Shown here: positions 1-64,000 of the stretch, in pieces
How positions within the stretch are numbered: position 1 is the stretch's first letter
How the letters are laid out: every line of letters begins with the position of its first letter
Notes under the pieces: generated by a model
Told to the model about the DNA's origin: nothing
What the model saw: only the letters and a program-made list of their open reading frames with translations
The model's database searches: none
Origin: a virus
Direction: 5' to 3' (one strand)
Virus record (IMG/VR): IMGVR_UViG_3300046501_000246
DNA length: 64,000 nucleotides
Made by a program: the position numbers and the translations under genes

Positions 1-57
1 CGCCCCAAGCTCTCTTATTCTTCAGACAAGCGCTTTCACTAGATTAGCTTAAGCTGC
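1..57 (-). tRNA. tRNA-Phe(GAA), 3' part cut off by the window edge
   Basis: Anticodon arm CTTGT-CTGAAGA-ATAAG. The visible start of the T-loop reads GGCG rather than TTCG. Confidence 0.6.
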
Positions 58-171
58 GAAACTACTAGAAGGTCAAATGGTGGTCAATCCATTCGCGTTG
101 CCTTCGTAGCAGGAAAGGGGCGCATGTCCAAGACCATTACAGGACAGAGAGGCCTTCTTTCTACTTTAATT

Positions 172-246
172 TGGAGCGGGTGAATGGTATCGAGCCATCC
201 TCTTTAGTTTGGAAAACTAAGGCCCATCCGTCTAGACCACACCAGC
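172..246 (-). tRNA. tRNA-Gly(TCC)
   Basis: Cloverleaf with anticodon arm TTAGT-TTTCCAA-ACTAA and encoded CCA; one acceptor-stem mismatch. Confidence 0.88.
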
Positions 247-376
247 ATATATTTAATAGAACTATTGGCCTCTGGACCGTTACGGCGGTAATAGCTAATC
301 TTTCCGTAAAGCAGAATAGTTCGCGCTATTCTTAAAGACTTCGAAGCATATCGTACCAATAGTTCTACAAAAGATA

Positions 377-452
<76 letters not shown>

Positions 453-465
453 GTAGGAAAGACGC

Positions 466-792
466 TTACGCGTCGATCCACTTAAACAATTCTTCCCTAG
501 TGATTTGCTTATCACCGTACTTATTAACCATGGCAAGGACGCGAGGTACAATAATAACCACTAGCTTATTGCTGCTGTGGATTTTTACCTCGACAGACTT
601 GTAAGCCCTGCCGTCTAGAAACGCGCGAGCTAAGAAAGTGGCTCGATTTTCATTTCTAACTTCCCATGTTCTGTGTTGTCTCAGGGACCAGAACGCGGGC
701 TTATTTTTTGCTTTTTGCTTCCTCTCTTCGAAACGGATAATTTTTGCTTCTTCAGTGAGGTGCTTAGATTTAACTTTAAGTTCGATGCTCAT
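466..792 (-). CDS. hypothetical basic phage protein (108 aa)
   Basis: SD GGAG upstream; fills the gap between tRNAs; same strand as the cluster. Confidence 0.72.
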   Translation of the reverse strand: MSIELKVKSKHLTEEAKIIRFEERKQKAKNKPAFWSLRQHRTWEVRNENRATFLARAFLDGRAYKSVEVKIHSSNKLVVIIVPRVLAMVNKYGDKQITREELFKWIDA

Positions 793-930
793 TTGTATTC
801 TCCATTAGATTATTTTATTGCCGTTGTCAAGTGATTATTTGACGATTTAGGGCGGCGCTCTAATGGAAAGTATTAATGTTTTTTCAAGCTACGTATTATC
901 GCCCATTTTAAATCCTTTATATGGGTAGTT

Positions 931-1004
931 TGGTGGGATTACCCGGAATCGAACCGAGGTAAAAGAGTTTAGAATTCCCTGCTCTGCCATTGAGCTATAA
1001 TCCC
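931..1004 (-). tRNA. tRNA with CUA anticodon (amber suppressor type)
   Basis: GGGATTA/TAATCCC acceptor, GCTC/GAGC D-stem, loop TT-CTA-AA, TTCGATT T-loop, A73, CCA. The anticodon stem is weak (2 G-U pairs, 1 A-C mismatch). Confidence 0.8.
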
Positions 1005-1119
1005 TTTGTGACCGTACTTTCCGGCCTGTCTCCGACCCATCTTTTGTATACGCCTGTAACGGGCGCGACCCGCCCAACAACGCTTCGGGGACGATCTGAC
1101 ACATAATATGTGCTGTGGT

Positions 1120-1290
1120 TCAGACCCGATTCTTTAAACTTTCTATGTACTCTTTCAAAGCTCCACCTTTGAGTGGCGGGCCAGAAACTTGCTTGCCGTT
1201 TATAAATACGCTAACTGGCTTATCAACGGCTTTGATATGAAATGGAGCTATTGTAACTTTAGGCCAATCAATATTGTCGTTATCGTCCAT
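1120..1290 (-). CDS. small hypothetical protein (56 aa, MDDNDNIDWPKV...), not in the ORF track
   Basis: Hand-translated; AAGGGG SD upstream. Confidence 0.55.
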   Translation of the reverse strand: MDDNDNIDWPKVTIAPFHIKAVDKPVSVFINGKQVSGPPLKGGALKEYIESLKNRV

Positions 1291-1372
1291 AACATCCCCT
1301 TAAACTTTGGTCGAAGCTTCTCACTCCGCTGTCGATTGCTTGGCCCATCGATAATGCCGACCGTAAATTAGG

Positions 1373-1449
1373 TCTGAGTGGCAGGATTTGAACCTGCGAC
1401 CTTCCTCTTCATGTGGTGAGGACGCTCTAACCCGCTGAGCTACACCCAA
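1373..1449 (-). tRNA. atypical or pseudo tRNA with a 10-nt anticodon loop and no CCA
   Basis: Normal D and T arms; stem TCCTC/GAGGA encloses ACCACATGAA. Confidence 0.7.
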
Positions 1450-1590
1450 GTCGTAAAATTAAGTTCGGGAACCTCGTAGGCGCGAGGCTTGCTGGACTAG
1501 CATAACGAGCTAGCCTAAGACCCGCTCCGATTACCAGCGACATCTGTCAACCGAATGTACAGTAGCCGATTTCTTCCCGAATTTGTTAAT

Positions 1591-1665
1591 TGGTCAGGGT
1601 GAAGTGACTCGAACACTTAACCTCTAGCTTCCAAAGCCAGCACTCCACCATTGAGCTACACCCTG
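1591..1665 (-). tRNA. tRNA-Pro(TGG)
   Basis: CAGGGTG/CACCCTG acceptor, CTGGC-TTTGGAA-GCTAG, CCA. Confidence 0.95.
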
Positions 1666-1837
1666 TTATTCTTTTATTGTGGGGCACCAGTACTTAACAA
1701 AATCGACTCGGATGCAGCGAGTTGAAGGTTAAGTTTGCACCCTGAGTGCCACCCAATAAAAGAATGTTCTAGGTGAATGACAAAGCGAAGCGCGCTCGTT
1801 TCATCATTCTAAGGACGCCTAGCCGCCCATTCATTTT

Positions 1838-1975
1838 TTAGAACCCGTTCTGCCTAGCAATTTCCTTGATATCACAACGCGAGATACCAAGATCGGCAAG
1901 TTCCCTATTTGTCAAACGCTCAAGTTCGCGAATCGTCTGACGCTGCTTCTTCCACTTTGAGAAAAATTCGAACAT
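1838..1975 (-). CDS. DUF1127 (YjiS-like) small protein, 45 aa, not in the ORF track
   Basis: Hand translation MFEFFSKWKKQRQTIRELERLTNRELADLGISRCDIKEIARQNGF matches the W..R.T.REL..L..R.L.DLGI.R.DI pattern; GAAGGA SD. Confidence 0.85.
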   Translation of the reverse strand: MFEFFSKWKKQRQTIRELERLTNRELADLGISRCDIKEIARQNGF

Positions 1976-2360
1976 GTCATATCCTTCTAATGTTCTAGTT
2001 TTCTCCTCCACTTATAAGTGCCGGAATCTTTCCCGGCTGTCAGGGCACGCTTTGTATTCGACGGTTACGGACACTGAAACTAGTAATCAGCGCTCCCACG
2101 CACCTATCAGCCGAACGTTTTCCTTCAACGGCAACTGCAAATTAAATCACCAAAGGCATATTAAACTATCTGTAAAGAAAGGTGTTTACAGAGTGGAGCG
2201 GGACGATCCACATACGATGCTGGTTTTTGCGAAGAGCTTCCTCGCTACTAGCCAAGGTCTGTTTTGTCTAGATCGGTGTACGCCAATCAATCCCTCAAGA
2301 GCCCTTATTGCTGTGGTTCGAAACGTCGTACAACGTAACGGCTTACAGCTATGGTGAAAC

Positions 2361-2437
2361 TGGTATCAGTGACTGGATTTGAACCAATAACCTCTCCCTT
2401 ATCAAGGGAGTGCTCTAACCAATTGAGCTACACTGAC
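2361..2437 (-). tRNA. tRNA-Ile(GAT)
   Basis: CTCCC-TTGATAA-GGGAG, canonical arms, CCA. Confidence 0.95.
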
Positions 2438-2807
2438 TTAATATGCTTGAAGGAAGGTTTATGACTAACCTTATTTAAGTGTGGCGGACAGTACGCGACA
2501 ACACCCTTCAATATTTCTGTTTTTAGACCACACACTCTAGCTTTCTTAACTAGTATGTTTCGCCGCTGTCGCGTCCGATCAGCTGACACCGCTATTAATC
2601 CCGGATTATCCGTTCATTTTTTAACTGACGTGCCGAATGTGAAGTCTAAAAACAGCACCTTGTTCCCTAACTTATCGACTTTTGATCTTGGTTTCAGGAG
2701 GTGCCGTATTGTTAAATTACTTAGTTTCAGAAGTCTTAGATGGTCTAACTTCTACGCCATTAATAAAAACAGCTACGTACTTAGTACCATCTGGATCTTT
2801 AATTTCT

Positions 2808-3011
2808 TTAGTCGTTACCACGTTCGATTTCTCCATAAAATTTCAGGAGAATAATGGTTCTTCCAGTCGGGTAGGGATAACCATCATCTCCATCTACATA
2901 TTCTCTTTCGATATTAATGTCCCTCACATTAACTCTCTTGCCGTCTAAAATAACATTAAAAGTTTTCACTTCATCTGGTTCGGTCGGCTCAGATTTAATA
3001 TAAAGATTCAT
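2808..3011 (-). CDS. hypothetical protein (67 aa)
   Basis: Co-oriented ORF in the tRNA cluster with plausible composition. Confidence 0.6.
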   Translation of the reverse strand: MNLYIKSEPTEPDEVKTFNVILDGKRVNVRDINIEREYVDGDDGYPYPTGRTIILLKFYGEIERGND

Positions 3012-3026
3012 TACAGTCTCGTTATT

Positions 3027-3102
3027 TGGTTGCGGGTGCCAGATTTGAACTGGCGTCTCAAGGTTATGAGCCTAGCAAGGAACCTGACTCCTCCAACCCG
3101 CA
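3027..3102 (-). tRNA. tRNA-Met(CAT), initiator-like
   Basis: TGCGGGT/ACCCGCA acceptor, CTCATAA loop, TTCAAAT T-loop, CCA; resembles bacterial tRNA-fMet. Confidence 0.92.
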
Positions 3103-3153
3103 AAACTTTGTAATCATTTAATGCACGAACTATAACACAGGTTTTTCGTTTTG

Positions 3154-3453
3154 TCAAGCATTAATTTTGTAATTTTTATTAAAATCTTTTTCAGGAACGA
3201 TTTCGAAGATGTTATCGGGGGCGAAAATTACGTAATCCCCTACTTTTACCGTTTCAGCTGATGCGTCTCCACAAGTAAATGAAACAAAGACTTTTTCATT
3301 TGACAGCACTGAATAATTCTCGGTAGGGAAATGAATTTGAAAATCAACGCAGCCACAATCATAATGCAGTTTTTCAATAATGGAAAGTGCGTTTGTGAAA
3401 TTAAATTGAGCCGCGTCTACATTTTGAGAAATTTTGGTGTAAGTCTTAATCAT
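3154..3453 (-). CDS. small phage protein, paralog 3 (GDYV..G..F-type family)
   Basis: Shares N-terminal K.Y..K...V.A..F and C-terminal GDYVIF...F...Y motifs with 3450-3755 and 3986-4411. Confidence 0.75.
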   Translation of the reverse strand: MIKTYTKISQNVDAAQFNFTNALSIIEKLHYDCGCVDFQIHFPTENYSVLSNEKVFVSFTCGDASAETVKVGDYVIFAPDNIFEIVPEKDFNKNYKINA

Positions 3454-3755
3454 GCTTTATATTCCACAAATGTTCCTTGAAATGTGTAACTGTCCATCAC
3501 GCTTACTTCTCCGTCAGGATCGCGCACAAGATATTGACCTTCTGCGATGGTCCACACCGTGCCAACGTTTTCTTGTTTGGTGAGGGTCAGCGTTAAAATT
3601 CTCGTGTCAAAGTCAAGTGAGGCCTTTACATCGTGACCTTGATTGCGCGATGCGCCAACAATAAATTTACTGGCTGCAATGAATGAATCGGCATCTTTGA
3701 CATAAAACTTCGCGGCGCTATATTCAGGTGTTCTCAATTTATAACTGCTAAACAT
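3450..3755 (-). CDS. small phage protein, paralog 2 (start reassigned to MFSSYK)
   Basis: Motif EGQYLVRDPDGEVSVMDSYTF; 4-bp overlap with the next gene. Confidence 0.75.
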   Translation of the reverse strand: MFSSYKLRTPEYSAAKFYVKDADSFIAASKFIVGASRNQGHDVKASLDFDTRILTLTLTKQENVGTVWTIAEGQYLVRDPDGEVSVMDSYTFQGTFVEYKA

Positions 3756-4011
3756 TCTTAATCCATTCCTCAATAATTGCTTTCGTGACAGCGCCAATCT
3801 TCGTCCCGACCAACACGCCATCGCCGTTATAGATTTGCATCGTTGGTACGGCTTTGATTTTCTCTTTTTCTGCTATAGCAGGATTTTTATCAATGTCAAT
3901 CACTTTGTGACGAAATCCGTCTAAATGTTTAACAAGTTCAAGAGAAGGTGCGTCCCACGAAGTGACATAAGCTGTGATGAAATAATTAGTCGAGGACAAT
4001 GGCGCGCTCAT
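3748..4011 (-). CDS. thioredoxin-fold protein lacking CxxC
   Basis: TSWDAPS in place of A.WCGPC; keeps IDIDKNP.IA...I..VPT and GAVTK..I.EWI; true start uncertain. Confidence 0.75.
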   Translation of the reverse strand: MSAPLSSTNYFITAYVTSWDAPSLELVKHLDGFRHKVIDIDKNPAIAEKEKIKAVPTMQIYNGDGVLVGTKIGAVTKAIIEEWIKNV

Positions 4012-4411
4012 ATGGGAAAATTCCGTCAGTAGGGAGAGGGCGGGGCTGATAAGGAGTAAAGCCGGGAGGTGTCTGACCGGGAGGTGTCTGACCCGGAGGG
4101 TAGTACCATTCCTGCGTCGTTACTTCTGGTGGAGCAGGTTCGAAAATTTCGTTAAATTGCGCTTCACTCATAACATCATAATCGTTGTCACCGAATACGA
4201 CATAATCACCTTCCTTAATCGTGTCAATAGTGTATTCGTTTACTTCAAATGAAATGACTAAATGGGGAAAGTTGTCAGTTGGGACGCTGACCTCGAATGT
4301 ATCTCGCCTCGCATAAGGCTCCAACTTAATTAAAAGGTCGCCTAAAGTCTCTTTAGTAAATTTGAGCGCTTCGACTTTCGTTGATTTTTTGGGTCTATAT
4401 TTAGTTGTCAT
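3986..4411 (-). CDS. small phage protein, paralog 1, with a Pro-rich PPGQT repeat tail
   Basis: KYRPKK..VEALKF and EGDYVVFG motifs; 15-bp tandem repeat near 4062-4100. Confidence 0.75.
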   Translation of the reverse strand: MTTKYRPKKSTKVEALKFTKETLGDLLIKLEPYARRDTFEVSVPTDNFPHLVISFEVNEYTIDTIKEGDYVVFGDNDYDVMSEAQFNEIFEPAPPEVTTQEWYYPPGQTPPGQTPPGFTPYQPRPLPTDGIFPYERAIVLD

Positions 4412-4492
4412 GAAATTAAAAAACTCTCCATAAATTTAATTATGAAGAGCTTTAGCATAACGATTTTAGAAAGTCAATAGGGAAATTTAATT

Positions 4493-5125
4493 TTATGGCG
4501 TTTGATCAATCACGACAGGCCAATAAGAATCATCGACAAAGTTATCAGGAATTGGGTCCATATCCTTTATGACACGTCCAGCTGCGATGTGCGCCTGTTT
4601 GTGAACCAGCGCGGTGAAGCCGAAACGAATAACAGTTGGAGCATCCATAGCTACGCGCGTATTATCTGCTGCGATCCACTCGAACATATCAGGTGCAGAA
4701 GGTAATAGAAGCTTTTGCCATCCATAATCACCTTCTTGAGCACCAAGGAAAACGGCACTTGAAGCGGCTTGGACCGCACCAGCAATATTTTCTCTATCGT
4801 CTGGTCTAGCCTGATAAAGAACGTGTTCAAAATAAAAGCCGTTTACGATTCGCCTGTCTCGCTCTATATCTATTACGGTAGAGCTTGGCGGTACTGGTTC
4901 TTCGCTAGGGATATCGTTAATATTTGCGACATATCCCCACTTGCCGTCTCTGAACACTCTGATATTATTATTTTTTACAGGAGGTGGAGTGATCATTGTT
5001 GCGAAGGCTGGAACAAGGAAAGCTCCTGAGTCTAGGCCATCAGGGTTATCCAATGGGTCAGGCACAGCAATGTTAGAGGAGACAAACTCACCTGTCGCTG
5101 GATCATAATTATGAATATAACGCAT
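4493..5125 (-). CDS. tail fibre assembly/chaperone protein (Tfa-like N-terminus, DUF4376-like C-terminus)
   Basis: YD..TGEF...A.PDP...FLVPA.AT...PP motif; directly downstream of the collar-domain fibre gene. Confidence 0.8.
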   Translation of the reverse strand: MRYIHNYDPATGEFVSSNIAVPDPLDNPDGLDSGAFLVPAFATMITPPPVKNNNIRVFRDGKWGYVANINDIPSEEPVPPSSTVIDIERDRRIVNGFYFEHVLYQARPDDRENIAGAVQAASSAVFLGAQEGDYGWQKLLLPSAPDMFEWIAADNTRVAMDAPTVIRFGFTALVHKQAHIAAGRVIKDMDPIPDNFVDDSYWPVVIDQTP

Positions 5126-5141
5126 GTCGGGGTAATTTCCT

Positions 5142-6119
5142 TTAGTATTTAATCGCGAACATCAGCGCAACGTTGACAGGTCTTGATTCATTGCCACCAC
5201 TTGCTTGAATAGAAATATTGGTAGAAGCAGCATAAATACCAATGTTAGAACTGGCCGCAGCGGTGTTAGAACTTCTAAATTGCGTGCCCTGCGATGTACC
5301 GGCCTGAAAACTGTTCGCGCTAACGTTGGCACCACCGCCTCCGTGCGCGTGACCCGGATCGGAAACACTGTGGGCGTGACCCGGATCGCTAACTCCGTGG
5401 GTGTGAGATGCGTTCTGGTTAGCCTGTACCGTACCGAAACCACGTCCGCTATCAACGGCTCTTCCATGATCCCAACCACGAATGAACACGCCACGAAGGT
5501 CAGGAATATTGAACGTGGTTGAACCGTCGCCAGAACCGTGCGCCGTGCCAATTTTAGCATAGAGTGCAGAATAAGTGGTTCTGCTGATCGCAGCACCATT
5601 ACACTCTAAATAACCAGTTGGCAAGGTGGCCATGGCAAAAGTGAAAATGCTACCGACTTGAACAGAGAAAACGTTTGTAATACTCGCTTCGATAGATTGT
5701 AACGAAGTTTCAAGCGTAGAACTGCTGCGTTGAATTTGAGCCGTGTTGTAGTCATTATTTACGGGCACAACACTACCCGACCTCCCGTTGAAAGACGAAA
5801 CACCAGCTACCGCACCAGTCGCAACACCGGCCCAATATTTCGCACTACGTTTTCCCGGTTCAACTTCGTCTGGACTTTCGGCCCAAAGCGCTGATTTATC
5901 TTTGGAAGCTGTTGCAGCTGTTGCAGCGGCTTGCGCCATCGTGACATAACCGCCAGCCGTGGTGCCGATTTGAGCGTAAAATTTGGCAAGGCTAGGAACA
6001 GAGCCACTATCAATTGCCACATCTTGAGTGCTGGTGCCATTAACGATGGCGTCAAGGCGTACCATATTGGTACTCAGTTTGTCAACTTTTGCTTGGATTT
6101 CGGTAGCACTATCTGCCAT
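5142..6119 (-). CDS. tail fibre protein with phage tail collar domain
   Basis: VGSIFTFA...PTGYLECNGAAISRTTYSALYAKIGT..G.GDGSTTFNIPDLRG.FIRG and terminal ESRPVNVAL.F.IKY. Confidence 0.92.
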   Translation of the reverse strand: MADSATEIQAKVDKLSTNMVRLDAIVNGTSTQDVAIDSGSVPSLAKFYAQIGTTAGGYVTMAQAAATAATASKDKSALWAESPDEVEPGKRSAKYWAGVATGAVAGVSSFNGRSGSVVPVNNDYNTAQIQRSSSTLETSLQSIEASITNVFSVQVGSIFTFAMATLPTGYLECNGAAISRTTYSALYAKIGTAHGSGDGSTTFNIPDLRGVFIRGWDHGRAVDSGRGFGTVQANQNASHTHGVSDPGHAHSVSDPGHAHGGGGANVSANSFQAGTSQGTQFRSSNTAAASSNIGIYAASTNISIQASGGNESRPVNVALMFAIKY

Positions 6120-6172
6120 TAAGTTTATGCCTTAAATAAAAAATCTCTCAGAGATTATATAATATCTGAGAG

Positions 6173-6201
6173 ACTATAACATAACTTTTTTAAAAAGTCA
6201 A
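6173..6201 (-). promoter_or_regulatory. sigma70-type promoter, tail-module copy 1
   Basis: TTGACT-N17-TATAGT; spacer nearly identical to those at 12099 and 13367. Confidence 0.75.
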
Positions 6202-6226
6202 GTTTTAAATGTAATAATCCAAAATT

Positions 6227-6493
6227 TTAGTAAGCACTGACAGCTGCTTTAGCGCCACCGCCTACGTTACCGGAACGAATGTAAACGTTATTTGAACCTA
6301 GGTCATTTAATTTAATGGTGCAAAGACTTTTAAGTTCATGACCTACAACGTTAGCCAAATCGGATGGAGCAGCAGCTACGCCCCAAAAGACAGGAAGTGT
6401 AGAAGGGTTGTAGATAATGACGGTAGCTTTTGCCGCCGAAACTGCGGTCCAAGTTGAATCGGCTAGGGTGAAGTCAGTTGTTAAAGCAGCCAT
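6227..6493 (-). CDS. small beta-rich virion-associated protein (88 aa)
   Basis: Follows an SGNH gene; resembles 11803-12063. Confidence 0.7.
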   Translation of the reverse strand: MAALTTDFTLADSTWTAVSAAKATVIIYNPSTLPVFWGVAAAPSDLANVVGHELKSLCTIKLNDLGSNNVYIRSGNVGGGAKAAVSAY

Positions 6494-6517
6494 AATGGTG
6501 TCTCACTTTTTAAAAGA

Positions 6518-7732
6518 TTAAACAAATTTGTAATAAGGATCGAGGTATGGAACCATGTTCGCTGCGACGACAGCAGCCATATTGGCATGATCTGTTACGC
6601 CGGGGTGAATCTGATCACTTGGATAAGTCGTAAAGTCGCCAGCAGCAGCATTAATGTCATGGTACTGATCGATTAGACCATCAGCGCCAGCAGCTAGCCA
6701 TGCGTTGTAATCATTCCTTACAATATTTCTAGCACTATCGTAAGTTCCGCGCGGGATAATCGATGTGGCATGAATTCTGAGGCGATTGCCGTAAGGCCCG
6801 ATCAGGCCGCGAGCATAACTCGCCAGATCGGTAAATCTGGTTTTCATCGTCGCTAATGAAGCACTGTTGGCAATATCGTTAGTGCCTAATTGAATTAATA
6901 GGTCTGTGCAATAAGGCCACAATTGCTTCTGCAACGGAGCACTAGCTAGTTGCTGGTTTCCTAATGTGTTGGCATCGATAGTCTGTTTATGCCAAGGAAA
7001 GACAACACCATTAACGTTCTGCATCGCTCTGGTTAGAAAGCCTTGAGTCGTGGAAGTGTTAGTATCGTTTAGGTAAGTTGCAATGCTATCACCAACAATA
7101 CAAATAGCAGGCATAGGCACATCTGGAATACCTAAAATAAGGGCGGGCCAAATCGCAGGACCAGAGCCTGTGCCGCTGTTGTTCAGCGAGCCGTTGCTCA
7201 TTAACTGGTTTCCAGATACTGTTCTAAAACCTTGGCTGGCAATACTGTTCAAAGTCATAGCACTAAAGCTGTCAGTATCACTTGGTACAGTTCTATAAAA
7301 ACGTGTATAATTTCTAGAATTCTTGGCCCACGTTATATTGATTTCATCGCTAATAATAAGGCCAGAATTTACGAGGTCAGCCGTGGTGGAACCGCCATCC
7401 CATGTTGCACGCGTCGTAATAGTCCCGTTTTCTACTGATCTTTGCCAAGTGGACGTAGCTGCCGCAGCACCTGATTCAACTCCTGAGCCAGCAGTAATTT
7501 TAAATTGTACATCTACAATTTTAATTCTAGAACAGTTAGCATTACCAATGTCGTGCCCGTTTCTACCTTGGTTGGCAGCATAAGAGCTAGTTTTTTGCAC
7601 CGCGCTTCCATTAGGAACGCCGGTAAAACCTGCAATCAACTGGTGATTGACAGGCTTTGGGTAAACCTTTCCGCTGATCGCGGAAATGTTAGCTGGTGCA
7701 ATGTTTCTTTTTTTATTTTTTGAAATAGGCAT
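6518..7732 (-). CDS. SGNH/GDSL hydrolase-domain tail-associated protein
   Basis: ICIVGDSIA (block I), IQLGTND (block III), DQIHP (block V). Confidence 0.88.
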   Translation of the reverse strand: MPISKNKKRNIAPANISAISGKVYPKPVNHQLIAGFTGVPNGSAVQKTSSYAANQGRNGHDIGNANCSRIKIVDVQFKITAGSGVESGAAAATSTWQRSVENGTITTRATWDGGSTTADLVNSGLIISDEINITWAKNSRNYTRFYRTVPSDTDSFSAMTLNSIASQGFRTVSGNQLMSNGSLNNSGTGSGPAIWPALILGIPDVPMPAICIVGDSIATYLNDTNTSTTQGFLTRAMQNVNGVVFPWHKQTIDANTLGNQQLASAPLQKQLWPYCTDLLIQLGTNDIANSASLATMKTRFTDLASYARGLIGPYGNRLRIHATSIIPRGTYDSARNIVRNDYNAWLAAGADGLIDQYHDINAAAGDFTTYPSDQIHPGVTDHANMAAVVAANMVPYLDPYYKFV

Positions 7733-10700
7733 TATGCTGTTACCGTAAGTGAGACAAAATAATCTTTAATATCGATGCCACGAGTTTGACGAAGGATACA
7801 TCCAACGGTCGAACCGTTAGTGACTACAGCCGAACCACGTGCGATATCGCCGTTTGAGTTGACGTAGATAGCTCCACCAGTATAAGCCGTTGGCGCTGTA
7901 GCTGAGTTAAGTAGAACGCGAGTCTCGTTGTTTAAGAGAGCGGGCTGATCAACAATAACGGCGTCTAGCGCAGTGCTGGTAGCTGATAAAGTTCCTGTAG
8001 CCGTTAAGACTGACATAGGAGTTGCTAAGTCACCAGTTCTGGCGATAGGAGTAGACGTTGCATAAGTATCATCATATGCAAGGTTAGTTACTGTGCCATC
8101 TGTAACAACGATGTGGATACGATCTACACGGCTGATCAAACAACCCATGTCGGCGGTCTGGATAACATAGCTAGGACCCGTTGCACCATCGATCCAACGG
8201 CAGTCATAACCCAAATGCTCGGACCAATTAGCTAGCTGAACAACGGGACGGTGACGACGCCATTGATATGAGCGAGTAATTGTTGCACCCGGAAACTGAG
8301 CCAAGATCGCAGATGTATCAAACTCAGTATCTGTGCCGTCAAGTGATTGACCAACGGCGCGAGTTCCAGTGACCACGGCGCGCGTAACAATCGGAGGAGG
8401 AGCAACAACTACGCCCTTGTAGATAAAGTGATCGGACCAAGTGAAGCTCTGCATCGTACCAGCAGTTGGTACATTAGTATCAGTACGTCTCAAAGTGGTT
8501 GTGACGTTGTGGAACACAATACCTCTGAAAATACCTGAAGTAGGTCTGTCAATGCTGATGCCGTTGGCACACTTCCAAATCAATTCGTCATGAACCGCGA
8601 TATCGGCACGATAAGGCTTACCAACGTAACCAGAAACAGAAATACCAGAATAAGAGTGGGCTCTGTTAATGTCGTACCAAGTGTTGTCGTAAATTTCGTG
8701 ACTCAGTGAGCCGCCTTGGTTATCGTAACCACCAATACCGTAACCAAATGAGTAGCTATTCATTTTGGCATGAGTACATTTATTACGGCAGAATACGTGG
8801 AAGTCACCTTCGTCTGTACCCTTTACGAAGTTATTACCGTCTAGTTTATTGTCATGACTATAGACATAGCTCGCCATGTTCGTAACGAGGCAACCCTTAC
8901 CTGAGCTAGTTTTAACGCTAGCCATGTCGAGGAAACAGCCGCGTGCGATGAAACCACGGTTTTTAGTCGTGAAACGATCTTCACGTAACTGAACCGCGTC
9001 ACCTTCGGGAGAGAAGACTGGCTTGGTGTTAACCGTATCTAGAATTACTCTATCTGTGTTATCTAGGTAAATACCATCGGACCAAACACGATCTAGTGTA
9101 ACTCTACGAAGTGTAATGTCGTTACCGTTTTGGAAGAACAAGCCTTGTGAGTTTTCATTCTTCGCGACATAGCCGCAAGGATCGAAGAAGCAATCTTCGA
9201 TGAGCCAGTTGCTACCCTGACGCTGCTGAAGGCCGCGCTGGTTGCCAGCAATGTTCAGGTTTTTAATCGTAACATTGCTTAGGCCTTGAGTGCCGTCTGT
9301 GTATTGGTCGATACCGAAAGTAACACCAGTGCCAATGGTTGGATAACCACCAGTGCCATAAGCATCATAGGTGCGGCTCGCGCCAACAACTAGAGCAGTG
9401 GCCCAAGACGAACCACGCTTAAGGAGGGCGGAACCACTTGAAGTGATTGAACCAGTTCCGGTTAGATTCTGCTTTGCCGTGTCAGGAGTTTGACCATCGA
9501 AACCATCATTACCACCGGCTAGATCGTAATATGTTGCTGGACCTAAAACAGTTAGTGGAGCAGAATAAGCCGTGGTTGAACCAATGCCGTTTGTTGCTGT
9601 TACGCCGACACGAATTCTCTTACCAACATCGCCAGTGGCGGGAACATAGATAGAAGTGGTTGCGCCAGAGACGTTGGCCCAATCGCCAGCATTTAGCGTA
9701 GCTTCTAACTGAACCTGCATCGCGAAAGTGGTTGGCTGGTGATTCCACGAACCAAGTGTGATGTTGTGAGCCACACCGACTCGCGTCTCAGTCGCTGTGA
9801 TGGCCGGAATAACTAGATTGGCAGGCGCAAGGGTTTGAGCCGTAGAGCCTTCTAGAGTGATACCAGCTGTCGTGACATTGTGTGTAAAGCTCGTGTTTGA
9901 ATAGGTAACTTTGGCAGTAATAGCTTTACCGGCGTGTTCGGCGCGAGACGTAAATTTATTTTTACCAAGTGCAAGACCTGTGTAAGCGCCCCAAGGAACA
10001 TCAATGTAGGACTGGCCAGCAGTGGGATCAACCGTGAAGTTATTAGAACCAGACCCAATGTTTGTCATGGCAAGTCTTATACGAAGGAGATCAGTACTGG
10101 CCCACGCGCCTAAATCGGCAGTCACAGAGGTTGTGATCACACCTGTCGTGGCAGGAATAGCTGCGGTTCCCAATGTGCCGTGAACTAGTTGAACTTCTGA
10201 GCCTTGAACCGTGCCGGCTGAGTCGACTCGTGCCGCATAAATTCTAACGCTCATCTGTGAGTTAGGGCTTGAGCTTTTAATAGTTGCAGAATAAAGCTGC
10301 GGCCCATCGTTCTGACCAGCGGCGGTAGTACCGGGCAAGTAGTAGTAATCACTTTCAGTTGTGAAAGGTGAAACAGAAGAAGCGTTTGTGTTAGAACCAC
10401 CATATGCAGATGTCGAAAATCCTCTGGTATAGTTTTGACCTTGAGGGAGTGTGCCGAAAGCTGCTACGGTCTGAGCATAAAATCTTTTTGGCGATCTAGT
10501 GTCGTTAATTTTAATACCATCAGCTTGCCATTCCCAAGCTGCCTCTTTAGCAAAATTAGTGTAAACACCCGGAACGACTGCAATTTCAGAGCCGATAAGG
10601 TTAGTTCCAGATAATGAAGGGGCTGTGGTTACAGCCGTGTCTAAATAAGCAATAGGTCCGATAGCATTGGCACTAACCCAAGCCGATGTGCCAGCAGTAT

Positions 10701-11304
10701 TAACAGCTGCAACTTGAGCCGTAATATTGTCAAAGTCATCGTCTTCTTGAAGTGTATAAGTGCTTGCGTTCGCGCCGGGGATAAGGTACGAGCCTCTGAG
10801 CCAACGATATAGGAAAGTCGTTGGGTTATTGGCCCAAGTTCCCGGATTAACTGTTAGAGTGCTTCCGACAATGGCTGAACCAGTTGTGACAGGGGCAACA
10901 GTATTGGCGGCAAGGAGGTCCCAATGCCAACCCGTAACGTTTTTAATTAGGAAAGCTGAAGCTGTTACTTTAAGGGTGTGGTCGATACCGCGTGTGCCGA
11001 AAGCTGTGAAATCGTAAGTGAAGTCACCATTGGCATCAGTAACGGCAGTTTTAGCCGCAGCGCCATCGAGTGAAAGGGAAACGTTCTGGCCTTCGACAAG
11101 ATTGCCGGGAGAAAGCAAACGACCTGTAACAACTGGCGTCGTATCTGTTCTGACGAGCAAACTAGCGCCGGTTCCGCCGCCGCTGTTAATGTCGGAGATT
11201 TGAACTTTGTAAGGTACACCATTATCATCTACAAGAAGTAATGATCCTGTAGCGATAGCGTCAACCGGGGCTGGTGGTAAAGTTTCTACTGAAACGCGTG
11301 CCAT
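7732..11304 (-). CDS. 1190-aa tail spike/fibre with Ig-like repeats and a right-handed beta-helix (putative depolymerase)
   Basis: Repeated AP..TG...VGSTL...GTW...PT.F.Y.W modules; central parallel beta-helix repeats (NVTIKNLNI, DITLRRVTL, SDGIYL). Confidence 0.8.
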   Translation of the reverse strand: MARVSVETLPPAPVDAIATGSLLLVDDNGVPYKVQISDINSGGGTGASLLVRTDTTPVVTGRLLSPGNLVEGQNVSLSLDGAAAKTAVTDANGDFTYDFTAFGTRGIDHTLKVTASAFLIKNVTGWHWDLLAANTVAPVTTGSAIVGSTLTVNPGTWANNPTTFLYRWLRGSYLIPGANASTYTLQEDDDFDNITAQVAAVNTAGTSAWVSANAIGPIAYLDTAVTTAPSLSGTNLIGSEIAVVPGVYTNFAKEAAWEWQADGIKINDTRSPKRFYAQTVAAFGTLPQGQNYTRGFSTSAYGGSNTNASSVSPFTTESDYYYLPGTTAAGQNDGPQLYSATIKSSSPNSQMSVRIYAARVDSAGTVQGSEVQLVHGTLGTAAIPATTGVITTSVTADLGAWASTDLLRIRLAMTNIGSGSNNFTVDPTAGQSYIDVPWGAYTGLALGKNKFTSRAEHAGKAITAKVTYSNTSFTHNVTTAGITLEGSTAQTLAPANLVIPAITATETRVGVAHNITLGSWNHQPTTFAMQVQLEATLNAGDWANVSGATTSIYVPATGDVGKRIRVGVTATNGIGSTTAYSAPLTVLGPATYYDLAGGNDGFDGQTPDTAKQNLTGTGSITSSGSALLKRGSSWATALVVGASRTYDAYGTGGYPTIGTGVTFGIDQYTDGTQGLSNVTIKNLNIAGNQRGLQQRQGSNWLIEDCFFDPCGYVAKNENSQGLFFQNGNDITLRRVTLDRVWSDGIYLDNTDRVILDTVNTKPVFSPEGDAVQLREDRFTTKNRGFIARGCFLDMASVKTSSGKGCLVTNMASYVYSHDNKLDGNNFVKGTDEGDFHVFCRNKCTHAKMNSYSFGYGIGGYDNQGGSLSHEIYDNTWYDINRAHSYSGISVSGYVGKPYRADIAVHDELIWKCANGISIDRPTSGIFRGIVFHNVTTTLRRTDTNVPTAGTMQSFTWSDHFIYKGVVVAPPPIVTRAVVTGTRAVGQSLDGTDTEFDTSAILAQFPGATITRSYQWRRHRPVVQLANWSEHLGYDCRWIDGATGPSYVIQTADMGCLISRVDRIHIVVTDGTVTNLAYDDTYATSTPIARTGDLATPMSVLTATGTLSATSTALDAVIVDQPALLNNETRVLLNSATAPTAYTGGAIYVNSNGDIARGSAVVTNGSTVGCILRQTRGIDIKDYFVSLTVTA

Positions 11305-11309
11305 AAGTA

Positions 11310-11798
11310 TTATTGCTCCAAAAAGTCTACTAGTGTGGCGAAAGAAACTCGTCTAGAGCCATCTTCCGTGACAATGAAAGTGTAGCCAGAAATAGTGGCT
11401 GTGGAATTTAATTCATTTAAAAATTTATTTTGTAGGGTGTGGATACCTACATCATCGGCTTCTCTGTCGCCGGAATAACCAACATTATTTAAAGATTCAT
11501 CTAGAAGAAGTAGGGAAAATTCTTCTGTAGGGGTAGGTGAAGTTACTCCACCACCGGGACCGCCATTGCTGCCACCGTCTCCACTATCGCCATCGTCTGG
11601 ATGCCCGCCGCCATCACTTCCACCGCCGCCTGTGCCGCCACCGGGATTTTGCGCCAGCTTCTTTGCTTCGTCTTCAATCTCAGGGTTGCCGATGTAAAAA
11701 TGGACCTTTCCAATAGACCAACGGATTTTACGCCCACTTTTCTTGATAAAAAAGGAGCGTCGTAATCTATTATTTAATGAAGAGCCACGAATCGACAT
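11310..11798 (-). CDS. hypothetical structural-module protein with a Gly/Asp-rich linker
   Basis: Co-oriented, tightly packed between tail genes. Confidence 0.7.
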   Translation of the reverse strand: MSIRGSSLNNRLRRSFFIKKSGRKIRWSIGKVHFYIGNPEIEDEAKKLAQNPGGGTGGGGSDGGGHPDDGDSGDGGSNGGPGGGVTSPTPTEEFSLLLLDESLNNVGYSGDREADDVGIHTLQNKFLNELNSTATISGYTFIVTEDGSRRVSFATLVDFLEQ

Positions 11799-11802
11799 GG
11801 AA

Positions 11803-12063
11803 TTAAACCGTCAAGACTTTAACAATAACTTCTTGGGCGGGACATCTAATGAAGATTTTATCGGTATTGGCAGTGAGTGAGGAGGCGCTGAAATTGTCGT
11901 CAGCATCGATCTGCACGAAATCCTGCGTGTTGTCGGCAGGCGTGTCAGGGCCAATAAAAAGTTCAAGATCGAACTGCTTATTGGCAAAAAGGAAAACTTC
12001 TGTAGTATTGAAAGCTACAAGAACCCAACTATTCGAAACGGTGTAAGCCTTAGAAGCGGCCAT
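11803..12063 (-). CDS. small beta-rich protein (86 aa)
   Basis: SD upstream; similar size and pattern to 6227-6493. Confidence 0.72.
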   Translation of the reverse strand: MAASKAYTVSNSWVLVAFNTTEVFLFANKQFDLELFIGPDTPADNTQDFVQIDADDNFSASSLTANTDKIFIRCPAQEVIVKVLTV

Positions 12064-12098
12064 GATAATAATCCCTAAAATAATGTATTTTGGAGATT

Positions 12099-12127
12099 AA
12101 TATAACATTAAATTTTTAAAAAGTCAA
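12099..12127 (-). promoter_or_regulatory. sigma70-type promoter, tail-module copy 2
   Basis: TTGACT-TTTTAAAAATTTAATGT-TATATT. Confidence 0.78.
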
Positions 12128-12153
12128 GAATTTATTACTTGGTCCAAAACTGC

Positions 12154-13329
12154 TTACACGGCCCACTTCTTCAGGGTTGTGGCAAGGAAGTTTCCAAGAT
12201 CAGTATATTGTGCTTCCATAGGATGATTTGCGTTAAACATCCAACCACGACTGTTCAATGTGACCCAATCTACATATCTGCCGTACTGATCAACCATAGG
12301 TAAATTGTTGGTGGCGGCGAGTTTCCTCAATGCTTCCCTGAACTGTTGTTGAACCTGATCAGTAATGGTATCAATACGTGACGGATTACCAGTCATCAGC
12401 AGTACATCAGCCCCGCCAGCTTTCGCCGCGTTGATAATGGATTGCATTTGAGTCGGATAAGTCGTGTTATAAGTTGTGGGGGAAAGAAGGGCGTTGTTAA
12501 TTGTTAAATCAATTATAACTAAATCAGCATCGGAACAATAAGTAGTCAATGCGTTAAGGGCTGACCAAGGGTTTGCTGTCGAAGTCCAATCTGAAGTCTG
12601 CGACGTACAATTTCCTATATTCCAAATATCAATAGCTTTTACCGTATCGTCCCAAGCTCTAACACCTGTTACGAATGCGTTACCTGAATCTCTCTTGATA
12701 TTGAGGGTATGTGAGCCTGTCGATCCGCAGTCGATAATAGTGCTTCTCAAGGTATTTGTTCCGTTTTGAGAAACAACTGTGTCTGAGCCACCGTCAACGT
12801 TGTAAGCAATCGCGCCGCCAGTCGTGATGATAATATCGATCAGTTCGAATTTAGAAACAGAAATTGGTGGGGTATAACTAAAAACACTGGTGGTATCAGC
12901 TGTGTTGGTAAAGAGGCAACCACCAGCCGTGGTAGAGCCTGACAAGACCCAACCGGCTGACGCTGGATTAAACCCCGGCTTAATCGAGTTTCTATTTTCC
13001 GCAATGGTGACGACTGAGGTTCCTACGCCAGAACTTCCAATTTTATTTTCATTAACGGCTGGAACTCCAATCGCGGTAAAAGAAGCCGCAAGTTTAGCGG
13101 GCCAACCTTTGGGCATGCAGCCAACGCGACTTCCGCCTGAGCCGGAACCTTCACCAAAAGTGGTACTGTCTCCGATGCAAACGATCTTACCGCGCCCCGT
13201 TCCGCTCGTGACGCGAGCCAATGCATCACGTGTTTTGCGAAACTGCGTCGAAGAAAAATTATAAAGCCCCGGCACAAGTGTTGCGCCAGAGCCTACAATT
13301 GCTCTTTTCTTACTTTTACCTAGTGCCAT
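12154..13329 (-). CDS. SGNH/GDSL hydrolase-domain tail-associated protein (start reassigned to MALGK)
   Basis: IVCIGDSTT, IIDLTINN and ANHP blocks. Confidence 0.88.
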   Translation of the reverse strand: MALGKSKKRAIVGSGATLVPGLYNFSSTQFRKTRDALARVTSGTGRGKIVCIGDSTTFGEGSGSGGSRVGCMPKGWPAKLAASFTAIGVPAVNENKIGSSGVGTSVVTIAENRNSIKPGFNPASAGWVLSGSTTAGGCLFTNTADTTSVFSYTPPISVSKFELIDIIITTGGAIAYNVDGGSDTVVSQNGTNTLRSTIIDCGSTGSHTLNIKRDSGNAFVTGVRAWDDTVKAIDIWNIGNCTSQTSDWTSTANPWSALNALTTYCSDADLVIIDLTINNALLSPTTYNTTYPTQMQSIINAAKAGGADVLLMTGNPSRIDTITDQVQQQFREALRKLAATNNLPMVDQYGRYVDWVTLNSRGWMFNANHPMEAQYTDLGNFLATTLKKWAV

Positions 13330-13366
13330 GATACAAAAATACCCCCAAAATCCCAATTTTGAGGGT

Positions 13367-13395
13367 ATATTAGCATTAAATTTTTAAAAAGTCAA
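13367..13395 (-). promoter_or_regulatory. sigma70-type promoter, tail-module copy 3
   Basis: TTGACT-TTTTAAAAATTTAATGC-TAATAT. Confidence 0.78.
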
Positions 13396-14159
13396 GAAAT
13401 ATCGAGTTTTGCCATTTCTTCGCAGATATCATCGCCGGGGATAAGCATTGAAATGCCGGTATATGAACTCATTTGACGAGGTTCAACACCTTTGCTAGGG
13501 TCGTCTGGATCATTGGGGGCAAGGGCATAACCAGCAGGGCCGTTAAGAATTGCATCGTTCAGGCCGATCACTTCACCGTCTACATTGAAGACTGGACCGC
13601 CACTCATGCCGGGGGCAACTGTTAGATCGGTAGGGATAATATCGTAACTAGTAAATTCACTTGAAACTTTATGGCCAGCAACCTTGCCAAATGTTGTGAT
13701 GAACTCTAAGATGGTTGGATTGCCCATCGAGATAATGTCTTGGCCTAATTTAACGGGCTTGCAAGACAGCTTTGATTTTTGTAGATTGGTCTTGTTATTC
13801 ACTGGTTCGAGGAAGGCCATGTCCTTTTCGGGGATTAATTTAACGATTTTGAGGTCTAAAATCGTTCCATCTTCTGTTTTTGCGATGAATTTGGGGGATT
13901 TTGCCCCATTTTCGCCTGCAAAAACGTGATTTACCGATAAAATTAGCCCATTTTCGATAAAAACGCCGCTTCCGTGGCCGATTTCATTATTTTTATCATT
14001 AAGAGCCTCAATTTTCACCACAGAGGCCATCATTTGATCATAATCTGGTGATTTAGGGGCACTATTGAAGTAAGTGAAGCTCGAAAGACCAATAATAGCA
14101 GTCGCCGCAATTAATGCAATTTTAATCATGTTTCTGTTCCCATTTATTTCATTTATCAT
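13392..14159 (-). CDS. trypsin-like (S1/HtrA-type, no PDZ) serine protease with N-terminal signal/anchor
   Basis: GSGVFI...LSVNHV (His), KDMAFL (Asp), APGMSGGPVF (Ser); hydrophobic MIKIALIAATAIIGL, which is the probable start. Confidence 0.9.
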   Translation of the reverse strand: MINEINGNRNMIKIALIAATAIIGLSSFTYFNSAPKSPDYDQMMASVVKIEALNDKNNEIGHGSGVFIENGLILSVNHVFAGENGAKSPKFIAKTEDGTILDLKIVKLIPEKDMAFLEPVNNKTNLQKSKLSCKPVKLGQDIISMGNPTILEFITTFGKVAGHKVSSEFTSYDIIPTDLTVAPGMSGGPVFNVDGEVIGLNDAILNGPAGYALAPNDPDDPSKGVEPRQMSSYTGISMLIPGDDICEEMAKLDIS

Positions 14160-14415
14160 CTCATATAATTAACGAAATGTCAAGATTTAAATTTTGATCC
14201 AAAAATTAAAATGGTAAGGTGTTGAAATTTTTGAACACTAACTTGTAGTGCAAAATTTTTTTGAGGGTAAGGGTATCCTTGGGCCGGGGGGGGTACAAGT
14301 TGGGTTGTATATTTTTGACGCCTGTTGGGCCGGATTCGAGGGGGTAGGGGTATACCCGCCTTGGGTCCCTCTCGATTTTAAATCAATAATAGATTAGAGT
14401 CAACAACAATCGACT

Positions 14416-14610
14416 CTAATCATCGCATCTCGTCTCGACAAGCTCAAGTTTAAATTGTTTTAATGATTTATTTAATTCAGAATCCTTTTTATTTATTTCA
14501 TTCTCTTTCATTATGCATTGCTCATATGTGTATTGACCATACACATGCAACGAATCAACATCGGTTGCAGTGTTGTGCACTAGCACGAAGAGAGTAAGCA
14601 ACTTAATCAT
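14416..14610 (-). CDS. small hypothetical protein with hydrophobic N-terminus
   Basis: Two Cys residues; SD upstream. Confidence 0.6.
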   Translation of the reverse strand: MIKLLTLFVLVHNTATDVDSLHVYGQYTYEQCIMKENEINKKDSELNKSLKQFKLELVETRCDD

Positions 14611-14669
14611 AATCGTTTCCCTTTCTATCCCTAGCCTGCTAGGCCATGCGCCTATGCATGCACCATGTA

Positions 14670-14843
14670 TTAGAACATATTAATGATTGCAGTGTATGCG
14701 GCATGCGCTGCTAGCTTAGCTAGTTCACGTATGATGTAAGGCGCAACGTGATCAGTAGTCATCATGTATGCCAGCCCGCAAGCCATAGCAGTAGCAAAGC
14801 AGTTGCTGATATCGGAGAAGAAATAACCAATCTGTTTACGCAT
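14670..14843 (-). CDS. small hypothetical protein (57 aa, MRKQIGYFF...), not in the ORF track
   Basis: AAGGAGTAAGGCGC-ATG RBS like neighbouring early genes. Confidence 0.6.
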   Translation of the reverse strand: MRKQIGYFFSDISNCFATAMACGLAYMMTTDHVAPYIIRELAKLAAHAAYTAIINMF

Positions 14844-15045
14844 GCGCCTTACTCCTTATGTGTTGTGTATGAATAGACTATATAGAACAATGTAAGATAA
14901 CGCAATACATTATCTTACATCTATTCAATCTATTATATATTCATATATGATACATAGTGCATATCATATATGCATATATGCATGCCATACCATGCACTAG
15001 GTAGGCTAGGCCATGGCCCATATGGAGCATGGCCTAGCGGGGCTG

Positions 15046-15438
15046 CTAACCCTGCCGTTCTAGCTTCTCAGAAAGGGGGTTTATAACCTCTTGCCAGAGC
15101 GATTCCGTGGTCTCAGTCACGGTATAATCAGCAACCACGTCATAGCCATCGTTACCGTAGATCAGGTCAAAGCGGCCCATAGAAACGCCTTCCGCATTGC
15201 GGAGTTGCAACACATCGGAATCGGTTGTGAAAAGAGCGTTCATGATTTCGGAATATTTGGCCGATTTTTTGACCGGCCATGCGCCGCCATCGTAAACGCT
15301 GCAAACTAGGCCGCGTTCCAGCGCAGCTTTGACAAGAGCGCTACAAATAGCACGTTCCATTTTGATCCGGCGCGCCGTAGCTAAATCGCCTTTTGCGCGA
15401 GCTTCATTGATGTATTTCGTGAATTCAGACATTTGCAT
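15046..15438 (-). CDS. early hypothetical protein (130 aa)
   Basis: Own promoter and GAGGAAA RBS; downstream 10-bp hairpin. Confidence 0.75.
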   Translation of the reverse strand: MQMSEFTKYINEARAKGDLATARRIKMERAICSALVKAALERGLVCSVYDGGAWPVKKSAKYSEIMNALFTTDSDVLQLRNAEGVSMGRFDLIYGNDGYDVVADYTVTETTESLWQEVINPLSEKLERQG

Positions 15439-15685
15439 TTCCTCTTGTTTCGATATCTACACAATAACATTTCCTTACATCTTGGCAAGCGGAATCTTTA
15501 AAAATCTCAAAAATAATCGAGCGTCCTGCAAAGCCTTTTAGAGCTTCACAGAACGCGATTCAGTGTTTTGGCTAGGGCAATACCGGTTAAGCCGGTTAAG
15601 CCGTTCCTAGGGCTGCTATAGCGGCCAAATCACGTAAAGAATAAGACATGAACCAATGAATCCATATAGTGCGAACAAGCCGATT

Positions 15686-15925
15686 CTAGCTCCTTTTCGG
15701 TTTCGTTGCGGGAATGGCGATTCTTTGCCCGTTAGCGTATTCACAGAACGCGAAACGCTCCTTAACGTCGTCTAGTTCATCTGAATAGACGATTCTATTG
15801 GAGGGGCTATTGTTGACCTTCTCAGCCATGGCAAAGCAGGAGTCTTGCGGGCCAATGTCAAACCGCGACAGAGTCGCGGTTTGATCGGGTGAATTGAGGA
15901 TGAGAACAAGGATTAGCTTTTCCAT
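15686..15925 (-). CDS. small hypothetical protein with hydrophobic N-terminus
   Basis: Co-oriented early array. Confidence 0.65.
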   Translation of the reverse strand: MEKLILVLILNSPDQTATLSRFDIGPQDSCFAMAEKVNNSPSNRIVYSDELDDVKERFAFCEYANGQRIAIPATKPKRS

Positions 15926-15928
15926 GCA

Positions 15929-16561
15929 TCAAAGACCGCATTCCGAAAAGTGTTCTTGCAAATCGTCCATTTCCGATTTGCTCATGAGTGTGAAAAGAGC
16001 GGCGCGCGTTTCCTTTACCGCGTTGTAAATCCGTTCCGCCTTGCGGCTATCGTCGTCATAGCCATATTCTTCGCACCATGACTCAAAGCTTTCATCCGCG
16101 TTAGACGCGTCCATAATGAGGCATGAAAGCGTGTCAGTAAGAGTTGGTGATTCCGTATGGCCCGCGCCTTGCGAAAACCAAAACTCATGAGAGCGGGAAT
16201 TCCGCGATATGCAGCAAAGGAAATGGCGCGGCATATCCGACATGTTATCATCGCTGCGCTTGGAACGCAACGGGCCATGCGAGAACGTGAATCCCATTGA
16301 TTCCAAGATGAAATCAAGCGTTTCCTCATCGTTCATATCACAGTTTTCATCATAGGCAGGGCAATGATGATATTGAAGGTCTGTCATGTCGCCTTCCTTG
16401 CAAAGCATATCGGTATAGTTGTTCCATTCTTCGCGCAGCATAATTTCATCGTCGGATGGAATTTCAGCCGCTATCATCGCGAAATTCGCATAAGCCGTTG
16501 CATAAGACATAACCATGCTCAAAACTCCTTTGTAAGCATTTATTAAACGCCTTGCTGGCAA
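15929..16561 (-). CDS. acidic early hypothetical protein (start probably MVMSY)
   Basis: AAGGAG RBS; motif DA....FE.WC.EYGYD.DSRKAE.IY. Confidence 0.72.
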   Translation of the reverse strand: MPARRLINAYKGVLSMVMSYATAYANFAMIAAEIPSDDEIMLREEWNNYTDMLCKEGDMTDLQYHHCPAYDENCDMNDEETLDFILESMGFTFSHGPLRSKRSDDNMSDMPRHFLCCISRNSRSHEFWFSQGAGHTESPTLTDTLSCLIMDASNADESFESWCEEYGYDDDSRKAERIYNAVKETRAALFTLMSKSEMDDLQEHFSECGL

Positions 16562-16578
16562 GGCGTCAATATAAAGGC

Positions 16579-16857
16579 TTAATAGACTGCGATGCAGTGA
16601 TTTGCCCTAAGCCAAGTCCCATTTGTCATGGTAACGCCTTCACACTCAATAAGAGCTTCAAAAGCGCTCTTAAAGCCATATTCGTGGCGAATGGCCCACG
16701 AATAATCATGAGACTGAGTGCAGATGAATTCTGCGATGAAATATGCGCCACGATGGAAAACAATGGCCTTGTCAAGAAACTTGGCGTTAGGACGCTTTTC
16801 AGCGATATCGTCAAGAGTGATTTTCTGACCTTTTGGAGCGGTAAAGATATGTGCCAT
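16579..16857 (-). CDS. early hypothetical protein (start reassigned to MAHIF)
   Basis: Downstream of palindromic promoter cassette copy 1. Confidence 0.7.
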   Translation of the reverse strand: MAHIFTAPKGQKITLDDIAEKRPNAKFLDKAIVFHRGAYFIAEFICTQSHDYSWAIRHEYGFKSAFEALIECEGVTMTNGTWLRANHCIAVY

Positions 16858-16873
16858 TTCCGTATTTCCTTTG

Positions 16874-16916
16874 TTGACCATGTAAGGAACTTAAATTCTT
16901 TTCCTTACATGGTCAA
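16874..16916 (-). promoter_or_regulatory. 43-bp palindromic promoter cassette, copy 1
   Basis: TTGACCATGTAAGGAA-N11-TTCCTTACATGGTCAA; minus strand gives TTGACC-N17-TAAGTT. Confidence 0.9.
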
Positions 16917-16930
16917 GCGGTTTTTTAAAA

Positions 16931-17278
16931 TTAAATGCAAGGCTGAATTTCGCGATTTTTCAGGCTTTCACGGAATGCCTTAAGGAGCGGCAAATTGTCT
17001 TTGCCTTCAATGTTCTTTGCCATGAACCAAGTCCAATTTGCGGCGCATTCCTCTTTCGTGTATTTGCCGCATTCCTGCATTTGCTCAGAAAGGAGCGTAA
17101 CCATATGAGTCACGATTCCATGGTCAAGATCATTCTTTTCCTTGCGAAGCTTTCCAGCTTCGATAGGCCAGCAACATAGGTCATGAATTTGCAGCGCAAG
17201 CTCGCCAGATTCGGCCTTAGCTTCGGCAAAGGTATATTCACGACCGCCCAAATAGTTGCAGAAAAATTTGCGTTCCAT
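16931..17278 (-). CDS. early hypothetical protein (start reassigned to MERKF)
   Basis: Downstream of cassette copy 2. Confidence 0.7.
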   Translation of the reverse strand: MERKFFCNYLGGREYTFAEAKAESGELALQIHDLCCWPIEAGKLRKEKNDLDHGIVTHMVTLLSEQMQECGKYTKEECAANWTWFMAKNIEGKDNLPLLKAFRESLKNREIQPCI

Positions 17279-17300
17279 TTCCGTATTCCCTTTAATGCGG

Positions 17301-17343
17301 TTGACCATGTAAGGAAGATAGAATCTTTTCCTTACATGGTCAA
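17301..17343 (-). promoter_or_regulatory. 43-bp palindromic promoter cassette, copy 2
   Basis: Same 16-bp arms; -10 TATCTT at 17-bp spacing. Confidence 0.9.
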
Positions 17344-17550
17344 TAGGCATAAAGCGGAATTTTTAATAATAGCGCTTTTCAACGCCTTCCCGCTTATCAG
17401 CCGCGACAAAGGCGAAAACGTTGCGTCTAGCTGTCTTGTTCCGGCGCGCGTCCTGAATTGCCTTCTTGTTCATTTTGTTCTGCGACATGCTCTTAACTCC
17501 TTTGTTGTAGAGCTATCGCCGTTCCACCATTGGAGCGGCAATGTTGCGGT

Positions 17551-17871
17551 TTAGTCGTTTTGTTGTTCCAGATATTCGCGCCGTGTTGCCACGGAAACAT
17601 GAATTGCGGAGTGATAGTTTCCCTTTGTTCCATAGGGCAGAACATTAGGATAGAAAGACGGTTTTTCCTTCTTTGCCTCGCGCCACATATGAGCGGCAAG
17701 CGCAGCAACGCCTTTCTTGTTTGCGCCAATGAATCCAGCCTCACGAATATCGCGCGCTTCCCATTCAATCGCGTTTTTCAATTCGCGCCTTGTGTCGCAC
17801 TTGATAACATTAACGCTATCTGGCATGTAACAGCCACGCAAGCCTTGCATTACGGTAAAATACTTTGCCAT
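17551..17871 (-). CDS. early hypothetical protein (106 aa)
   Basis: AAGGAGCTAGGGCA RBS. Confidence 0.72.
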   Translation of the reverse strand: MAKYFTVMQGLRGCYMPDSVNVIKCDTRRELKNAIEWEARDIREAGFIGANKKGVAALAAHMWREAKKEKPSFYPNVLPYGTKGNYHSAIHVSVATRREYLEQQND

Positions 17872-17883
17872 TGCCCTAGCTCC

Positions 17884-18105
17884 TTAAGCCTTTTGGAACA
17901 ATTTAATTTCCGCTGCATAATAGAAAATGTCGTCGTTTTCGTAGTTCTCAGAAACGACGGCATATTGAGTAATTCCATCCTTAACAAATTCGTTGTCAAG
18001 AATGCCTACCCAACCTTCATTTTTTGGCCAACCATTATCAACGCCTTTTACGATCATGACATAATCGCCAATTTCGATTTTGTCGTTTTTAATCTTGCGA
18101 GCCAT
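17884..18105 (-). CDS. early hypothetical protein (73 aa, KOW/SH3-like IGD.V.IV)
   Basis: Downstream of cassette copy 3. Confidence 0.7.
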   Translation of the reverse strand: MARKIKNDKIEIGDYVMIVKGVDNGWPKNEGWVGILDNEFVKDGITQYAVVSENYENDDIFYYAAEIKLFQKA

Positions 18106-18120
18106 TTCCGTATTCCCTTG

Positions 18121-18163
18121 TTGACCATGTAAGGAACTTAAACGCTTTTCCTTACATGGTCAA
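18121..18163 (-). promoter_or_regulatory. 43-bp palindromic promoter cassette, copy 3
   Basis: Same 16-bp arms; spacer CTTAAACGCTT. Confidence 0.9.
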
Positions 18164-18167
18164 TAGC

Positions 18168-18966
18168 TTACTTCCAATTTTTTGCAGTTTCGCCATATGC
18201 CTTTTTGCCATAGGCAACGGCTTCATAACGACGCTTGAAAAGCTTTGCGCTGCATTCGCCTTCTGCATAGCAGTAGGAATCAGAGTTTGGAGTCATCCAA
18301 GCCAAACGCCAAAGGTCTGTCATAGTGTCGCGCTTCACATAAAGCACTGCCGACATGTCGGGCTGCAAACCGCGATTCTCAGTCATTTTGTAAGGCCGCA
18401 TTTCCGTTTCCTCTTGTTTCGATAATTCACAATGTCACGATTCTAAGCGACTTGCAAACGTTTTCTTACATGCCAGCCAAATTATTTTTGGCTTCATTCA
18501 TGACACTGAAAAGCGCGCGGCGCGTTCTGGTAAAGCTTGCCGGAACCGATACGCGATTAAGAAGGCCTAGAGCCTTGCACATCGCGTTGTAACGCGTTTC
18601 ATGGCAAACCGTACCATCTCGGCTTTCCTGCCAGCGCAGACGGCTTACAATGTCGCTGATTTCGTTTTTAATGAGAGTGTCACACATAGCGCTTTCCTCT
18701 TTCAAGCGTTTAAGAATGGCGCTCCATTGAGCGCCAAATTTAAAGGCTTAACCGGCTGCACTGTAAACGAATTCATGAGGATGGCCGCCATAAACGAGCA
18801 CGTGGTAAATATGCTTGTGCTTAAGCGCTACATCTTCCGAAAGCGAAAGCTTGGAACGGATAAACGACTTTGCGTTTTCCAATCCGCCGTAAATGAATTG
18901 TGTCTTCATTCCGCCTCCGTGCGTTTCAGGAAGATGAATTTCCACAATGTGAGAAGGCGTTGCCAT
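18168..18966 (-). other. three small early hypothetical genes (18168-18401, 18466-18705, 18748-18966)
   Basis: Co-oriented, each with an SD-like RBS. Confidence 0.65.
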
Positions 18967-18982
18967 TTCCGTATTTCCTTTG

Positions 18983-19025
18983 TTGACCATGTAAGGAACT
19001 TAAACGCTTTTCCTTACATGGTCAA
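18983..19025 (-). promoter_or_regulatory. 43-bp palindromic promoter cassette, copy 4
   Basis: Identical to copy 3. Confidence 0.9.
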
Positions 19026-19039
19026 TAGGCTTTTTTAAT

Positions 19040-19626
19040 TTAACGGATTTCTACCTCATTTTCTCGTTTCGGCAAATCCTTGTAAGGGAATATGGTAGGC
19101 AAATATTGGTCGCGGTAGCGTTCTACGCCGCGTTTGCCTGTTACAATGGCGCGACCGTAGCGCCGCGCCTCGGCACGCAACTTGACGCCATTGTCACCAT
19201 AGAAGGTCTCGATATGGTACAAGCAACGTTCATCGGGATAAGCCGTTGATTGTGTGATAATCACGGCATAGGCGGCGCGACAAAAACGCGGATATCCTTT
19301 GACAACTTCAAACTGAAAATCCGTTCTGCTATGGACTCTTGCCATTGTCTTTATTCCTCAGTTGCACAAAGTGTTTTGACTTTGTTAATCGCTGATTCTT
19401 TGCTGCTAGCCTCAACATAGGCGCACCATACGCCGCCGCGAGTCCAAACCGCAAACACTCTGCTATGTCCCCAATATGCGCCGCCTTTGTCGTAATAGCC
19501 ATCGCCGCCGCAATGTCTGGCATACAATTTCCCGTAGCCATCCCACGAGTCAGCGTTATGGCCATGCCGCCCCATTGGCGCACCATAGCGGCAATTGAGA
19601 TTTTTGAATGGATCAAATTTCGCCAT
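19040..19626 (-). other. two early hypothetical genes (19040-19345, 19351-19626)
   Basis: Co-oriented with GAGG/AGGAG RBS; the second carries a CRYGAPMGR motif. Confidence 0.68.
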
Positions 19627-19774
19627 TAGCTCGACTCCTTGTTTCGATAATCACAATGTAAGGAAAAACAAAACGCTAGTCAACTGTAATTTTTAAAATA
19701 ATTTGCCGCTTTTTGTTCCACATATGTTCCGTTTTAAAAATATTGCAGGTTCGCCGTTCCCATCCCACGGATTG

Positions 19775-19806
19775 AAAAAAGACTAGCGCGATTCGTCGCG
19801 CTAGTC
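19775..19806 (-). terminator. intrinsic terminator
   Basis: GACTAGCGCGA/TCGCGCTAGTC 11-bp stem followed by a U-tract on the minus strand. Confidence 0.8.
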
Positions 19807-19979
19807 AAATTAAATTTTTCAATTAACCAAAATAGCGGCATATGTCGCGCCAAACAAACGCGTCACATGATTGCGTAACGTTGCTCTAGCTGCGCTATCC
19901 ATAACGCCTATCCTGTTACGATATGCATTGACATAGATAGCAGCATTTTCCAAGATATGCGGATTCATTACCTAGCTCC

Positions 19980-22297
19980 TCAAAGCTCTACTGTTATCGA
20001 ACGATTATGACGCGTTGCCATAAGAGCGGATTTCACAAACATGGTTTGTGCGTTAATCATCACGTTACGGGTGAATTCCCGATAGGAAACGGCACGCTTG
20101 TTGCCAATTACAGCACAACGCAATTCCGCTCCTTTCCAAGTCTTTACGTCTTTAAAAAACTCCCGCCTTGTCATCTGCTTAGCTCCTTAAAGCCCTAGTG
20201 CTGATTTGATTGCTTCATATCTATAGCAAAGACCGGCAAGGCTTGCAATAGAGAAAATCAAAGTTATAAAAATTAAGCAATAGCACATCATTATTTCGGC
20301 GTTACGTTTCGCGATGAATTCGAACGCGTCAAGATTGATTTCCTTGACAACGTTTTTCGAATTAATTTGAGAAACGTTATTGCGACGGTTTGTCATGGCT
20401 TTATCCCTCATAGCGTGATTGCTATGAGGGATAATATAGCGGCAAGGTATGAAGGAAAGGTTAACGTGCAAGAGTGAAGACAACGGAATCGTTCGCCAGC
20501 AATTCTTCCAATGGGCAACGGATTTGATAATCCGCGTAATACCAAAAATCGCCTTCAATTGTTTGCGTCCCATCGTCTTCATAATCCATGCACTCGGCTA
20601 TGCATGGCGCGTTTGTCAATCCGACGAATGGATTCCCGTCGCCAGCGTCGAAAGGCGTGTAAGAGCCGTTGCAGGAGTAGGATTCGAACAAGTCGCAAAG
20701 AATGCTCCAAAATTCCCTTGCGCCTTCCATGGCGTCAATCAATTCTTCGCGGCTATCATTGTCCGAAAGAGTAATATTCAAATCGCCATTGGCGAGTCGA
20801 GTGCAAGTTACGTCCATTAGCTTTGCTCCTTAATCGCTGCATCGATGAAAGCTTTTGCTTGATCGATTGCATCAAGCATATCGGCTTGTTCGCAGATGAA
20901 AAGAGGCGAATTGCTTTCACCATTGAAGACGGCAAGCCATGGCCTTTGTGGATTAGAGTCAGTCGAAAGGCTTATTTCATAGCCTTTGTAATCAAACTTG
21001 ACGCAAGCATTGATTGGCTTGGCAGTCGGAATGTGCAGGACTCTCATTGGCCTAACTCCTTTAGGCGTTTCGATTAATGTTGCTCAAACTTGTTTGAACA
21101 ACATTTCCTTACATTGAACCTATTAAAGATTCAAGTCAAGTCTTTTTATAACTTTCTGCGATTGATCCAGTAGGATCAAAAAACATAACCATCAACCGGA
21201 TTCCAAGAATATGTAACGGTATAGTCTAATTCACCGTCCCATGCTCTTACTTCACACAAACCGAAACATTGCGTTTCGCGCCGGACTCCTCTTAAAGTCC
21301 AACTAATCGTTTCATTGGCAAATGTGTATGCCAAGCCGTTTTTATCAATTCCGAAGATTATATAATATATCATGACAAAAATTCCCGCTTCACAAAGTTT
21401 TTCAACTTTGCATTGGAGCGCAACTGTATATCAGTTTCGGGATTCCACCCGTTAGGATTTTCATCTTCGGCTTTGCCGATTTGGACACAACGCGACATTC
21501 TATCATCCAAGCCATGATAGAATTTGAACGCGTCAACAATATCAGCGCGCGTTGCGGTTTCGGGCGTCAAGCCGCAAGACGCAAGCGCACTCTTGAGCTT
21601 TGCCGCGTCATCGATAGGCAAATAGATATTGCCCCATTCAATGACGAATTTGTTATCCGCGCCGCCTGCATCACTACAAGGGATAACATCAACACAAAGA
21701 ACATAATCCTCTGCATCGTCTTCTTTCCAGAAATACCCGCCGTAACGCAAGTCAGTATCACCCAAATAATTCCAGCGATGTTTTGTCATGGCCTTAGCTC
21801 CTGTTTAATCTTTCCTTACATTGAACCTATTAAAGATTCAAGTCAAGCGCTATTCTTCACTTTCTAGATAAAAATCAAACGATTTCCAGCAAGAACCGGT
21901 CGCCTCTTTAGTGTGGCGCGTCTCAGCGTAATATTCAGCGCAACCGCGATAAATATAGCCATTAGGCGTTGCAATCGTTACGTCGTTTGCCATGGCCCAT
22001 TTCCTGCAATGGAATTCAGGATCAATTGACTCGTTTGGCGCAAGGCGGCGCAACAATTCCTGAGTCCCGCTTTGATTGTGATAGATCGAAATGAACATGG
22101 TCTTAGCTCCTAAGCTTCAAACGTTTGCTGCATTCCTCGCAAGTAACGCGTTCAACAAGTAGCGTTCCCTTGGCGTGGAAATTGCCAGTCCTGCAAAGCT
22201 TTTCAGGACATGCCAGCCAATCGCTATGGCATTTATAGCCTACATTGGCGCGATATTCTTCATAGGTCATTTCGTAGTGTACTGACGTATCAGGCAT
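19980..22297 (-). other. array of small early genes (19980-20174, ~20187-20396, 20461-20817, 20817-21047, 21176-21373, 21370-21789, 21850-22098, 22103-22297)
   Basis: Co-oriented; recurrent AGGAGCTAAG RBS; a 37-bp promoter duplicated at 21104-21140 and 21811-21847. Confidence 0.7.
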
Positions 22298-22319
22298 GGT
22301 TTGCGCTCCTTAAGCGTTA

Positions 22320-22345
22320 AAGAATCCTGCCCCTATAGGGCAGGA
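22320..22345 (-). terminator. intrinsic terminator
   Basis: CCTGCCC/GGGCAGG stem after the acidic ORF. Confidence 0.7.
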
Positions 22346-22356
22346 AATTTTAAGGC

Positions 22357-22599
22357 TTAATATTCATTCCGCTCCGCTATTTTGACGCGGCGTTTTTCCT
22401 CCCAATCTTCTAACGCCGCTTCATCTTCATATGTCCATTCCGGTTCTGGAATGTCGAATTCCTGCCAATCGTCCAAACATTCAATGTCGTATTCATCCGA
22501 CGCCCAATCAATAGCCGCGTCAAACTTCTCCGCATCTAAAGATTGCTGATAAAGAAAATCCAATTCTTCAGGCGACATTGTGCTAGACGCGAAAGCCAT
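22357..22599 (-). CDS. highly acidic small protein (80 aa)
   Basis: Own promoter TTGACG-N17-TATGTT, AAGGAG RBS and terminator; very D/E- and W-rich. Confidence 0.75.
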   Translation of the reverse strand: MAFASSTMSPEELDFLYQQSLDAEKFDAAIDWASDEYDIECLDDWQEFDIPEPEWTYEDEAALEDWEEKRRVKIAERNEY

Positions 22600-22690
22600 G
22601 GCCCAAACTCCTTAAGGCGTTGATTGACTGTGACCTAAACATATTCTTACATTCGGGAAACGTCAAGAGGCTTTTTTGAATTTTTTTATT

Positions 22691-23284
22691 TTACCCGAAT
22701 CGCGTTCCATCTGCCGTAAACGTATAGCCATTAGCGATTATAGATTCTTCCACTACCTCTTGACTTGTCAAATAATCGTGGTCGCGTTCCAGTTGATTGT
22801 AAATCCAGTCCATGAAATCCCGCAACGTTTCGGAGATTGATTCATCGATATCTGATTCAGCCCAATCGCTTTGATTGAAGACGTGAATCGAAGTGCAACG
22901 GGAATGATAGTAATGGCCGCTATGTGTCACCTTAGCAGAAAGGCGATAGAACGCCTTACGTTGCGTTTCCTGCAAAGCCCTAGCAATGCGCGGCAATGTT
23001 TCATCTTGCGGCGCATAGTCGGCTACGGCCTTAACAGCGCCTTTTGCATATTCGTAACTACCTTCAAAGCAAGCTCCATCGCCTTGCGAGCTAAAGCCTG
23101 TAAAATAGATTTTGTCGATTGTGATTCCCATAAGAGCGCCAACGGTTTTGGCGTCTTCATAGACTGCATCAAACCAATCATCATGTAGCGCGCCAGCCTG
23201 ATAAAACCAATCTCTTGCCCTGTTCTTTGCCGACTCGCTTAATTCATTGTATGTGAAAACCGTTGTCTCGATTGTTTCCGGCAT
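22691..23284 (-). CDS. conserved-looking early protein (197 aa, YFTGFSSQGDGACF motif)
   Basis: AGGAGCTAAGGCA RBS; function not assignable. Confidence 0.75.
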   Translation of the reverse strand: MPETIETTVFTYNELSESAKNRARDWFYQAGALHDDWFDAVYEDAKTVGALMGITIDKIYFTGFSSQGDGACFEGSYEYAKGAVKAVADYAPQDETLPRIARALQETQRKAFYRLSAKVTHSGHYYHSRCTSIHVFNQSDWAESDIDESISETLRDFMDWIYNQLERDHDYLTSQEVVEESIIANGYTFTADGTRFG

Positions 23285-23432
23285 TGCCTTAGCTCCTATG
23301 TGAAACGTGCTCCATTGCAGTCAACTTAGATGTAATAAAAAGTATGGTCAAGAGTGAATTTTAATTTTTTATATATTGACTTTATATAAAATGTATGGTA
23401 CACTTTATTTTTTGTCAAATTTGAGAAATGTT

Positions 23433-23990
23433 ATGAATTTACCTAAGCCTTTACCAAACATTGAAACTTTGTACGACTTGTTAGAATTGAAAGAGGATTT
23501 TACTTTATATTGGAAAGTAAGACCTGTAAAATATTTTGCTGGAAACAATCCAGAGTTAGCCGCGAAGCGCTACAATAGCAGAGATGCAGGAAAGCCCGCA
23601 TTTGATACTATAAGCTCGAAAGGTTATTTGCACGGTCATATATTTAAAGAGCAATACTTAACGCATAGAATTATCTGGAAAATGATTCATGGTTACGATC
23701 CTCAATATATTGACCATATAGACGGAAATCCTTTAAACAATCATATAGACAATTTGAGGGATGTAACGTTTAGTGAAAATATGAAAAACCAAAAAATTAA
23801 ACGAGAAAATCCTAGTAAAGTCATGGGGGTTTCATTAAGGAAAGATTTAATTTCAAAGCCTTGGCGCGCCGTTATTGGTATTGATGGTAAATCTAAAACT
23901 ATTGGATATTTTTCTTCTAAAGAAGAGGCTATTGCAGCAAGAAAAGCCGCTGAGATTATCAACGGCTTTCATGTCAATCATGGCAGGTAA
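23433..23990 (+). CDS. HNH homing endonuclease with C-terminal AP2-like domain
   Basis: HRIIW...IDHIDGNPLNN..DNLR.VT..EN and W.A.I..DGK...IGYF...EEA..AR..AE. The ORF-track TTG at 23376 is the -35 of its own promoter (TTGACT-N17-TACACT). Confidence 0.92.
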   Translation: MNLPKPLPNIETLYDLLELKEDFTLYWKVRPVKYFAGNNPELAAKRYNSRDAGKPAFDTISSKGYLHGHIFKEQYLTHRIIWKMIHGYDPQYIDHIDGNPLNNHIDNLRDVTFSENMKNQKIKRENPSKVMGVSLRKDLISKPWRAVIGIDGKSKTIGYFSSKEEAIAARKAAEIINGFHVNHGR

Positions 23991-23992
23991 GG

Positions 23993-24211
23993 TTATTCGA
24001 CCTTTGCAATCAAGCCGTCGCGCATCGTGACCTTTGCGAAAAATTCCCTGCCGCCGATATGCGGATTGATTGCCGGTCTATGCGCCACAACGAAAGAGCC
24101 ATTGGCTTTGAATTCTTCGCCAAACATAGATGTTTCGCGATACTTAAGCGGCTTGCCCGTCGCCTCTTTAAGCTCTTTCTTGCTCTTGTAGCCAGTTACC
24201 AAAAGTGTCAT
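23993..24211 (-). CDS. small conserved-looking phage protein (Y.SKKELKE..G..L.Y.ETS.FG.E)
   Basis: GAGGAG RBS; start reassigned to MTLLV. Confidence 0.75.
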   Translation of the reverse strand: MTLLVTGYKSKKELKEATGKPLKYRETSMFGEEFKANGSFVVAHRPAINPHIGGREFFAKVTMRDGLIAKVE

Positions 24212-24422
24212 GCCGTTTGCTCCTCTTGTTGATGCATACATAATGACATGTAAGGAAACGGAGTCAAGCGGAAATCTTTATAAAAATAATTTTATTTCGT
24301 GCTATTTTTCTATTGACTACATGTCAGAATCATCATATTCTAAAAACAATTCAAAGACGCCGCAAAAGCCCGAAGGGCGGGGCCGAGGATGGGAACGGCG
24401 AACCTGCCCGCTTCAAAGAACG

Positions 24423-24563
24423 GAACATAGAGGGAACGAACCATGAACTGAAACAAAACGGGAACAAAGATATAACATTTAGGGAACAAAACTGTAACAA
24501 AAAGGGAACGGTGAAACAAATCGTGAACAAACCAAGAACGTGCCAAATGTTCTGGTTTTGTTC
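24423..24563. repeat. 11-bp-phased array of (G/T/A)AAC half-sites forming GAAC-N7-GAAC boxes
   Basis: NAAC at 24423/34/45/56; 24451/62/73/84/95/506; 24514/25/36; GTTC at 24549/60. Confidence 0.85.
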
Positions 24564-25107
24564 CCCTCGATTCATAGAAATTTTTGAAATAATTTTAAAT
24601 AAAATTGAAACGCTGGCGTGCCAAAAATCGCCGGTTCGCGCCAGAAAAAATGGGACATTGTGATGAGGGAAAAATGGACTCTCGTGATAAAAAAATTACG
24701 AGTCTGTGATGAATGAAAAAACCGGCTCTCTCGATCCGCGTGATGCGATAAGGAGGATCGCGTCATGGGAGAGATGAGCCGGTTCTTAGCAGCATTTGGT
24801 AAAGAGGTTGAAACCAAATGCTGTTTCTGCGATAAAGATTAAAAATGATGCCACGTTCTAGGTGTATGAAGAGAAAGAGGTTACAAATCCAACATAGCAG
24901 GGCTTTAACCTGCGCACCAATTATGATTGAAAGTCTGTTAGGTTCGCCACCGTCAAGCCGCTTGTTGCAGTTCACGGCTTCCTAGAAATTGAACCATCAT
25001 CATCTCATACGATGCCTCTATGACTCGTTACAATCACTAATGCTGCAAACATTAGTTAGAGGTTCGTTCCAATCATGCCACTTGTGTACTTGACCTAAAT
25101 GATTCTG

Positions 25108-25564
25108 TCAAGCGTTAATTTTCGAAACGCGTCTCGCTTCGAATTCAGGATCGTTTACCGTCTCGCCACTGAGCCGAACCGCGACACGACGCACGGTGCA
25201 GTGTTCAGCGCCGGGATACTCCTTGAAGAAGTCTCGTGTTGCCTGTTTGATCTCCCGGTACGGCTTAGTTACTCTGATTGCGCCACCAGTAATGCCAAAC
25301 GCGACATATTTGTTGTAAATCATCTTTTGTTCTCCCATAGATTAGCAAATCCTAAATCGTGATTTTTCTGTGTGACAAGTAGGCCCTTTCCAAATTTTCT
25401 GAGGGTCCCTGACCCTGACGAAATTTTTCATGGGTCCCTGCCTCGTCCATGACCTTATGGAACCTACCCCTAGCGAGCGAGCATGCCAGCACGACAAGCT
25501 CAGCCAGATCAAGGTCTGCCGTTTTGATGATAGTATTATTATCGCTGTCCCTCACTGAATACAT
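25108..25564 (-). other. two small hypothetical genes (25108-25338, 25352-25564)
   Basis: Co-oriented; SD-like sequences. Confidence 0.55.
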
Positions 25565-25667
25565 TGGTCAACTCCCCCAAATACTGTTCTTCCAATTAAT
25601 TGGAGGAACAATGCCACTATGAGTCGTTTTAACATATGTTAGATGTAAGGTAAAGTGAAAATCATAG

Positions 25668-25696
25668 AAAAAGTCCGGTGGATTACTCTACCGGAC
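25668..25696 (-). terminator. intrinsic terminator
   Basis: GTCCGGT/ACCGGAC stem plus U-tract. Confidence 0.75.
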
Positions 25697-25735
25697 CTTG
25701 ACTTATTATATTGATTAACGCAGCGCCTGAGTGAT

Positions 25736-25987
25736 TCAAGCAACAGACTTCCAAGACTTGCTCAGGTTGATCAGCTGCTTGCCGCGAGCCGTTGCGCCAT
25801 AGACGATCTTCTTGCGGCCCCGAGTCGCGGCCTTAATAGCTTCCGTGGTAACGCGTTCCTTTTCAGCGATGTAGCCGAGGTCGATCAGTTCCTGTTTAAC
25901 CGCGTAAGGCACAACATCCTGATTGGTCAGGAGGGCCTTAAGCTGAGCCACGATGCCGGGGTTGGTGCGAAGTTCCTTGCGAGCCAT
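25736..25987 (-). CDS. small winged-helix-like DNA-binding protein (PadR/MarR-like wing)
   Basis: L.DLGYI...RGRKKIVY..T..G wing motif; monocistronic with TTGACG-N17-TAGATT promoter and AAAGGAG RBS. Confidence 0.6.
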   Translation of the reverse strand: MARKELRTNPGIVAQLKALLTNQDVVPYAVKQELIDLGYIAEKERVTTEAIKAATRGRKKIVYGATARGKQLINLSKSWKSVA

Positions 25988-26102
25988 GATGTAATCTCCT
26001 TTTCAGTTGGTTGATGGACTTTCTTGTCCGTTTCAATGACCTTAATCTAGTATTCTTTTCTTACTTCGTCAAGCGGTATTTTTAAGTTTTGTAGATTATT
26101 TT

Positions 26103-27354
26103 TCAGTCTTCGAAAACAAATGAGTCCAGTTCCCGCTCATCTATCTCTGCGTAGACAAAGGACTCGTAACGAGTGTGACGATCTTCTTTATAATGCTCCT
26201 CGACCTTCCTTAGAGCTTTGACGGCCTTCTCATTGGAGGAGAATACACCATGATTTTTTGTCGTGTCGCAATATTCATTGCGGGTATAATGAGCAGTTAC
26301 GAGAAATATTTTCATTCTGCATCCTCCCCAATCGGATCACGTGTTTCGCTGCTATGGTGCCAGCCCCTGACACCATCACGTTCACGCCTAACGTAATATG
26401 AAGTCTCTCCGAAGCTGGTCTTATGATCGACAACGATGCCGTTCTCAAAATCCTTGGTAAGAGCATTCTTAACGCTCACTGAATCGCCAATCTTTCTCAT
26501 CAGAACCTCCTGCTTTTGTAGTCCATAATCTTTAATAAATTCACAATAAGCCGAGCGGAGTCCCCTGTCAAGGGGAATTGTAAGGAAAGTGCGAGAATAT
26601 TACATCGAAACTTGTAAGAAAATAAATTCAATAAAATCAACATACTTAGCATATTAGCTATATGTGAATAGGAAAACATTCAGGTGTCCTTTGTCCTAGG
26701 ACTGAGGACAGATAATATTTTCTTACAAGATTGATGACATGAAAAAGGCCAGCGGTAGGCTGGCCTAGGTTAAATTTTTAGTGGGTCCCTTAAACGGCAA
26801 GAAGTTCGATCACTACCACGTCCCATCCATCGTAAGGCGAGTGGATGAAATGTATAGACGTAACTCTGCCTACTTTATCGGGGATAGAAACTGTTGATCC
26901 AATAGGCGGGATCACAGGTGAATGCATTGTGAAATCTTTTTCGGTATGAACGGTATTGTCCCACCATTTGAATTTGATTGTCTGATCCATTTTGTCTCCT
27001 TCGTTATTCATATTAGAGAGATGTGAAGTGGGAAGCTCACATTTTTTAAAGTTGATTGTACTGCTGGATGGCTTCATCGAGCGTGGCGAATCCGCCAGTG
27101 TAAGAGCCGTGTGTGCCGGTCTGCTCGACACGATACATAAAGTCATTATCGTATGGAGAGAAGATGAGTGTGAGGGTCTTATTATCTTTTTCAGAACCGG
27201 CAAGCTGATGCTTCACCAAGTGCATAACGTAATTATTGATGTGAACTGTGTGTGCCATACAAATTCTCCTTTTCGAGTAAGAAATCAATTGTTTAAACTT
27301 TATAATTTGAATGTAAGAAAATGTAAAAGCCTTGTCAAGCCCTCGTTGCGCCAA
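26103..27354 (-). other. four small hypothetical genes (26103-26315, 26312-26500, ~26790-26990, ~27046-27260)
   Basis: Co-oriented with AGGAG RBS; terminator hairpin at 26742-26766. Confidence 0.6.
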
Positions 27355-27684
27355 TTTTCAATTATTTTTTGATTTAAATTGAAGTTTAATTTTTAAAAAA
27401 TTCCAAATAATGGAACATATAGCTGGTTGGCTATGGATCGAGCGCTTCAAACCTTCAAAAATTAGGGATTTTTAAAAGATAGCCTAAGAATCGGAGGAAA
27501 AAATGCGATTTTGTTTATAAAAATTAAAGCTTAACTTTTAAAAAATTTAAAATCGCGCAGGTAAAATCACATTAAATGTATCTTTGTAATTGGTGAAAGT
27601 TTGCACTGAGTGCAAAAATTTAGTGATTGACACGTATATTATAATGACTTAGATTGCAGGAAATAATTGTAAGGAGGTTTTGTC

Positions 27685-29231
27685 ATGCTCGAACGCTCTA
27701 CTAAATTCATGGAAGAAGCGCTTCAAAAGGCTCAAGACGCTTTAGACACTCTCGTACTTACAGAGACGGTCGAGTTGGTGGAAGATTGGAATAAGCGCTT
27801 TCCTCGCTATGAGTTTCAGATTGGTTGTCATGATCTTTGCAGTTTTCGTTACCGAAAAAAGAATGAGGAAAATTGGGAAGAGCTGGATCATTACAGTCCA
27901 TCAGATTACAAAGGAACACTTCTTAAGGTGGCGCTTGAAGCCAGTAAATTCAGTGACGCGTATTGCGCTCTTGACACACGGTTCTGCGCCTCTAGTTTTG
28001 GCTGGATCGGAAAAGAAGGATACGAGGGATGAAAGCCAAAAAGCATTGCGCCGGTAGCTATGAGTATTCAGCTGGTGGCTTCACGGTCTCGGTGTATGAG
28101 GTTGAACCTAATCCTGCATACGGTGACACTAAGCCTATGTGGATCGCTAAAGCCGATTGGACCAGCGATATCTATACCGATCCTTTGGACACGAAGAGGC
28201 AAGCAGTAGATCAGGCTCGCAAGATGCTGAATGAGAAATTGGGAGGCGTAGTATGAAACTGTTTCATTGGAACACTTGCGAAGCATTGAGCCGAGTCGGT
28301 TGGGGCCATATCATTGTCATGGCACATGATTTAGAATTCGCGCGGCTTATTGCGGAAAGGAATTTCGTTCTTTATCTGATGGAGGATGAAAGTGCTCCGC
28401 GACATTGGGTAGTTGATCTATACGGCCCTGATGTTGACAAATGGGACGAAGATGATCAGCAGGAATATTTTGATTTGATCAAAAGATTTAAAGCCGATAT
28501 CGCCAAGGAACCTGTTGACAACAAAATCGCTTTGTTTATACAGGGTAGTGAATGATGCGAATCTTAAAAGAAGTTGAAGGCTCAGCCGGGACACGTTTCG
28601 TATCTGAGATAGATTATTTCAAAATCGAATTGGCATCTAATTCGATTTGGTATTTCTTCGAAGGTACGATAATTCAGAATGGCGCAATGTCTCTTGAGCA
28701 ATTGTGCTATATGAATGGTGTGACGCTGGTCTATCAGGAAACAAAGAATTAAATAAAAATAACTGTTGACAAGGCAATCTAAATCTTCTAAAACTTAATC
28801 ATCGAAGCAGAGAAATTAAGTTTTAGGAGGTTGACATGGCTACGGATCGTGCTACTTACACCAACACTAAAGGCAGTCACGCTTACGAAGTCTATGTCTA
28901 CGAGGATAAGCAGTGCCGAGTGACTAAGAATTTCAAAGAGAAAATCTTTGAGGTTCATGCTTCAAATCGTAGCCAAGCCGCACGGCGTGTCGAAAAGGAT
29001 GGTTACGAGGTTTGCTCAGTTAATATGATTGGTTGAGAGGAGGGTAAAATGTCTTTCAAAATCGTTGCAGGTGCCCATCAAACAGTCATGGAATTTGGTG
29101 GTGAGAATTCAACACTGGAAGAAATGATCGAAAAGGCAAAGGGTATCGCGAAGAAATACGAAATCGATGAAGTGCTTGTTCTGGAAACGAAAGAGGTTTT
29201 TTCTACAAAAAGAAATAAAAAATCTTCTTGA
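27685..29231 (+). other. six small plus-strand genes (27685-28032, 28029-28256, 28253-28555, 28552-28752, 28836-29036, 29049-29231)
   Basis: AGGAGG RBS, ATGA overlaps, upstream TTGACA promoters; the strand switch occurs at 27354-27685. Confidence 0.72.
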
Positions 29232-29271
29232 CATTTCAGATAGTTGGTGTTAAGTTAGAATCATCAAAAGA

Positions 29272-29358
29272 GCGGGCTTGGTGTAATTGCTAGCCACGAC
29301 AGACTTAAAATCTGTTGACCTTTGTGTCGTACCGGTTGGAGTCCGGTAGCCCGTACCA
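29272..29358 (+). tRNA. tRNA-Leu(TAA)
   Basis: ACAGA-CTTAAAA-TCTGT, long variable arm, CCA. T-loop reads TTGGAGT. Promoter TTGACA-N17-TAAGTT upstream. Confidence 0.9.
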
Positions 29359-29500
29359 ATTGAGTTATGAAAATACAGCGTCCCTCAGAAGCGTTCGCGC
29401 CACGAGGGTTACAAATAGTAAGAGGTACAGAACAGGCCGTTGGCTTGCTTATGAGAAGACTATGGGCTGTGTTTTTATAATTGAATGAAACTGTTTAGGT

Positions 29501-29626
29501 GGGGAATGCTGGTTATGCTGATGACCTTGTTCCTTCAAGGTCTAATGAGGAAAGAAGTAGTTTCGAAGGCGGTTGCGACTGGCAGAGAAACATAAGGATA
29601 CTTGGTTCGATTCCCCTCAGTTCCCT
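29501..29626 (+). ncRNA. tRNA-like structured RNA candidate
   Basis: Ends pair (GGAA..CTG/CAGTTCC); 7-bp hairpin GACCTTG/CAAGGTC; GGTTCGATTCCC T-loop near the 3' end. Confidence 0.45.
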
Positions 29627-29774
29627 TCCTAAATAGTTTGGCTCAACCTGAATTGACAGGTACTGAACCGCTGGAACAGAGGCGCAAAGCCTTGATCGAG
29701 CGGAATGGATAAAGTAAATGTAACAAGCCGTTTCGACGGGAGATAACATTGCTTCGATCCAGCCTTTTTTCTTC

Positions 29775-29851
29775 GGGCGCTTAGCTCAGTTGGTTAGAGC
29801 ATCTGCCTTTTAAGCAGAGGGTCGAGGGTTCAAGTCCCTCAGCGCCTACCA
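29775..29851 (+). tRNA. tRNA-Lys(TTT)
   Basis: TCTGC-CTTTTAA-GCAGA, canonical arms, CCA. Confidence 0.95.
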
Positions 29852-30092
29852 AGAATTACTCATGCCACGAATTGACGTGGGCTGAGATATGCGAGATTAC
29901 TTAGCTAGCGCTGGCCAAGTAATTCACCGGTATCTTGCGATGTAGGCTCCGACTCTGAATCGGATGATGCTTGCGGTGAGTACAAAGTTTAGCGCAACGT
30001 GAGAGTTGCACTTATATACGTGAGCTAGCTACCACGATATGAGGGATGGGTGAGAGACCGATTGCTAATACGAAATTCTAATAGGTGTAGTC

Positions 30093-31088
30093 ATGATTAT
30101 CAAACTACTTCAAGAAAATTGGGATAAAATACTACAAATCGGTGTAGAAGCCGAGAAACGGATGGAGGCTCACATGTCTAAAAACTTCATCCTTGAGGGG
30201 ATTACACGCAAGGGCAAGAACAGGATCAATGAGCACGGCGCGTGCTGGAAATTGGTTGACGTAAGAGATGGAAAGATGCTATTCGAATCCTTGAACACGC
30301 CGGGATACCTCAAGTGGGGTCCAGAGCCGGATTTCAAGATCGTGGAGGGAGACTAGCATCATGGGCGAGACCATTCTTATATATGATGAACGTTACGAAA
30401 GTGGGCCAAGATTTATTGGCTCTTTCAGGAACGTGCCAGAGGATTGGACCGCGAAAGAAACGCTGGTTCGTTACGGGATAGGCGAGCATCTATGCGTGTA
30501 TCGCGATACCTTCGTTCCTAAGAATTGTATTCATCACGGAAAAAGATTTAGATCGGATTAATATGAAAGATCAGTTTGGTTATACTCCCAATACGGGAAG
30601 CTATCCGCCTTACTTTAATATTACTAAAGTTGACTGCGGTTATCGTGTGACGGTTAGGCGTAAAGCCGAATGGGATGGTGATCTTTGTCTTCCCATGGGT
30701 GGTAATATTGTGGAAGAAACCTTCCCTGAAGATTTCATTGATAAACTGAAAGAGTTTGTCAATGGCTAAAAAAGTTGGAAATTATAAAATTCCGTTTGAT
30801 CGTAACGGGAATCAGCTGCATTATCCTGAGAGTTATTGGAGCGGCAATGGGCGTGTCGAATGTGAGATGCGTGATAATCACGCCTTTGAAGACACGATAG
30901 TTTTTGATTCTATGGAGCGGGGTCGCAGTGCTGCTTACTTCTATTTTAAGCGATCCACAGGTGAAAAACTTGTTGTCTTTATGAAAGATTTGTGCGACAT
31001 GATGCCTCACGTTATTAATGGTACTGTAACAGGTACATTCACTTTCGTTAAGCGTGGCGCTAATTTCGGCACGGCTTTAATTAGTTAA
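30093..31088 (+). other. four small hypothetical genes (30093-30356, 30361-30561, 30563-30769, ~30771-31088)
   Basis: Tightly packed, co-oriented. Confidence 0.68.
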
Positions 31089-31093
31089 ACTAT

Positions 31094-31183
31094 CTACACG
31101 TACCGGTCAGGGTTTCTACCCCTTAGTAACCGTAATTGGAGGCGATAACATCAATGGGGGTTCGAGTCCCTCCGTGTAGGCCA
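31094..31183 (+). ncRNA. tRNA-like RNA with intact acceptor, T-arm and CCA but rearranged D/anticodon region
   Basis: CTACACG/CGTGTAG 7-bp stem, G73, CCA, GGGGG-TTCGAGT-CCCTC; no canonical D-arm. Confidence 0.7.
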
Positions 31184-31193
31184 TTTTTAAGAA

Positions 31194-31268
31194 GGAGGAT
31201 TAGCACAATGGTAGTGCCTGCGGCTCATAACCGTTTCTACGTTGGTTCGATTCCAGCATCCTCTACCA
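31194..31268 (+). tRNA. tRNA with CAT anticodon (Met or Ile2)
   Basis: GGAGGAT/ATCCTCT acceptor, GCAC/GTGC D-stem, CTCATAA loop, CCA. Confidence 0.92.
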
Positions 31269-31746
31269 AAACTTGTTTTCGCCTTTTATAAGATTCTTTC
31301 ATAGCCTCAACATGAGCAGGCGACTTTGGTTTACCTTTTAATTTTAAACCACCCTTCCTGCCATTTTCTCTAAGCTCTTCTTTGGTCAAAAACAATGCAG
31401 GGCTACGTCCTTTAAGCGGGCCGTGTAACTCTAATCGTTTCTCAGCGCCAGCTTTTGCTGCTTCTGAAGTGAATCCACCTACACCGCCTAAGCGCATATT
31501 GTAGGTGAAATTTTTATCGTAATCATTAGTTAATTCAATTTCTTTTAAATAAGCTTCTTCTTTAGAAGAAGTTATGAATAGTATTTCTTTTCTAAAATTA
31601 TGTTTACCGTGTGCTTTTATTGCTTGTTTAATGGCTACGCCAGAGCCATAATATCCATCGTAAGGATTATTAGTTAGATGCACTCCAATGTAGTATTTGT
31701 TATTGATGTTATTAGTTATTTTATAAACAGTGTATACTTTATCCAT
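31237..31746 (-). CDS. GIY-YIG homing endonuclease (Seg-like)
   Basis: VYKITNNINNKYYIG.H......Y.GSG..I..AI..HG..NF.KEIL; AT-rich; its stop lies inside the tRNA T-arm. Confidence 0.92.
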   Translation of the reverse strand: MDKVYTVYKITNNINNKYYIGVHLTNNPYDGYYGSGVAIKQAIKAHGKHNFRKEILFITSSKEEAYLKEIELTNDYDKNFTYNMRLGGVGGFTSEAAKAGAEKRLELHGPLKGRSPALFLTKEELRENGRKGGLKLKGKPKSPAHVEAMKESYKRRKQVLVEDAGIEPT

Positions 31747-31834
31747 TTAACGTATCTTTGTTTTTATTATATTTTTAATGGCTTTAGTATATCATATTTA
31801 AATTAAAAGTCAAGTTAATAATTAGGGAAGTCTC

Positions 31835-32259
31835 ATGCATGAGAAAGCTGTAGATTTATTCGTTCATGATCTTGGCCATGACAATCAGCTAAGAATCGTT
31901 TTTTATAACGAGGACGGTGATAATTTTTGGTACGACATAAAAGCTCATGCCGGTAGGGATGACTACTTTTGGTTCCCTGAATCTCTTGGATATGTTAAAT
32001 TATACTTCATCGGTGAAGGTTATGGCGTTCCTAAATGGGTTAAGCAAGGGTGCGGATGGCGATGAGTAAGTGCTGTTTTAATTGTCGGTTCTGGTTCCCG
32101 GTTGTCGGGTATGCCCTTGGACATTGCCAGCAATCAGGCCTAAAACTCTGGATCGATGGCAATTATAAAATGGTACGTCGTGATGCTTGCACCAGAGGGA
32201 ATGAATCATGCGGAGAATTTGTGAAATCAGCGCTAAAAAGATTTGACACGGATTATTAA
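31835..32259 (+). other. two small hypothetical genes (31835-32065, ~32050-32259)
   Basis: Co-oriented; the second is Cys-rich (CxxC...C...C). Confidence 0.6.
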
Positions 32260-32303
32260 TTCGTTTATCTAGGTCAATATTGTAATAAAAAGGAGAAAAT
32301 TAC

Positions 32304-34295
32304 ATGACAGATTTTAGACCATTCGCAAAGGCTATTCGTGCCAATTTCGACACGCTTTCGAAGCAAGAGCTTTACACCGTGAATATTTCAGGTGACGAAC
32401 TTTGGGATTTCTATCTCGATTCGTTTCCGGCTGGCACAAACGAAGTGTTTCGTCAGCGCCGCGAGTATGATTGCTCGTGCTGCAAGAATTTCATGCGCAA
32501 CATTGCTAACGTTGTTGCTATCGTTGACAATCAGCTTGTCTCAGTTTGGGATGTTGCTGATGTGGGTCATCCGTTCAATGTGGTTTGCGAAGCTCTTTCC
32601 GACAAGGTTAAGGGCCTTGGAATCTCTAACGTCTTCCGTACCAAGGAGAATTCTTTTGGTGCCGAGATGACGCGTGATTTTGAATCCAATATCAATTGGA
32701 ATCACTTCAACACGAAGATTGCTACAAAGCACATTTGCGCCGAAGTGGCTGAGTTTAAGGGTAAGAAGGCTACGGCGGCTCAGGTCTTCCGTCGGGCGCT
32801 GGAAGAGCTTGATAGCGGTGCAGTTGTCACGGTGCAGGATTTGATCAAAGACGATCTTCTGTATCGAGGCACGGAACACAAGGCGGCTGTGGATGCATTC
32901 GCCACGGTTCAGCGTGAGTACAACAAGCTCAATTCAGATGAAGCACGTAACATCTTCATTTGGGCCAATATCGATAGCTTTGTTACTGGTTTTCGTAACA
33001 CGGTAATTGGTACGCTGGTGCAGGACTTGACCGAAGGCAAGGATTTGGAAAAGGCAGTTGGCTCTTTCGAGACAAAGATGGCTGGCGACAATTACAAGCG
33101 TTCAAAGACTCTCATCACGCCTAACATGATTAAAGACGCGATGAAGACAATCGAGAAGTTGAACCTTGAAACGGCATTGGAGCGGCGTTTTGCTCGGATC
33201 GGTGACGTTACTGTCAACAATGTACTTTGGGTAGATAACTCAGTTGTAGGTAAGATGAAGGGTGGCATTGAGTCACTACTCATGGAAGCTGCTGTGACAA
33301 AGAAGCCTAATGTTGATAAGGCGGAAAACATCGGTATCGAGGCATTTATGGCTGACGTGGTGCCGCGCGCTAAGTCGATTGACGTTCTGGTTAAGAATGC
33401 TTTTGCCGGTAATTTCATGAGCCTTACCGCTCCGGTTCACGATGATGTTGAGCAACTTTTCAAGTGGAATAACAACTTCGGTTGGAGCTATGACGGAGAA
33501 GTTGCTGACTCTGATATCAAGGCAAAGGTGGCTAAGGCTGGCGGTAACGTAACTAACGCTGCACTGCGTATCAGCTTGGCTTGGCATAACTATGATGACT
33601 TGGATATCCATGTTATTGAACCAGATAAGACTCATATCTACTTCGGCAATCCTAGAGGTAAGCTTGATGTTGATATGAATGCTTTTGGAGCGCGCTCACG
33701 TGAGCCGGTAGAGAACATCAGCTATACCAAATCTAATCTTGTAGATGGTGTCTATATTGTCAAGGTCAATCAATATACCAGACGTGAAAACATTGATTAT
33801 GGTTTCGAACTTGAAGTGGAAAACAATGGTTCGGTTCATAATTTCAGCTATCCGAAGGCTGTTGCTGGAACGATTGGCGCGCTGAAGATCACGGTCAAGA
33901 ATGGTATTGTTGCTGCTATCGTTACCGGCGAAGGTGTTAGTGGTGGTATGATGCCGCAGGATAAATGGGGCATCAAGACTGAAACTTTCGTTCCTGTTAA
34001 CACAATCATTCTCAGCCCTAACTATTGGGATGATAATGCAACAGGTAACAAGCATTGGTTCTTTATTCTGAAGGACTGCTTGAATCCAGAACCGACTCGT
34101 GGTATTTATAACGAATTCCTCAAGTCGGGACTTGAACAGCATCGGAAGGTTTTCGAAGTGCTTGGATCAAAGACTAAGTGCGAGCCTACCGATGATCAGC
34201 TGAGCGGAATTGGTTTCAGTTCCACGAAGCGTACCGAACTACCTGTTTTGGTCAAGACCGCAACGGGCCAGAAACTTTACAACATCAACTTTTAA
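32304..34295 (+). CDS. 663-aa phage protein with a YfaP/DUF2135-like domain
   Basis: ISLAW..DDLDIHV.EP.....YF.N..G.LDVD......PVENI motif; N-terminal CSCC; AAGGAG RBS. Confidence 0.8.
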   Translation: MTDFRPFAKAIRANFDTLSKQELYTVNISGDELWDFYLDSFPAGTNEVFRQRREYDCSCCKNFMRNIANVVAIVDNQLVSVWDVADVGHPFNVVCEALSDKVKGLGISNVFRTKENSFGAEMTRDFESNINWNHFNTKIATKHICAEVAEFKGKKATAAQVFRRALEELDSGAVVTVQDLIKDDLLYRGTEHKAAVDAFATVQREYNKLNSDEARNIFIWANIDSFVTGFRNTVIGTLVQDLTEGKDLEKAVGSFETKMAGDNYKRSKTLITPNMIKDAMKTIEKLNLETALERRFARIGDVTVNNVLWVDNSVVGKMKGGIESLLMEAAVTKKPNVDKAENIGIEAFMADVVPRAKSIDVLVKNAFAGNFMSLTAPVHDDVEQLFKWNNNFGWSYDGEVADSDIKAKVAKAGGNVTNAALRISLAWHNYDDLDIHVIEPDKTHIYFGNPRGKLDVDMNAFGARSREPVENISYTKSNLVDGVYIVKVNQYTRRENIDYGFELEVENNGSVHNFSYPKAVAGTIGALKITVKNGIVAAIVTGEGVSGGMMPQDKWGIKTETFVPVNTIILSPNYWDDNATGNKHWFFILKDCLNPEPTRGIYNEFLKSGLEQHRKVFEVLGSKTKCEPTDDQLSGIGFSSTKRTELPVLVKTATGQKLYNINF

Positions 34296-34339
34296 CACAC
34301 GTTTTCAACTCAGATTGAAAATCACAAAGGAGAAAACAT

Positions 34340-34747
34340 ATGACTGACATTAACATTTTTGAATTCGCAACACGTGAAAAACTTCGTTTCGAGTCCTCAA
34401 TTGGCTCGCTCACGGTGGAACAGCTTTGGGACCTACCACCTACTTCGATTGGTTCCAAGGCTAACCTGAATACCATTGGTATCCAGTTCGTCAAGGCTCT
34501 GAAGTCTGTCAATGAGGAATCGCTGGTCAATCCGGCTCCTACCGATGCTCAGAAGGTGTTTCAGATTCAGCTTGATATCGTGAAGCACATCATTGCTGTG
34601 AAGCAGGAAGAAGCAGCGATGAAGAAGGAAGAGGATGAGAAGAAGGTCAGGAAGGCTAAGTTGCAGGAAGCCTTGGCTCGCAAGGAAGATTCTGCGCTGG
34701 AAGAGCTTACGCCAGCTGAACTTAAGAAGATGATCGCAGAGCTTTGA
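34340..34747 (+). CDS. hypothetical protein with C-terminal coiled coil (135 aa)
   Basis: AAAGGAG RBS; follows the 663-aa gene with similar codon style. Confidence 0.8.
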   Translation: MTDINIFEFATREKLRFESSIGSLTVEQLWDLPPTSIGSKANLNTIGIQFVKALKSVNEESLVNPAPTDAQKVFQIQLDIVKHIIAVKQEEAAMKKEEDEKKVRKAKLQEALARKEDSALEELTPAELKKMIAEL

Positions 34748-35163
34748 TTACCAATTCAGAGATAGCGGTTTACATGATTTCCGGGGGCGCTGTAGCCCTC
34801 GGATTTCTTGTTTGTGTGGCTTATGAGATTGACAGGATGAGGAGGGCCGAGTGCCAGACAATTGCGAAAAAACATTCTTCCGATCTAGTATCTCATAGTG
34901 AGGTACTACCGCTTGAGGCGGATAGCACTGGAAGGATTAATATAATGCAAGAAGATAACTCACTGGTTTACGACAACGTTTGGGAATCATTATTCGGTCG
35001 AGGTTCGGAGAAGGCCAAAGATTGGAAAGACTTGTCGCAGTTAGTAATGAAGTACGATCAGGAGGTACAACTATTCTTCGGAACACCAGAAGAATTGAGA
35101 TACCTGAAAGAACTGAAATTGCAAGAGTTAGAGCGCCAAGGCGTTGAAGTTATCAGAGATTGA
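34744..35163 (+). CDS. hypothetical membrane-anchored protein
   Basis: N-terminal hydrophobic stretch; 4-bp overlap with the previous gene. Confidence 0.65.
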   Translation: MITNSEIAVYMISGGAVALGFLVCVAYEIDRMRRAECQTIAKKHSSDLVSHSEVLPLEADSTGRINIMQEDNSLVYDNVWESLFGRGSEKAKDWKDLSQLVMKYDQEVQLFFGTPEELRYLKELKLQELERQGVEVIRD

Positions 35164-35319
35164 ATCAAAAAGACCTTCAGGATTTGGTTTCTGAAGGTCT
35201 TTTCTTTTGTAAAGCTTTTTAGATTTGATGATCTTGCGCCTGAATTGGTTAAGTTCCAATTCTCTCGCCATCGGGTTGCGTCGAGGCGGGGCTTTCTGCT
35301 GCTGCTGCGGCTTGCTCAC
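35128..35319 (-). CDS. small basic protein (RNPMAR.L...FR.K...SKK.Y.RK)
   Basis: Motif resembles a small basic phage protein family; overlaps the TerL 3' end in another frame. Confidence 0.55.
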   Translation of the reverse strand: MSKPQQQQKAPPRRNPMARELELNQFRRKIIKSKKLYKRKDLQKPNPEGLFDSISDNFNALAL

Positions 35320-37015
35320 GTTTTTCCCTTTCTATACGTTTGCGTTCCATTTCTTCTTGGATTGCTTTCTCTACCATAGTTCTTTTAGCATCGCTAGAGG
35401 GTGTAGAGCCGGAACCGTGAAGTTTTTTAGTTCCTAATTTTCTCTGTCTTCCTCTGGCCCATTCTAAATATTGGCTGGTGCTATCGACCATATCGTCATT
35501 CTTGCCATACGGGAATGCCATTAGCTCGCGCTCGTATTCGGCTAGCCAATTGGCGGATTCCGGTAGGTAAACCAAACCGGCTTCGATGGTAGGGGCTACG
35601 GCATCAAATCTAAATTCTTTAGAATTATTATTTGTGCTGATAGCAATGATCGGAACTGATGTTTTGCCTTGGCGTGTTTGGATATACTGAGTGCCAGAGC
35701 CTTTATCTTCGATCAGAATGCATGACACGTTCCAGCGCTGCGCCGTCTCATCAATGAGTTTGCACATTTCTGGAAATTCAACTTTATCTCTAACGCAATC
35801 TAAGAGATAATGCAAGCCAAATTCAGTCTCTAACCAAACTGTACAAACTGTGTAGTCGTGACGCTCTTGCGCTTTCTGCGCCGTATCGACAGACATAACA
35901 ATTCTGCGGATTTTAATCTCAGGGTTTTTCCTTACATCGCCTTTATAGCGATTGAACCAAGATGACTTTAAGAGAACGCCTTCAGCATCTACGGGTACGC
36001 CCTGCATCATTGAGCCCCACATGGCTCCTGTGAGCGTTGCTCTCTTATTTAGGTAATCCTGATGGTAAAAGTCCCAAAGAGGCATGTCGGGCTCTGTGCG
36101 GCCCATAGGATCGTCTTCATCACCTAACTCAGATAGAGCTTTGAGGTTGATGATTTCATAAGGGATAATATTTCCTTTTTTACCTTCAGTCTCAAGTCTG
36201 CCGATCATGTCATCAGAATTATATCGAGTGTTGACCAGAACGATAGGAGCGCGGGGCAAGAGTCGGGTCTGAAAGTCAGATAGGAACCATGAATAGGCGT
36301 CATCTCTGACTTTAGGATTCTGAGCTTCTAAGTAGCTTGCATACAAGTCATCGATGCAGCCAATGTTCGCTCTGATACCCATGATACCAGCGCCAACGCC
36401 TTTAGCGACATATTCAGATTTGTTCGTCAGCGCCCATCTGTCACCGGCTCGCATGTCGGCTTGAAGTGCTACATCTCCGAACACGTCTTTGAATGCGTCA
36501 CCATTGACATAGGCTTTGGTTTTCTTGCCAAGTTCGTTTGTAGCGAACGCGGCGGCATAGCTGGCCTGAAGCCATTTAGTCTTTCTTCGACCCATGCACC
36601 ATACAGCAAAGCGACGGGAAGAGTATTCGCTCTTACCGCCGCCAGCCGGGACGCTTAACGCTAGGCGAGGAATGTCGCCACATTCTACAAGCTGAAGTTT
36701 CTCACACATGAAATGGTGGTGAGGCGCGGGTGGCTCATCCATGTTGAGATATTCAGCGAAGCATGAATAACTATCAAATGCTGAACTTCTAAGCTTTTCC
36801 TTGTATTCGTTCTCGTAGTGTTCTAAATATTGTTGAACAGCTGCAAATTGATTTTCAGGATTAGCTGTCTTCGTCAGGCTCACGATTGCTGATGACAAGT
36901 GTGTCGAGATCGGGGATTTCAATCGCAAATGGTCTTGAAGAGCCTCCTCCATCTTGCGAAGATTCGTTATTGATGACCTGTATATTAATCGGTCGTTCCA
37001 TGTTAAGTTTATCAT
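35249..37015 (-). CDS. terL: terminase large subunit
   Basis: Walker A PAGGGKS, Walker B CIDD, nuclease SVDTA..HDYT, LIEDKGSG, NDDMVDS; start uncertain (37015 or 36952). Confidence 0.95.
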   Translation of the reverse strand: MINLTWNDRLIYRSSITNLRKMEEALQDHLRLKSPISTHLSSAIVSLTKTANPENQFAAVQQYLEHYENEYKEKLRSSAFDSYSCFAEYLNMDEPPAPHHHFMCEKLQLVECGDIPRLALSVPAGGGKSEYSSRRFAVWCMGRRKTKWLQASYAAAFATNELGKKTKAYVNGDAFKDVFGDVALQADMRAGDRWALTNKSEYVAKGVGAGIMGIRANIGCIDDLYASYLEAQNPKVRDDAYSWFLSDFQTRLLPRAPIVLVNTRYNSDDMIGRLETEGKKGNIIPYEIINLKALSELGDEDDPMGRTEPDMPLWDFYHQDYLNKRATLTGAMWGSMMQGVPVDAEGVLLKSSWFNRYKGDVRKNPEIKIRRIVMSVDTAQKAQERHDYTVCTVWLETEFGLHYLLDCVRDKVEFPEMCKLIDETAQRWNVSCILIEDKGSGTQYIQTRQGKTSVPIIAISTNNNSKEFRFDAVAPTIEAGLVYLPESANWLAEYERELMAFPYGKNDDMVDSTSQYLEWARGRQRKLGTKKLHGSGSTPSSDAKRTMVEKAIQEEMERKRIEREKREQAAAAAESPASTQPDGERIGT

Positions 37016-37430
37016 TTGAAAGCAGCATCTTATTGTTATTATTATTTTGCGGCGGTTCGCGGCTGACTCTATTGAGTTCTGCCATGTCCTTGAGAATTAT
37101 TGCTCCATTCTTCAAGTCATCTAATGAGATGGCTTTATTTAATAGTTTAACATACTCTCGATTGATCCAATCTAGATCAATTTCTTCGTGGTCTACTTTA
37201 CGTAGCGGTAGGGGTGGAGCGACTGAAAGCATATCTTTTTCAGCTGCTTTAAGTTTTAATTCTTCAATTCTTGCTGCGACTTCGGGGGTGCTGGCTAGTT
37301 TTGATGCATTAGCGGCAGCTGTAGTGTTCTTGCAAGTAAAACCTGCTTCTTTATATGCCGCTATTTGAGTATAACCGTTTGCAACGTAGTTAGCAAACTT
37401 CTCTCGTCTTTCTGAGGATAGTCTAGCCAT
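36861..37430 (-). CDS. terS: terminase small subunit
   Basis: REKFA..VA.G.TQ.AAYKEAGF......ANASKL...PEV.ARI.EL; directly upstream of TerL. Confidence 0.88.
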   Translation of the reverse strand: MARLSSERREKFANYVANGYTQIAAYKEAGFTCKNTTAAANASKLASTPEVAARIEELKLKAAEKDMLSVAPPLPLRKVDHEEIDLDWINREYVKLLNKAISLDDLKNGAIILKDMAELNRVSREPPQNNNNNKMLLSNDKLNMERPINIQVINNESSQDGGGSSRPFAIEIPDLDTLVISNREPDEDS

Positions 37431-37752
37431 TTGTTATATACTTAACCAGATCGTTTGTTACTAAGTAGCTGCTGTAGATATTCATGCAATCTAGGAGGCA
37501 GCGGTATAGTTCTACTACTTTAAATGTTTGATCATCCAAATTCTTGATCAGTTCTGGATGTCTTACATGGTATGAAACTAGTAATTGATGAGCTTCGTTG
37601 TGTTCATTCCAAGCTACTGCGGCATCAGCTACCATTTCTTTCAATTTAGCATGATGCTCTTTAGGAAATACTGTAACATCGTAAATATACATTATTCTGA
37701 TAACTCGCCTACTAGAGTGAAGGGCTTTTCGATCCTGTAACCCATGGCGCAC
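37423..37752 (-). CDS. hypothetical protein (start probably MYIYD near 37690)
   Basis: Lies between the resolvase and TerS, with overlapping stop/start. Confidence 0.6.
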   Translation of the reverse strand: MRHGLQDRKALHSSRRVIRIMYIYDVTVFPKEHHAKLKEMVADAAVAWNEHNEAHQLLVSYHVRHPELIKNLDDQTFKVVELYRCLLDCMNIYSSYLVTNDLVKYITNG

Positions 37753-38216
37753 ATGCCATAGAGAGCGATCAAACAGGCTTCGGCTCTGCCATCATCCATT
37801 TTACGCTTCCAAGCCGTGGCGCATTTTGGAAAATACTGTGAGGCTCGATAGCGTGCCGCGTCTTTGTCAGCCGGTATTTTAAGATTGGCTTTCCAAACGG
37901 CGGGGCGGACCTGAGAGACAGGAATTTGTAATCCGCCGCATGCGCCTAGGATAGTACCAAATGCTCTACCAAAGGTAAAAGATGAGACTACACCTTCACC
38001 GGGACGAGCATTTACTTCTTCAATGTAAAGATGTATGACGCGTTCATCAGCTAGAATATTACCAATACCGACGTGATCCATAATCGTTTTAGACTTAGCT
38101 CCCGGCTTGATCGTAAACGTCGGCATGTCAAAAATCTCAAGAGTGTGTTCGATAGGATCAAGCTTAGCGAATGCACCTTTTGCGCCGGGATCAGCGCCTA
38201 CAATTATTCCTGCCAT
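37692..38216 (-). CDS. RuvC-like Holliday junction resolvase
   Basis: IVGADPG, YIEEV, F.FG..FG, P.VWK, DDGRAEA.LIA motifs. Confidence 0.9.
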   Translation of the reverse strand: MAGIIVGADPGAKGAFAKLDPIEHTLEIFDMPTFTIKPGAKSKTIMDHVGIGNILADERVIHLYIEEVNARPGEGVVSSFTFGRAFGTILGACGGLQIPVSQVRPAVWKANLKIPADKDAARYRASQYFPKCATAWKRKMDDGRAEACLIALYGMCAMGYRIEKPFTLVGELSE

Positions 38217-38908
38217 ATCTCGTCAACTTCTTTCTGACCACGCAATTGAGCTTCAATGGCGTCTTCAATATTCTTCTCATAACTGTAATGAGTGAATTTA
38301 TCTTTTAATCTTACTTTAACCATGTACAAGTTACGTGGTTTGTGATAGTAGACGCCTAGAACAGGAGTCTCTTTAACATCATCTTTACTATTTGTTTCAG
38401 CTGCGGCTTGCGTAGCGCTGGCATAAAGATTATATTGTTTGAGTTGGTCTCTGGCCCACTTCTCAGCGGAGAGCTTTTTCTTGAAGCTACTGCCGCGATA
38501 GAAATAGGGGTGATGCCATACCTTGACTTGGTAGACGCCATCGGTATAAGGCTTGATCAGATAATTACCGAGTTGTGGCTGTAATGAAGACTTGAGGACT
38601 AGATTGTCCTTGTGCGTGTTCATTAGGTTTCCATCTACGGCAGCTATAGGTTCTTTAGGCCAATCACCATAAATCAACAGCCAAGCAATATTCTGAACTT
38701 CCATAAGTTCTTTTTGGAATTGGCAAACGTATCTGCTGTTGTAATGCATGTTGACACGCTTCGTCACCCTCCATGAATCTCGGAAGAGGCGATAGACGCG
38801 GCCAGTATCTTCATCATACTTAAACTTTTGCTTAAGTAGCTTTTTATCAACCTTCGGATAAAGGTTTAGATACTGATCGACTTCTCTTTTTATTTTCTTT
38901 GCTGCCAT
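38204..38908 (-). CDS. degenerate HNH/AP2-like protein
   Basis: NIAWLLIYGDWPKEPIAAVDGNLMNTHKDNL aligns to HR.AW...G.WP...IDH.DGN..NN...NL with the His residues lost. Confidence 0.7.
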   Translation of the reverse strand: MAAKKIKREVDQYLNLYPKVDKKLLKQKFKYDEDTGRVYRLFRDSWRVTKRVNMHYNSRYVCQFQKELMEVQNIAWLLIYGDWPKEPIAAVDGNLMNTHKDNLVLKSSLQPQLGNYLIKPYTDGVYQVKVWHHPYFYRGSSFKKKLSAEKWARDQLKQYNLYASATQAAAETNSKDDVKETPVLGVYYHKPRNLYMVKVRLKDKFTHYSYEKNIEDAIEAQLRGQKEVDEIWQE

Positions 38909-41369
38909 TGGCTAAAATTAATTTTTCTAAATATTCAACTTTTAGGAAAAGAGTTTCGACACACTGCTTGAGTGTATCGAGATTGTTTCTATCGATGCGA
39001 ATTTTATTTTCTAAATTTTCAATTTCTTCGTCGTAGTTCATTTAGGCCAATCCACATGGGATTCTTTGAAGGAATAATTGCCATCATCATAAACGGGACC
39101 ATCCGTGGTGCGGACCAAGCAATAAGCAGGGTCGCTATCCAAATGATCTTCCCAATATGAAATGGCTTCGTGTTTAACCGTGAATGCACCATAAGTTATG
39201 AGGCCATGTTCACGACGGCGAATCATATAAATATAAGACGACCTAGCCATCAGTTGTAGTTCCTATAGCCATTGGTGTAAGGCTCGAAAAGGTCATCGAT
39301 CTTGTTTAGTAGTTCGTCGGTCCACACATCACTGGTTGGCACTAAAGCCATTTGATTCTCAGCAATGGTCCACTCAAAACGCTGAGCCCCGATAGCCTGA
39401 TCAACCAATTCCATGACGCCGTTAATAATTTTATCTCTATCTTCATAATGCAAAAGTTTGGAGTATAGTTTTTCTTTATCTCGATAATGCTCGTTTAATA
39501 TCTTAGCACGTTCAGTCTTTTGTTCATCTTCTAATTCACTAATTCTTTTATTAGCTTTCACTACGTCACTATTTAATTCATTTATTATTTTGTAAAGCTG
39601 ATCGTTTTCACTTCTTAATGCAAAGTTTACACTATTTAGTTGTTCTATTTCCCTAATTAATTCGTTTTGATACTTCAATACGTCTCGTTTTTCGTTCTCA
39701 CTTAGCCAGTTCATACTTTCTACTTCCTACTTTGCCGATCCAATTATCTCGGAAACACTAATGGTCTCAACGAGTTAAGGAGTTTGGATCAGGATTATTG
39801 CCGATGTTACTTGCCGATCTTTTATACTTCATAAAATTCCGTAAAATAATTCATCATTTCGCGTTCACGTTCTTTACTTTTTAGGTTAAGCCATGCCATA
39901 ATTCTTAGTTCGAGATTTGATAGGTCTAAGTTTAAAATTTCTATTTCGCTAGTTAATCTTTTTCTTGGGTATAGTTCTTGCATTTCTGGTTCTAAGTTCG
40001 TAATTCGGCCAGTTATAGTTCCAATTTCTTCGTTCATACTTCTAATCCCTGATCCACACCGACTGTTCGGAGACCGCCGCATCACTTAGATGGACGAGAT
40101 TTTTAAGTGCATACTTCATAATTTAAAGGCCATGATATCATAGCTTTTTTCATTTGTCAAGTTTTTTATTGATTTCGTCCAAAATATGTGCGTGGTGTTC
40201 TACTTCAGCCTTGATTATTTGGATTTGGCTTGCCAGAGAGCATACCAAGGCCCAAGTGGCGAAAAGAAAAATCATTGAAAGGTATTTAAACATTTTAATC
40301 CTTAGATTTTGATATGTATGGATCGCAGATATAATCTAGATCGACGCCGATGGTTTTGTTATTATCTCTGGCGTAACCTTCAGCGAAATCCAAGCACTCT
40401 GTCATGGTTTCGAATTGAGACAGGGAAGCGGAGTGGTGAGGATCGATCTGACCATTAACGAGCCAAATGAGGGTGAGATAAACTATCACTGAAAATCTCC
40501 TTTCTGTATTCAGGAATACCATCAGTACATCCGGTGAGGATCAATGCAGCGCTGGTAAGTAAAACAACAATCTTCAATTCAAAATCCTCCACTAAATTCC
40601 CATTCGGCACGCTTATAAGCCGCTACCATAAACAGATTAACCAATCTGCAAGCCTCTGCAAATTTGTCCTGATCACTGCCACACACTTTGATCAGTAAAG
40701 TTGTTACGGCGGGACAATTAGGAATAGACGCTTCAGGGTCTTGCACTGAGAAGAAAAGAGACTCCACTCTTGGGTCACATTCTAATTCGCTCACTTAAAC
40801 CTCCTAAAGCGTTATAGCCTTCGTTTTCCATTCCGTGATATCGTCTTCTAATTTACTTACTTCGTGGCGAAGGTCAAGCAGTTTCTTTTCCTTACGTAGA
40901 ACCACGCCAGCCAGATATCGCTTGGCTTCGGTAATAGTAGATAAGGTGCATTCCTCCATCACGGTATGGAGACTTACTGGAGTCTTCAGTAGATTATCAA
41001 AGCCTAAAATAGTAACTTTGATCACACCTCTGCCACCCTGATCTATGGACGAAGCAATATTCACGATCTTACCGTAAATATCCCATCCACCCATGTAGCG
41101 CTCCGCGACCCAATGGACATAAACACCTTCGACAATTTCTTCCTGCGTCATAGTCATTTATCTTTTCCCTCTTTAAATTCTTCCATGGACTTCACAACCT
41201 GCGTCATGGCATGGTGCCAACCAATTCCGATACCTTGTTTGAACACCCTTTCGCCCGCGACCAACATGGCATAAAGGCTCTCAGCCGTCACCTCTGTCAT
41301 AACGCCATGAACCGCTTCTCGGATCACCATGTCTTGCCAAGGCTCTTTCCTCTTATGCTTGCCGTTCAT
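38847..41369 (-). other. eight small hypothetical genes (38847-39041, 39038-39250, 39250-39714 coiled coil, 39822-40085, 40295-40522, 40579-40794, 40804-41157, 41154-41369)
   Basis: Co-oriented, overlapping stops/starts, GGAGG RBS. Confidence 0.65.
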
Positions 41370-41464
41370 GGCACGTGCCTCCTTAAGTGATTCTGATTTT
41401 TCTAAGTTGGCCGAGTTATACCAGATGTCATAAAATAATGCAAGCCGTTTGTAACCCCCTACGG

Positions 41465-41590
41465 GGGAGAAATTAGGCTGGTGGATTTTAGGCTGGCAGA
41501 CATTAGATATTGGTTGATGTTAAATGTCCTTGACATCAAAGTTCTCGATGGGAGAAATTAGGCTGGTGGATTTTAGATATTGGTTGATAG
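41465..41590. repeat. 27-bp direct repeat (41465-41491, 41550-41576) plus repeated TTAGATATTGGTTGAT
   Basis: GGGAGAAATTAGGCTGGTGGATTTTAG appears twice in a non-coding divergent region. Confidence 0.85.
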
Positions 41591-41713
41591 GCCTTTTGAT
41601 ACTGCTGACGTGACGCGGTTTCTGGCTCGCTCGGTTTTTGGGGACAGACGTATCGAAACCCCTGTTCCGTAAATAGAATTCAGATTTAATATTTTCAAAA
41701 AAGCTTAAAAATA

Positions 41714-41998
41714 CCTTCGAAAACTCTTAGCAAATCGTTACTGTTTACTCCTATCTATTCTATATTAGTTAATAAAATCAATAATATAATAAAATATCCC
41801 TCTCTCAAATTCCATATAACTGTTAAAAAGTCCAAAAAATCGTCTCTCAGCTTTTCAGAAATCGTAACAAATCCTAATCATCATTTTAACATATAACTGG
41901 AATTAGAGCGGAGGTTTAAAAATTAAGCCATTGAAATCTTTCACTAATTTAAAATAGATAGGAGTAAACAACAACAGTTTCCTAAGAAGTTTTGAAGG
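41714..41998. repeat. ~285-bp imperfect AT-rich palindrome
   Basis: Arms of about 115 bp include an exact 18-bp inverted match TGTTTACTCCTATCTATT/AATAGATAGGAGTAAACA. Confidence 0.85.
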
Positions 41999-42031
41999 TC
42001 GAAAAAACCCCTCTAACGTAAACTCTAGGAC

Positions 42032-42060
42032 TTGACAAAACGATTTCGTTATGCTATAAT
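42032..42060 (+). promoter_or_regulatory. perfect-consensus sigma70 promoter
   Basis: TTGACA-N17-TATAAT with extended TG. Confidence 0.9.
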
Positions 42061-42094
42061 CCGTTTTTAAGTCGTCAAATAAGAGTAAATATTA

Positions 42095-43015
42095 GTGACC
42101 AATATTAAACACGAATTACAATGTAAAGCGCCGGATTGCGGTAAAACATTCCTCGCCTCCAAGGCCGAGAAACAAACTTGTAGCCCTAAATGTCACATGA
42201 GATTGAAGCGGTACAGGTTCCGTCCCGCGTCTCAGAAAAAGTGTCTCCTTCCAAATTGTGAAGAGATTATCACTTATTCTACCAAAGTGGTACAGGGTAG
42301 GCCTAAATTATTTTGCTGCGCCGATCATGCCAATCGTCACAATTATAACGAAAAGTATGGCATGACCGACACGGAGCGCAACGCTACCTGTCTCAATCCG
42401 TTATGCGACACTCCCAACTTCATCAAGCATCACGGTAGGCAAATTTATTGCGGCCCGAACTGCGCCGCCGAACATAGAAGAATTAAAAATCTGCCTATTG
42501 CCGAAGATGCGGCTAAAACAATTAATCATAATAAGATGTGCAATTATTGCGGAGACGAGTTTGGCGCTAGCCGCGCCACGGCCCAATTTTGTTCCACCAG
42601 TTGCCGCGTCATGTTTAACAAACAAGATAGAATGGCTGAGTGGGTCCACAAACATGTCACCTATGATGAAGAGTCTTATTTCGAAGACGTGCTTGATGGT
42701 GAAATTTTTATCGAGTGCGAATTCAACGATGTTGACTTTTCCGGCAAGAGCATGACTAAGGCAAAATTTATTCGCTGCGTCATCAATAATTGCGACTTCA
42801 ACAAAACGTATTTTGATGGTGTCGAACTGGTCGATACTGACTTCGAAGGCCGTAACACCTTTGACGGCGCGATGATCAGGTTCACAAAGTTCCCCGCCCT
42901 AGTGACAGAAGTCCTTGACCTTCGGCTCGCTATTGTGTCTAAGATGCTGCGCCGAGAAGTTCTGGCCATGCATTGCGAAAAATTAGAGAAGAGAAGAATT
43001 AGCTATTATGAATGA
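42095..43015 (+). CDS. four Cys/His Zn-finger repeats fused to a pentapeptide-repeat domain
   Basis: C-x2/4-C-x13-18-C-x3-C/H four times, then FNDVDFSGKSMTKAKFIRCVINNCDFNKTYFDGVELVDTDF. Confidence 0.8.
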   Translation: MTNIKHELQCKAPDCGKTFLASKAEKQTCSPKCHMRLKRYRFRPASQKKCLLPNCEEIITYSTKVVQGRPKLFCCADHANRHNYNEKYGMTDTERNATCLNPLCDTPNFIKHHGRQIYCGPNCAAEHRRIKNLPIAEDAAKTINHNKMCNYCGDEFGASRATAQFCSTSCRVMFNKQDRMAEWVHKHVTYDEESYFEDVLDGEIFIECEFNDVDFSGKSMTKAKFIRCVINNCDFNKTYFDGVELVDTDFEGRNTFDGAMIRFTKFPALVTEVLDLRLAIVSKMLRREVLAMHCEKLEKRRISYYE

Positions 43016-43583
43016 AGACAGATATCAAGTCCTGTGTGGCAATGAGTACCTTAAGACGAGTCAAGTCGTCATCCCGTTCAATATAACGAGCCGTGGCGCG
43101 TACATCGATGATTGCGATATCATTGTCACGATGCGGCACTTGCGCCTCCTGAGCCCCGGAGATGATCTTTATTCCGTTAAACAGTGTTTGTCTCACTTCT
43201 ATGCCAAGTGGGACATTGCCCCTCTCCTATCTGATAGTAAGAAATATATCACCTATGACGGTGAAGATTTGACCCGGATGAAAAAGACCGACAAAAAATA
43301 CCGAGATACAATTTATAATAATTGTAATCTAAACGACGTTTCGTTCCACGGCAGCACTCTTCAAGACGTGATTTTTCTCAATTGTGACATAGACATTCTC
43401 GATCTAAGACATACCAATCTTGTCAATGTCTCATTCCTCCACTGCGACAAGACTTACGCCTTAAAGCTGGATCATGCAAGATTTAAAAACGTCATATTTA
43501 AAAAGACTAGCATACCAAAAGATTTAACTAATTTGGTAAAGAAGTCTGACGGTGATTATTTTGTGTTTAACAGTGCCGCTTAA
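43008..43583 (+). CDS. pentapeptide-repeat protein
   Basis: YNNCNLNDVSFHGSTLQDVIFLNCDI...LRHTNLVNVSFLHC...LDHARFKNVIFKKT. Confidence 0.8.
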   Translation: MNEDRYQVLCGNEYLKTSQVVIPFNITSRGAYIDDCDIIVTMRHLRLLSPGDDLYSVKQCLSHFYAKWDIAPLLSDSKKYITYDGEDLTRMKKTDKKYRDTIYNNCNLNDVSFHGSTLQDVIFLNCDIDILDLRHTNLVNVSFLHCDKTYALKLDHARFKNVIFKKTSIPKDLTNLVKKSDGDYFVFNSAA

Positions 43584-46469
43584 GATTCTACTTTAAACAC
43601 CCCGGCCAGCCGTTTAACGAGATACATGTCAGGCGTGCCATCTCTGCCCCGGTCCCAACGTTCTTCAACGCCTACCTCGATACTATCGAACGTGAAGCGC
43701 TCCCCACCGTGAAGCAAGACAATTGTCATCAAAGCAATAATTTCAGTCCTGTCTAGATAATCATTATATGTTATTAGTTTAATTTTTTCACCCCGATCAA
43801 TGATGCAGCCCGTAACGTAAAGCTCCATGTCGAGCAACTTAGAGCCGATATAGAGGACTCTCTTATCTTCCTCTACCTCATTCAAATCTATGATGATCAT
43901 TGAGGAATCTCCTCCATCCGTGGTAGTTGAGACAGAATTTTATCCGTTTCGATCCATCTCTCTGCAAATTCCTTGGTCGCGAAATAGAGCGGAGTATTGT
44001 CATAATTCATGACCTGTTTCCAGAACAGGAATTTCCGCTTCATAACAAAGATATTACCGTACATCGTTCTGCAAATTTTATATCGATTCAGCATGAATAT
44101 TCCTCCCTTTGTAACACGTAGGTCCGCGCCGCATCGAAGTTTTTGAACCGCCGCGCCATCTCCGTTCCGTAACGATCCTGCTCCATCACCACGGCCCAAA
44201 ACAACCATAGCACACGCTCCATTACTATGAAAGTACCCGACTTTTTACCGCGAATTATTTTGAACATCTTTAACGACTCCTGTTGTTGTTCTTGCTAGCA
44301 AGAGCACTAACGTTGCATCTCATTACCCGGATCAATTACGGCACGGTCCCACGCGTCATACGCAGCGTCTCAGTCCTCCTCGGCCCAACCCTCCCACGTG
44401 TCCCATTCCGCCGAGGCGCGATACACGTTGAGGATTTCCTGCAACGTCAACCCTTCCCAAAGGTCTGTGCTCTGGCAGTTGCACCAGTTATTCAGCATTT
44501 CAATTTCATCCATCGTCATATCCATGACGTGAACCGCTTTGACGGCGCAGTGTTCCAGAGCTTTGTCACTCACCTCGATCATCTTCATCCCGGCAAAGAT
44601 TTTTGCACGTGCCTTTTCCACCGTCCATTCATCTACGGGCCAGCGATCCTTAGAAGTCTCAAAGATCGTAACGAGTTCTGCAACAGTGTGTTTCATGGCG
44701 TTGGTGCTCCTTCATCAATGTTTCGTTAGACATATTCTTACATCCGACTCGAAATGAAGTCAAGCGGAAATCAGCTAAATAACCTTATCACTGCATCTTT
44801 CCACGCCTCGAAATGCTTTTCAAGATCGGCTAGTGGCTCAGTTGAATCATAGATATCAACACTGGCGACATGATCCGCAAAGATGTGAATCCTATATCCA
44901 GTCCCTGCTTCATTGATATTCGACATGAAATAAAAATTTGCGTGTCGTTTCAGGTTAGCAAAATAGTGCGTGGCATAGAAAGTTTGGACCGACTGATTAA
45001 GCATATCACTTCTCCTTACCATTCAAAATAAACATCAGTCTTTAGCACTAAGCTAGGCGCATCGATGTTTTTAAATCCTCGCTTCATAAGCTCTGACACG
45101 ATATTGTGTCTAAAACTGTCATCGTGATAGATTCTCATATAAGCACCATTGCCTTGGCGAAAGTTCTTGACCGCGTAAGCGATTCGCTCATCAAGATCGT
45201 CGTCATTACCCTTGCGGGCCATATCAGCTGTGAACATCAAACTTCCTCCTTCGCCGGTACAGAATCAGCAAGATATTCGTTCCACCAAATAGGCTTGTGA
45301 TAACCAGCTAGTGAGACACGTGAAAGATCAACGTTACGCGTCACGTCGCCTCGGTTCGTGCCAGTGACGCGGCCAAAGTCCCTAGTTGTATAGCGATTCA
45401 CGCCCTGCTCGTCTTCCATCGACTCATACGTCGTGCCTTCGTGATGCACCTTGACGAAAGTGACGCGCTCACCATTGAGTAGAGGAATATTCATCATCCC
45501 GACATGGAACGGCGAAGGCCTGAGATAGATTTCGAGAAAATTGATAAGCTTCTTTCTCGCCTCTAGCGCGGCCCAATGACTCGCATCAAATTTATCCAGC
45601 ATCTTACCCAAATCATGTGCAAGTTCGCCATATCGCGCCTTCTGTTCCGTAACAGTGAGAAATGTCATTTTAATTCTCCTTTAAAATTTAAATAACTTTG
45701 ACCGTAGGTTCAGCAGTTTCGACCCGATAAGATTCGACTCTGACATGAACCTCTTGAGAAACGTTGAACAGGTCGAACATGAAATACCCCGCCATACTTA
45801 GCTGCTTAACGACGCGAACCGCTTCTTCCTTCGCCATGGCTTCAGTTTTTTCGAAGATGGCGTGAGCGATGCGAGGCGTAACAGAACTGCCGGAAGCGAG
45901 TAGGACGAATTCGATGTTCATTGTGATCTCCTTTGTTGATAAATATATTCTTACATCAGAATCGCAACAAGGTCAATAACTTCCTCAAATTAAATTTGAA
46001 AAGTTAATATCCATACCTGTCACGAATAGCTTTGGCCCGTCTTGATAGTTCCCGCTTGTCCAAATCAGCCTCACCGAACCATAACGAAATACAAGACAAA
46101 TACATGTCCTCGGCATTCTCTTTCGTAGGTTTTTCCATCAAATCTCGAACCTGACCATCAATCTCGACCCAATCATCTAGTTCGCAGATAGTTTCGAGAT
46201 ATTCAAAATCACGTCTAGCCCTACCATATGCCATTACAGCACCTCCACCATCAACATATCAATCACTTTAACAGCGTGTCATAAATTTCTTTATGACCAG
46301 CTAGAAAGCCACCGATGTAACACGCTCTATATCGTCCAAAAATGACAGCAGCATCTTCTGGCCCGCAACACAACTCAAGCTGTTTCAACATGTCACGACC
46401 TAACAAGGCATTCATTTTGGGAACAAACACTTCGTCAAATTCTTTACCGATCTCGTCAACTGTTTTCAT
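43580..46469 (-). other. array of small early genes (43580-43900, ~43897-44100, 44370-44696, 44771-45022, 45016-45240, 45237-45668, 45688-45921, 46004-46234, 46263-46469)
   Basis: Co-oriented; TTGAC-N17-TAAGAA promoters at about 44733-44764 and 45945-45975. Confidence 0.7.
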
Positions 46470-46863
46470 GCCGGTTCCCCTTCTCCACGTTACAGGTGAA
46501 GCACATGGTTTGATAATTATTGGGATGATTAGCCCCGCCCTTAGACTTAGGAACGATATGATCCTTCGTGATCATTACTTCCTCGCCGTCCAAATTCTTG
46601 CCGTAAAGATTAAAGTGAAACCCTTGCGACATAGGAGTGATACTCCCATCTGGTCGAAGCTTTACGGTGCGCTCCATGGCGTAATAAAGACCCACTGTTC
46701 CGCACGTGACACAACACCGATTCTTGGCAAAAAGCTTATATCTGTCACTGCCGGTTTTCACCAATTCTCCATCCAACACAACCTTTTTATCAGGATTGTC
46801 ATAGTCGATCAACGATGTGATATGTTCAACACTATATGTGCCACGCCGCTCATACATTCTCAT
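46456..46863 (-). CDS. HNH endonuclease (McrA/HNH_5 type)
   Basis: CxxC then TKDHIVPKSKGGAN...N.QTMC..CN..KGN. Confidence 0.9.
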   Translation of the reverse strand: MRMYERRGTYSVEHITSLIDYDNPDKKVVLDGELVKTGSDRYKLFAKNRCCVTCGTVGLYYAMERTVKLRPDGSITPMSQGFHFNLYGKNLDGEEVMITKDHIVPKSKGGANHPNNYQTMCFTCNVEKGNRHENS

Positions 46864-49800
46864 GTACCTTCTTATTATTTAAAAGCTTAGAAAACATCTC
46901 GCCGCGAATTTCATCAAGCGGTTTGAAATATTTATAGCTATAGCCAGATTTAATGCCGCCGATATAAATACCTACTTCATCAAAAGTTAGAAATATTTCT
47001 TTCTTATTTTGAGGCTCCACACCATATCTTATTGAAGTTATGGTATAAATTTTATTCACAACTGGTGTCCTATCATTAACCATTTCAAATTCTTTGACAC
47101 AAACCACCTTCTGCCCCATAACGAATTTGCATTCCATTACCAATTAACCCCTTCTACTTCATCTCTGACCCATGCCTTGACATAAGCACTACAATTTTGG
47201 AGCGCGCATTCATCGAACGCTGTTGCGGCGTCATCAGTTCTGAGACACGGATAAGGACCAGAAACGCCTATATCGCTCATCCTGTCGGTGATTTCGACAT
47301 AGACGGTATAGCGTCTTACGTGCTTCTCACCTATTTTTAGCATCTGCATCCCCTACAATATTTAGAATTTTATCCGTCGCCACTTTCAATTCTGCCATGG
47401 CCCGCCTCAATCGCTCATTCCGCCACGCCTGACCCCTTGCGCTCCATATCATTGTCTTGATAATGTTGTCATCATTTTCCTTGATACGCTTCGCATAAGA
47501 AGTGGCAATGCCCTTATCGGCCCACGACCCGACATACACAATACCATTATCTAGTGTGACTTTTTCAACGATATAGGACATGTAGAACCTCCTCTAAATC
47601 ATTATCTCAAGATGATTCAATGTGCCACGAAATGATTTAGGCGTCAATTACAGAATCACCTATCTCCCCGAATCATCTTGAGATAATGCTTTATCTGTTT
47701 AATAACATCTTCAGCCGTGACTTCTTCCTTATCGATATAGGTATCGATTTCTTTAAAGATGTTAGCCGTTTTCTGCTTAGTGAAGCCGATATGGCTGACC
47801 CATTCCTCCGCGTCGAAAGGAAGATTGACAAAGAGAGGGCTTAAGCCGCGAAGCGCGGTCCAAATGTTATGTCTCAGCATTCTGTCAGCTTCGGCCCGCT
47901 TGTCACTCTCTTCCAGCATCTTCCCGGCCCGCCACTGCGTGTCGTCATCTGAATTGAGGAGCTTATCAATGAAATCTCTATTATTAGCCATCTTCATTCT
48001 TCTCCTGTTACAGGGTTAAGCAGCATGGAAAGAATGGCACCGGTATTGGCCTGAGTTTCGCGAAGCTGCTCCGATTGCGACTCACTAAAACTGTCTCTGA
48101 CACGACATGCCGCTGTCACGATTTCGTCACAGATATTATACAGCCGGTCCGCAACCTTGTCATTGCCTGTGACATGAAAGGAGTGAGCCAAGCGTTCCAA
48201 ACGACGTACCACGTCATTCATATGACTGACATTGTCAAACACGGCGTCGAGATGTTTTTTAGATGCGGTCATTGTTTAAATCTCCTTAAGTGAAAGCGGC
48301 GTCGTTTGATGGTCTTTTATTACATCTCGGTATAAATTATGTCAACTAAATTAATTTCAATGACGTGAATAAAGCCAATTTCATGCGTCACAGTCTCAAC
48401 CGTACCCATAATCCTTTCAATTTTTACCCGATCCCCCTGACGGGGTAGAACCGCGACCCGCGCATCAATGAACCTGCCGATATCTTCTCTGTCAACGAAG
48501 GTAAACATCACGTCAATCATTATATTCCCCTTTCTGATTCGTAATCACTATTCTACCTACGAACCGTTTCGATAGTTTCAGAACTGGCGCACCACGACCC
48601 ACCACAAGTCCTCAGTATGTCGATCAGGTTCTCCCTAGTCATATCGACCGTGACGCACCTATCAATGGCAACTTCATCGAGCCAGTCCACTTCTTTCAAA
48701 GTATTACGGGCCATGACACGTGCCTCACGCAGCGTAGCGGCATAATCAGTTCCGTCAGCCGTTTCGATGGTGTAAATCGTAAAACCCTTAGCCATGACAA
48801 TCTCCCCTTAAGTGAGTTTGAAAACATTATGACTTTTTATTACATCTGGTTCGAATCAATGTCAAGCCTTAGTCACGATACCTACGACGAATTGTCCGAT
48901 ACAAACCATGGATAAAAGGATCGGCTTGGAAATTAACATCGCGCCAATCCACATAGGTCCTGCCATACTGCCTCACCAGCACGCCATCGGCAAATATGTA
49001 GGAACAGTCGCTCACGATTGCTGCTCGCTCCCTACGTGGCCGCTTGTTGTGATATGGCTCGTTGTGAGGATTTGCGAGTCTATCTGCCTCACACTCATAA
49101 TCAACCGTCTCTTTCGAAATAACCGCTTTCAGTGCCCATTCATTCCTGAGTCGTTCAAAGTCGTGTTCAATCATATCAATTCTCCTATTTATGATAAGAC
49201 TATTAAAAATACAGAGAAAGATTCTGCCTCGCCGAGATCAATCGGTCAACCTCTTCCATACTGAGCCGAACAATGATGACCTTGTTCGAACGCGCATTTT
49301 CATCTTCATTAGGAATAGGAATAGTGATGCTGAAATGCTTGTTCTGAAGCAGTCCCGGCACGGCATAGTCACATATCCCGAAACTCGGATCGCCTAGGGC
49401 GAGCATTTTCTTCGATCCAGTCTTATAAATTACTGCCATGACTTCCTCCTATTAACCTAGATGGCGATAGAACTGAGCCGTATCACCAGATGCATCAGTC
49501 ATTATAGCGATACCGCTGACGCGGTAGTACGTCCGAACGTCATCGATATGACTCCTGACATAATACAGCCCGTCATACTCAATGAAGCCAGCTGATTCAA
49601 ACGCCATGCCTGACATAGTTATTTTCTTAACCGAGCCGTCGCGTTCCGTGAGTGAGACTTGAACATCAGTCATATCTTAGCCCCTCTCCCTCGCGCCGTT
49701 ATAAAGAATCGTAGCCTCAAACAGGGTGTAAATCAACCCGGTATGCACCACGACATTATTATAGAGCACTTGATAAGTGATAACAATGTTATGGTGATCC

Positions 49801-52800
49801 ACGTACATCCTGAGACGTTTGACATTGCCCAAATTATCCTCAAACGTTGCAATATCCTCAAAATGACTATCAAAGTCCGCCACAACGATAAATGTTTTAT
49901 TGATTGGCACCGGTTCAAACTCCTCTAATATTTCCTTACAACAACGTTAGGAAAGTTCGACTCCATTGTCAATCAATAAAACGCTGGACTGATTGAAATC
50001 TCGACAAAGTCTGCCAGTTCTGAATTGTATAACGAGACTACCGTGCCATTTTTTAGCACCGCGACAGGCTCAGAGCCGACCGTTCCCGGCTCAACGTAAT
50101 TCGTTTTGATACCCGCAACCCTTAATGTCATGTTATAATCGAACGGGCTGCGCCAATAAAACGAAGGAAGGTCTTTCCGCTTCACCCTTGCCCTGAAAAG
50201 TTCAATCTCTGGATCGGTCATTGTTAATCTCCCTCTTCCGTTTCGCGGATTGCAACTTTATAATTGCCCCGATCAGCCTGACATTCTCATTCAAAGTTTC
50301 AGGATAATGCTTTCCAAAGTTGGCATACTCATTCATCGGGAACGCAACGCCATCTTCATAGACCACGCCGTCACTAATCCCATTTTCGAGACAATGAAGT
50401 CTGAAGGCTTGAATTTTTAATTCTTCGCCAAATTTGATATGAAGTTCGTTCCGCATATCACTCATCTTCGTTTTCCTCCTCATCTTCTGAATCTTCGACT
50501 TCTTCAGCCTCTTGGGCATCGAATATGTCGGACCATTTGTCCCACTTCGCAGCAGCTGCGGCGCGCTCTTCTTCACGTTGTTCCGGTGTCAGAGCTTCGA
50601 AACGTTCCCGTTCCTTATCTTGCTCAGCGTTCCATTCATTGAGGCGTTTCTCTTCCTCTTCGGCAAAGAATTCAGCCATTGTTTTGGATTTGTTGGTCAC
50701 GGCTCTGTCTCCTTTTCAATAACTTATTCTTACATCCGAGCCGCGCCTGAGTCAATAACTAAATTTTTTAATCTTCGACAGGCTCAACTGTACCCATTCG
50801 AGGAGGTATGATCCAGCAGCAAAATGAAGGGCTATGGCCCATCGGATCATAACCTTCTTCATTATCAATGCTGATCCGATCCACTTTGGGGTGATATCTG
50901 ACATAAAGAGTTTGATCAAGCTTGACCCAATACATGACAGAGACTGTTGTCATTTAACCTGCCTCCTAATCATGTTAAAATACTGTTCCGCCTGCTCAGG
51001 ATCATCAAACACTTTTGTCTCTGTTCCGGGTTTGCGAACGACCCAAACACGCTTATCATTCAGTGTTGCGTTACAGAGGTTGGTCTTAACACCCGCCTTA
51101 TCTATCCCGCAACTCCCGCCCCAATAAGGCTGTTCCAATCTGTGTTTCATCTGCTTGTCGCCGCCAGCGCCATTCTCAGGACTCGGTCGGTCCAGTCCTT
51201 ACCCTCTCGGAATTCGAAAGCGTTCAGGCTCTTGTCCTGATCGTTATAGAACGCTATGAGACTCCTACGGCGAAGGTGGATCACGGCTCGTTTGCCATGA
51301 CCTTTGGTAACGCCAGTGACTGAAACTATTGCATGATGATCTTCTGACATGTCAATCCTCCTTCTTGAAATCCAAGAGATGTTGTTCCATGCTCTCAGAA
51401 AAAGTGATTCCGGTTCTTTCAGCCGCCGATTTGATAGCCTCAATGTCCCAACCGTTGCGCCAAAATCTTTTCACATATTGGTCCGTGTCGAACCAGTGCC
51501 GACGCCATTCCCAAATAAAATTGAAAGCTTCTCGATCAGTCATGACTGGTCTCCTATTTTCATCCCGCTTGCGGGAGGGAAATTATCGTTTCGATGTATA
51601 TTTTATTACATCTTATCTAAGGCAGTGTCAAGCATCAAGTGTCACAAATTCCTTCTGAAACTGTGTCACATCCAATTTTTGAAGCGGCTTAAACCTAGAG
51701 GCGCGGAACGCCTGTACGCTCATGCCGATAATTTTGTAGTCTATCGGTTTATTTTTAATTTCAACCAACCGTATGCTATTGGTCTCCATTTTGATACTAT
51801 CGTCCCACCACATCAGAGTTTCCATGACAGTGTAAACAATTCCCTTGACGGGGAATATCACTCCTCTGGATTTTATTTTTTCAAATAATGGAGAAGTATG
51901 ATAACCGGTATCATCAATTAAAACAACGTGTTGACCGATTTGCATCTCACAATCCCCACTTTTCCTTGACGTGATCCGGCAACCGAATATTCGGCATCCA
52001 GCACAGCGGCTCGACATTATCTTTGTTGACAACGTTCCACTGACCATATTGATACGCGCCTTGCAAGGAGTAAATGAATGCGCCCTGTTTCACGGCGAGG
52101 ATGCAATGTGTTCCATCGAGCGGAGCGGTTTCCATGTCACGCCAGCCTTCTTGAAGAGATAAGATTTTCTCCTCAGAATCGTTCTGAGGAGAAAAAGCCC
52201 AAGCCGTAGGTCCATCCCTCATTTCTTTTACCAAGTCAGCCACGATCTTATCAATCGTATCAGGCGTCAAGACCTTGCCGCAATGGCTCACTAGAGCGAA
52301 GAGGATTGTGGATTCTTGTGTCGCTGCTCTGCTCATTCTATTTTCTCCTATTTGCGAATCTGCGCCAAAAGTCCCAATGATTCATATTTTCCAATGCAGC
52401 GAAATCTTCAGCCGAAAGAAGTCCACTCGCCGCCGTTTGTATCCAGATATCCATGGCTAGGTCGTGAGCCTCTTCCGGCGTGATCCTCAGACCTTCTCCA
52501 CTTGCCGCAGCTATCATGATGGCTTGGTAGATATCTCGGCTCATTTATAAGCCTCCGTGTCCATATCGAGCCACCGGCTCCAAGCCTCTTCATAATTGAA
52601 AGAGTCAATGAAGATACGCATAGCATCCACAGAATTTTCGAAACTCCAACCCATGTTGTGATACTGGCGCAGCATTACGATTTGCTTTTCATTCATCGTC
52701 AGTATCCTCCTTAATTTGCAACGGCGTTGCACTATTTTCAGGGCCTTGCAACGTGTTAATCCCGGCCCTAGTGATGATATTCATCATGTAGCCGTGAATC

Positions 52801-54736
52801 TCTTGCTTGCCCTTCTCTATCGTGCCCTCCACGTATTCACCGAACTGCTGAGCCGCGAAAGGAATGTGATCATCGAGTCTCTTCCGAGCCGACCTGATCT
52901 TTGATGAAACTTCATCTGCCTTTTTCTTGGACAAACCAAGCCCATCCACAGCAGCAAGAGCTTCATCAAGGAAGCGAACCGTTTCGGCCAAGTCTTGATC
53001 GACTTCCATCTTGACAAGCTTGGACCGTTCCAGTGAAGGAATGCCGGGGACAGATTTATTGTTCAAACGCTGCAACGTGCAAGGCGTACCGTCGCCAATA
53101 TTGGGAGCACTAACAAACGTGGCCCATTGAGACTCAGTCATTGCGACTTCGATGTAGCTCTCACGGCCCATGTGCCAGTCTCGGTTCAAGCTGCGATGAA
53201 ATTCCGCTCCCTTGATCCGCACCACCATATAGTTATTGTGATGAAAGTCACTGCCGAACAGATTGGTATGACCAGAGACACGGCTAGCGCCAATCATGGC
53301 GAACGCGGGATGAGACGTAACAGTGCCTTCGTTCCACAAGCTTTCACGTGTCTCAGGCATAACTTCGTTAGCTTTTGGCTTGGCGTACATCATAAGCTCC
53401 TTCAAATTTATTTGAGGGAGGTTGTCTCCCTGCGTTAACTTTTTATTACAATTATTTTATAACCAAGTCAATCGCTTTCTTTAATAGGCTTCAGAATAAT
53501 TCTGTACTGCTGCAAATAACCTCGTCCGTCGCGCATTTCTTCGAACAATTCAATTCTGTCGCCGTACATTTCCAAGATTTTATCAGCATCGATATAGCTC
53601 GTTTCGGTATAATTGTGGTACACAATAGTACCACCTTCAGGAGTTTCAAGAAGGTCTGAGAGGGTACGAGCCACGTCACGGCTAATCGCTGCGATATGTG
53701 CATCATCGAAGCTGCCCCGATCTTTCCACTGCTTCAAGATTCGGTAAATGTCGGCTGGCGTAATCTTAGCAACTTCTGTCTCCTTCCAGCGCGAAAGGTC
53801 TCGGTTCGGTTCAACAACTTCCATCATGTCAAATCTCCTCAGTGATTTCGTTGTCTTTTTATTACATTTTAAAGATCAGATGTCAATCGAGATAATCATC
53901 CCAATCGCTAAACATTTCGTCGCACCGAGCGTGCCAATCCTTAACGCTCGCCATGTAGCGCTCATCGTTCTTCAATTCTTCGCTATACCTTTGAGCCATC
54001 ATTTTGTTGGTGAAGGCGTAATGGCAAGCCATGGCTGAACTTTCGATGTTATAAGAACCAAGAAGCTCACCATCTTTATTTTCAAAAGGTCCACAGCTGC
54101 CTTCACTCATCGTATTGCTGATAGAATAGTAAGCTGGACCGGAACAAAGCACGGCAGGGTCTTCCTCCATCGCTTCAGGAGCCACCAGATAGGACCGAGA
54201 CGTGATAAGGAAGGATGACAAACAACCGCTCTGCGTCACGATCCAGATCCGAACCTGACCTTCTTCCTTTGCTTCGTCAATGAGATGCAGGATTTCGGCG
54301 CGGAACTTGATAGAACCCTTTGGAGCAGGAGCATCGCTACGGTCTGCGCTATAGTCTGTCATCTTGAAATCTCCTTTATTGTGATTAAATTGTTTCGTTG
54401 ACTTATTCTTACATCCGACTCGAAATGAAGTCAAGACCTTTTCTCGTAATGCTCCTCATATGTCTCTCTGAATAATGGCCAATTAGTTTCAAAATCCGCG
54501 ATCCGGCGAAGTTTTATTTCTTTCATTCTAGGCCATTCTTTTTCATTGAAAAATCTGTTATAATTCAAGAGCTTACGTTGTTTCACATAGTCTTGAAACA
54601 GATAAACCATGGCCCAATCTCTCAGTGGTCCGCTCCACTCCCGTTCCGGGATAGGCTCAGGCATAGTGAATAGATGACGTTTAATTTTTGTTAAATCGAT
54701 CATGCGCCGCGCTCCACCCTTTCCACATTGATTCAA
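46850..54736 (-). other. array of about 25 small hypothetical genes, including paralog-like 46850-47143 and ~51628-51945, DUF551-like 51947-52336 and the 238-aa 52689-53405
   Basis: Co-oriented; many individual TTGAC-N17-TAA(G/T)AA promoters and AGGAG RBS; W.DMETAP.DGT motif in 51947-52336. Confidence 0.68.
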
Positions 54737-54844
54737 GGTATGGATTTAGATAGATCATATTCTTAAACGTTCGATCCGGCGTCATGGTTAGATCATAACC
54801 GAGACCTTTGGCAAACGCCTCGAATTCCATCCTAACACTTCCCA

Positions 54845-55186
54845 TCAATCACCTCTCCCTTTTAGCATGCACCACGGATACATATCATTAATTGTGACAT
54901 AGCCGCGCCGCTCATAATATTCTTTCAACCTAGTTTCAAATACATTTTCGAGATAGAAGATGTGATCCGGCTCGTACCGATCCAAAAATCTGGTCAAAGC
55001 CCCCTTGCCGGGACGTGCCGCATTCATGTTAGCTAGATCGATAGTCTCTTGTATTCCATCTAGCCTCTTAGTTTTGCGGACATATATTTCAAGTCCCGGT
55101 TCCTTGATCCAAGAATTATTCAAAGGGCTGACCAGAAATTTTTCAAACGTCAGCTTCTGCATCACCACCTCCTGTCGGCTAAACAA
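54845..55186 (-). CDS. GNAT-like acetyltransferase-fold protein
   Basis: PGKGALTRFL...LENV....L..YYERRGY resembles GNAT motifs A and B. Confidence 0.5.
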   Translation of the reverse strand: MFSRQEVVMQKLTFEKFLVSPLNNSWIKEPGLEIYVRKTKRLDGIQETIDLANMNAARPGKGALTRFLDRYEPDHIFYLENVFETRLKEYYERRGYVTINDMYPWCMLKGRGD

Positions 55187-56751
55187 AATCTAATTTTCTC
55201 ATTCACATAATAATACCGTTCCGGCGTATCTCGTAAGTGGTCCATAGCTTTTTGGTGATACGCAGACATTCCTCTGAACCCGGTTCCTTCAATTACGCCA
55301 TACCATATCCCTCGCCTCTCCCATTGAAGTTCAAGTCTCAGCATCGCCAAAATACTCTCTCAAACAGGTGTCGCAAATCACGATGGCCAACTTTGTCCCG
55401 TCACATGGATCGAAATAAGTAGAACCGTAATGGCCAGAGGTAGTAAATTCAAGTCCATCAATGGGCTGAAGATATTTCCCTTCTTCTCCAATATCTTTAA
55501 GCCGCGTGCCGCAGCTGAAACAGTCACATGTTCTCACTTCACATTCTCCCTCTTTATCTTTACAAAACGTTGAAGCTCGACGTTGCGACAATACAACCAT
55601 TCACCGTTTGAAGTTCTTCGTACATCAAAAATTTCAAACGGCTTCAATACCCAAGCCGTGCCGTTCCAGTATTCTAACTGGACCATTTCAAAGTTTAACT
55701 TTCTTAGTCTTGACCCAATAACCCAAATCTTTCAAGCTCTTAACAGCGTCATCCGCATCACCATCAAAATCATATCGAAGCCTATCCAAAGCCTCTTTGG
55801 AATTTTTCTTGCCGAAACTGACTTCGTAACAAGATTTTTCGCTATACTTGAACACAACCTCTTTGGTAGTGCCGGTTATGCGCAGAATGCGTACCTTGAA
55901 TTTCATACCTTCCCAAGCCCTAGCGCTGTCGGCTAGCTCCACGGCCCACTTCTTAGCCTGTTCAAGATCGCTAGAAATGACGGAAGATAGCCTTTCAGTG
56001 CTATCGCCCCACACTTGCCACGAATGGCCACCTTTATGTCTGTCTCGGTAATAGCCTTCAAGCTGAAGATAAGATGATTCTGTCATGTCAATATTGTCCC
56101 ACCGTTATGCCAAAAACAATTGAATAATCAACGCCATGATTATCGAGCAGGCGAATCAACTCCCACGCATTGGCGCGTAACTCAGTGATGGCATTCTCTT
56201 TCACCCGATCAACTTCAACGAATAGAAGTGTTTTACCAACATCCTCACCGCTGATATGCGTGTTATATGAAGACCTATAATTAGGAACAATGACTTCATC
56301 TCCATAAGGAAACGTCATGAATTTTTCGCCATCCTCAAAAATTTTATACCCGACATGAGCCATGATGGCATCAGGATTTGTCACACGTGATTTTTTCTCT
56401 TCAACCTTTCTGATAATTGCTGTGCCACAAGTGATGCAATATTTACCACCGAAACGCTCCGTGTTACAAACGGGGCAAATCCTCCGTTCCGTGACCTTAA
56501 CCACTTCTACAGGCTCGTTAAATTTAATAAAAGCGCCGACGTAGAATACAACATCACTGCTCATTGTTCGTCTCCTGTTCCAATCTTACCATCTCCCGCT
56601 GCCATCTCAAGATATAGTAGCACAACGCGTCACGATTTTGACGAAACGTAAAGTCATCGCCACTAAACATGGCGGCATCAATTTGTTCCGCCGCGTCATT
56701 GAGATACGACATGTCAAATAGTTCACTCATCTTCAGTCCCACCTTTCCCAT
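55162..56751 (-). other. five hypothetical genes (55162-55350, 55331-55600, 55688-56086, 56088-56564, 56554-56751)
   Basis: Co-oriented and overlapping; CxxC motifs in two. Confidence 0.62.
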
Positions 56752-57365
56752 GTCGCAAAATTAAGAACACCACGTTCCAACTCTTCCAACTCAGTGCTCA
56801 TGTTAACCCTAGCAGGCCCTTCCCACTCAGGGTGATTCCAATATATCTTGGGACTGTCGAGCATATGTTTCAAAAACTTGATCCTACCTGTTGCGAATTC
56901 AGTAACGGAATAAAAAGACCAATATTCGTGCCAAATCTTAACCCCGCTTCCGCGATACGTTTCACGATCTCTAGCTAGCCCTCTTAGATCATAGTCGAGA
57001 AAATCCTTGGCCCATGACGGCAGGGACACATTATTAGGATTGGTGTGATCCTTGGAAGCCCTAATAGCCTCTTCAATCTGAGCCTGCGTGGTGCACTCGA
57101 ACCCTGTCTTGTGGCTCCAATACACATCGGCGCTTAATGCTTCGTTATAGGCACAGCATGGATAATAGATAATATCGTGATACAGGATAGCCGCCATGAT
57201 AGGATCATCGTCATGATATCTAATGTTTCGAGCCATGTGGATCAACTCAATGATATGATCAAGGTTATGATACTTGCGATGCGGCTCGTTGTATAGCGCG
57301 ATCAGCATGTCAACCGAGTGACTAACACCATGTTCAACCGCGATTTTCTTAATCAGTTCCGACAT
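56733..57365 (-). CDS. HD-superfamily metal-dependent phosphohydrolase (COG4339-like)
   Basis: Y.EPHR.YH.L.HI...YHD.IY....NE..SA...FLD.DL..L. Confidence 0.85.
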   Translation of the reverse strand: MSELIKKIAVEHGVSHSVDMLIALYNEPHRKYHNLDHIIELIHMARNIRYHDDDPIMAAILYHDIIYYPCCAYNEALSADVYWSHKTGFECTTQAQIEEAIRASKDHTNPNNVSLPSWAKDFLDYDLRGLARDRETYRGSGVKIWHEYWSFYSVTEFATGRIKFLKHMLDSPKIYWNHPEWEGPARVNMSTELEELERGVLNFATWERWD

Positions 57366-57600
57366 TTTCTTCCCTCCTTACGCGGCGCACCTAGACCGGC
57401 TCTTATGATTGATCATCAAGAACCTCATCTCGGTCCTGACCTTCGTCACTGTGCCATAAAATCTCATGCCACCAATGGGCCACGTGATGTACCAATACCC
57501 TTTACCCAAAGGTTCTGCTTGAAAAACATTATCGTCTTCATCAATCATTTCTATCACGTCAAAGGCCTCTTATACTAGATTAAGTTGAGACCGTTATGAC

Positions 57601-57633
57601 AAAAAAAGGCCAGCTAGTCAATGACTAACTGGC
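57601..57633 (-). terminator. intrinsic terminator
   Basis: GCCAG(C/T)TAGTCA/TGACTA(A/G)CTGGC stem plus U7. Confidence 0.8.
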
Positions 57634-57646
57634 GCTTTAAGTGACT

Positions 57647-57907
57647 TTATCTTGTTTTAGATCGTACCGGTTTCAACTCATATCCCAACATTCGGTATGC
57701 CATCTGGATCGTCACACCCATCGGCCTTCGTGTCGTGCCGTCTTGAATATTCTTGATCGTGGCAGGCGCTAATCCAGACGTATTCGCCTTGGCGTAGAAC
57801 GATCTACGATCCATGGCAAGCTCGGTGCGCAGCTTGGTCAGCAAGGGATCAATGTCTGGCTTCACCGGCCTATCCTTGGACCACTTCACCTTTCTAGGAG
57901 CCGCCAT
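57647..57907 (-). CDS. XRE/Cro-like HTH protein
   Basis: A..SGLAPATIKNI..G.T.RP pattern. Confidence 0.7.
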   Translation of the reverse strand: MAAPRKVKWSKDRPVKPDIDPLLTKLRTELAMDRRSFYAKANTSGLAPATIKNIQDGTTRRPMGVTIQMAYRMLGYELKPVRSKTR

Positions 57908-58263
57908 TATTCGTCTCCTGCTTGGTGACCCAACACGATCACGACGTTTTGCAGCGACTTGATCTTGATGTGCGCGTCTTCCAAACGGGCCAGTAAATCG
58001 TCCCTGACATGGATCAAGGACATGATTTCTTGCCTAGCATCTCCTAGAGCGTCATGTGTGATAGCTGTGGTGATGGTAGGCGTTTCACTCTTTTTCCTCT
58101 TTGTGCCGCCGCCATACATGTCGTGATACTGCTTCACCCAATATGCTATAGTGCTTGGCTTAAGACCCACACTCTCGGCATATTTCTCTTGGCTAACACC
58201 TGATTCGATCTGCGCCTTGGCGTGGCGCATACGCTCTTCCATAGGCAGAGTAGCTTTTCCCAT
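57907..58263 (-). CDS. HTH protein with coiled-coil C-terminus
   Basis: G.SQ..YA..VGL..STI..WVKQY. Confidence 0.7.
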   Translation of the reverse strand: MGKATLPMEERMRHAKAQIESGVSQEKYAESVGLKPSTIAYWVKQYHDMYGGGTKRKKSETPTITTAITHDALGDARQEIMSLIHVRDDLLARLEDAHIKIKSLQNVVIVLGHQAGDE

Positions 58264-58331
58264 TGGCCTCTAACTCCTAAGACTTGGACAACGACTCTAG
58301 GAGTACAGCAGGAGTTAGGCAGATGCAATCC

Positions 58332-61300
58332 CTACTCGCGGATTTTTACACCTCTGACGTGTCGGATAACGCTGATGCAGCGCGGACAAGTCACTACCTT
58401 CTTCTTGGTATCGATGAGTGCGCTCTCAGGATCAGCCTCTGTCTCACCTATGTCGAAGGAATCGCCGCATAGCGTGAATTCTCCCATCATGAGATGGACA
58501 CCTTCAGCGCTTTCCATAAACTCTTTCATCACAGAACCTTCATAAGGTCCGGATCAAGCTCTTCTTCATTAATTGTCACGCCTAGATCGTTGAGCACATC
58601 GATCATTTGTTGCGGAATCGGCAATAAGACATGTTAGCCATAAATTTTCTCCCTCTAAAAATGCTTGACAACTTTTTATTACATCATGACAAAGTGTCAG
58701 TCAATTAGTATTTTTCAAACAAGGTCAAAGACCTAATGTGCGTTGCCCCTTGGACAGCTTGACATAGTAATGGTCCATCCAATAGGATGTGAACATCAAG
58801 CCATCGTCGCAGATGTACATCTGCATACTACGCCATGTGAATTGATTCAACACGTTCATTATTAGGTTCCTTTATTCAGAAATCACTGCTGAAATGTCAT
58901 AAATACCGGTCTGATGCCTTCCGCTGTAGTCATAGGTAGGGCTTGCGTTCAGCGTAGCAGTCTTCACATTTGGGTATTTCACTTTCATCGCGGCGAGCAG
59001 TGCTTCCTTTATCTCTGTTTCGTTTAGTTCAATCTTTAGTTTAGCCATTTAAATTATCTCCATATCTATTTGATTTCTTATCGGCCCGCCCCGGTTCCGG
59101 TTCACCTTCTTTGACGTAAACGTCGTGACCCATAGCCTTCTTCTGTACCATGAAATGGTCAGCCAAGATTTTGAAATGAAAATCTGCGACCCTAACCGGT
59201 TCGTCTCGATATTGATAATATACTTTGAAAACCATGACGTGCGCCCTCCCTCTCAAACTATTTGCCAATACATTTTATTACATCGAAGATGTGATAGGTG
59301 TCAAGTCACGAATTATAACCAACTATAATCGTTTTATTCTTTAATCTTATCTTTCTTATTCAATTCATCCGCAATATCTGCTAGTCTGTTCAATTCTTCC
59401 CTCGCCTCGCCGCGCTTGAATATGGTACGCCAGCATCTTCCCCGCCGAAGCTAAGCGCTCGTCCCACGTCTCGAATTTATATTGAACATAATCCTGAGAC
59501 ACGTTCACACCGTTTTCAGTGAAAACATAGTCGCCAGTATCGAAATCAACGTCACAAGCTATGACAAAACCTGTGAAAGGAGAGGTAACTTCGGCATGAC
59601 CATCTTCATCCGCATTTGCTTTGCAGAGCAAGTCAATAGGCGTAAGATTTTTGTGATAGCGCATCTTCGAATCTCCTTTTCATACTCGGATGTACATATA
59701 TACCATTAGGAGTATAGAAAATGCAAGCCTCCATAACAAATTCAGAGCCATATCTCTTTATTAATTTTTTAAAAATACGCTTACTTCGGTGTTTAGAATA
59801 TGGAAAATTTCTCACCCAAGTTGGTTGCTGCGCTGCTTCGGTATAGTAAATTTTTAAACCATTAAATTTTTGTGCCACGCTACCGGGATAATAACCAAAA
59901 TTACTGTTCACTCGCGTCGCACTCCCTAGAGACTTCGTCAAACAGCGGCCCGCCGATGAGATGGACTATGTCACCGCCATGCGCGAAGCTAGGGCTCGTG
60001 GCTTCTGATCGGACATAGGAATAGCCGATACCGGGAACCACATCAAAAGTTTCTTCTTCCTTTTTAACTTTCAGAGCGATTTCGAGTTGGAGACAGTAGC
60101 TCCATGTCGCGCTACGTCCATCTATGTCAGAGGTATACAATCCGGGAAAGATGAAACGATTCCCCTTCTCATCAACAAACACTGGAAATTTATACACTAT
60201 TATTCTCCTTCACTGATCATAGCTCTATAGGCATAACCCATTGGTCCGCCTCCCGCGCTCGGCTCTTCTGTCGGAGACTGAGACATGATATCGCTCCGCT
60301 TCCGCCAATACGCATCATTCATTTTATTAATTTTTGTTTCACTCGGCTCAAGCGGGACAATGGCATAGCCCATCTCGTTAAGAATGTGTCGCAAGTTCCT
60401 GATATCTTTGATTTGGTACTCATCAAAAAGCCTGACAGGATTACGATGTTCTGGTAGCGTGCTCCAATGCGAGGCGAAACGATATGTTTCACCCACGCCC
60501 TCAATGTCCTCCACGGCGTAATAAGCAATAACCGTCATGCCTAGGTAGCGCTCCCCTGTCATGGCGAAGCCGTCAGTTTTTAAATCTGAGACGTGCATTT
60601 CCATAGTCACATCCCCCAAATAATATACGTCATGACAGCCAGCCATGTCACGGTTAGGCCAAGAAACGCTGTGATAAAATAAAATTTCTCTGCCGCAGTT
60701 ATGTCTCGACCTTGCGCCAGTAAGTCGTTTCTAGTCCTAGCAACGCTGTAAAACAGGAAGTATTTCGTGGCGAGACAGGCCAGAGCGATGAATTGGAGAA
60801 TTGTAACTGTCATGTAATTAAGACCTCTCAAACAAATTTCTGATGCCAAAAATTAGCGCACTTATCGCCGCAAAATCGGTAACACTGATTTCTGGCGCAT
60901 AATTTTTGTGAACCCAAGAGAATATCCACAGAGATAAAATTGTTAGCGCCACAGTCAAAATATCAAAACCAAGCTCTCTAAACATTAAATTTTTCCTTTA
61001 AACTAAATGAACTCTAAATCACTATGACGCGATTTAGAGTCCAAGTCAATCACTTTCTGTCATGCTTTGCTTAACGCGTCTCGCACCGCTTCGACCAATG
61101 TATCACCAATACCAAGCCTGTTAATATGCTTAGCAGTGACCACGAATTGATCCACTTCTTCCCAAATCACGAACTCGCCGCGATCCTCATGAAGCTCAAT
61201 TATACAACCGTTCACAACTTCGATACGAGTAAAGCTCCCGAATGAGTTGTCGCGTCCCTCCTCGTAGACGGCCTCAACCATCTCAGGTACGGTGACATAT

Positions 61301-61555
61301 TCATCCATAGCGTGTCTCCTTCTGCTACTCCAAGCTCATGTGACCGTTACACTCAACCAACGTTCCTATCCTACCAAGGTTCCATTCATAGTTGCCTATC
61401 CCTGTCACGACTGGTTTGCCTAGGTCGGCCATCTCTAGCCCCGCCGCTCTCAGATCAATGCTGAATTGGAGATTCGAATGTAGCCTCGCCTTGTTGCGAA
61501 TCGCGATGAATTTCCTGACATTTTTGGTGTTAAGCATCACTAATCCTTGTCCCAT
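58332..61555 (-). other. array of small hypothetical genes (58332-58532, 59041-59268, 59365-59664, 59633-59941, 59901-60197, 60200-60646, 60607-60849, 61060-61308, 61325-61555)
   Basis: Co-oriented; promoters near 58675-58705 and 59272-59303. Confidence 0.62.
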
Positions 61556-62003
61556 CCGGCTTCAGCCTAACTCCCTCGCCCGTTCCATCGCAAGGATGAT
61601 GACCGTGCACCGCGAAATATTTATCTCTCTTAATGATTTTCCCCTTGACAAGGAATCCCCAACGAAACATTGGAGCACCAGTGATGAGAAAGGTCCACGT
61701 ATTAGGTCTGACGTTTTGAACCGAATGCATGTGATCGGCTGGCCTAAACCGAATCATTCCGGCCCGCATCCGTTCAACGTCTTTTACCAGAACAGCGTTG
61801 TCAATCGTTTCGTATGTCACATCGTCATAGCCGCCTCGTAGCACGACAGTAACGAACCAATAAGGATGATTGTGTGGATGACGGTGATCGTCATCTCCGA
61901 GCCATTGGTGAAGCCTAACGCTCCACTTCTTGAACAGGACGGCCCATAGCCGGAAATATGGACATTCGGGAAGGCCACCGGCACGGTTCCAGATGATTTT
62001 CAT
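61530..62003 (-). CDS. cupin-fold protein
   Basis: LHQW...D....HNHP.WF.T.VL.GGY...H.H.V...WT..ITG. Confidence 0.75.
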   Translation of the reverse strand: MKIIWNRAGGLPECPYFRLWAVLFKKWSVRLHQWLGDDDHRHPHNHPYWFVTVVLRGGYDDVTYETIDNAVLVKDVERMRAGMIRFRPADHMHSVQNVRPNTWTFLITGAPMFRWGFLVKGKIIKRDKYFAVHGHHPCDGTGEGVRLKPDGTRISDA

Positions 62004-62203
62004 GATAGTTCGACATATAGCTGAATTTCGGGATCGTCGTGCTCAAAAACAACATCAACGACCTTATATCGAACATTGTTTTTAAAGAAAGTGTTTCCTG
62101 TCTGAGGAACAACAGGTAATGCAACTGAGAAAGAATTGCCATCATTAAGATAGCACTTGAACGAAATCATCGTCATATCAACCTCCTTTAAATTTTGTCC
62201 CAA
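62000..62203 (-). CDS. small hypothetical protein
   Basis: AAGGAGG RBS before MTMISF. Confidence 0.6.
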   Translation of the reverse strand: MGQNLKEVDMTMISFKCYLNDGNSFSVALPVVPQTGNTFFKNNVRYKVVDVVFEHDDPEIQLYVELS

Positions 62204-62805
62204 ACCGCGATAACTGCTTCGATGTAGTTATCTCCTATCACAAACGTTTCGCGAGGTAAATGATAAAATCTTACATCAGGGAGAATCTTACAAATTTCGT
62301 CACAGTAAGTTGCATGGAGCAGGGCGACGAGACGGCCACCTTCTGCAAGTTGGTCCGCCGCATGTCTGACATGCTCGACACAATTCTTGTGCGGCGGATT
62401 CATGACGACGCGGTCGAACAGATTGTCAAAACTATATCTCAGGAAATTGGTGTTCAGACATTCCACAGACGGATATGATTCCACCAATTCAGCGAACATA
62501 GGCTTGTTAAGCTCTATCGCCGTGATGTTTTGAGCGTAGACACTAACAGCTTCCACGATAGCGCCAGTTCCAGCGCTAGGTTCAAGTACCCTGTCATGAA
62601 TTATGATATCCGCAAGCGCTGCCATATCGGCGGCGAGCCATGACGGCGTGTTCGTTGCTTGTAAATTAGTTCTTCCCTCCATTAATGGAGGAAGAATGGT
62701 CCGAGGTGAAGGATTCGAACCCCCGACACCTGTAGTTTCACCCCTTATCCCCTTCAAATCATCTCCAACATTACTTGGGCCGGTTCTTGAGTTAATTACT
62801 CTCAT
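62188..62805 (-). CDS. N6-adenine DNA methyltransferase (start 62805 or 62682)
   Basis: VLEPSAGTG (motif I), AIELN, FDRVVMNPPH (motif IV), L..GGRLVAL. Confidence 0.88.
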   Translation of the reverse strand: MRVINSRTGPSNVGDDLKGIRGETTGVGGSNPSPRTILPPLMEGRTNLQATNTPSWLAADMAALADIIIHDRVLEPSAGTGAIVEAVSVYAQNITAIELNKPMFAELVESYPSVECLNTNFLRYSFDNLFDRVVMNPPHKNCVEHVRHAADQLAEGGRLVALLHATYCDEICKILPDVRFYHLPRETFVIGDNYIEAVIAVWDKI

Positions 62806-62920
62806 TACTTCATTCCTTTCATGTTATCGACTCATCTCAGGTTCAATTCACTTCTATCGGTGATCAAGCCAGTCGAAATGAATCAGGCTCACAGTGCTCT
62901 ACCAGCTGAGCTAACCCCGG
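62697..62920 (-). ncRNA. tRNA-scaffold RNA B with a 155-nt insert replacing the anticodon loop
   Basis: Acceptor CCGGGGT/ACCTCGG + A + CCA; D-arm GCTC-AGCTGGTA-GAGC; anticodon stem CTGTG/TACAG; variable loop GTGTC; T-arm GGGGG-TTCGAAT-CCTTC. Confidence 0.85.
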
Positions 62921-63075
62921 CAATGTGTCTGTCTTTCCAGACTGCCAAATCCCCGGAACCGTCCGGTCCTGCGGCATGTGCCGCTTCGGTAGGGACTTGA
63001 ACCCTACTTTTCCTTACCAAACCTCGATTAGCGAGCCGGAATTGAACCGGCGTTACTCGTAGCCTTTCGGCAAAC
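62921..63075 (-). ncRNA. hairpin-dense spacer with two extra T-arm mimics
   Basis: GCC-GAAA-GGC, GCCGG-TTCAATT-CCGGC, GTAGGG-TTCAAGT-CCCTAC, GCGGC-ACAT-GCCGC, GTCT-GGAA-AGAC. Confidence 0.7.
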
Positions 63076-63325
63076 TGGTCCAAGAGAATGGATTCGAACC
63101 ACCAGCCCCCACGTTTTCTACCCAATCCTTTTCAATTTTACTGACGCGGTACTAAGTCTTTTTCATGAGTTGATCTGACCCACTACTTAATCCTGTTCTG
63201 CGGCAGTATCCTATCCAATTCTATTTAGTGTCGTAACACGATTTGCCACATCGTTACACTAAATCAGGTCGTGGTGCTCTACCTGCTACCTTTTGACACA
63301 AGGCATACTTTGGAGCTACTCTTGG
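63076..63325 (-). ncRNA. tRNA-scaffold RNA A with a 156-nt anticodon insert and a 33-nt D-loop
   Basis: Perfect acceptor CCAAGAG/CTCTTGG + A + CCA; D-stem GCTC/GAGC; perfect anticodon stem CCACG/CGTGG; T-arm GGTGG-TTCGAAT-CCATT. Confidence 0.85.
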
Positions 63326-63375
63326 TTAAACTTCTTCAACAACAGTTGAGGAAGATTTAGTTATCTTGTTATTCC

Positions 63376-63404
63376 TATCTAAGACATTCCGTATCAAATG
63401 TCAA
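63376..63404 (-). promoter_or_regulatory. sigma70-type promoter for the RNA A-spacer-RNA B-MTase unit
   Basis: TTGACA-N17-TAGATA. Confidence 0.75.
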
Positions 63405-63981
63405 CAGGTTTTTCAGATTTTTCTTCATATTCAATTTTTAAAATTTCAACTAATTCAATTGAGCCATCATTTTCACGCTCAAAAACTTCATGCGCTTCTT
63501 TTTCTGTATCTTGAATATTTTCCAAGAAAAATAATTCTTTGGTCTTGATTGCGCCTCGCACCACAACAGCGTAACCTACGACCTTCTTAGGCGGCTCGCG
63601 CCACGGCATGAAGTTGTGGATATAGCACCGCGTCACATCGCGCTCATGATCAATGATCACAGCAAGCTCAGAATTATTAGGATCGACGCCAACGAAATAG
63701 ACTTTCTCACCGCCTAGTGAGCAATAAGTTCCCGGCTCAGCCGCGTACTCAAGATCGTCGCTCCTGAACCAGTAACCTTCAAGACCCTCAAAGTTCACGC
63801 AATCCCATGTGCCTTGAAAGGCATAATTAGGGCCTAACCAAGTGTTACGATTATTAATCGCCGAAATGATGTAAGGCGTATCGAGCTTCCATTCATTAGC
63901 TATATCAGGAATAGTTTCACCGTAAAGATCGCGCCGCTGAACCAATTTAACTCTATCACCTACTCTAAAATCCATCACCAA
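63394..63981 (-). CDS. hypothetical protein (195 aa, FRVGDRV start)
   Basis: AAAGAGGG RBS; co-oriented. Confidence 0.7.
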   Translation of the reverse strand: MVMDFRVGDRVKLVQRRDLYGETIPDIANEWKLDTPYIISAINNRNTWLGPNYAFQGTWDCVNFEGLEGYWFRSDDLEYAAEPGTYCSLGGEKVYFVGVDPNNSELAVIIDHERDVTRCYIHNFMPWREPPKKVVGYAVVVRGAIKTKELFFLENIQDTEKEAHEVFERENDGSIELVEILKIEYEEKSEKPVDI

Positions 63982-64000
63982 CCCTCTTTTTTTAAATCTT

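Follow-up and report, generated by a model that had tools for sequence, protein, structure and literature searches.

A conserved, phased array of GAAC half-sites at the early-gene block of an uncultured phage, a candidate docking platform for host LexA

Which protein reads a cluster of NAAC half-sites that recur every 11 bp in the non-coding DNA of an uncultured phage? The cluster lies in a viral DNA stretch of 64,000 nucleotides (the window), and a first-pass annotation took it for stacked LexA boxes of the alphaproteobacterial type that could titrate host LexA, or alternatively for a binding array of a phage replication or packaging protein. The window is phage DNA, coding for a large terminase, a tail-collar protein, GDSL and beta-helix tail proteins and ten tRNAs. 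Within a cluster of seven tRNAs, ARAGORN reports one with anticodon CTA (931-1004, − strand; an amber suppressor, labelled Pyl), which hints at readthrough or recoding of TAG in part of the genome.

The array and the ORF-free module around it

The array comprises 13 direct and 2 inverted units in the window. Its features and those of its surroundings are listed from left to right, by window position.

23993..24241, − strand: first early gene, 82 aa, PHROG 37117
24240..24267, − strand: P(−), the predicted sigma-70-like promoter of the first early gene, carrying the early-promoter word CCTTACATGTCA
24313..24341, + strand: P(+), a predicted sigma-70-like promoter (TTGACT-17-TATTCT) that would fire into the array and is kept in relatives
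24368..24378: leader hairpin GCCC-GAA-GGGC, with other stem letters in relatives (GACC..GGTC, GCGC..GCGC)
24387..24407, + strand: conserved 21-mer GGATGGGAACGGCGAACCTGC, immediately left of the array
24418..24540, + strand: direct NAAC(A) half-sites, divided into three phase groups, the cores invariant in three lineages
24424/35/46/57 (AAC starts), + strand: group A, 4 units at 11-bp spacing
24452/63/74/85/96/24507 (AAC starts), + strand: group B, 6 units at 11-bp spacing
24515/26/37 (AAC starts), + strand: group C, 3 units at 11-bp spacing
24549..24563, − strand: inverted dimer GAACAAAACCAGAAC, read on the + strand as GTTC-N7-GTTC (GTT starts 24549 and 24560)
24570..24612: AT-rich tract right after the array, its AT-richness preserved in all lineages
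24613..24644: GC-rich hairpin CTGGCG...CGCCAG
24646..24716, + strand: three ~24-bp repeats AAAAATGGnnnnnnGTGATRA, present in three or four copies in relatives (L205-L207, L213)
24717..24823: two stem-loops (arms 24717-28/24776-87 and 24790-800/24813-23), with stems of different letters at these positions in relatives

When the coordinates were rechecked, every half-site position in the first-pass annotation proved correct to the base, as did its count of exact GAAC-N7-GAAC boxes, with three on the + strand (24423, 24434 and 24525) and one on the − strand (24549). The phasing, which had been described as exact throughout, is so inside each group but not across the whole array, because shifts of 6 and 8 bp separate the groups. 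An additional GAAC at 24418 stands ahead of group A. The direct units have the 11-bp consensus GGGAACAAAAC and tend to alternate between GGGAACA and RTRAACA, and TRF reports a 22-bp super-period in the array as well.

This 11-bp pattern of AAC is far beyond chance. Runs of four or more AAC, with periods of 7 to 15 examined on both strands, occur nowhere else in the 64-kb window, and AAC density reaches 19 per 150 nt in the array region against a window mean of 2.5. As a null model, every AAC triplet of the segment was retained and the positions were randomised in 20,000 rounds. Ten AAC pairs at lag 11 were observed, compared with a mean of 1.9 under random placement; none of the 20,000 placements reached ten such pairs and two gave a run of six or more. 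DNA similarity searches, near and distant, of the array region against cultured phages returned no match. A comparison of the region with Rfam gave nothing credible, no tRNA lies in it, and in the literature we found no published description of such phased GAAC arrays in phages.

The array lies in non-coding DNA upstream of the early-gene block, as first annotated, in a stretch of about 860 bp devoid of a credible ORF. P(−) and P(+) diverge from an AT-rich gap, P(+) is followed by a conserved leader, CAATTCAAAGAC, and a minus-strand gene cluster to the right of the stem-loops points back at the array. No promoter is overlapped by the array: measured from P(+) it spans about 75-215 nt on the downstream side, and it lies past the −35 of P(−) by about 150 bp. 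A 25-aa ORF at 24765-24842 has a strong RBS, yet is probably not a gene because its ATG is lost in L206. The ~24-bp repeats, of which no further copies stand out within the window, have the word CGTGA in common with the preferred spacer of the array (AAACCGTGAAC). An HNH homing-endonuclease gene, missing at the equivalent place in relatives, is inserted between early genes on the opposite strand (23376-23990, +), immediately to the left of the first of them.

The 21-mer occurs exactly twice in the window, at 24387-24407 (+) and at 19745-19765 (−), and the second copy is part of a satellite of the array.

19714..19765, − strand: inverted partial copy of the left end of the array, consisting of the 21-mer, a T-run and the single dimer GGAACATATGTGGAACA

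Next to both copies of the 21-mer is a T-rich stretch, followed by a GGAACA-N6-GGAACA dimer; in relatives, the T-run next to the 21-mer gives a terminator-like fold. The satellite is flanked by a terminator hairpin and an early promoter, with a −35 about 35 nt downstream of it, and similar satellites are seen in relatives, where 0.6 to 4.3 kb separate them from the array. The lone LexA box that had been noted at 19715-19729 is indeed present, but it is not an independent site: as a partial duplicate of the left end of the array, it cannot count as independent evidence for a LexA regulon. A single GAAC-N7-GAAC box is unremarkable in itself, because the number outside the array is near chance level (four in the window; for the window with the array counted in, the expectation is about 2.1).

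Conservation in uncultured lineages and its bearing on function

Relatives were found by an exact search with 18 bases of the 21-mer, which returned four IMG/VR contigs, and by a protein search of a metagenome collection, which led to a fifth array-bearing lineage. Array and module are conserved in four other uncultured phage lineages, and all relatives found carry the complete ~860-bp module in identical order. The proteins flanking it are 60-98% identical between lineages, and the non-coding module aligns better than many adjacent genes.

Copy number ranges from 2+4 (direct plus inverted units) to about 15+2. The low end is represented by G001, a complete relative of 184,940 bp with 2 direct units and two inverted dimers, and the high end by L213, with about 15 direct and 2 inverted units. 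The length of G001 points to a genome size near 185 kb for the phage of the window as well. The 11-bp phasing is retained, with group offsets of 6 and 8 or of 6 and 7, and every relative has one or two inverted dimers. Exact GAAC-N7-GAAC boxes number 3-9 per array in relatives. The repeating unit is a dimer, the 17-mer GGAACAAACCGTGAACA (GAAC-N7-GAAC), whose spacer is kept across lineages, and two TAAC units (ATAACA and GTAACA) are strictly conserved despite breaking the GAAC consensus.

The array is genuine, and it is both conserved and selected. The selection falls on the AAC cores: between the window, L207 and L206, 45 of 45 core positions are identical, compared with 70 of the 103 other array positions (Fisher p=1.9e-6). 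We regard it as almost certain that proteins dock on the array as double-stranded DNA. It is very improbable that the repeats act instead as nucleic-acid structure or RNA, be it a hairpin or terminator made of a direct and an inverted dimer or a GGA-rich sponge RNA transcribed from P(+). Although P(+) is aimed into the array and about half of the units read GGA, as for a sponge RNA, the leader folds no better than shuffles, selection is on AAC and not on GGA, and units stand on both strands, as expected for recognition of double-stranded DNA. A perfect 17-bp palindrome, with T-rich DNA after it, is made up by the inverted dimer and the last direct one in L207, L206 and L213, but in G001 and the window the arms are unpaired beyond the GAAC cores, and stem and T-run do not abut.

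The module as a whole recalls the injection-stop (iss) region of phage T5, an untranslated stretch of 1.2-1.6 kb that borders some 10 kb of pre-early genes on their inner side and has, like the module, an inverted partial copy at a variable distance of some kilobases (Davison, bioRxiv 10.1101/866236). Both are ORF-free, conserved (here better than the flanking genes) and similarly dense in repeats and hairpins, with paired boxes of a kind read by a host DNA-binding protein; the inverted partial copy of the module lies 4.6 kb away in the window and at a variable distance in relatives. The module likewise stands at the inner edge of the early block, at the head of about 10 kb of small genes with promoters of their own. 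It nevertheless seems improbable that it serves as an iss-like boundary of a first-injected or terminal early region in which GAAC dimers replace paired DnaA boxes, a role that would be compatible with LexA as the ligand. T5 differs in having DnaA boxes instead of GAAC dimers, A1/A2 genes and two-step injection, whereas the phage studied here gives no sign of a terminal repeat or of two-step injection, and its early block has no large A1-like gene, all its ORFs being smaller than 210 aa. The 121-bp end repeat of G001 looks like an assembly overlap, and the T5 DnaA model is itself in silico only. As an analogy, the likeness is architectural only. For many IMG/VR contigs the end falls a short way upstream of a homologue of the 82-aa gene, a position that might have marked a genome terminus; this reading was dropped because the upstream sequences are heterogeneous and often coding, and the contig ends are uninformative.

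Comparison with alphaproteobacterial LexA operators

The best cultured matches of the terminase are 38-43% identical and belong to large siphophages. Ten of the best 12 infect Sphingobium, Ruegeria, Rhodobacter, Phaeobacter, Erythrobacter or Citromicrobium; the best matches also include one Microcystis phage. On the basis of these hosts, an alphaproteobacterial host is plausible. Counted against the LexA reading are the GC content of the window, 44%, and a 663-aa protein nearest to Microcoleus, Ruegeria (Noahvirus) and Pseudomonas phages.

The alphaproteobacterial LexA box is GTTC-N7-GTTC or GAAC-N7-GAAC, as in Caulobacter, Rhodobacter and Rhizobium (PMC3323433, PMC9578287), and about 97% of Caulobacter SOS promoters have a single box (bioRxiv 10.1101/2025.01.26.634973). 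We sorted the LexA DNA-binding domains in 301 Pseudomonadota genomes into a high-scoring and a low-scoring class and took approximately 300-310 nt upstream of lexA from 40 genomes of the latter as operator reference. From its box type and LexA length we infer that the low-scoring class is the alphaproteobacterial type. An exact GAAC-N7-GAAC is present upstream of lexA in 38 of these 40 genomes, and the E. coli-type motif in none of them. The earlier identification of the array unit with the alphaproteobacterial LexA core is borne out by this comparison: array and lexA-gene operators have the same tetranucleotide, the same direct-repeat orientation and the same 7-nt spacer. Five of the 40 lexA promoters even contain three GAAC half-sites in 11-bp phase, that is, two overlapping boxes.

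Outside the core the phage boxes resemble lexA operators only weakly, as far as these letter comparisons can tell. Real operators follow the consensus T-G-C-R-GAAC-A-C-A-n-n-T-R-GAAC-A. In them GAAC is followed by A in 61 and by G in 20 of 86 cases, and similarly by A in 10 and G in 4 of 15 phage units. The preferred phage spacer AAACCGT is atypical in having G-T where lexA operators favour T-R (positions 9-10). At non-core positions, a position weight matrix gave array boxes +0.2 to +0.3 bits and control boxes −1.3, no significant difference (p=0.09), compared with +4.75 for real operators. Measured as distance to the nearest operator over 11 non-core positions, array boxes had 4.37 mismatches and controls 5.04, a small effect (p=1.7e-4; p=0.005 against letter-shuffled boxes), and the p-values of both comparisons overstate independence because the phage boxes are homologous to one another. 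A subgroup of genomes of about 3 Mb in the lexA reference (L433-L472) has a common operator, GTGAACGAATnnGGAACA, that resembles the GGAACGAATCAGGAACA dimers of G001 and L213.

The array also departs from alphaproteobacterial SOS operators in its architecture. Such operators consist of one or two boxes, whereas the array has 13+2 half-sites in three phase groups, conserved TAAC units among them; it lies off promoters and not, as a LexA operator would, at the promoter of a damage-inducible gene; and it sits in a lytic-looking phage. In ten cultured relatives, at least eight of them with recorded alphaproteobacterial hosts, no three or four phased GAAC or RAAC units were found. Many genomes outside the Alphaproteobacteria contain four phased GAACA units as plain tandem repeats, which was counted against LexA. 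Looser patterns (five AACA or four GAACA at 11 bp) were rejected as a guide, their matches being mostly unrelated tandem repeats; in genome contigs, no alphaproteobacterium was among the matches listed.

Several observations favour a host factor. The smallest array, that of G001, and all satellites consist of dimers only, which counts for LexA. Neither G001 nor G002 (the contig with L206, 66% complete) yielded a LexA-type domain, and G001 in six frames shows no LexA-type, OmpR-type or Rep3-type (Rep3_N) binder, counting for a host factor and against one encoded by the phage. Arrays of GAACA at 11 bp with variable spacers are present as well in the unrelated phage contigs L046 and L120, the latter 1.1 kb upstream of a terminase that is 26% identical; a shared host factor is therefore favoured. 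In L046 (2100-2420), a homologue of the 82-aa early gene, 59% identical, is directly followed by three ~60-bp repeats and then by GGGAACAAA three times and AGAACA three to four times at an 11-bp period. A tie between the array and this gene family was rejected, since phased arrays occur only in L002 and L046 among 80 loci.

Weighing these points, we tentatively favour the reading that the array is a multi-site docking platform for host LexA of the alphaproteobacterial type, with a role as boundary, roadblock or sink. Host class, LexA binding and any physiological effect are here what we infer from sequence comparison. The docking sites would be dimers of the form GGAACA-N6-GAACA, with the sites of any one phase group facing the same side of the helix and a rotation between groups that stems from the 6- and 8-bp offsets. 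Host LexA that recognises the GAAC-N7-GAAC direct repeat would be the most likely ligand. Between P(+) on one side and the AT-rich tract with the repeat module on the other, it would coat about 140 bp at the head of the early block, and the coated array could then act as a DNA-damage-sensitive roadblock or boundary to transcription from P(+). The titration of LexA proposed in the first-pass annotation does not hold at one genome copy, where 4-9 boxes cannot titrate the repressor; after replication, hundreds of genome copies with 4-9 good boxes each might form a LexA sink.

A phage control region with LexA-type boxes, tandem ones included, has a precedent in the Bacillus tectivirus GIL01, in which host LexA boxes tie phage transcription to the SOS state through a LexA-dependent switch (PMC6182141). 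GIL01 differs from the array in its Gram-positive palindromic box, in having few sites, which overlap promoters, and in the phage co-factors gp7 and gp6 (PMC6182141). If LexA binds the array, a virulent phage would read or drain the DNA-damage signal of its host through a DNA element alone, with no phage repressor. More doubtful is the generalisation that large lytic phages of Alphaproteobacteria carry selected, copy-variable LexA-box arrays at the boundary of the first-expressed DNA and use LexA as an architectural or sensing protein, be it as a damage-gated roadblock, as a post-replication sink or as a T5-iss-like anchor in which it replaces DnaA. We found no description in the literature of LexA being used in this way on phage box arrays.

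Phage-encoded binders and other repeat families

Helically phased, clustered direct repeats are characteristic of iteron origins (RK2 oriV, pPS10, lambda ori) and of ParR/TubR centromeres, the latter with iterons of 11-12 bp; the type I iterons of P4 read TGTTCACC. Less likely than LexA, in our estimation, is a corresponding role for the array, as an iteron or operator array for a phage-encoded binder of direct repeats, or for another host binder, that would form a replication origin or regulatory nucleoprotein platform. The alternative offered in the first-pass annotation, a phage replication or packaging protein as ligand, thereby keeps some probability. The layout is origin-like in that direct repeats phased at 11 and 22 bp, with an inverted copy, lie beside an AT-rich tract of 43 bp that is followed by a GC-rich hairpin. 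The variable copy number is also iteron-like, and the extended 17-bp site is kept across lineages with its fixed spacer AAACCGT and its alternating units. Unlike iteron origins and centromeres, however, the complete relative G001 lacks a Rep3-type initiator, and no DnaA box (TTATCCACA, up to one mismatch) is present in the module (24.2-25.1 kb). A partition system or centromere was rejected, as the complete G001 has no ParA (AAA_31) or Tubulin domain.

The genes neighbouring the array belong to no informative Pfam family, and a single candidate phage binder is visible near it.

25736..25987, − strand: 83-aa lineage-specific protein with a probable winged-helix fold, a candidate DNA binder found in every array-bearing lineage

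This protein occurs in array-bearing lineages only (4 homologues in 5.8 billion proteins), its gene holds a position about 1.2 kb from the array, and G001 has a second paralogue across the array. Co-occurrence is trivial, however, in a single syntenic block, and the GAACA arrays of L046 and L120 are found with no homologue of the protein. Its AlphaFold model (mean pLDDT 77.7) matches MarR/PadR winged helices with VIA Z 5.3-6.6 and an rmsd of 2.5-3.3 A over 63-73 residues, values below the confidence level that the aligner itself states, and the Foldseek match to the same families is weak (E about 0.1). MarR/PadR dimers normally bind palindromes, to which the abundant ATGTAAGGAA palindromic operators of the phage are a better fit than direct repeats, so that the protein is a candidate only and may serve the operators of the early promoters instead of the array. 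If a phage protein does bind, the module would be a well-delimited candidate origin or boundary element in uncultured phages of about 185 kb in which almost nothing is annotated. Whichever protein binds, the 140-bp fragment offers a clean and cheap substrate for binding tests.

Two further repeat families were noted. Between 16840 and 19050 the window contains four copies of a palindromic promoter cassette, TTGACCATGTAAGGAA-N11-TTCCTTACATGGTCAA, all perfect palindromes (at about 16875-16915, 17302-17342, 18122-18162 and 18984-19024), each of which leads straight into a near-identical leader and a start codon, the small minus-strand gene being a different one every time; related words, ACATGTCA, are found in P(−) and P(+) next to the array. 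A large class of 11-bp arrays, distinct from the GAAC array, was seen in IMG/VR contigs (L082-L199), in which units such as AACAAACAACT or GTGAACAACAA are repeated 4-8 times and nearly always end in ...AACA(A/C)AAACAAGAATGATAAGAA; it extends over well over a hundred viral contigs, prophages of isolate genomes included.

What the first reader, a model, noticed from the sequence alone, without database searches (positions are those of the whole stretch)
62697..63325. Two tandem tRNA bodies whose anticodon loops are each replaced by a ~155-nt structured domain
Seen: RNA A (63325-63076) and RNA B (62920-62697) each have a 7-bp acceptor stem, A73, encoded CCA, GCTC/GAGC D-stem, 5-bp anticodon stem, 5-nt variable loop and TTCGAAT T-arm. 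In place of a 7-nt loop they carry inserts of 156 nt (63269-63114) and 155 nt (62889-62735). The inserts differ internally but share ends: 5' (A/AG)CCTGATT and 3' TTGAA-RR-GGAT..GGGT(A)GAAA(A/C). Both begin with a long hairpin (A: ATTTAGTG/CACTAAAT; B: TCGACT/AGTCGA). A also has a D-loop expanded to 33 nt. A dedicated TTGACA-N17-TAGATA promoter lies upstream. Inference: equal length, shared ends and intact tRNA arms argue for a selected RNA class rather than decay. Options are (i) an unrecognised short tRNA intron, (ii) a tRNA scaffold that RNase P/CCA processing stabilises to display a functional domain, as tmRNA does, or (iii) a decoy for anticodon nucleases or synthetases. Standard tRNA finders would probably miss or split these.
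Basis: partly seen in the sequence, partly recalled or inferred. Interest (0 to 1): 0.95.

Follow-up and report, generated by a model that had tools for sequence, protein, structure and literature searches.

The report
Split phage tRNA-Phe genes, unclassified insert
Two phenylalanine-tRNA genes of a large phage are each split, at exactly the same spot, by a conserved ~148-base folded RNA that matches no known intron or RNA family; the same design sits in front of the same methyltransferase gene in 13 phage lineages, four of them cultured, so how it is handled can now be tested at the bench.

Summary
RNA A (63325-63076) and RNA B (62920-62697), minus strand, are full tRNA bodies with 156/155 nt between the anticodon-stem strands. 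I correct three points. The two inserts are homologous along their whole length. The last 7 nt are a tRNA-Phe anticodon loop (NNGAAAN), so the insert proper is 149/148 nt between nt 31 and 32.

I found 20 such RNAs in 13 phage lineages. These include the cultured Caulobacter phages CcrColossus and CcrPW, Brevundimonas phage Bajun and Rhizobium phage RHph_Y1_11. All lie directly upstream of one small RsmD/KsgA-like methyltransferase gene.

Covariation supports the fold: 82-85% of cells are paired against 65-66% in shuffles, and 28-31 of 34 pairs change on both sides. Rfam assigns nothing, and group I, BHB and small-ribozyme features are not met.

In the window's clade the methyltransferase reading frame starts at an AUG inside the insert and reads through the tRNA 3' exon.

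Best reading (about 0.5): an intron of an undescribed class that must be removed to give the phage's tRNA-Phe. Main rival (about 0.28): an unspliced tRNA-scaffolded RNA working with the methyltransferase.

This scan had flagged what appears to be the same family on other DNA (e1-5343997).

The parts
63376..63404 (-). Promoter-like site: TTGACA (63404-63399), 17-nt spacer, TAGATA (63381-63376). It overlaps the stop of the upstream ORF.
   Evidence: TTGAC-N17-TAnnnn stands at the same place in L033, L050, L053 and L054. The consensus scanner does not call it.
63331..63354 (-). Leader hairpin CUUCCUCAAC-UGUU-GUUGAAGAAG, 5 nt before RNA A.
   Evidence: Similar CUUCCUC/GAGGAAG-type hairpins flank the RNAs in relatives.
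63270..63325 (-). RNA A 5' exon: acceptor 5' strand, D-arm with a 33-nt D-loop holding a hairpin (63305-63287), and anticodon-stem 5' strand CCACG.
   Evidence: The D-loop hairpin covaries in A-type copies of L053 and L054.
63121..63269 (-). Insert A (149 nt). Order: spacer A, P0 CCU, Pa hairpin, GAA, long arm, GGA, P0' GGG. The long arm holds GAA 63198-63196, AGUA 63187-63184, the Pe hairpin, GAA 63164-63162 and AGUA 63153-63150.
   Evidence: R1, 144 bits.
63076..63120 (-). RNA A anticodon-loop remnant UAGAAAA (63120-63114), anticodon-stem 3' strand, variable loop, T-arm, acceptor 3' strand, A73 and CCA.
62921..63075 (-). A-B spacer with two T-arm-like hairpins (GCCGG-UUCAAUU-CCGGC and UAGGG-UUCAAGU-CCCUA). 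The closest relative has only about 40 nt here.
   Evidence: mascRNA-like hit, E 0.85; z -2.7.
62890..62920 (-). RNA B 5' exon (acceptor, normal D-arm, anticodon-stem 5' strand CUGUG).
62742..62889 (-). Insert B (148 nt). Same architecture as insert A: GAA 62820-62818, AGUA 62809-62806, GAA 62786-62784, AGUA 62775-62772, GGA 62750-62748.
   Evidence: R1, 150 bits.
62803..62817 (-). SD-like AGGA (62817-62814) and AUG (62805-62803), inside the conserved AGUA-AUG motif of insert B. This is the candidate start of the methyltransferase ORF.
62697..62741 (-). RNA B anticodon loop GUGAAAC (62741-62735), anticodon-stem 3' strand, variable loop GUGUC, T-arm, acceptor 3' strand, A73 and CCA.
62670..62696 (-). 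Hairpin after B (UUCUUCCUCC-AUUAAU-GGAGGGAAGAA). It is an in-frame 30-nt addition that carries the alternative ATG at 62682.
62188..62805 (-). Methyltransferase ORF, long form of 205 aa. The conserved protein starts at RTNLQATNTPSWLAADM. It is a class I SAM fold with an NPPH motif.

Best explanation
A and B are two members of an undescribed family of phage tRNA-Phe(GAA) genes. Each is interrupted between nucleotides 31 and 32 by a structured insert: 147-151 nt in this clade (172 nt in one copy), and 129-200 nt in the wider family.

Anatomy (shown). The insert's two ends pair in a 3-bp clamp (P0: CCN with N'GG) that sits on the anticodon stem. From P0 spring a 40-47-nt hairpin (Pa) and a long irregular arm. 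In this clade the arm reads GAA-N8-AGUA-[hairpin]-GAA-N8-AGUA. I read these as two loop-E (bulged-G)-like modules arranged as a dyad around an 8-pair segment. That motif identification rests on sequence and recall, not on a test.

Mechanism (inferred). The RNA is transcribed from its own sigma-70-type promoter. The insert must then be excised and the exons joined to give the phage's tRNA-Phe. The route is not group I, group II or bulge-helix-bulge. It would be either a new ribozyme activity, or cleavage at the two junctions flanking P0 followed by sealing with an RNA ligase such as host RtcB.

Link to the methyltransferase (synteny and open frame shown; translation and switch inferred). The element is tied to the downstream small amino-methyltransferase. 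In this clade the methyltransferase-proximal copy (B) carries the gene's SD-like AGGA and AUG inside the insert. The ORF then reads through the tRNA 3' exon. If that start is used, making the tRNA and translating the methyltransferase from one transcript exclude each other.
For: Exon identity:
- ARAGORN with introns calls B, and the CcrColossus, CcrPW and Bajun copies, as tRNA-Phe(gaa).
- B's exons joined at 31/32 resemble 13 intron-less phage tRNA-Phe genes in D-arm, stem, loop and variable loop. One of those has the same loop, GUGAAAU, as B_L054.

Conserved design:
- The same junction design holds in 20 RNAs from 13 lineages. The third pair of P0 covaries: U.G, C-G, G-C, A-U, G.U.
- Insert length is 147-151 nt in 9 of 10 close members.
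- With a hand-set structure on a MAFFT alignment, 82.3% of cells pair against 66.1% in shuffles (0 of 500 reach it). 28 of 34 pairs change on both sides. Slid controls give 35-46%.
- After re-alignment with the covariance model: 84.6% paired and 31 of 34 pairs.

Need for a tRNA-Phe:
- CcrColossus gives 30 Rfam tRNA matches and Bajun 21. ARAGORN run on loci covering their tRNA clusters named no canonical tRNA-Phe.
- The window's 10 ordinary tRNAs include no Phe.

No known class:
- Rfam at E up to 10 gives only noise for the window. At E up to 5 it gives nothing relevant for the cultured-phage copies.

Methyltransferase link:
- Every one of the 13 lineages has the RNA directly upstream of the orthologue, down to 36% amino-acid identity.
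- The frame is open from the insert, or from before the RNA, in all lineages of the window's clade. The three in-frame additions are 30, 12 and 39 nt.
- B/C copies have AGGA plus AUG and no stop. A copies have GUG and 1-3 stops.
- In L050 the insert AUG is the only ATG/GTG/TTG upstream of the translated TPxWLA motif.
Against: - No RNA data: splicing has not been observed.
- U33, nearly universal in decoding tRNAs, is U in only 11 of 20 copies (A in 7, C in 2). Window A has A33. Position 37 is A or G.
- A-type copies carry a second conserved insertion, a hairpin in the D-loop, which is unknown in working tRNAs.
- No intron-less allele of these particular genes was found. The insert is present in 20 of 20 copies, which is unlike a sporadic mobile intron.
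- The genes lie outside the phage's tRNA arrays.
- No RNA ligase was found in the window proteins tested or in the relative's 120-kb contig.
- The splice junctions lack the U.G / omega-G logic of group I.
Confidence: 0.5

Rival explanations
1. The insert is never removed. The RNAs are tRNA-shaped stable RNAs processed by RNase P and bearing CCA. They may be charged by PheRS through the exposed GAA and A73. Their extended, branched anticodon arm would be the working part. They would act with the neighbouring methyltransferase as its substrate, cofactor or guide.
For: - GAA, A73 and the tRNA-Phe body are invariant, while U33 and position 37, which are needed for decoding, drift.
- A-type copies have an extra conserved D-loop hairpin.
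- The insert is present in 20 of 20 copies and carries more invariant motifs than the acceptor stems, which vary freely.
- Synteny with the methyltransferase is strict over 13 lineages.
- The genes lie apart from the tRNA arrays and have their own promoter.
- The dyad of loop-E-like modules would suit a dimeric protein (inference).
Against: - Exactly 7 nt with the tRNA-Phe loop consensus AUGAA(A/G)A are kept next to the anticodon stem. A non-decoding RNA would not obviously need that.
- The phages lack any other tRNA-Phe.
- The methyltransferase's target is unknown. Its similarity to Erm, KsgA and RsmD is below every curated cut-off.
Confidence: 0.28
2. The tRNA-like RNA next to the gene is mainly a cis-acting leader. 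It would be a tRNA mimic holding the SD and start codon of the methyltransferase, bound by that enzyme (or by PheRS) to autoregulate translation, as the thrS operator mimics tRNA-Thr.
For: - The SD-like AGGA and the AUG lie in helices Pd and Pe of the methyltransferase-proximal copy only. The frame is kept open, with all in-frame additions being multiples of 3.
Against: - A-type copies keep the whole fold without any ORF.
- In CcrColossus and Bajun the methyltransferase has its own AGGAGG plus ATG after the tRNA, yet both RNAs are kept.
- A leader does not need a complete tRNA body with encoded CCA.
Confidence: 0.1
3. A strongly reduced group I intron, self-splicing with guanosine.
For: - Group I introns are the only self-splicing introns I know of in bacterial tRNA anticodon loops (from my own knowledge; PMC3984707 confirms group I introns occur in bacterial and phage tRNA genes).
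- A G precedes the putative 3' junction (the last G of P0').
- The invariant G of GAAA could also serve as omega-G.
Against: - Rfam gives no group I hit at E up to 10 (window) or 5 (cultured-phage copies).
- The fold is two nested arms. A covariation scan found no P3/P7-type pseudoknot.
- The 5' exon ends in G or U, not a conserved U paired to G.
- Splice sites built on CCU|...G|AAA would give 8-9-nt loops.
- At 148 nt it is well below the smallest group I intron I recall, the Azoarcus tRNA-Ile intron at about 205 nt (from memory, not checked here).
Confidence: 0.05
4. Decaying tRNA pseudogenes disrupted by an inserted repeat.
For: - ARAGORN's default settings miss them.
- U33 is lost in some copies.
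Against: - Compensatory changes keep every helix of both body and insert across 13 lineages.
- Length is conserved.
- The promoter-like site is conserved.
Confidence: 0.02

Closest known systems
Group I introns in bacterial and cyanobacterial tRNA anticodon loops (tRNA-Leu UAA, tRNA-fMet, Azoarcus tRNA-Ile; Rfam RF00028)
   Same: An intervening sequence in the anticodon region of a bacterial-type tRNA gene. It is structured, conserved, and kept in all orthologues.
   Different: - There is no Rfam match.
- It has no P1 U.G, P3/P7 pseudoknot or G-binding core.
- It sits at 31/32, not within 34-38.
- It is only about 148 nt.
- Its ends form a simple 3-bp clamp.
Archaeal and eukaryal bulge-helix-bulge tRNA introns cut by splicing endonuclease and sealed by RtcB or Trl1
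   Same: The insert's ends are brought together next to the anticodon stem. Non-canonical positions are known in Archaea. A cut-and-seal route would fit.
   Different: - There is no 3-nt bulge / 4-bp helix / 3-nt bulge.
- Here the loop is 0-2 nt opposite 7 nt, with a 3-bp helix.
- The host is bacterial.
- No EndA-like or ligase gene was seen.
'Enigmatic' tRNA introns of Lak megaphages (Devoto et al. 2019, PMC6784885) and the mini-introns noted elsewhere in this scan
   Same: These are phage tRNA genes with conserved inserts of no known class. The paper states that phage tRNA introns had not been reported before.
   Different: - According to other notes of this scan, which I did not check, those inserts are short (about 45-62 nt) and often tRNA-shaped.
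- They occur in various tRNAs.
- This family is about 130-200 nt, specific to tRNA-Phe, placed at 31/32, and linked to a methyltransferase.
tmRNA and bacterial Y RNA (YrlA)
   Same: A tRNA-like module is fused to a large structured domain. tmRNA shows that such an RNA can be processed and charged like a tRNA.
   Different: - Here the whole cloverleaf, including the D-arm and anticodon stem, is kept.
- There is no tag ORF or pseudoknot ring.
- ARAGORN and Rfam give no tmRNA hit. Only one sub-threshold YrlA hit spans two tRNA halves in CcrColossus.
- As I recall YrlA's architecture, its ends lie at the anticodon side; that is not so here.
thrS operator (tRNA-Thr mimic in the leader of its own synthetase mRNA)
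   Same: A tRNA-like fold overlaps the ribosome-binding site of a gene for an enzyme that may act on tRNA.
   Different: - Here it is a complete tRNA gene with CCA.
- The ORF reads through the 3' exon.
- A second copy has no ORF.

Membership tests
tRNA-Phe(GAA) (exons) | Cloverleaf with acceptor, D, anticodon and T arms, GAA anticodon and A73 | tested here: met
   by eye. ARAGORN -i calls B and the cultured-phage copies tRNA-Phe(gaa). B's exons joined at 31/32 match intron-less phage tRNA-Phe genes.
tRNA-Phe(GAA) (exons) | Canonical 7-nt anticodon loop with U33 and purine 37 | tested here: inconclusive
   Seven nt are always available and position 37 is A or G. Position 33 is U in only 11 of 20 copies (window A: A33; window B: U33).
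Group I intron (RF00028) | Match to the covariance model / conserved P3-P8 core | tested here: not met
   No hit at E up to 10 in the window or up to 5 in three cultured-phage loci.
Group I intron (RF00028) | 5' exon ending in U paired with G of an internal guide; intron ending in omega-G; splice product with a 7-nt loop | tested here: not met
   Nucleotide 31 is G or U. The alternative sites after CCU and after the G of GAAA give 8-9-nt loops (reasoning in the report).
Group I intron (RF00028) | P3/P7 pseudoknot | tested here: not met
   A scan of all column pairs found only the nested helices plus weak G-rich alternatives.
Bulge-helix-bulge intron | Two 3-nt bulges separated by a 4-bp helix at the splice sites | tested here: not met
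   The junction is 0-2 nt opposite 7 nt around a 3-bp helix in all 20 copies.
Bulge-helix-bulge intron | Splicing endonuclease (EndA) and ligase available | tested here: inconclusive
   No RtcB in the relative's 120-kb contig. None among 30 window proteins scanned. EndA was not searched for. The genome is incomplete and the host unknown.
Small self-cleaving ribozymes (hammerhead, twister, twister-sister, pistol, hatchet, hairpin, HDV/theta) | Match to the Rfam models; hammerhead CUGAUGA...GAAA core | tested here: not met
   No Rfam hit. The CUGAU-like 5' motif is not conserved: CCUUAUU, CCCAUCU and CCCGUUU in relatives.
tmRNA | tRNA-like domain without an anticodon arm, plus a tag reading frame | tested here: not met
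   ARAGORN and Rfam find none here. The anticodon stem and D-stem are intact.
Loop E / bulged-G (sarcin-ricin) motif | AGUA strand opposite a GAA strand, flanked by helices | tested here: inconclusive
   The sequence pattern GAA-N8-AGUA...GAA-N8-AGUA is present in all 10 close members, with one CAA exception. The 3-D motif cannot be tested with these tools.

The most novel reading that the evidence does not exclude
The insert is a new class of catalytic or protein-guided tRNA intron in viruses of bacteria. It would be a ~150-nt RNA that cuts itself out at the stem-loop boundary (31/32), either by its own chemistry or by presenting two sites for cut-and-seal enzymes. It would also double as the translation start of a methyltransferase that acts on the resulting RNA. 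One transcript would then switch between being a tRNA precursor and being an mRNA.
Probability: 0.25. Interest if true: 0.95.

Novelty: categorically new. Interest (0 to 1): 0.85.

Why it matters
To my knowledge, bacteria and their viruses are known to remove tRNA introns only by group I (rarely group II) self-splicing. A conserved, covarying insert of about 150 nt that fits none of these classes, in tRNA-Phe genes of phages that lack another tRNA-Phe, implies one of two things. Either there is an unknown splicing route (a new ribozyme, or a bacterial cut-and-seal pathway, which might give bacterial RtcB a natural substrate), or there is a new kind of tRNA-scaffolded RNA.

The strict pairing with a small methyltransferase points to an RNA-enzyme module. 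So does the ORF that starts inside the insert and reads through a tRNA exon. I know of no precedent for that gene overlap.

Members also sit unannotated in cultured phages of Caulobacter crescentus, Brevundimonas and Rhizobium. In RHph_Y1_11 the RNA lies under a methyltransferase CDS annotated too long. The question is therefore directly testable in a model bacterium.

Tried and rejected
Searches that found no further members:
- Motif scans of IMG/VR built from the shared ends gave only coding-sequence chance hits, or only the one relative L025.
- Two metagenome scans and one scan of species-representative genomes gave only chance hits.
- blastn of the whole locus against GenBank phages found nothing.
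- Model R1 found nothing in five related alphaproteobacterial or cyanobacterial phages. It does not reach the CcrColossus-type inserts.
- The upstream protein P0002 has no relatives in IMG/VR and no family.

Readings considered and dropped:
- Hammerhead: the CUGAU motif is not conserved.
- Hairpin-ribozyme loop A/B analogy: the strand opposite NGAA is only 0-2 nt.
- K-turn at the junction: it would need G31 to be unpaired.
- THI-box resemblance of ACCUGAUCUGG: no Rfam TPP hit.
- An internal UUC 'codon' pairing with GAA: absent in A.
- An internal guide pairing RUG with the anticodon-stem 5' strand: weak, conflicts with Pe, and absent in L138.
- A kissing contact between the Pa and Pe loops: not consistent across types.
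- A tag-peptide ORF as in tmRNA: no conserved frame in A copies.
- TAG recoding by the CUA tRNA: TAG ends 13 of 92 long ORFs, which is not decisive.
- Naming the methyltransferase by sequence: only sub-threshold Erm/KsgA/RsmD matches and one weak PDB hit.
Full report
**1. What is there.**
On the minus strand, 63325-63076 (A, 250 nt) and 62920-62697 (B, 224 nt) are complete tRNA bodies. Each has a 7-bp acceptor stem, a GCUC/GAGC D-stem, a 5-bp anticodon stem (A: CCACG/CGUGG; B: CUGUG/UACAG), a 5-nt variable loop, a UUCGAAU T-loop, A73 and an encoded CCA. Between the anticodon-stem strands lie 156 and 155 nt.

- ARAGORN's default and the Rfam tRNA model find ten other tRNAs in the window but not these two.
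- With introns allowed, ARAGORN calls B as tRNA-Phe(gaa).
- Rfam at E up to 10 gives only noise over 62300-63700.
- The window is phage DNA: it encodes a terminase, a tail collar protein and HNH and GIY-YIG nucleases.
- The closest large terminase is that of Sphingobium phage Lacusarx at 43% amino-acid identity. Next come Ruegeria, Rhodobacter and Erythrobacter siphophages.
- No genome is held for the window. The collection records contigs of up to 181 kb carrying the same methyltransferase.

**2. Relatives.**
Motif scans gave one IMG/VR relative (L025 = L033 = L139). It has both RNAs in the same order. Following the downstream methyltransferase to its contigs gave further copies in L050/L051, L053, L054 and L138. 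That makes ten distinct RNAs of three body types:
- A has an expanded D-loop.
- B and C have a normal D-loop.

Their called genes were about 75 codons 'too long'. The extension is a divergent copy of the same RNA:
- L055/L057 and L060 (R1 E about 1e-7), and L058.
- The cultured Rhizobium phage RHph_Y1_11, where the RNA lies under the 5' end of CDS EVC30_106.

Caulobacter phages CcrColossus and CcrPW and Brevundimonas phage Bajun have an unannotated gap of 675-700 nt before the orthologous gene. Each gap holds two tandem tRNA-Phe(gaa)-like genes with inserts that ARAGORN puts at 172-200 nt.

In all there are 20 RNAs in 13 lineages, always directly upstream of this methyltransferase. I found none in the other collections searched.

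**3. Anatomy.**
All copies share one junction design. Reading 5' to 3':
- the anticodon-stem 5' strand;
- 0-2 nt, mostly purines;
- CCN;
- the insert;
- N'GG;
- 7 nt of the form (A/U/G)(U/A/C)GAA(A/G)N;
- the anticodon-stem 3' strand.

CCN pairs with N'GG (helix P0). Its third pair covaries: U.G, C-G, G-C, A-U and G.U. The 7 nt have the consensus AUGAA(A/G)A, which is a tRNA-Phe anticodon loop. The insert proper therefore lies between nt 31 and 32. It is 149 nt in A (63269-63121) and 148 nt in B (62889-62742).

In the ten close members the insert is 147-151 nt in nine cases. It parses identically in all ten:
- P0, then hairpin Pa of 40-47 nt. Pa's sequence differs completely between types but it always folds.
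- GAA, then a 2-bp helix Pb that covaries UU/AA, CU/AG and CC/GG.
- A purine-rich internal loop with tandem G.A, then helix Pc.
- GAA-N8-AGUA, hairpin Pe, (G/C)AA-N8-AGUA.
- The returning strands, then RR-GGA, then P0'.

AGUA opposite GAA is, as I recall it, the sequence signature of the loop-E (bulged-G) motif. Here two such modules face each other as a dyad around an 8-position segment (Pd). In Pd, positions 2, 3, 6 and 7 pair and covary, and positions 4 and 5 are often G.A / A.G.

**4. Statistics.**
- On the MAFFT alignment with my structure, 82.3% of cells form standard pairs against 66.1% in shuffles (0 of 500 reach it). 28 of 34 pairs change on both sides. Slid controls give 35-46%.
- After re-alignment with covariance model R1, 84.6% pair and 31 of 34 pairs change on both sides. 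That alignment leans towards the model.
- A's D-loop hairpin also covaries: UGCCUU/AAGGUA, CAUCUU/AAGGUG and ACAUC/GGUGU.
- There is no further copy in the window.
- A scan for extra covarying helices found no pseudoknot. It found only an alternative partner (RGG of RR-GGA) for the CCN strand.

**5.
- The inserts are homologous throughout, not only at their ends.
- The anticodon loop is still there, on the 3' side.
- B's hairpin TCGACT/AGTCGA is broken in L033. The conserved one is AUUCAUUUC/GAAGUGAAU.
- The promoter-like TTGACA-N17-TAGATA (63404-63376) is real, and TTGAC-N17-TAnnnn recurs in four other lineages. The scanner does not call it, because the -10 lacks its last T.

**6. The methyltransferase link.**
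The protein is a small class I SAM enzyme with an NPPH motif. It has only sub-threshold similarity to Erm, KsgA and RsmD. Gill et al. 2012 called the CcrColossus orthologue gp358 a possible RsmD-like rRNA methyltransferase. They also reported that Rfam found nothing but tRNAs (PMC3556154).

Its N-terminal motif RTNLxATxTPxWLAxDM shows synonymous third-position variation (Leu as CUC, UUA, CUU, CUG and CUA), so it is translated. In Bajun and CcrColossus this N-terminal region follows an ordinary AGGAGG plus ATG placed after the tRNA.

In the window's clade the arrangement is different:
- In six lineages the codons for R-T-N are the tRNA's own 3' end (CGG ACC AAU).
- In the window, L050 and L053 they are separated from it by additions of 30, 12 and 39 nt, all multiples of three.
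- The frame stays open back to an AUG that is part of the invariant AGUA-AUG motif. An AGGA sits 8 nt upstream of it (62817-62803 in B).
- In L050 this AUG is the only ATG/GTG/TTG upstream of the translated motif.
- A-type copies, which are not next to the gene, have GUG there and 1-3 in-frame stops.

I conclude, as an inference, that in this clade the methyltransferase is translated from inside insert B and through B's 3' exon. A transcript that is spliced or trimmed into a tRNA then cannot serve as that mRNA.

**7. What it most likely is.**
Points for an intron that is removed:
- The exons joined at 31/32 look like ordinary phage tRNA-Phe genes.
- Exactly one anticodon loop's worth of sequence is kept.
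- CcrColossus (30 Rfam tRNA matches) and Bajun (21), and the window's ten tRNAs, include no other tRNA-Phe.

Points against it, which favour an RNA that keeps its insert:
- U33 is present in only 11 of 20 copies.
- Position 37 is A or G.
- A-type copies carry a second conserved insertion.
- The insert is never absent.
- The genes lie outside the tRNA arrays and next to a possible RNA methyltransferase.

I put the intron reading at about 0.5, the unspliced tRNA-scaffold reading at about 0.28, a purely cis-regulatory leader at about 0.1, a reduced group I intron at about 0.05, and decay at about 0.02.

The removal mechanism is not shown. Group I, BHB and all Rfam ribozyme models fail their tests. 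Both junctions lie in the one internal loop closed by P0, so either a new ribozyme or a cut-and-seal route is conceivable.

**8. Prior knowledge.**
My full-text searches found no description of this element. Devoto et al. 2019 reported 'enigmatic' introns in Lak megaphage tRNAs and stated that phage tRNA introns had not been reported before (PMC6784885). By the account of other notes in this scan, those inserts are short and unrelated to this one. This scan flagged what appears to be the same family on other DNA, described as a 158-nt insert in a phage tRNA-Phe carrying the start of an HNH gene (e1-5343997). I could not inspect that locus. I did confirm independently that relatives exist in cultured Caulobacter, Brevundimonas and Rhizobium phages.

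Noticed in passing
window 62921-63075 (-): The spacer between A and B holds two T-arm-like hairpins (GCCGG-UUCAAUU-CCGGC and UAGGG-UUCAAGU-CCCUA, the second inside a mini-helix GGUUUGG...CCGAAGC) plus three more hairpins. It folds better than shuffles (z -2.7). The closest relative has only about 40 nt here. These may be remnants of tRNA genes or extra processing modules.
   Followed up: partly
window 63331-63354 and 62670-62696 (-); L033:3757-3783; L053 about 2856-2882: Each interrupted tRNA is flanked by a hairpin of the type CUUCCUC...GAGGAAG or UUCUCCUCC...GGAGGAGAA. These may be processing or protection signals. In the window and L053 the one after the last tRNA is an in-frame part of the methyltransferase ORF.
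   Followed up: no
window 931-1004 (-): There is a tRNA with anticodon CUA (amber-suppressor type; ARAGORN labels it Pyl) inside the array at 172-3102. TAG ends 13 of 92 long ORFs, so recoding of TAG is neither shown nor excluded.
   Followed up: partly
L210:1485-2204 (MN988558.1 62183-62902): In Rhizobium phage RHph_Y1_11 the annotated 'putative DNA methyltransferase' CDS (EVC30_106) starts upstream of the unannotated interrupted tRNA-Phe gene and runs right through it. Metagenomic gene calls of 239-240 aa (P0010, P0013) do the same.
   Followed up: yes
L211:206-879 (JX100810.1 about 241352-242025); L212:206-876; L213:192-888: Unannotated gaps of 675-700 nt before gp358 of CcrColossus, gp366 of CcrPW and BAJUN_01070 each hold two interrupted tRNA-Phe-like genes.
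   Followed up: yes
L222:982-1414 (ON529858.1, Brevundimonas phage Bajun): ARAGORN calls a permuted tmRNA with tag peptide VAANDNAPFAVREAIAA, next to two tRNA-Met genes in the phage genome.
   Followed up: no
window 31237-31746 (-), 23376-23990 (+), 38204-38908 (-): There is a SegE-like GIY-YIG nuclease gene beside the tRNA cluster at 29272-31268, and two HNH_3 nuclease genes elsewhere. These are free-standing homing-type nucleases and are not linked to the interrupted tRNAs.
   Followed up: no
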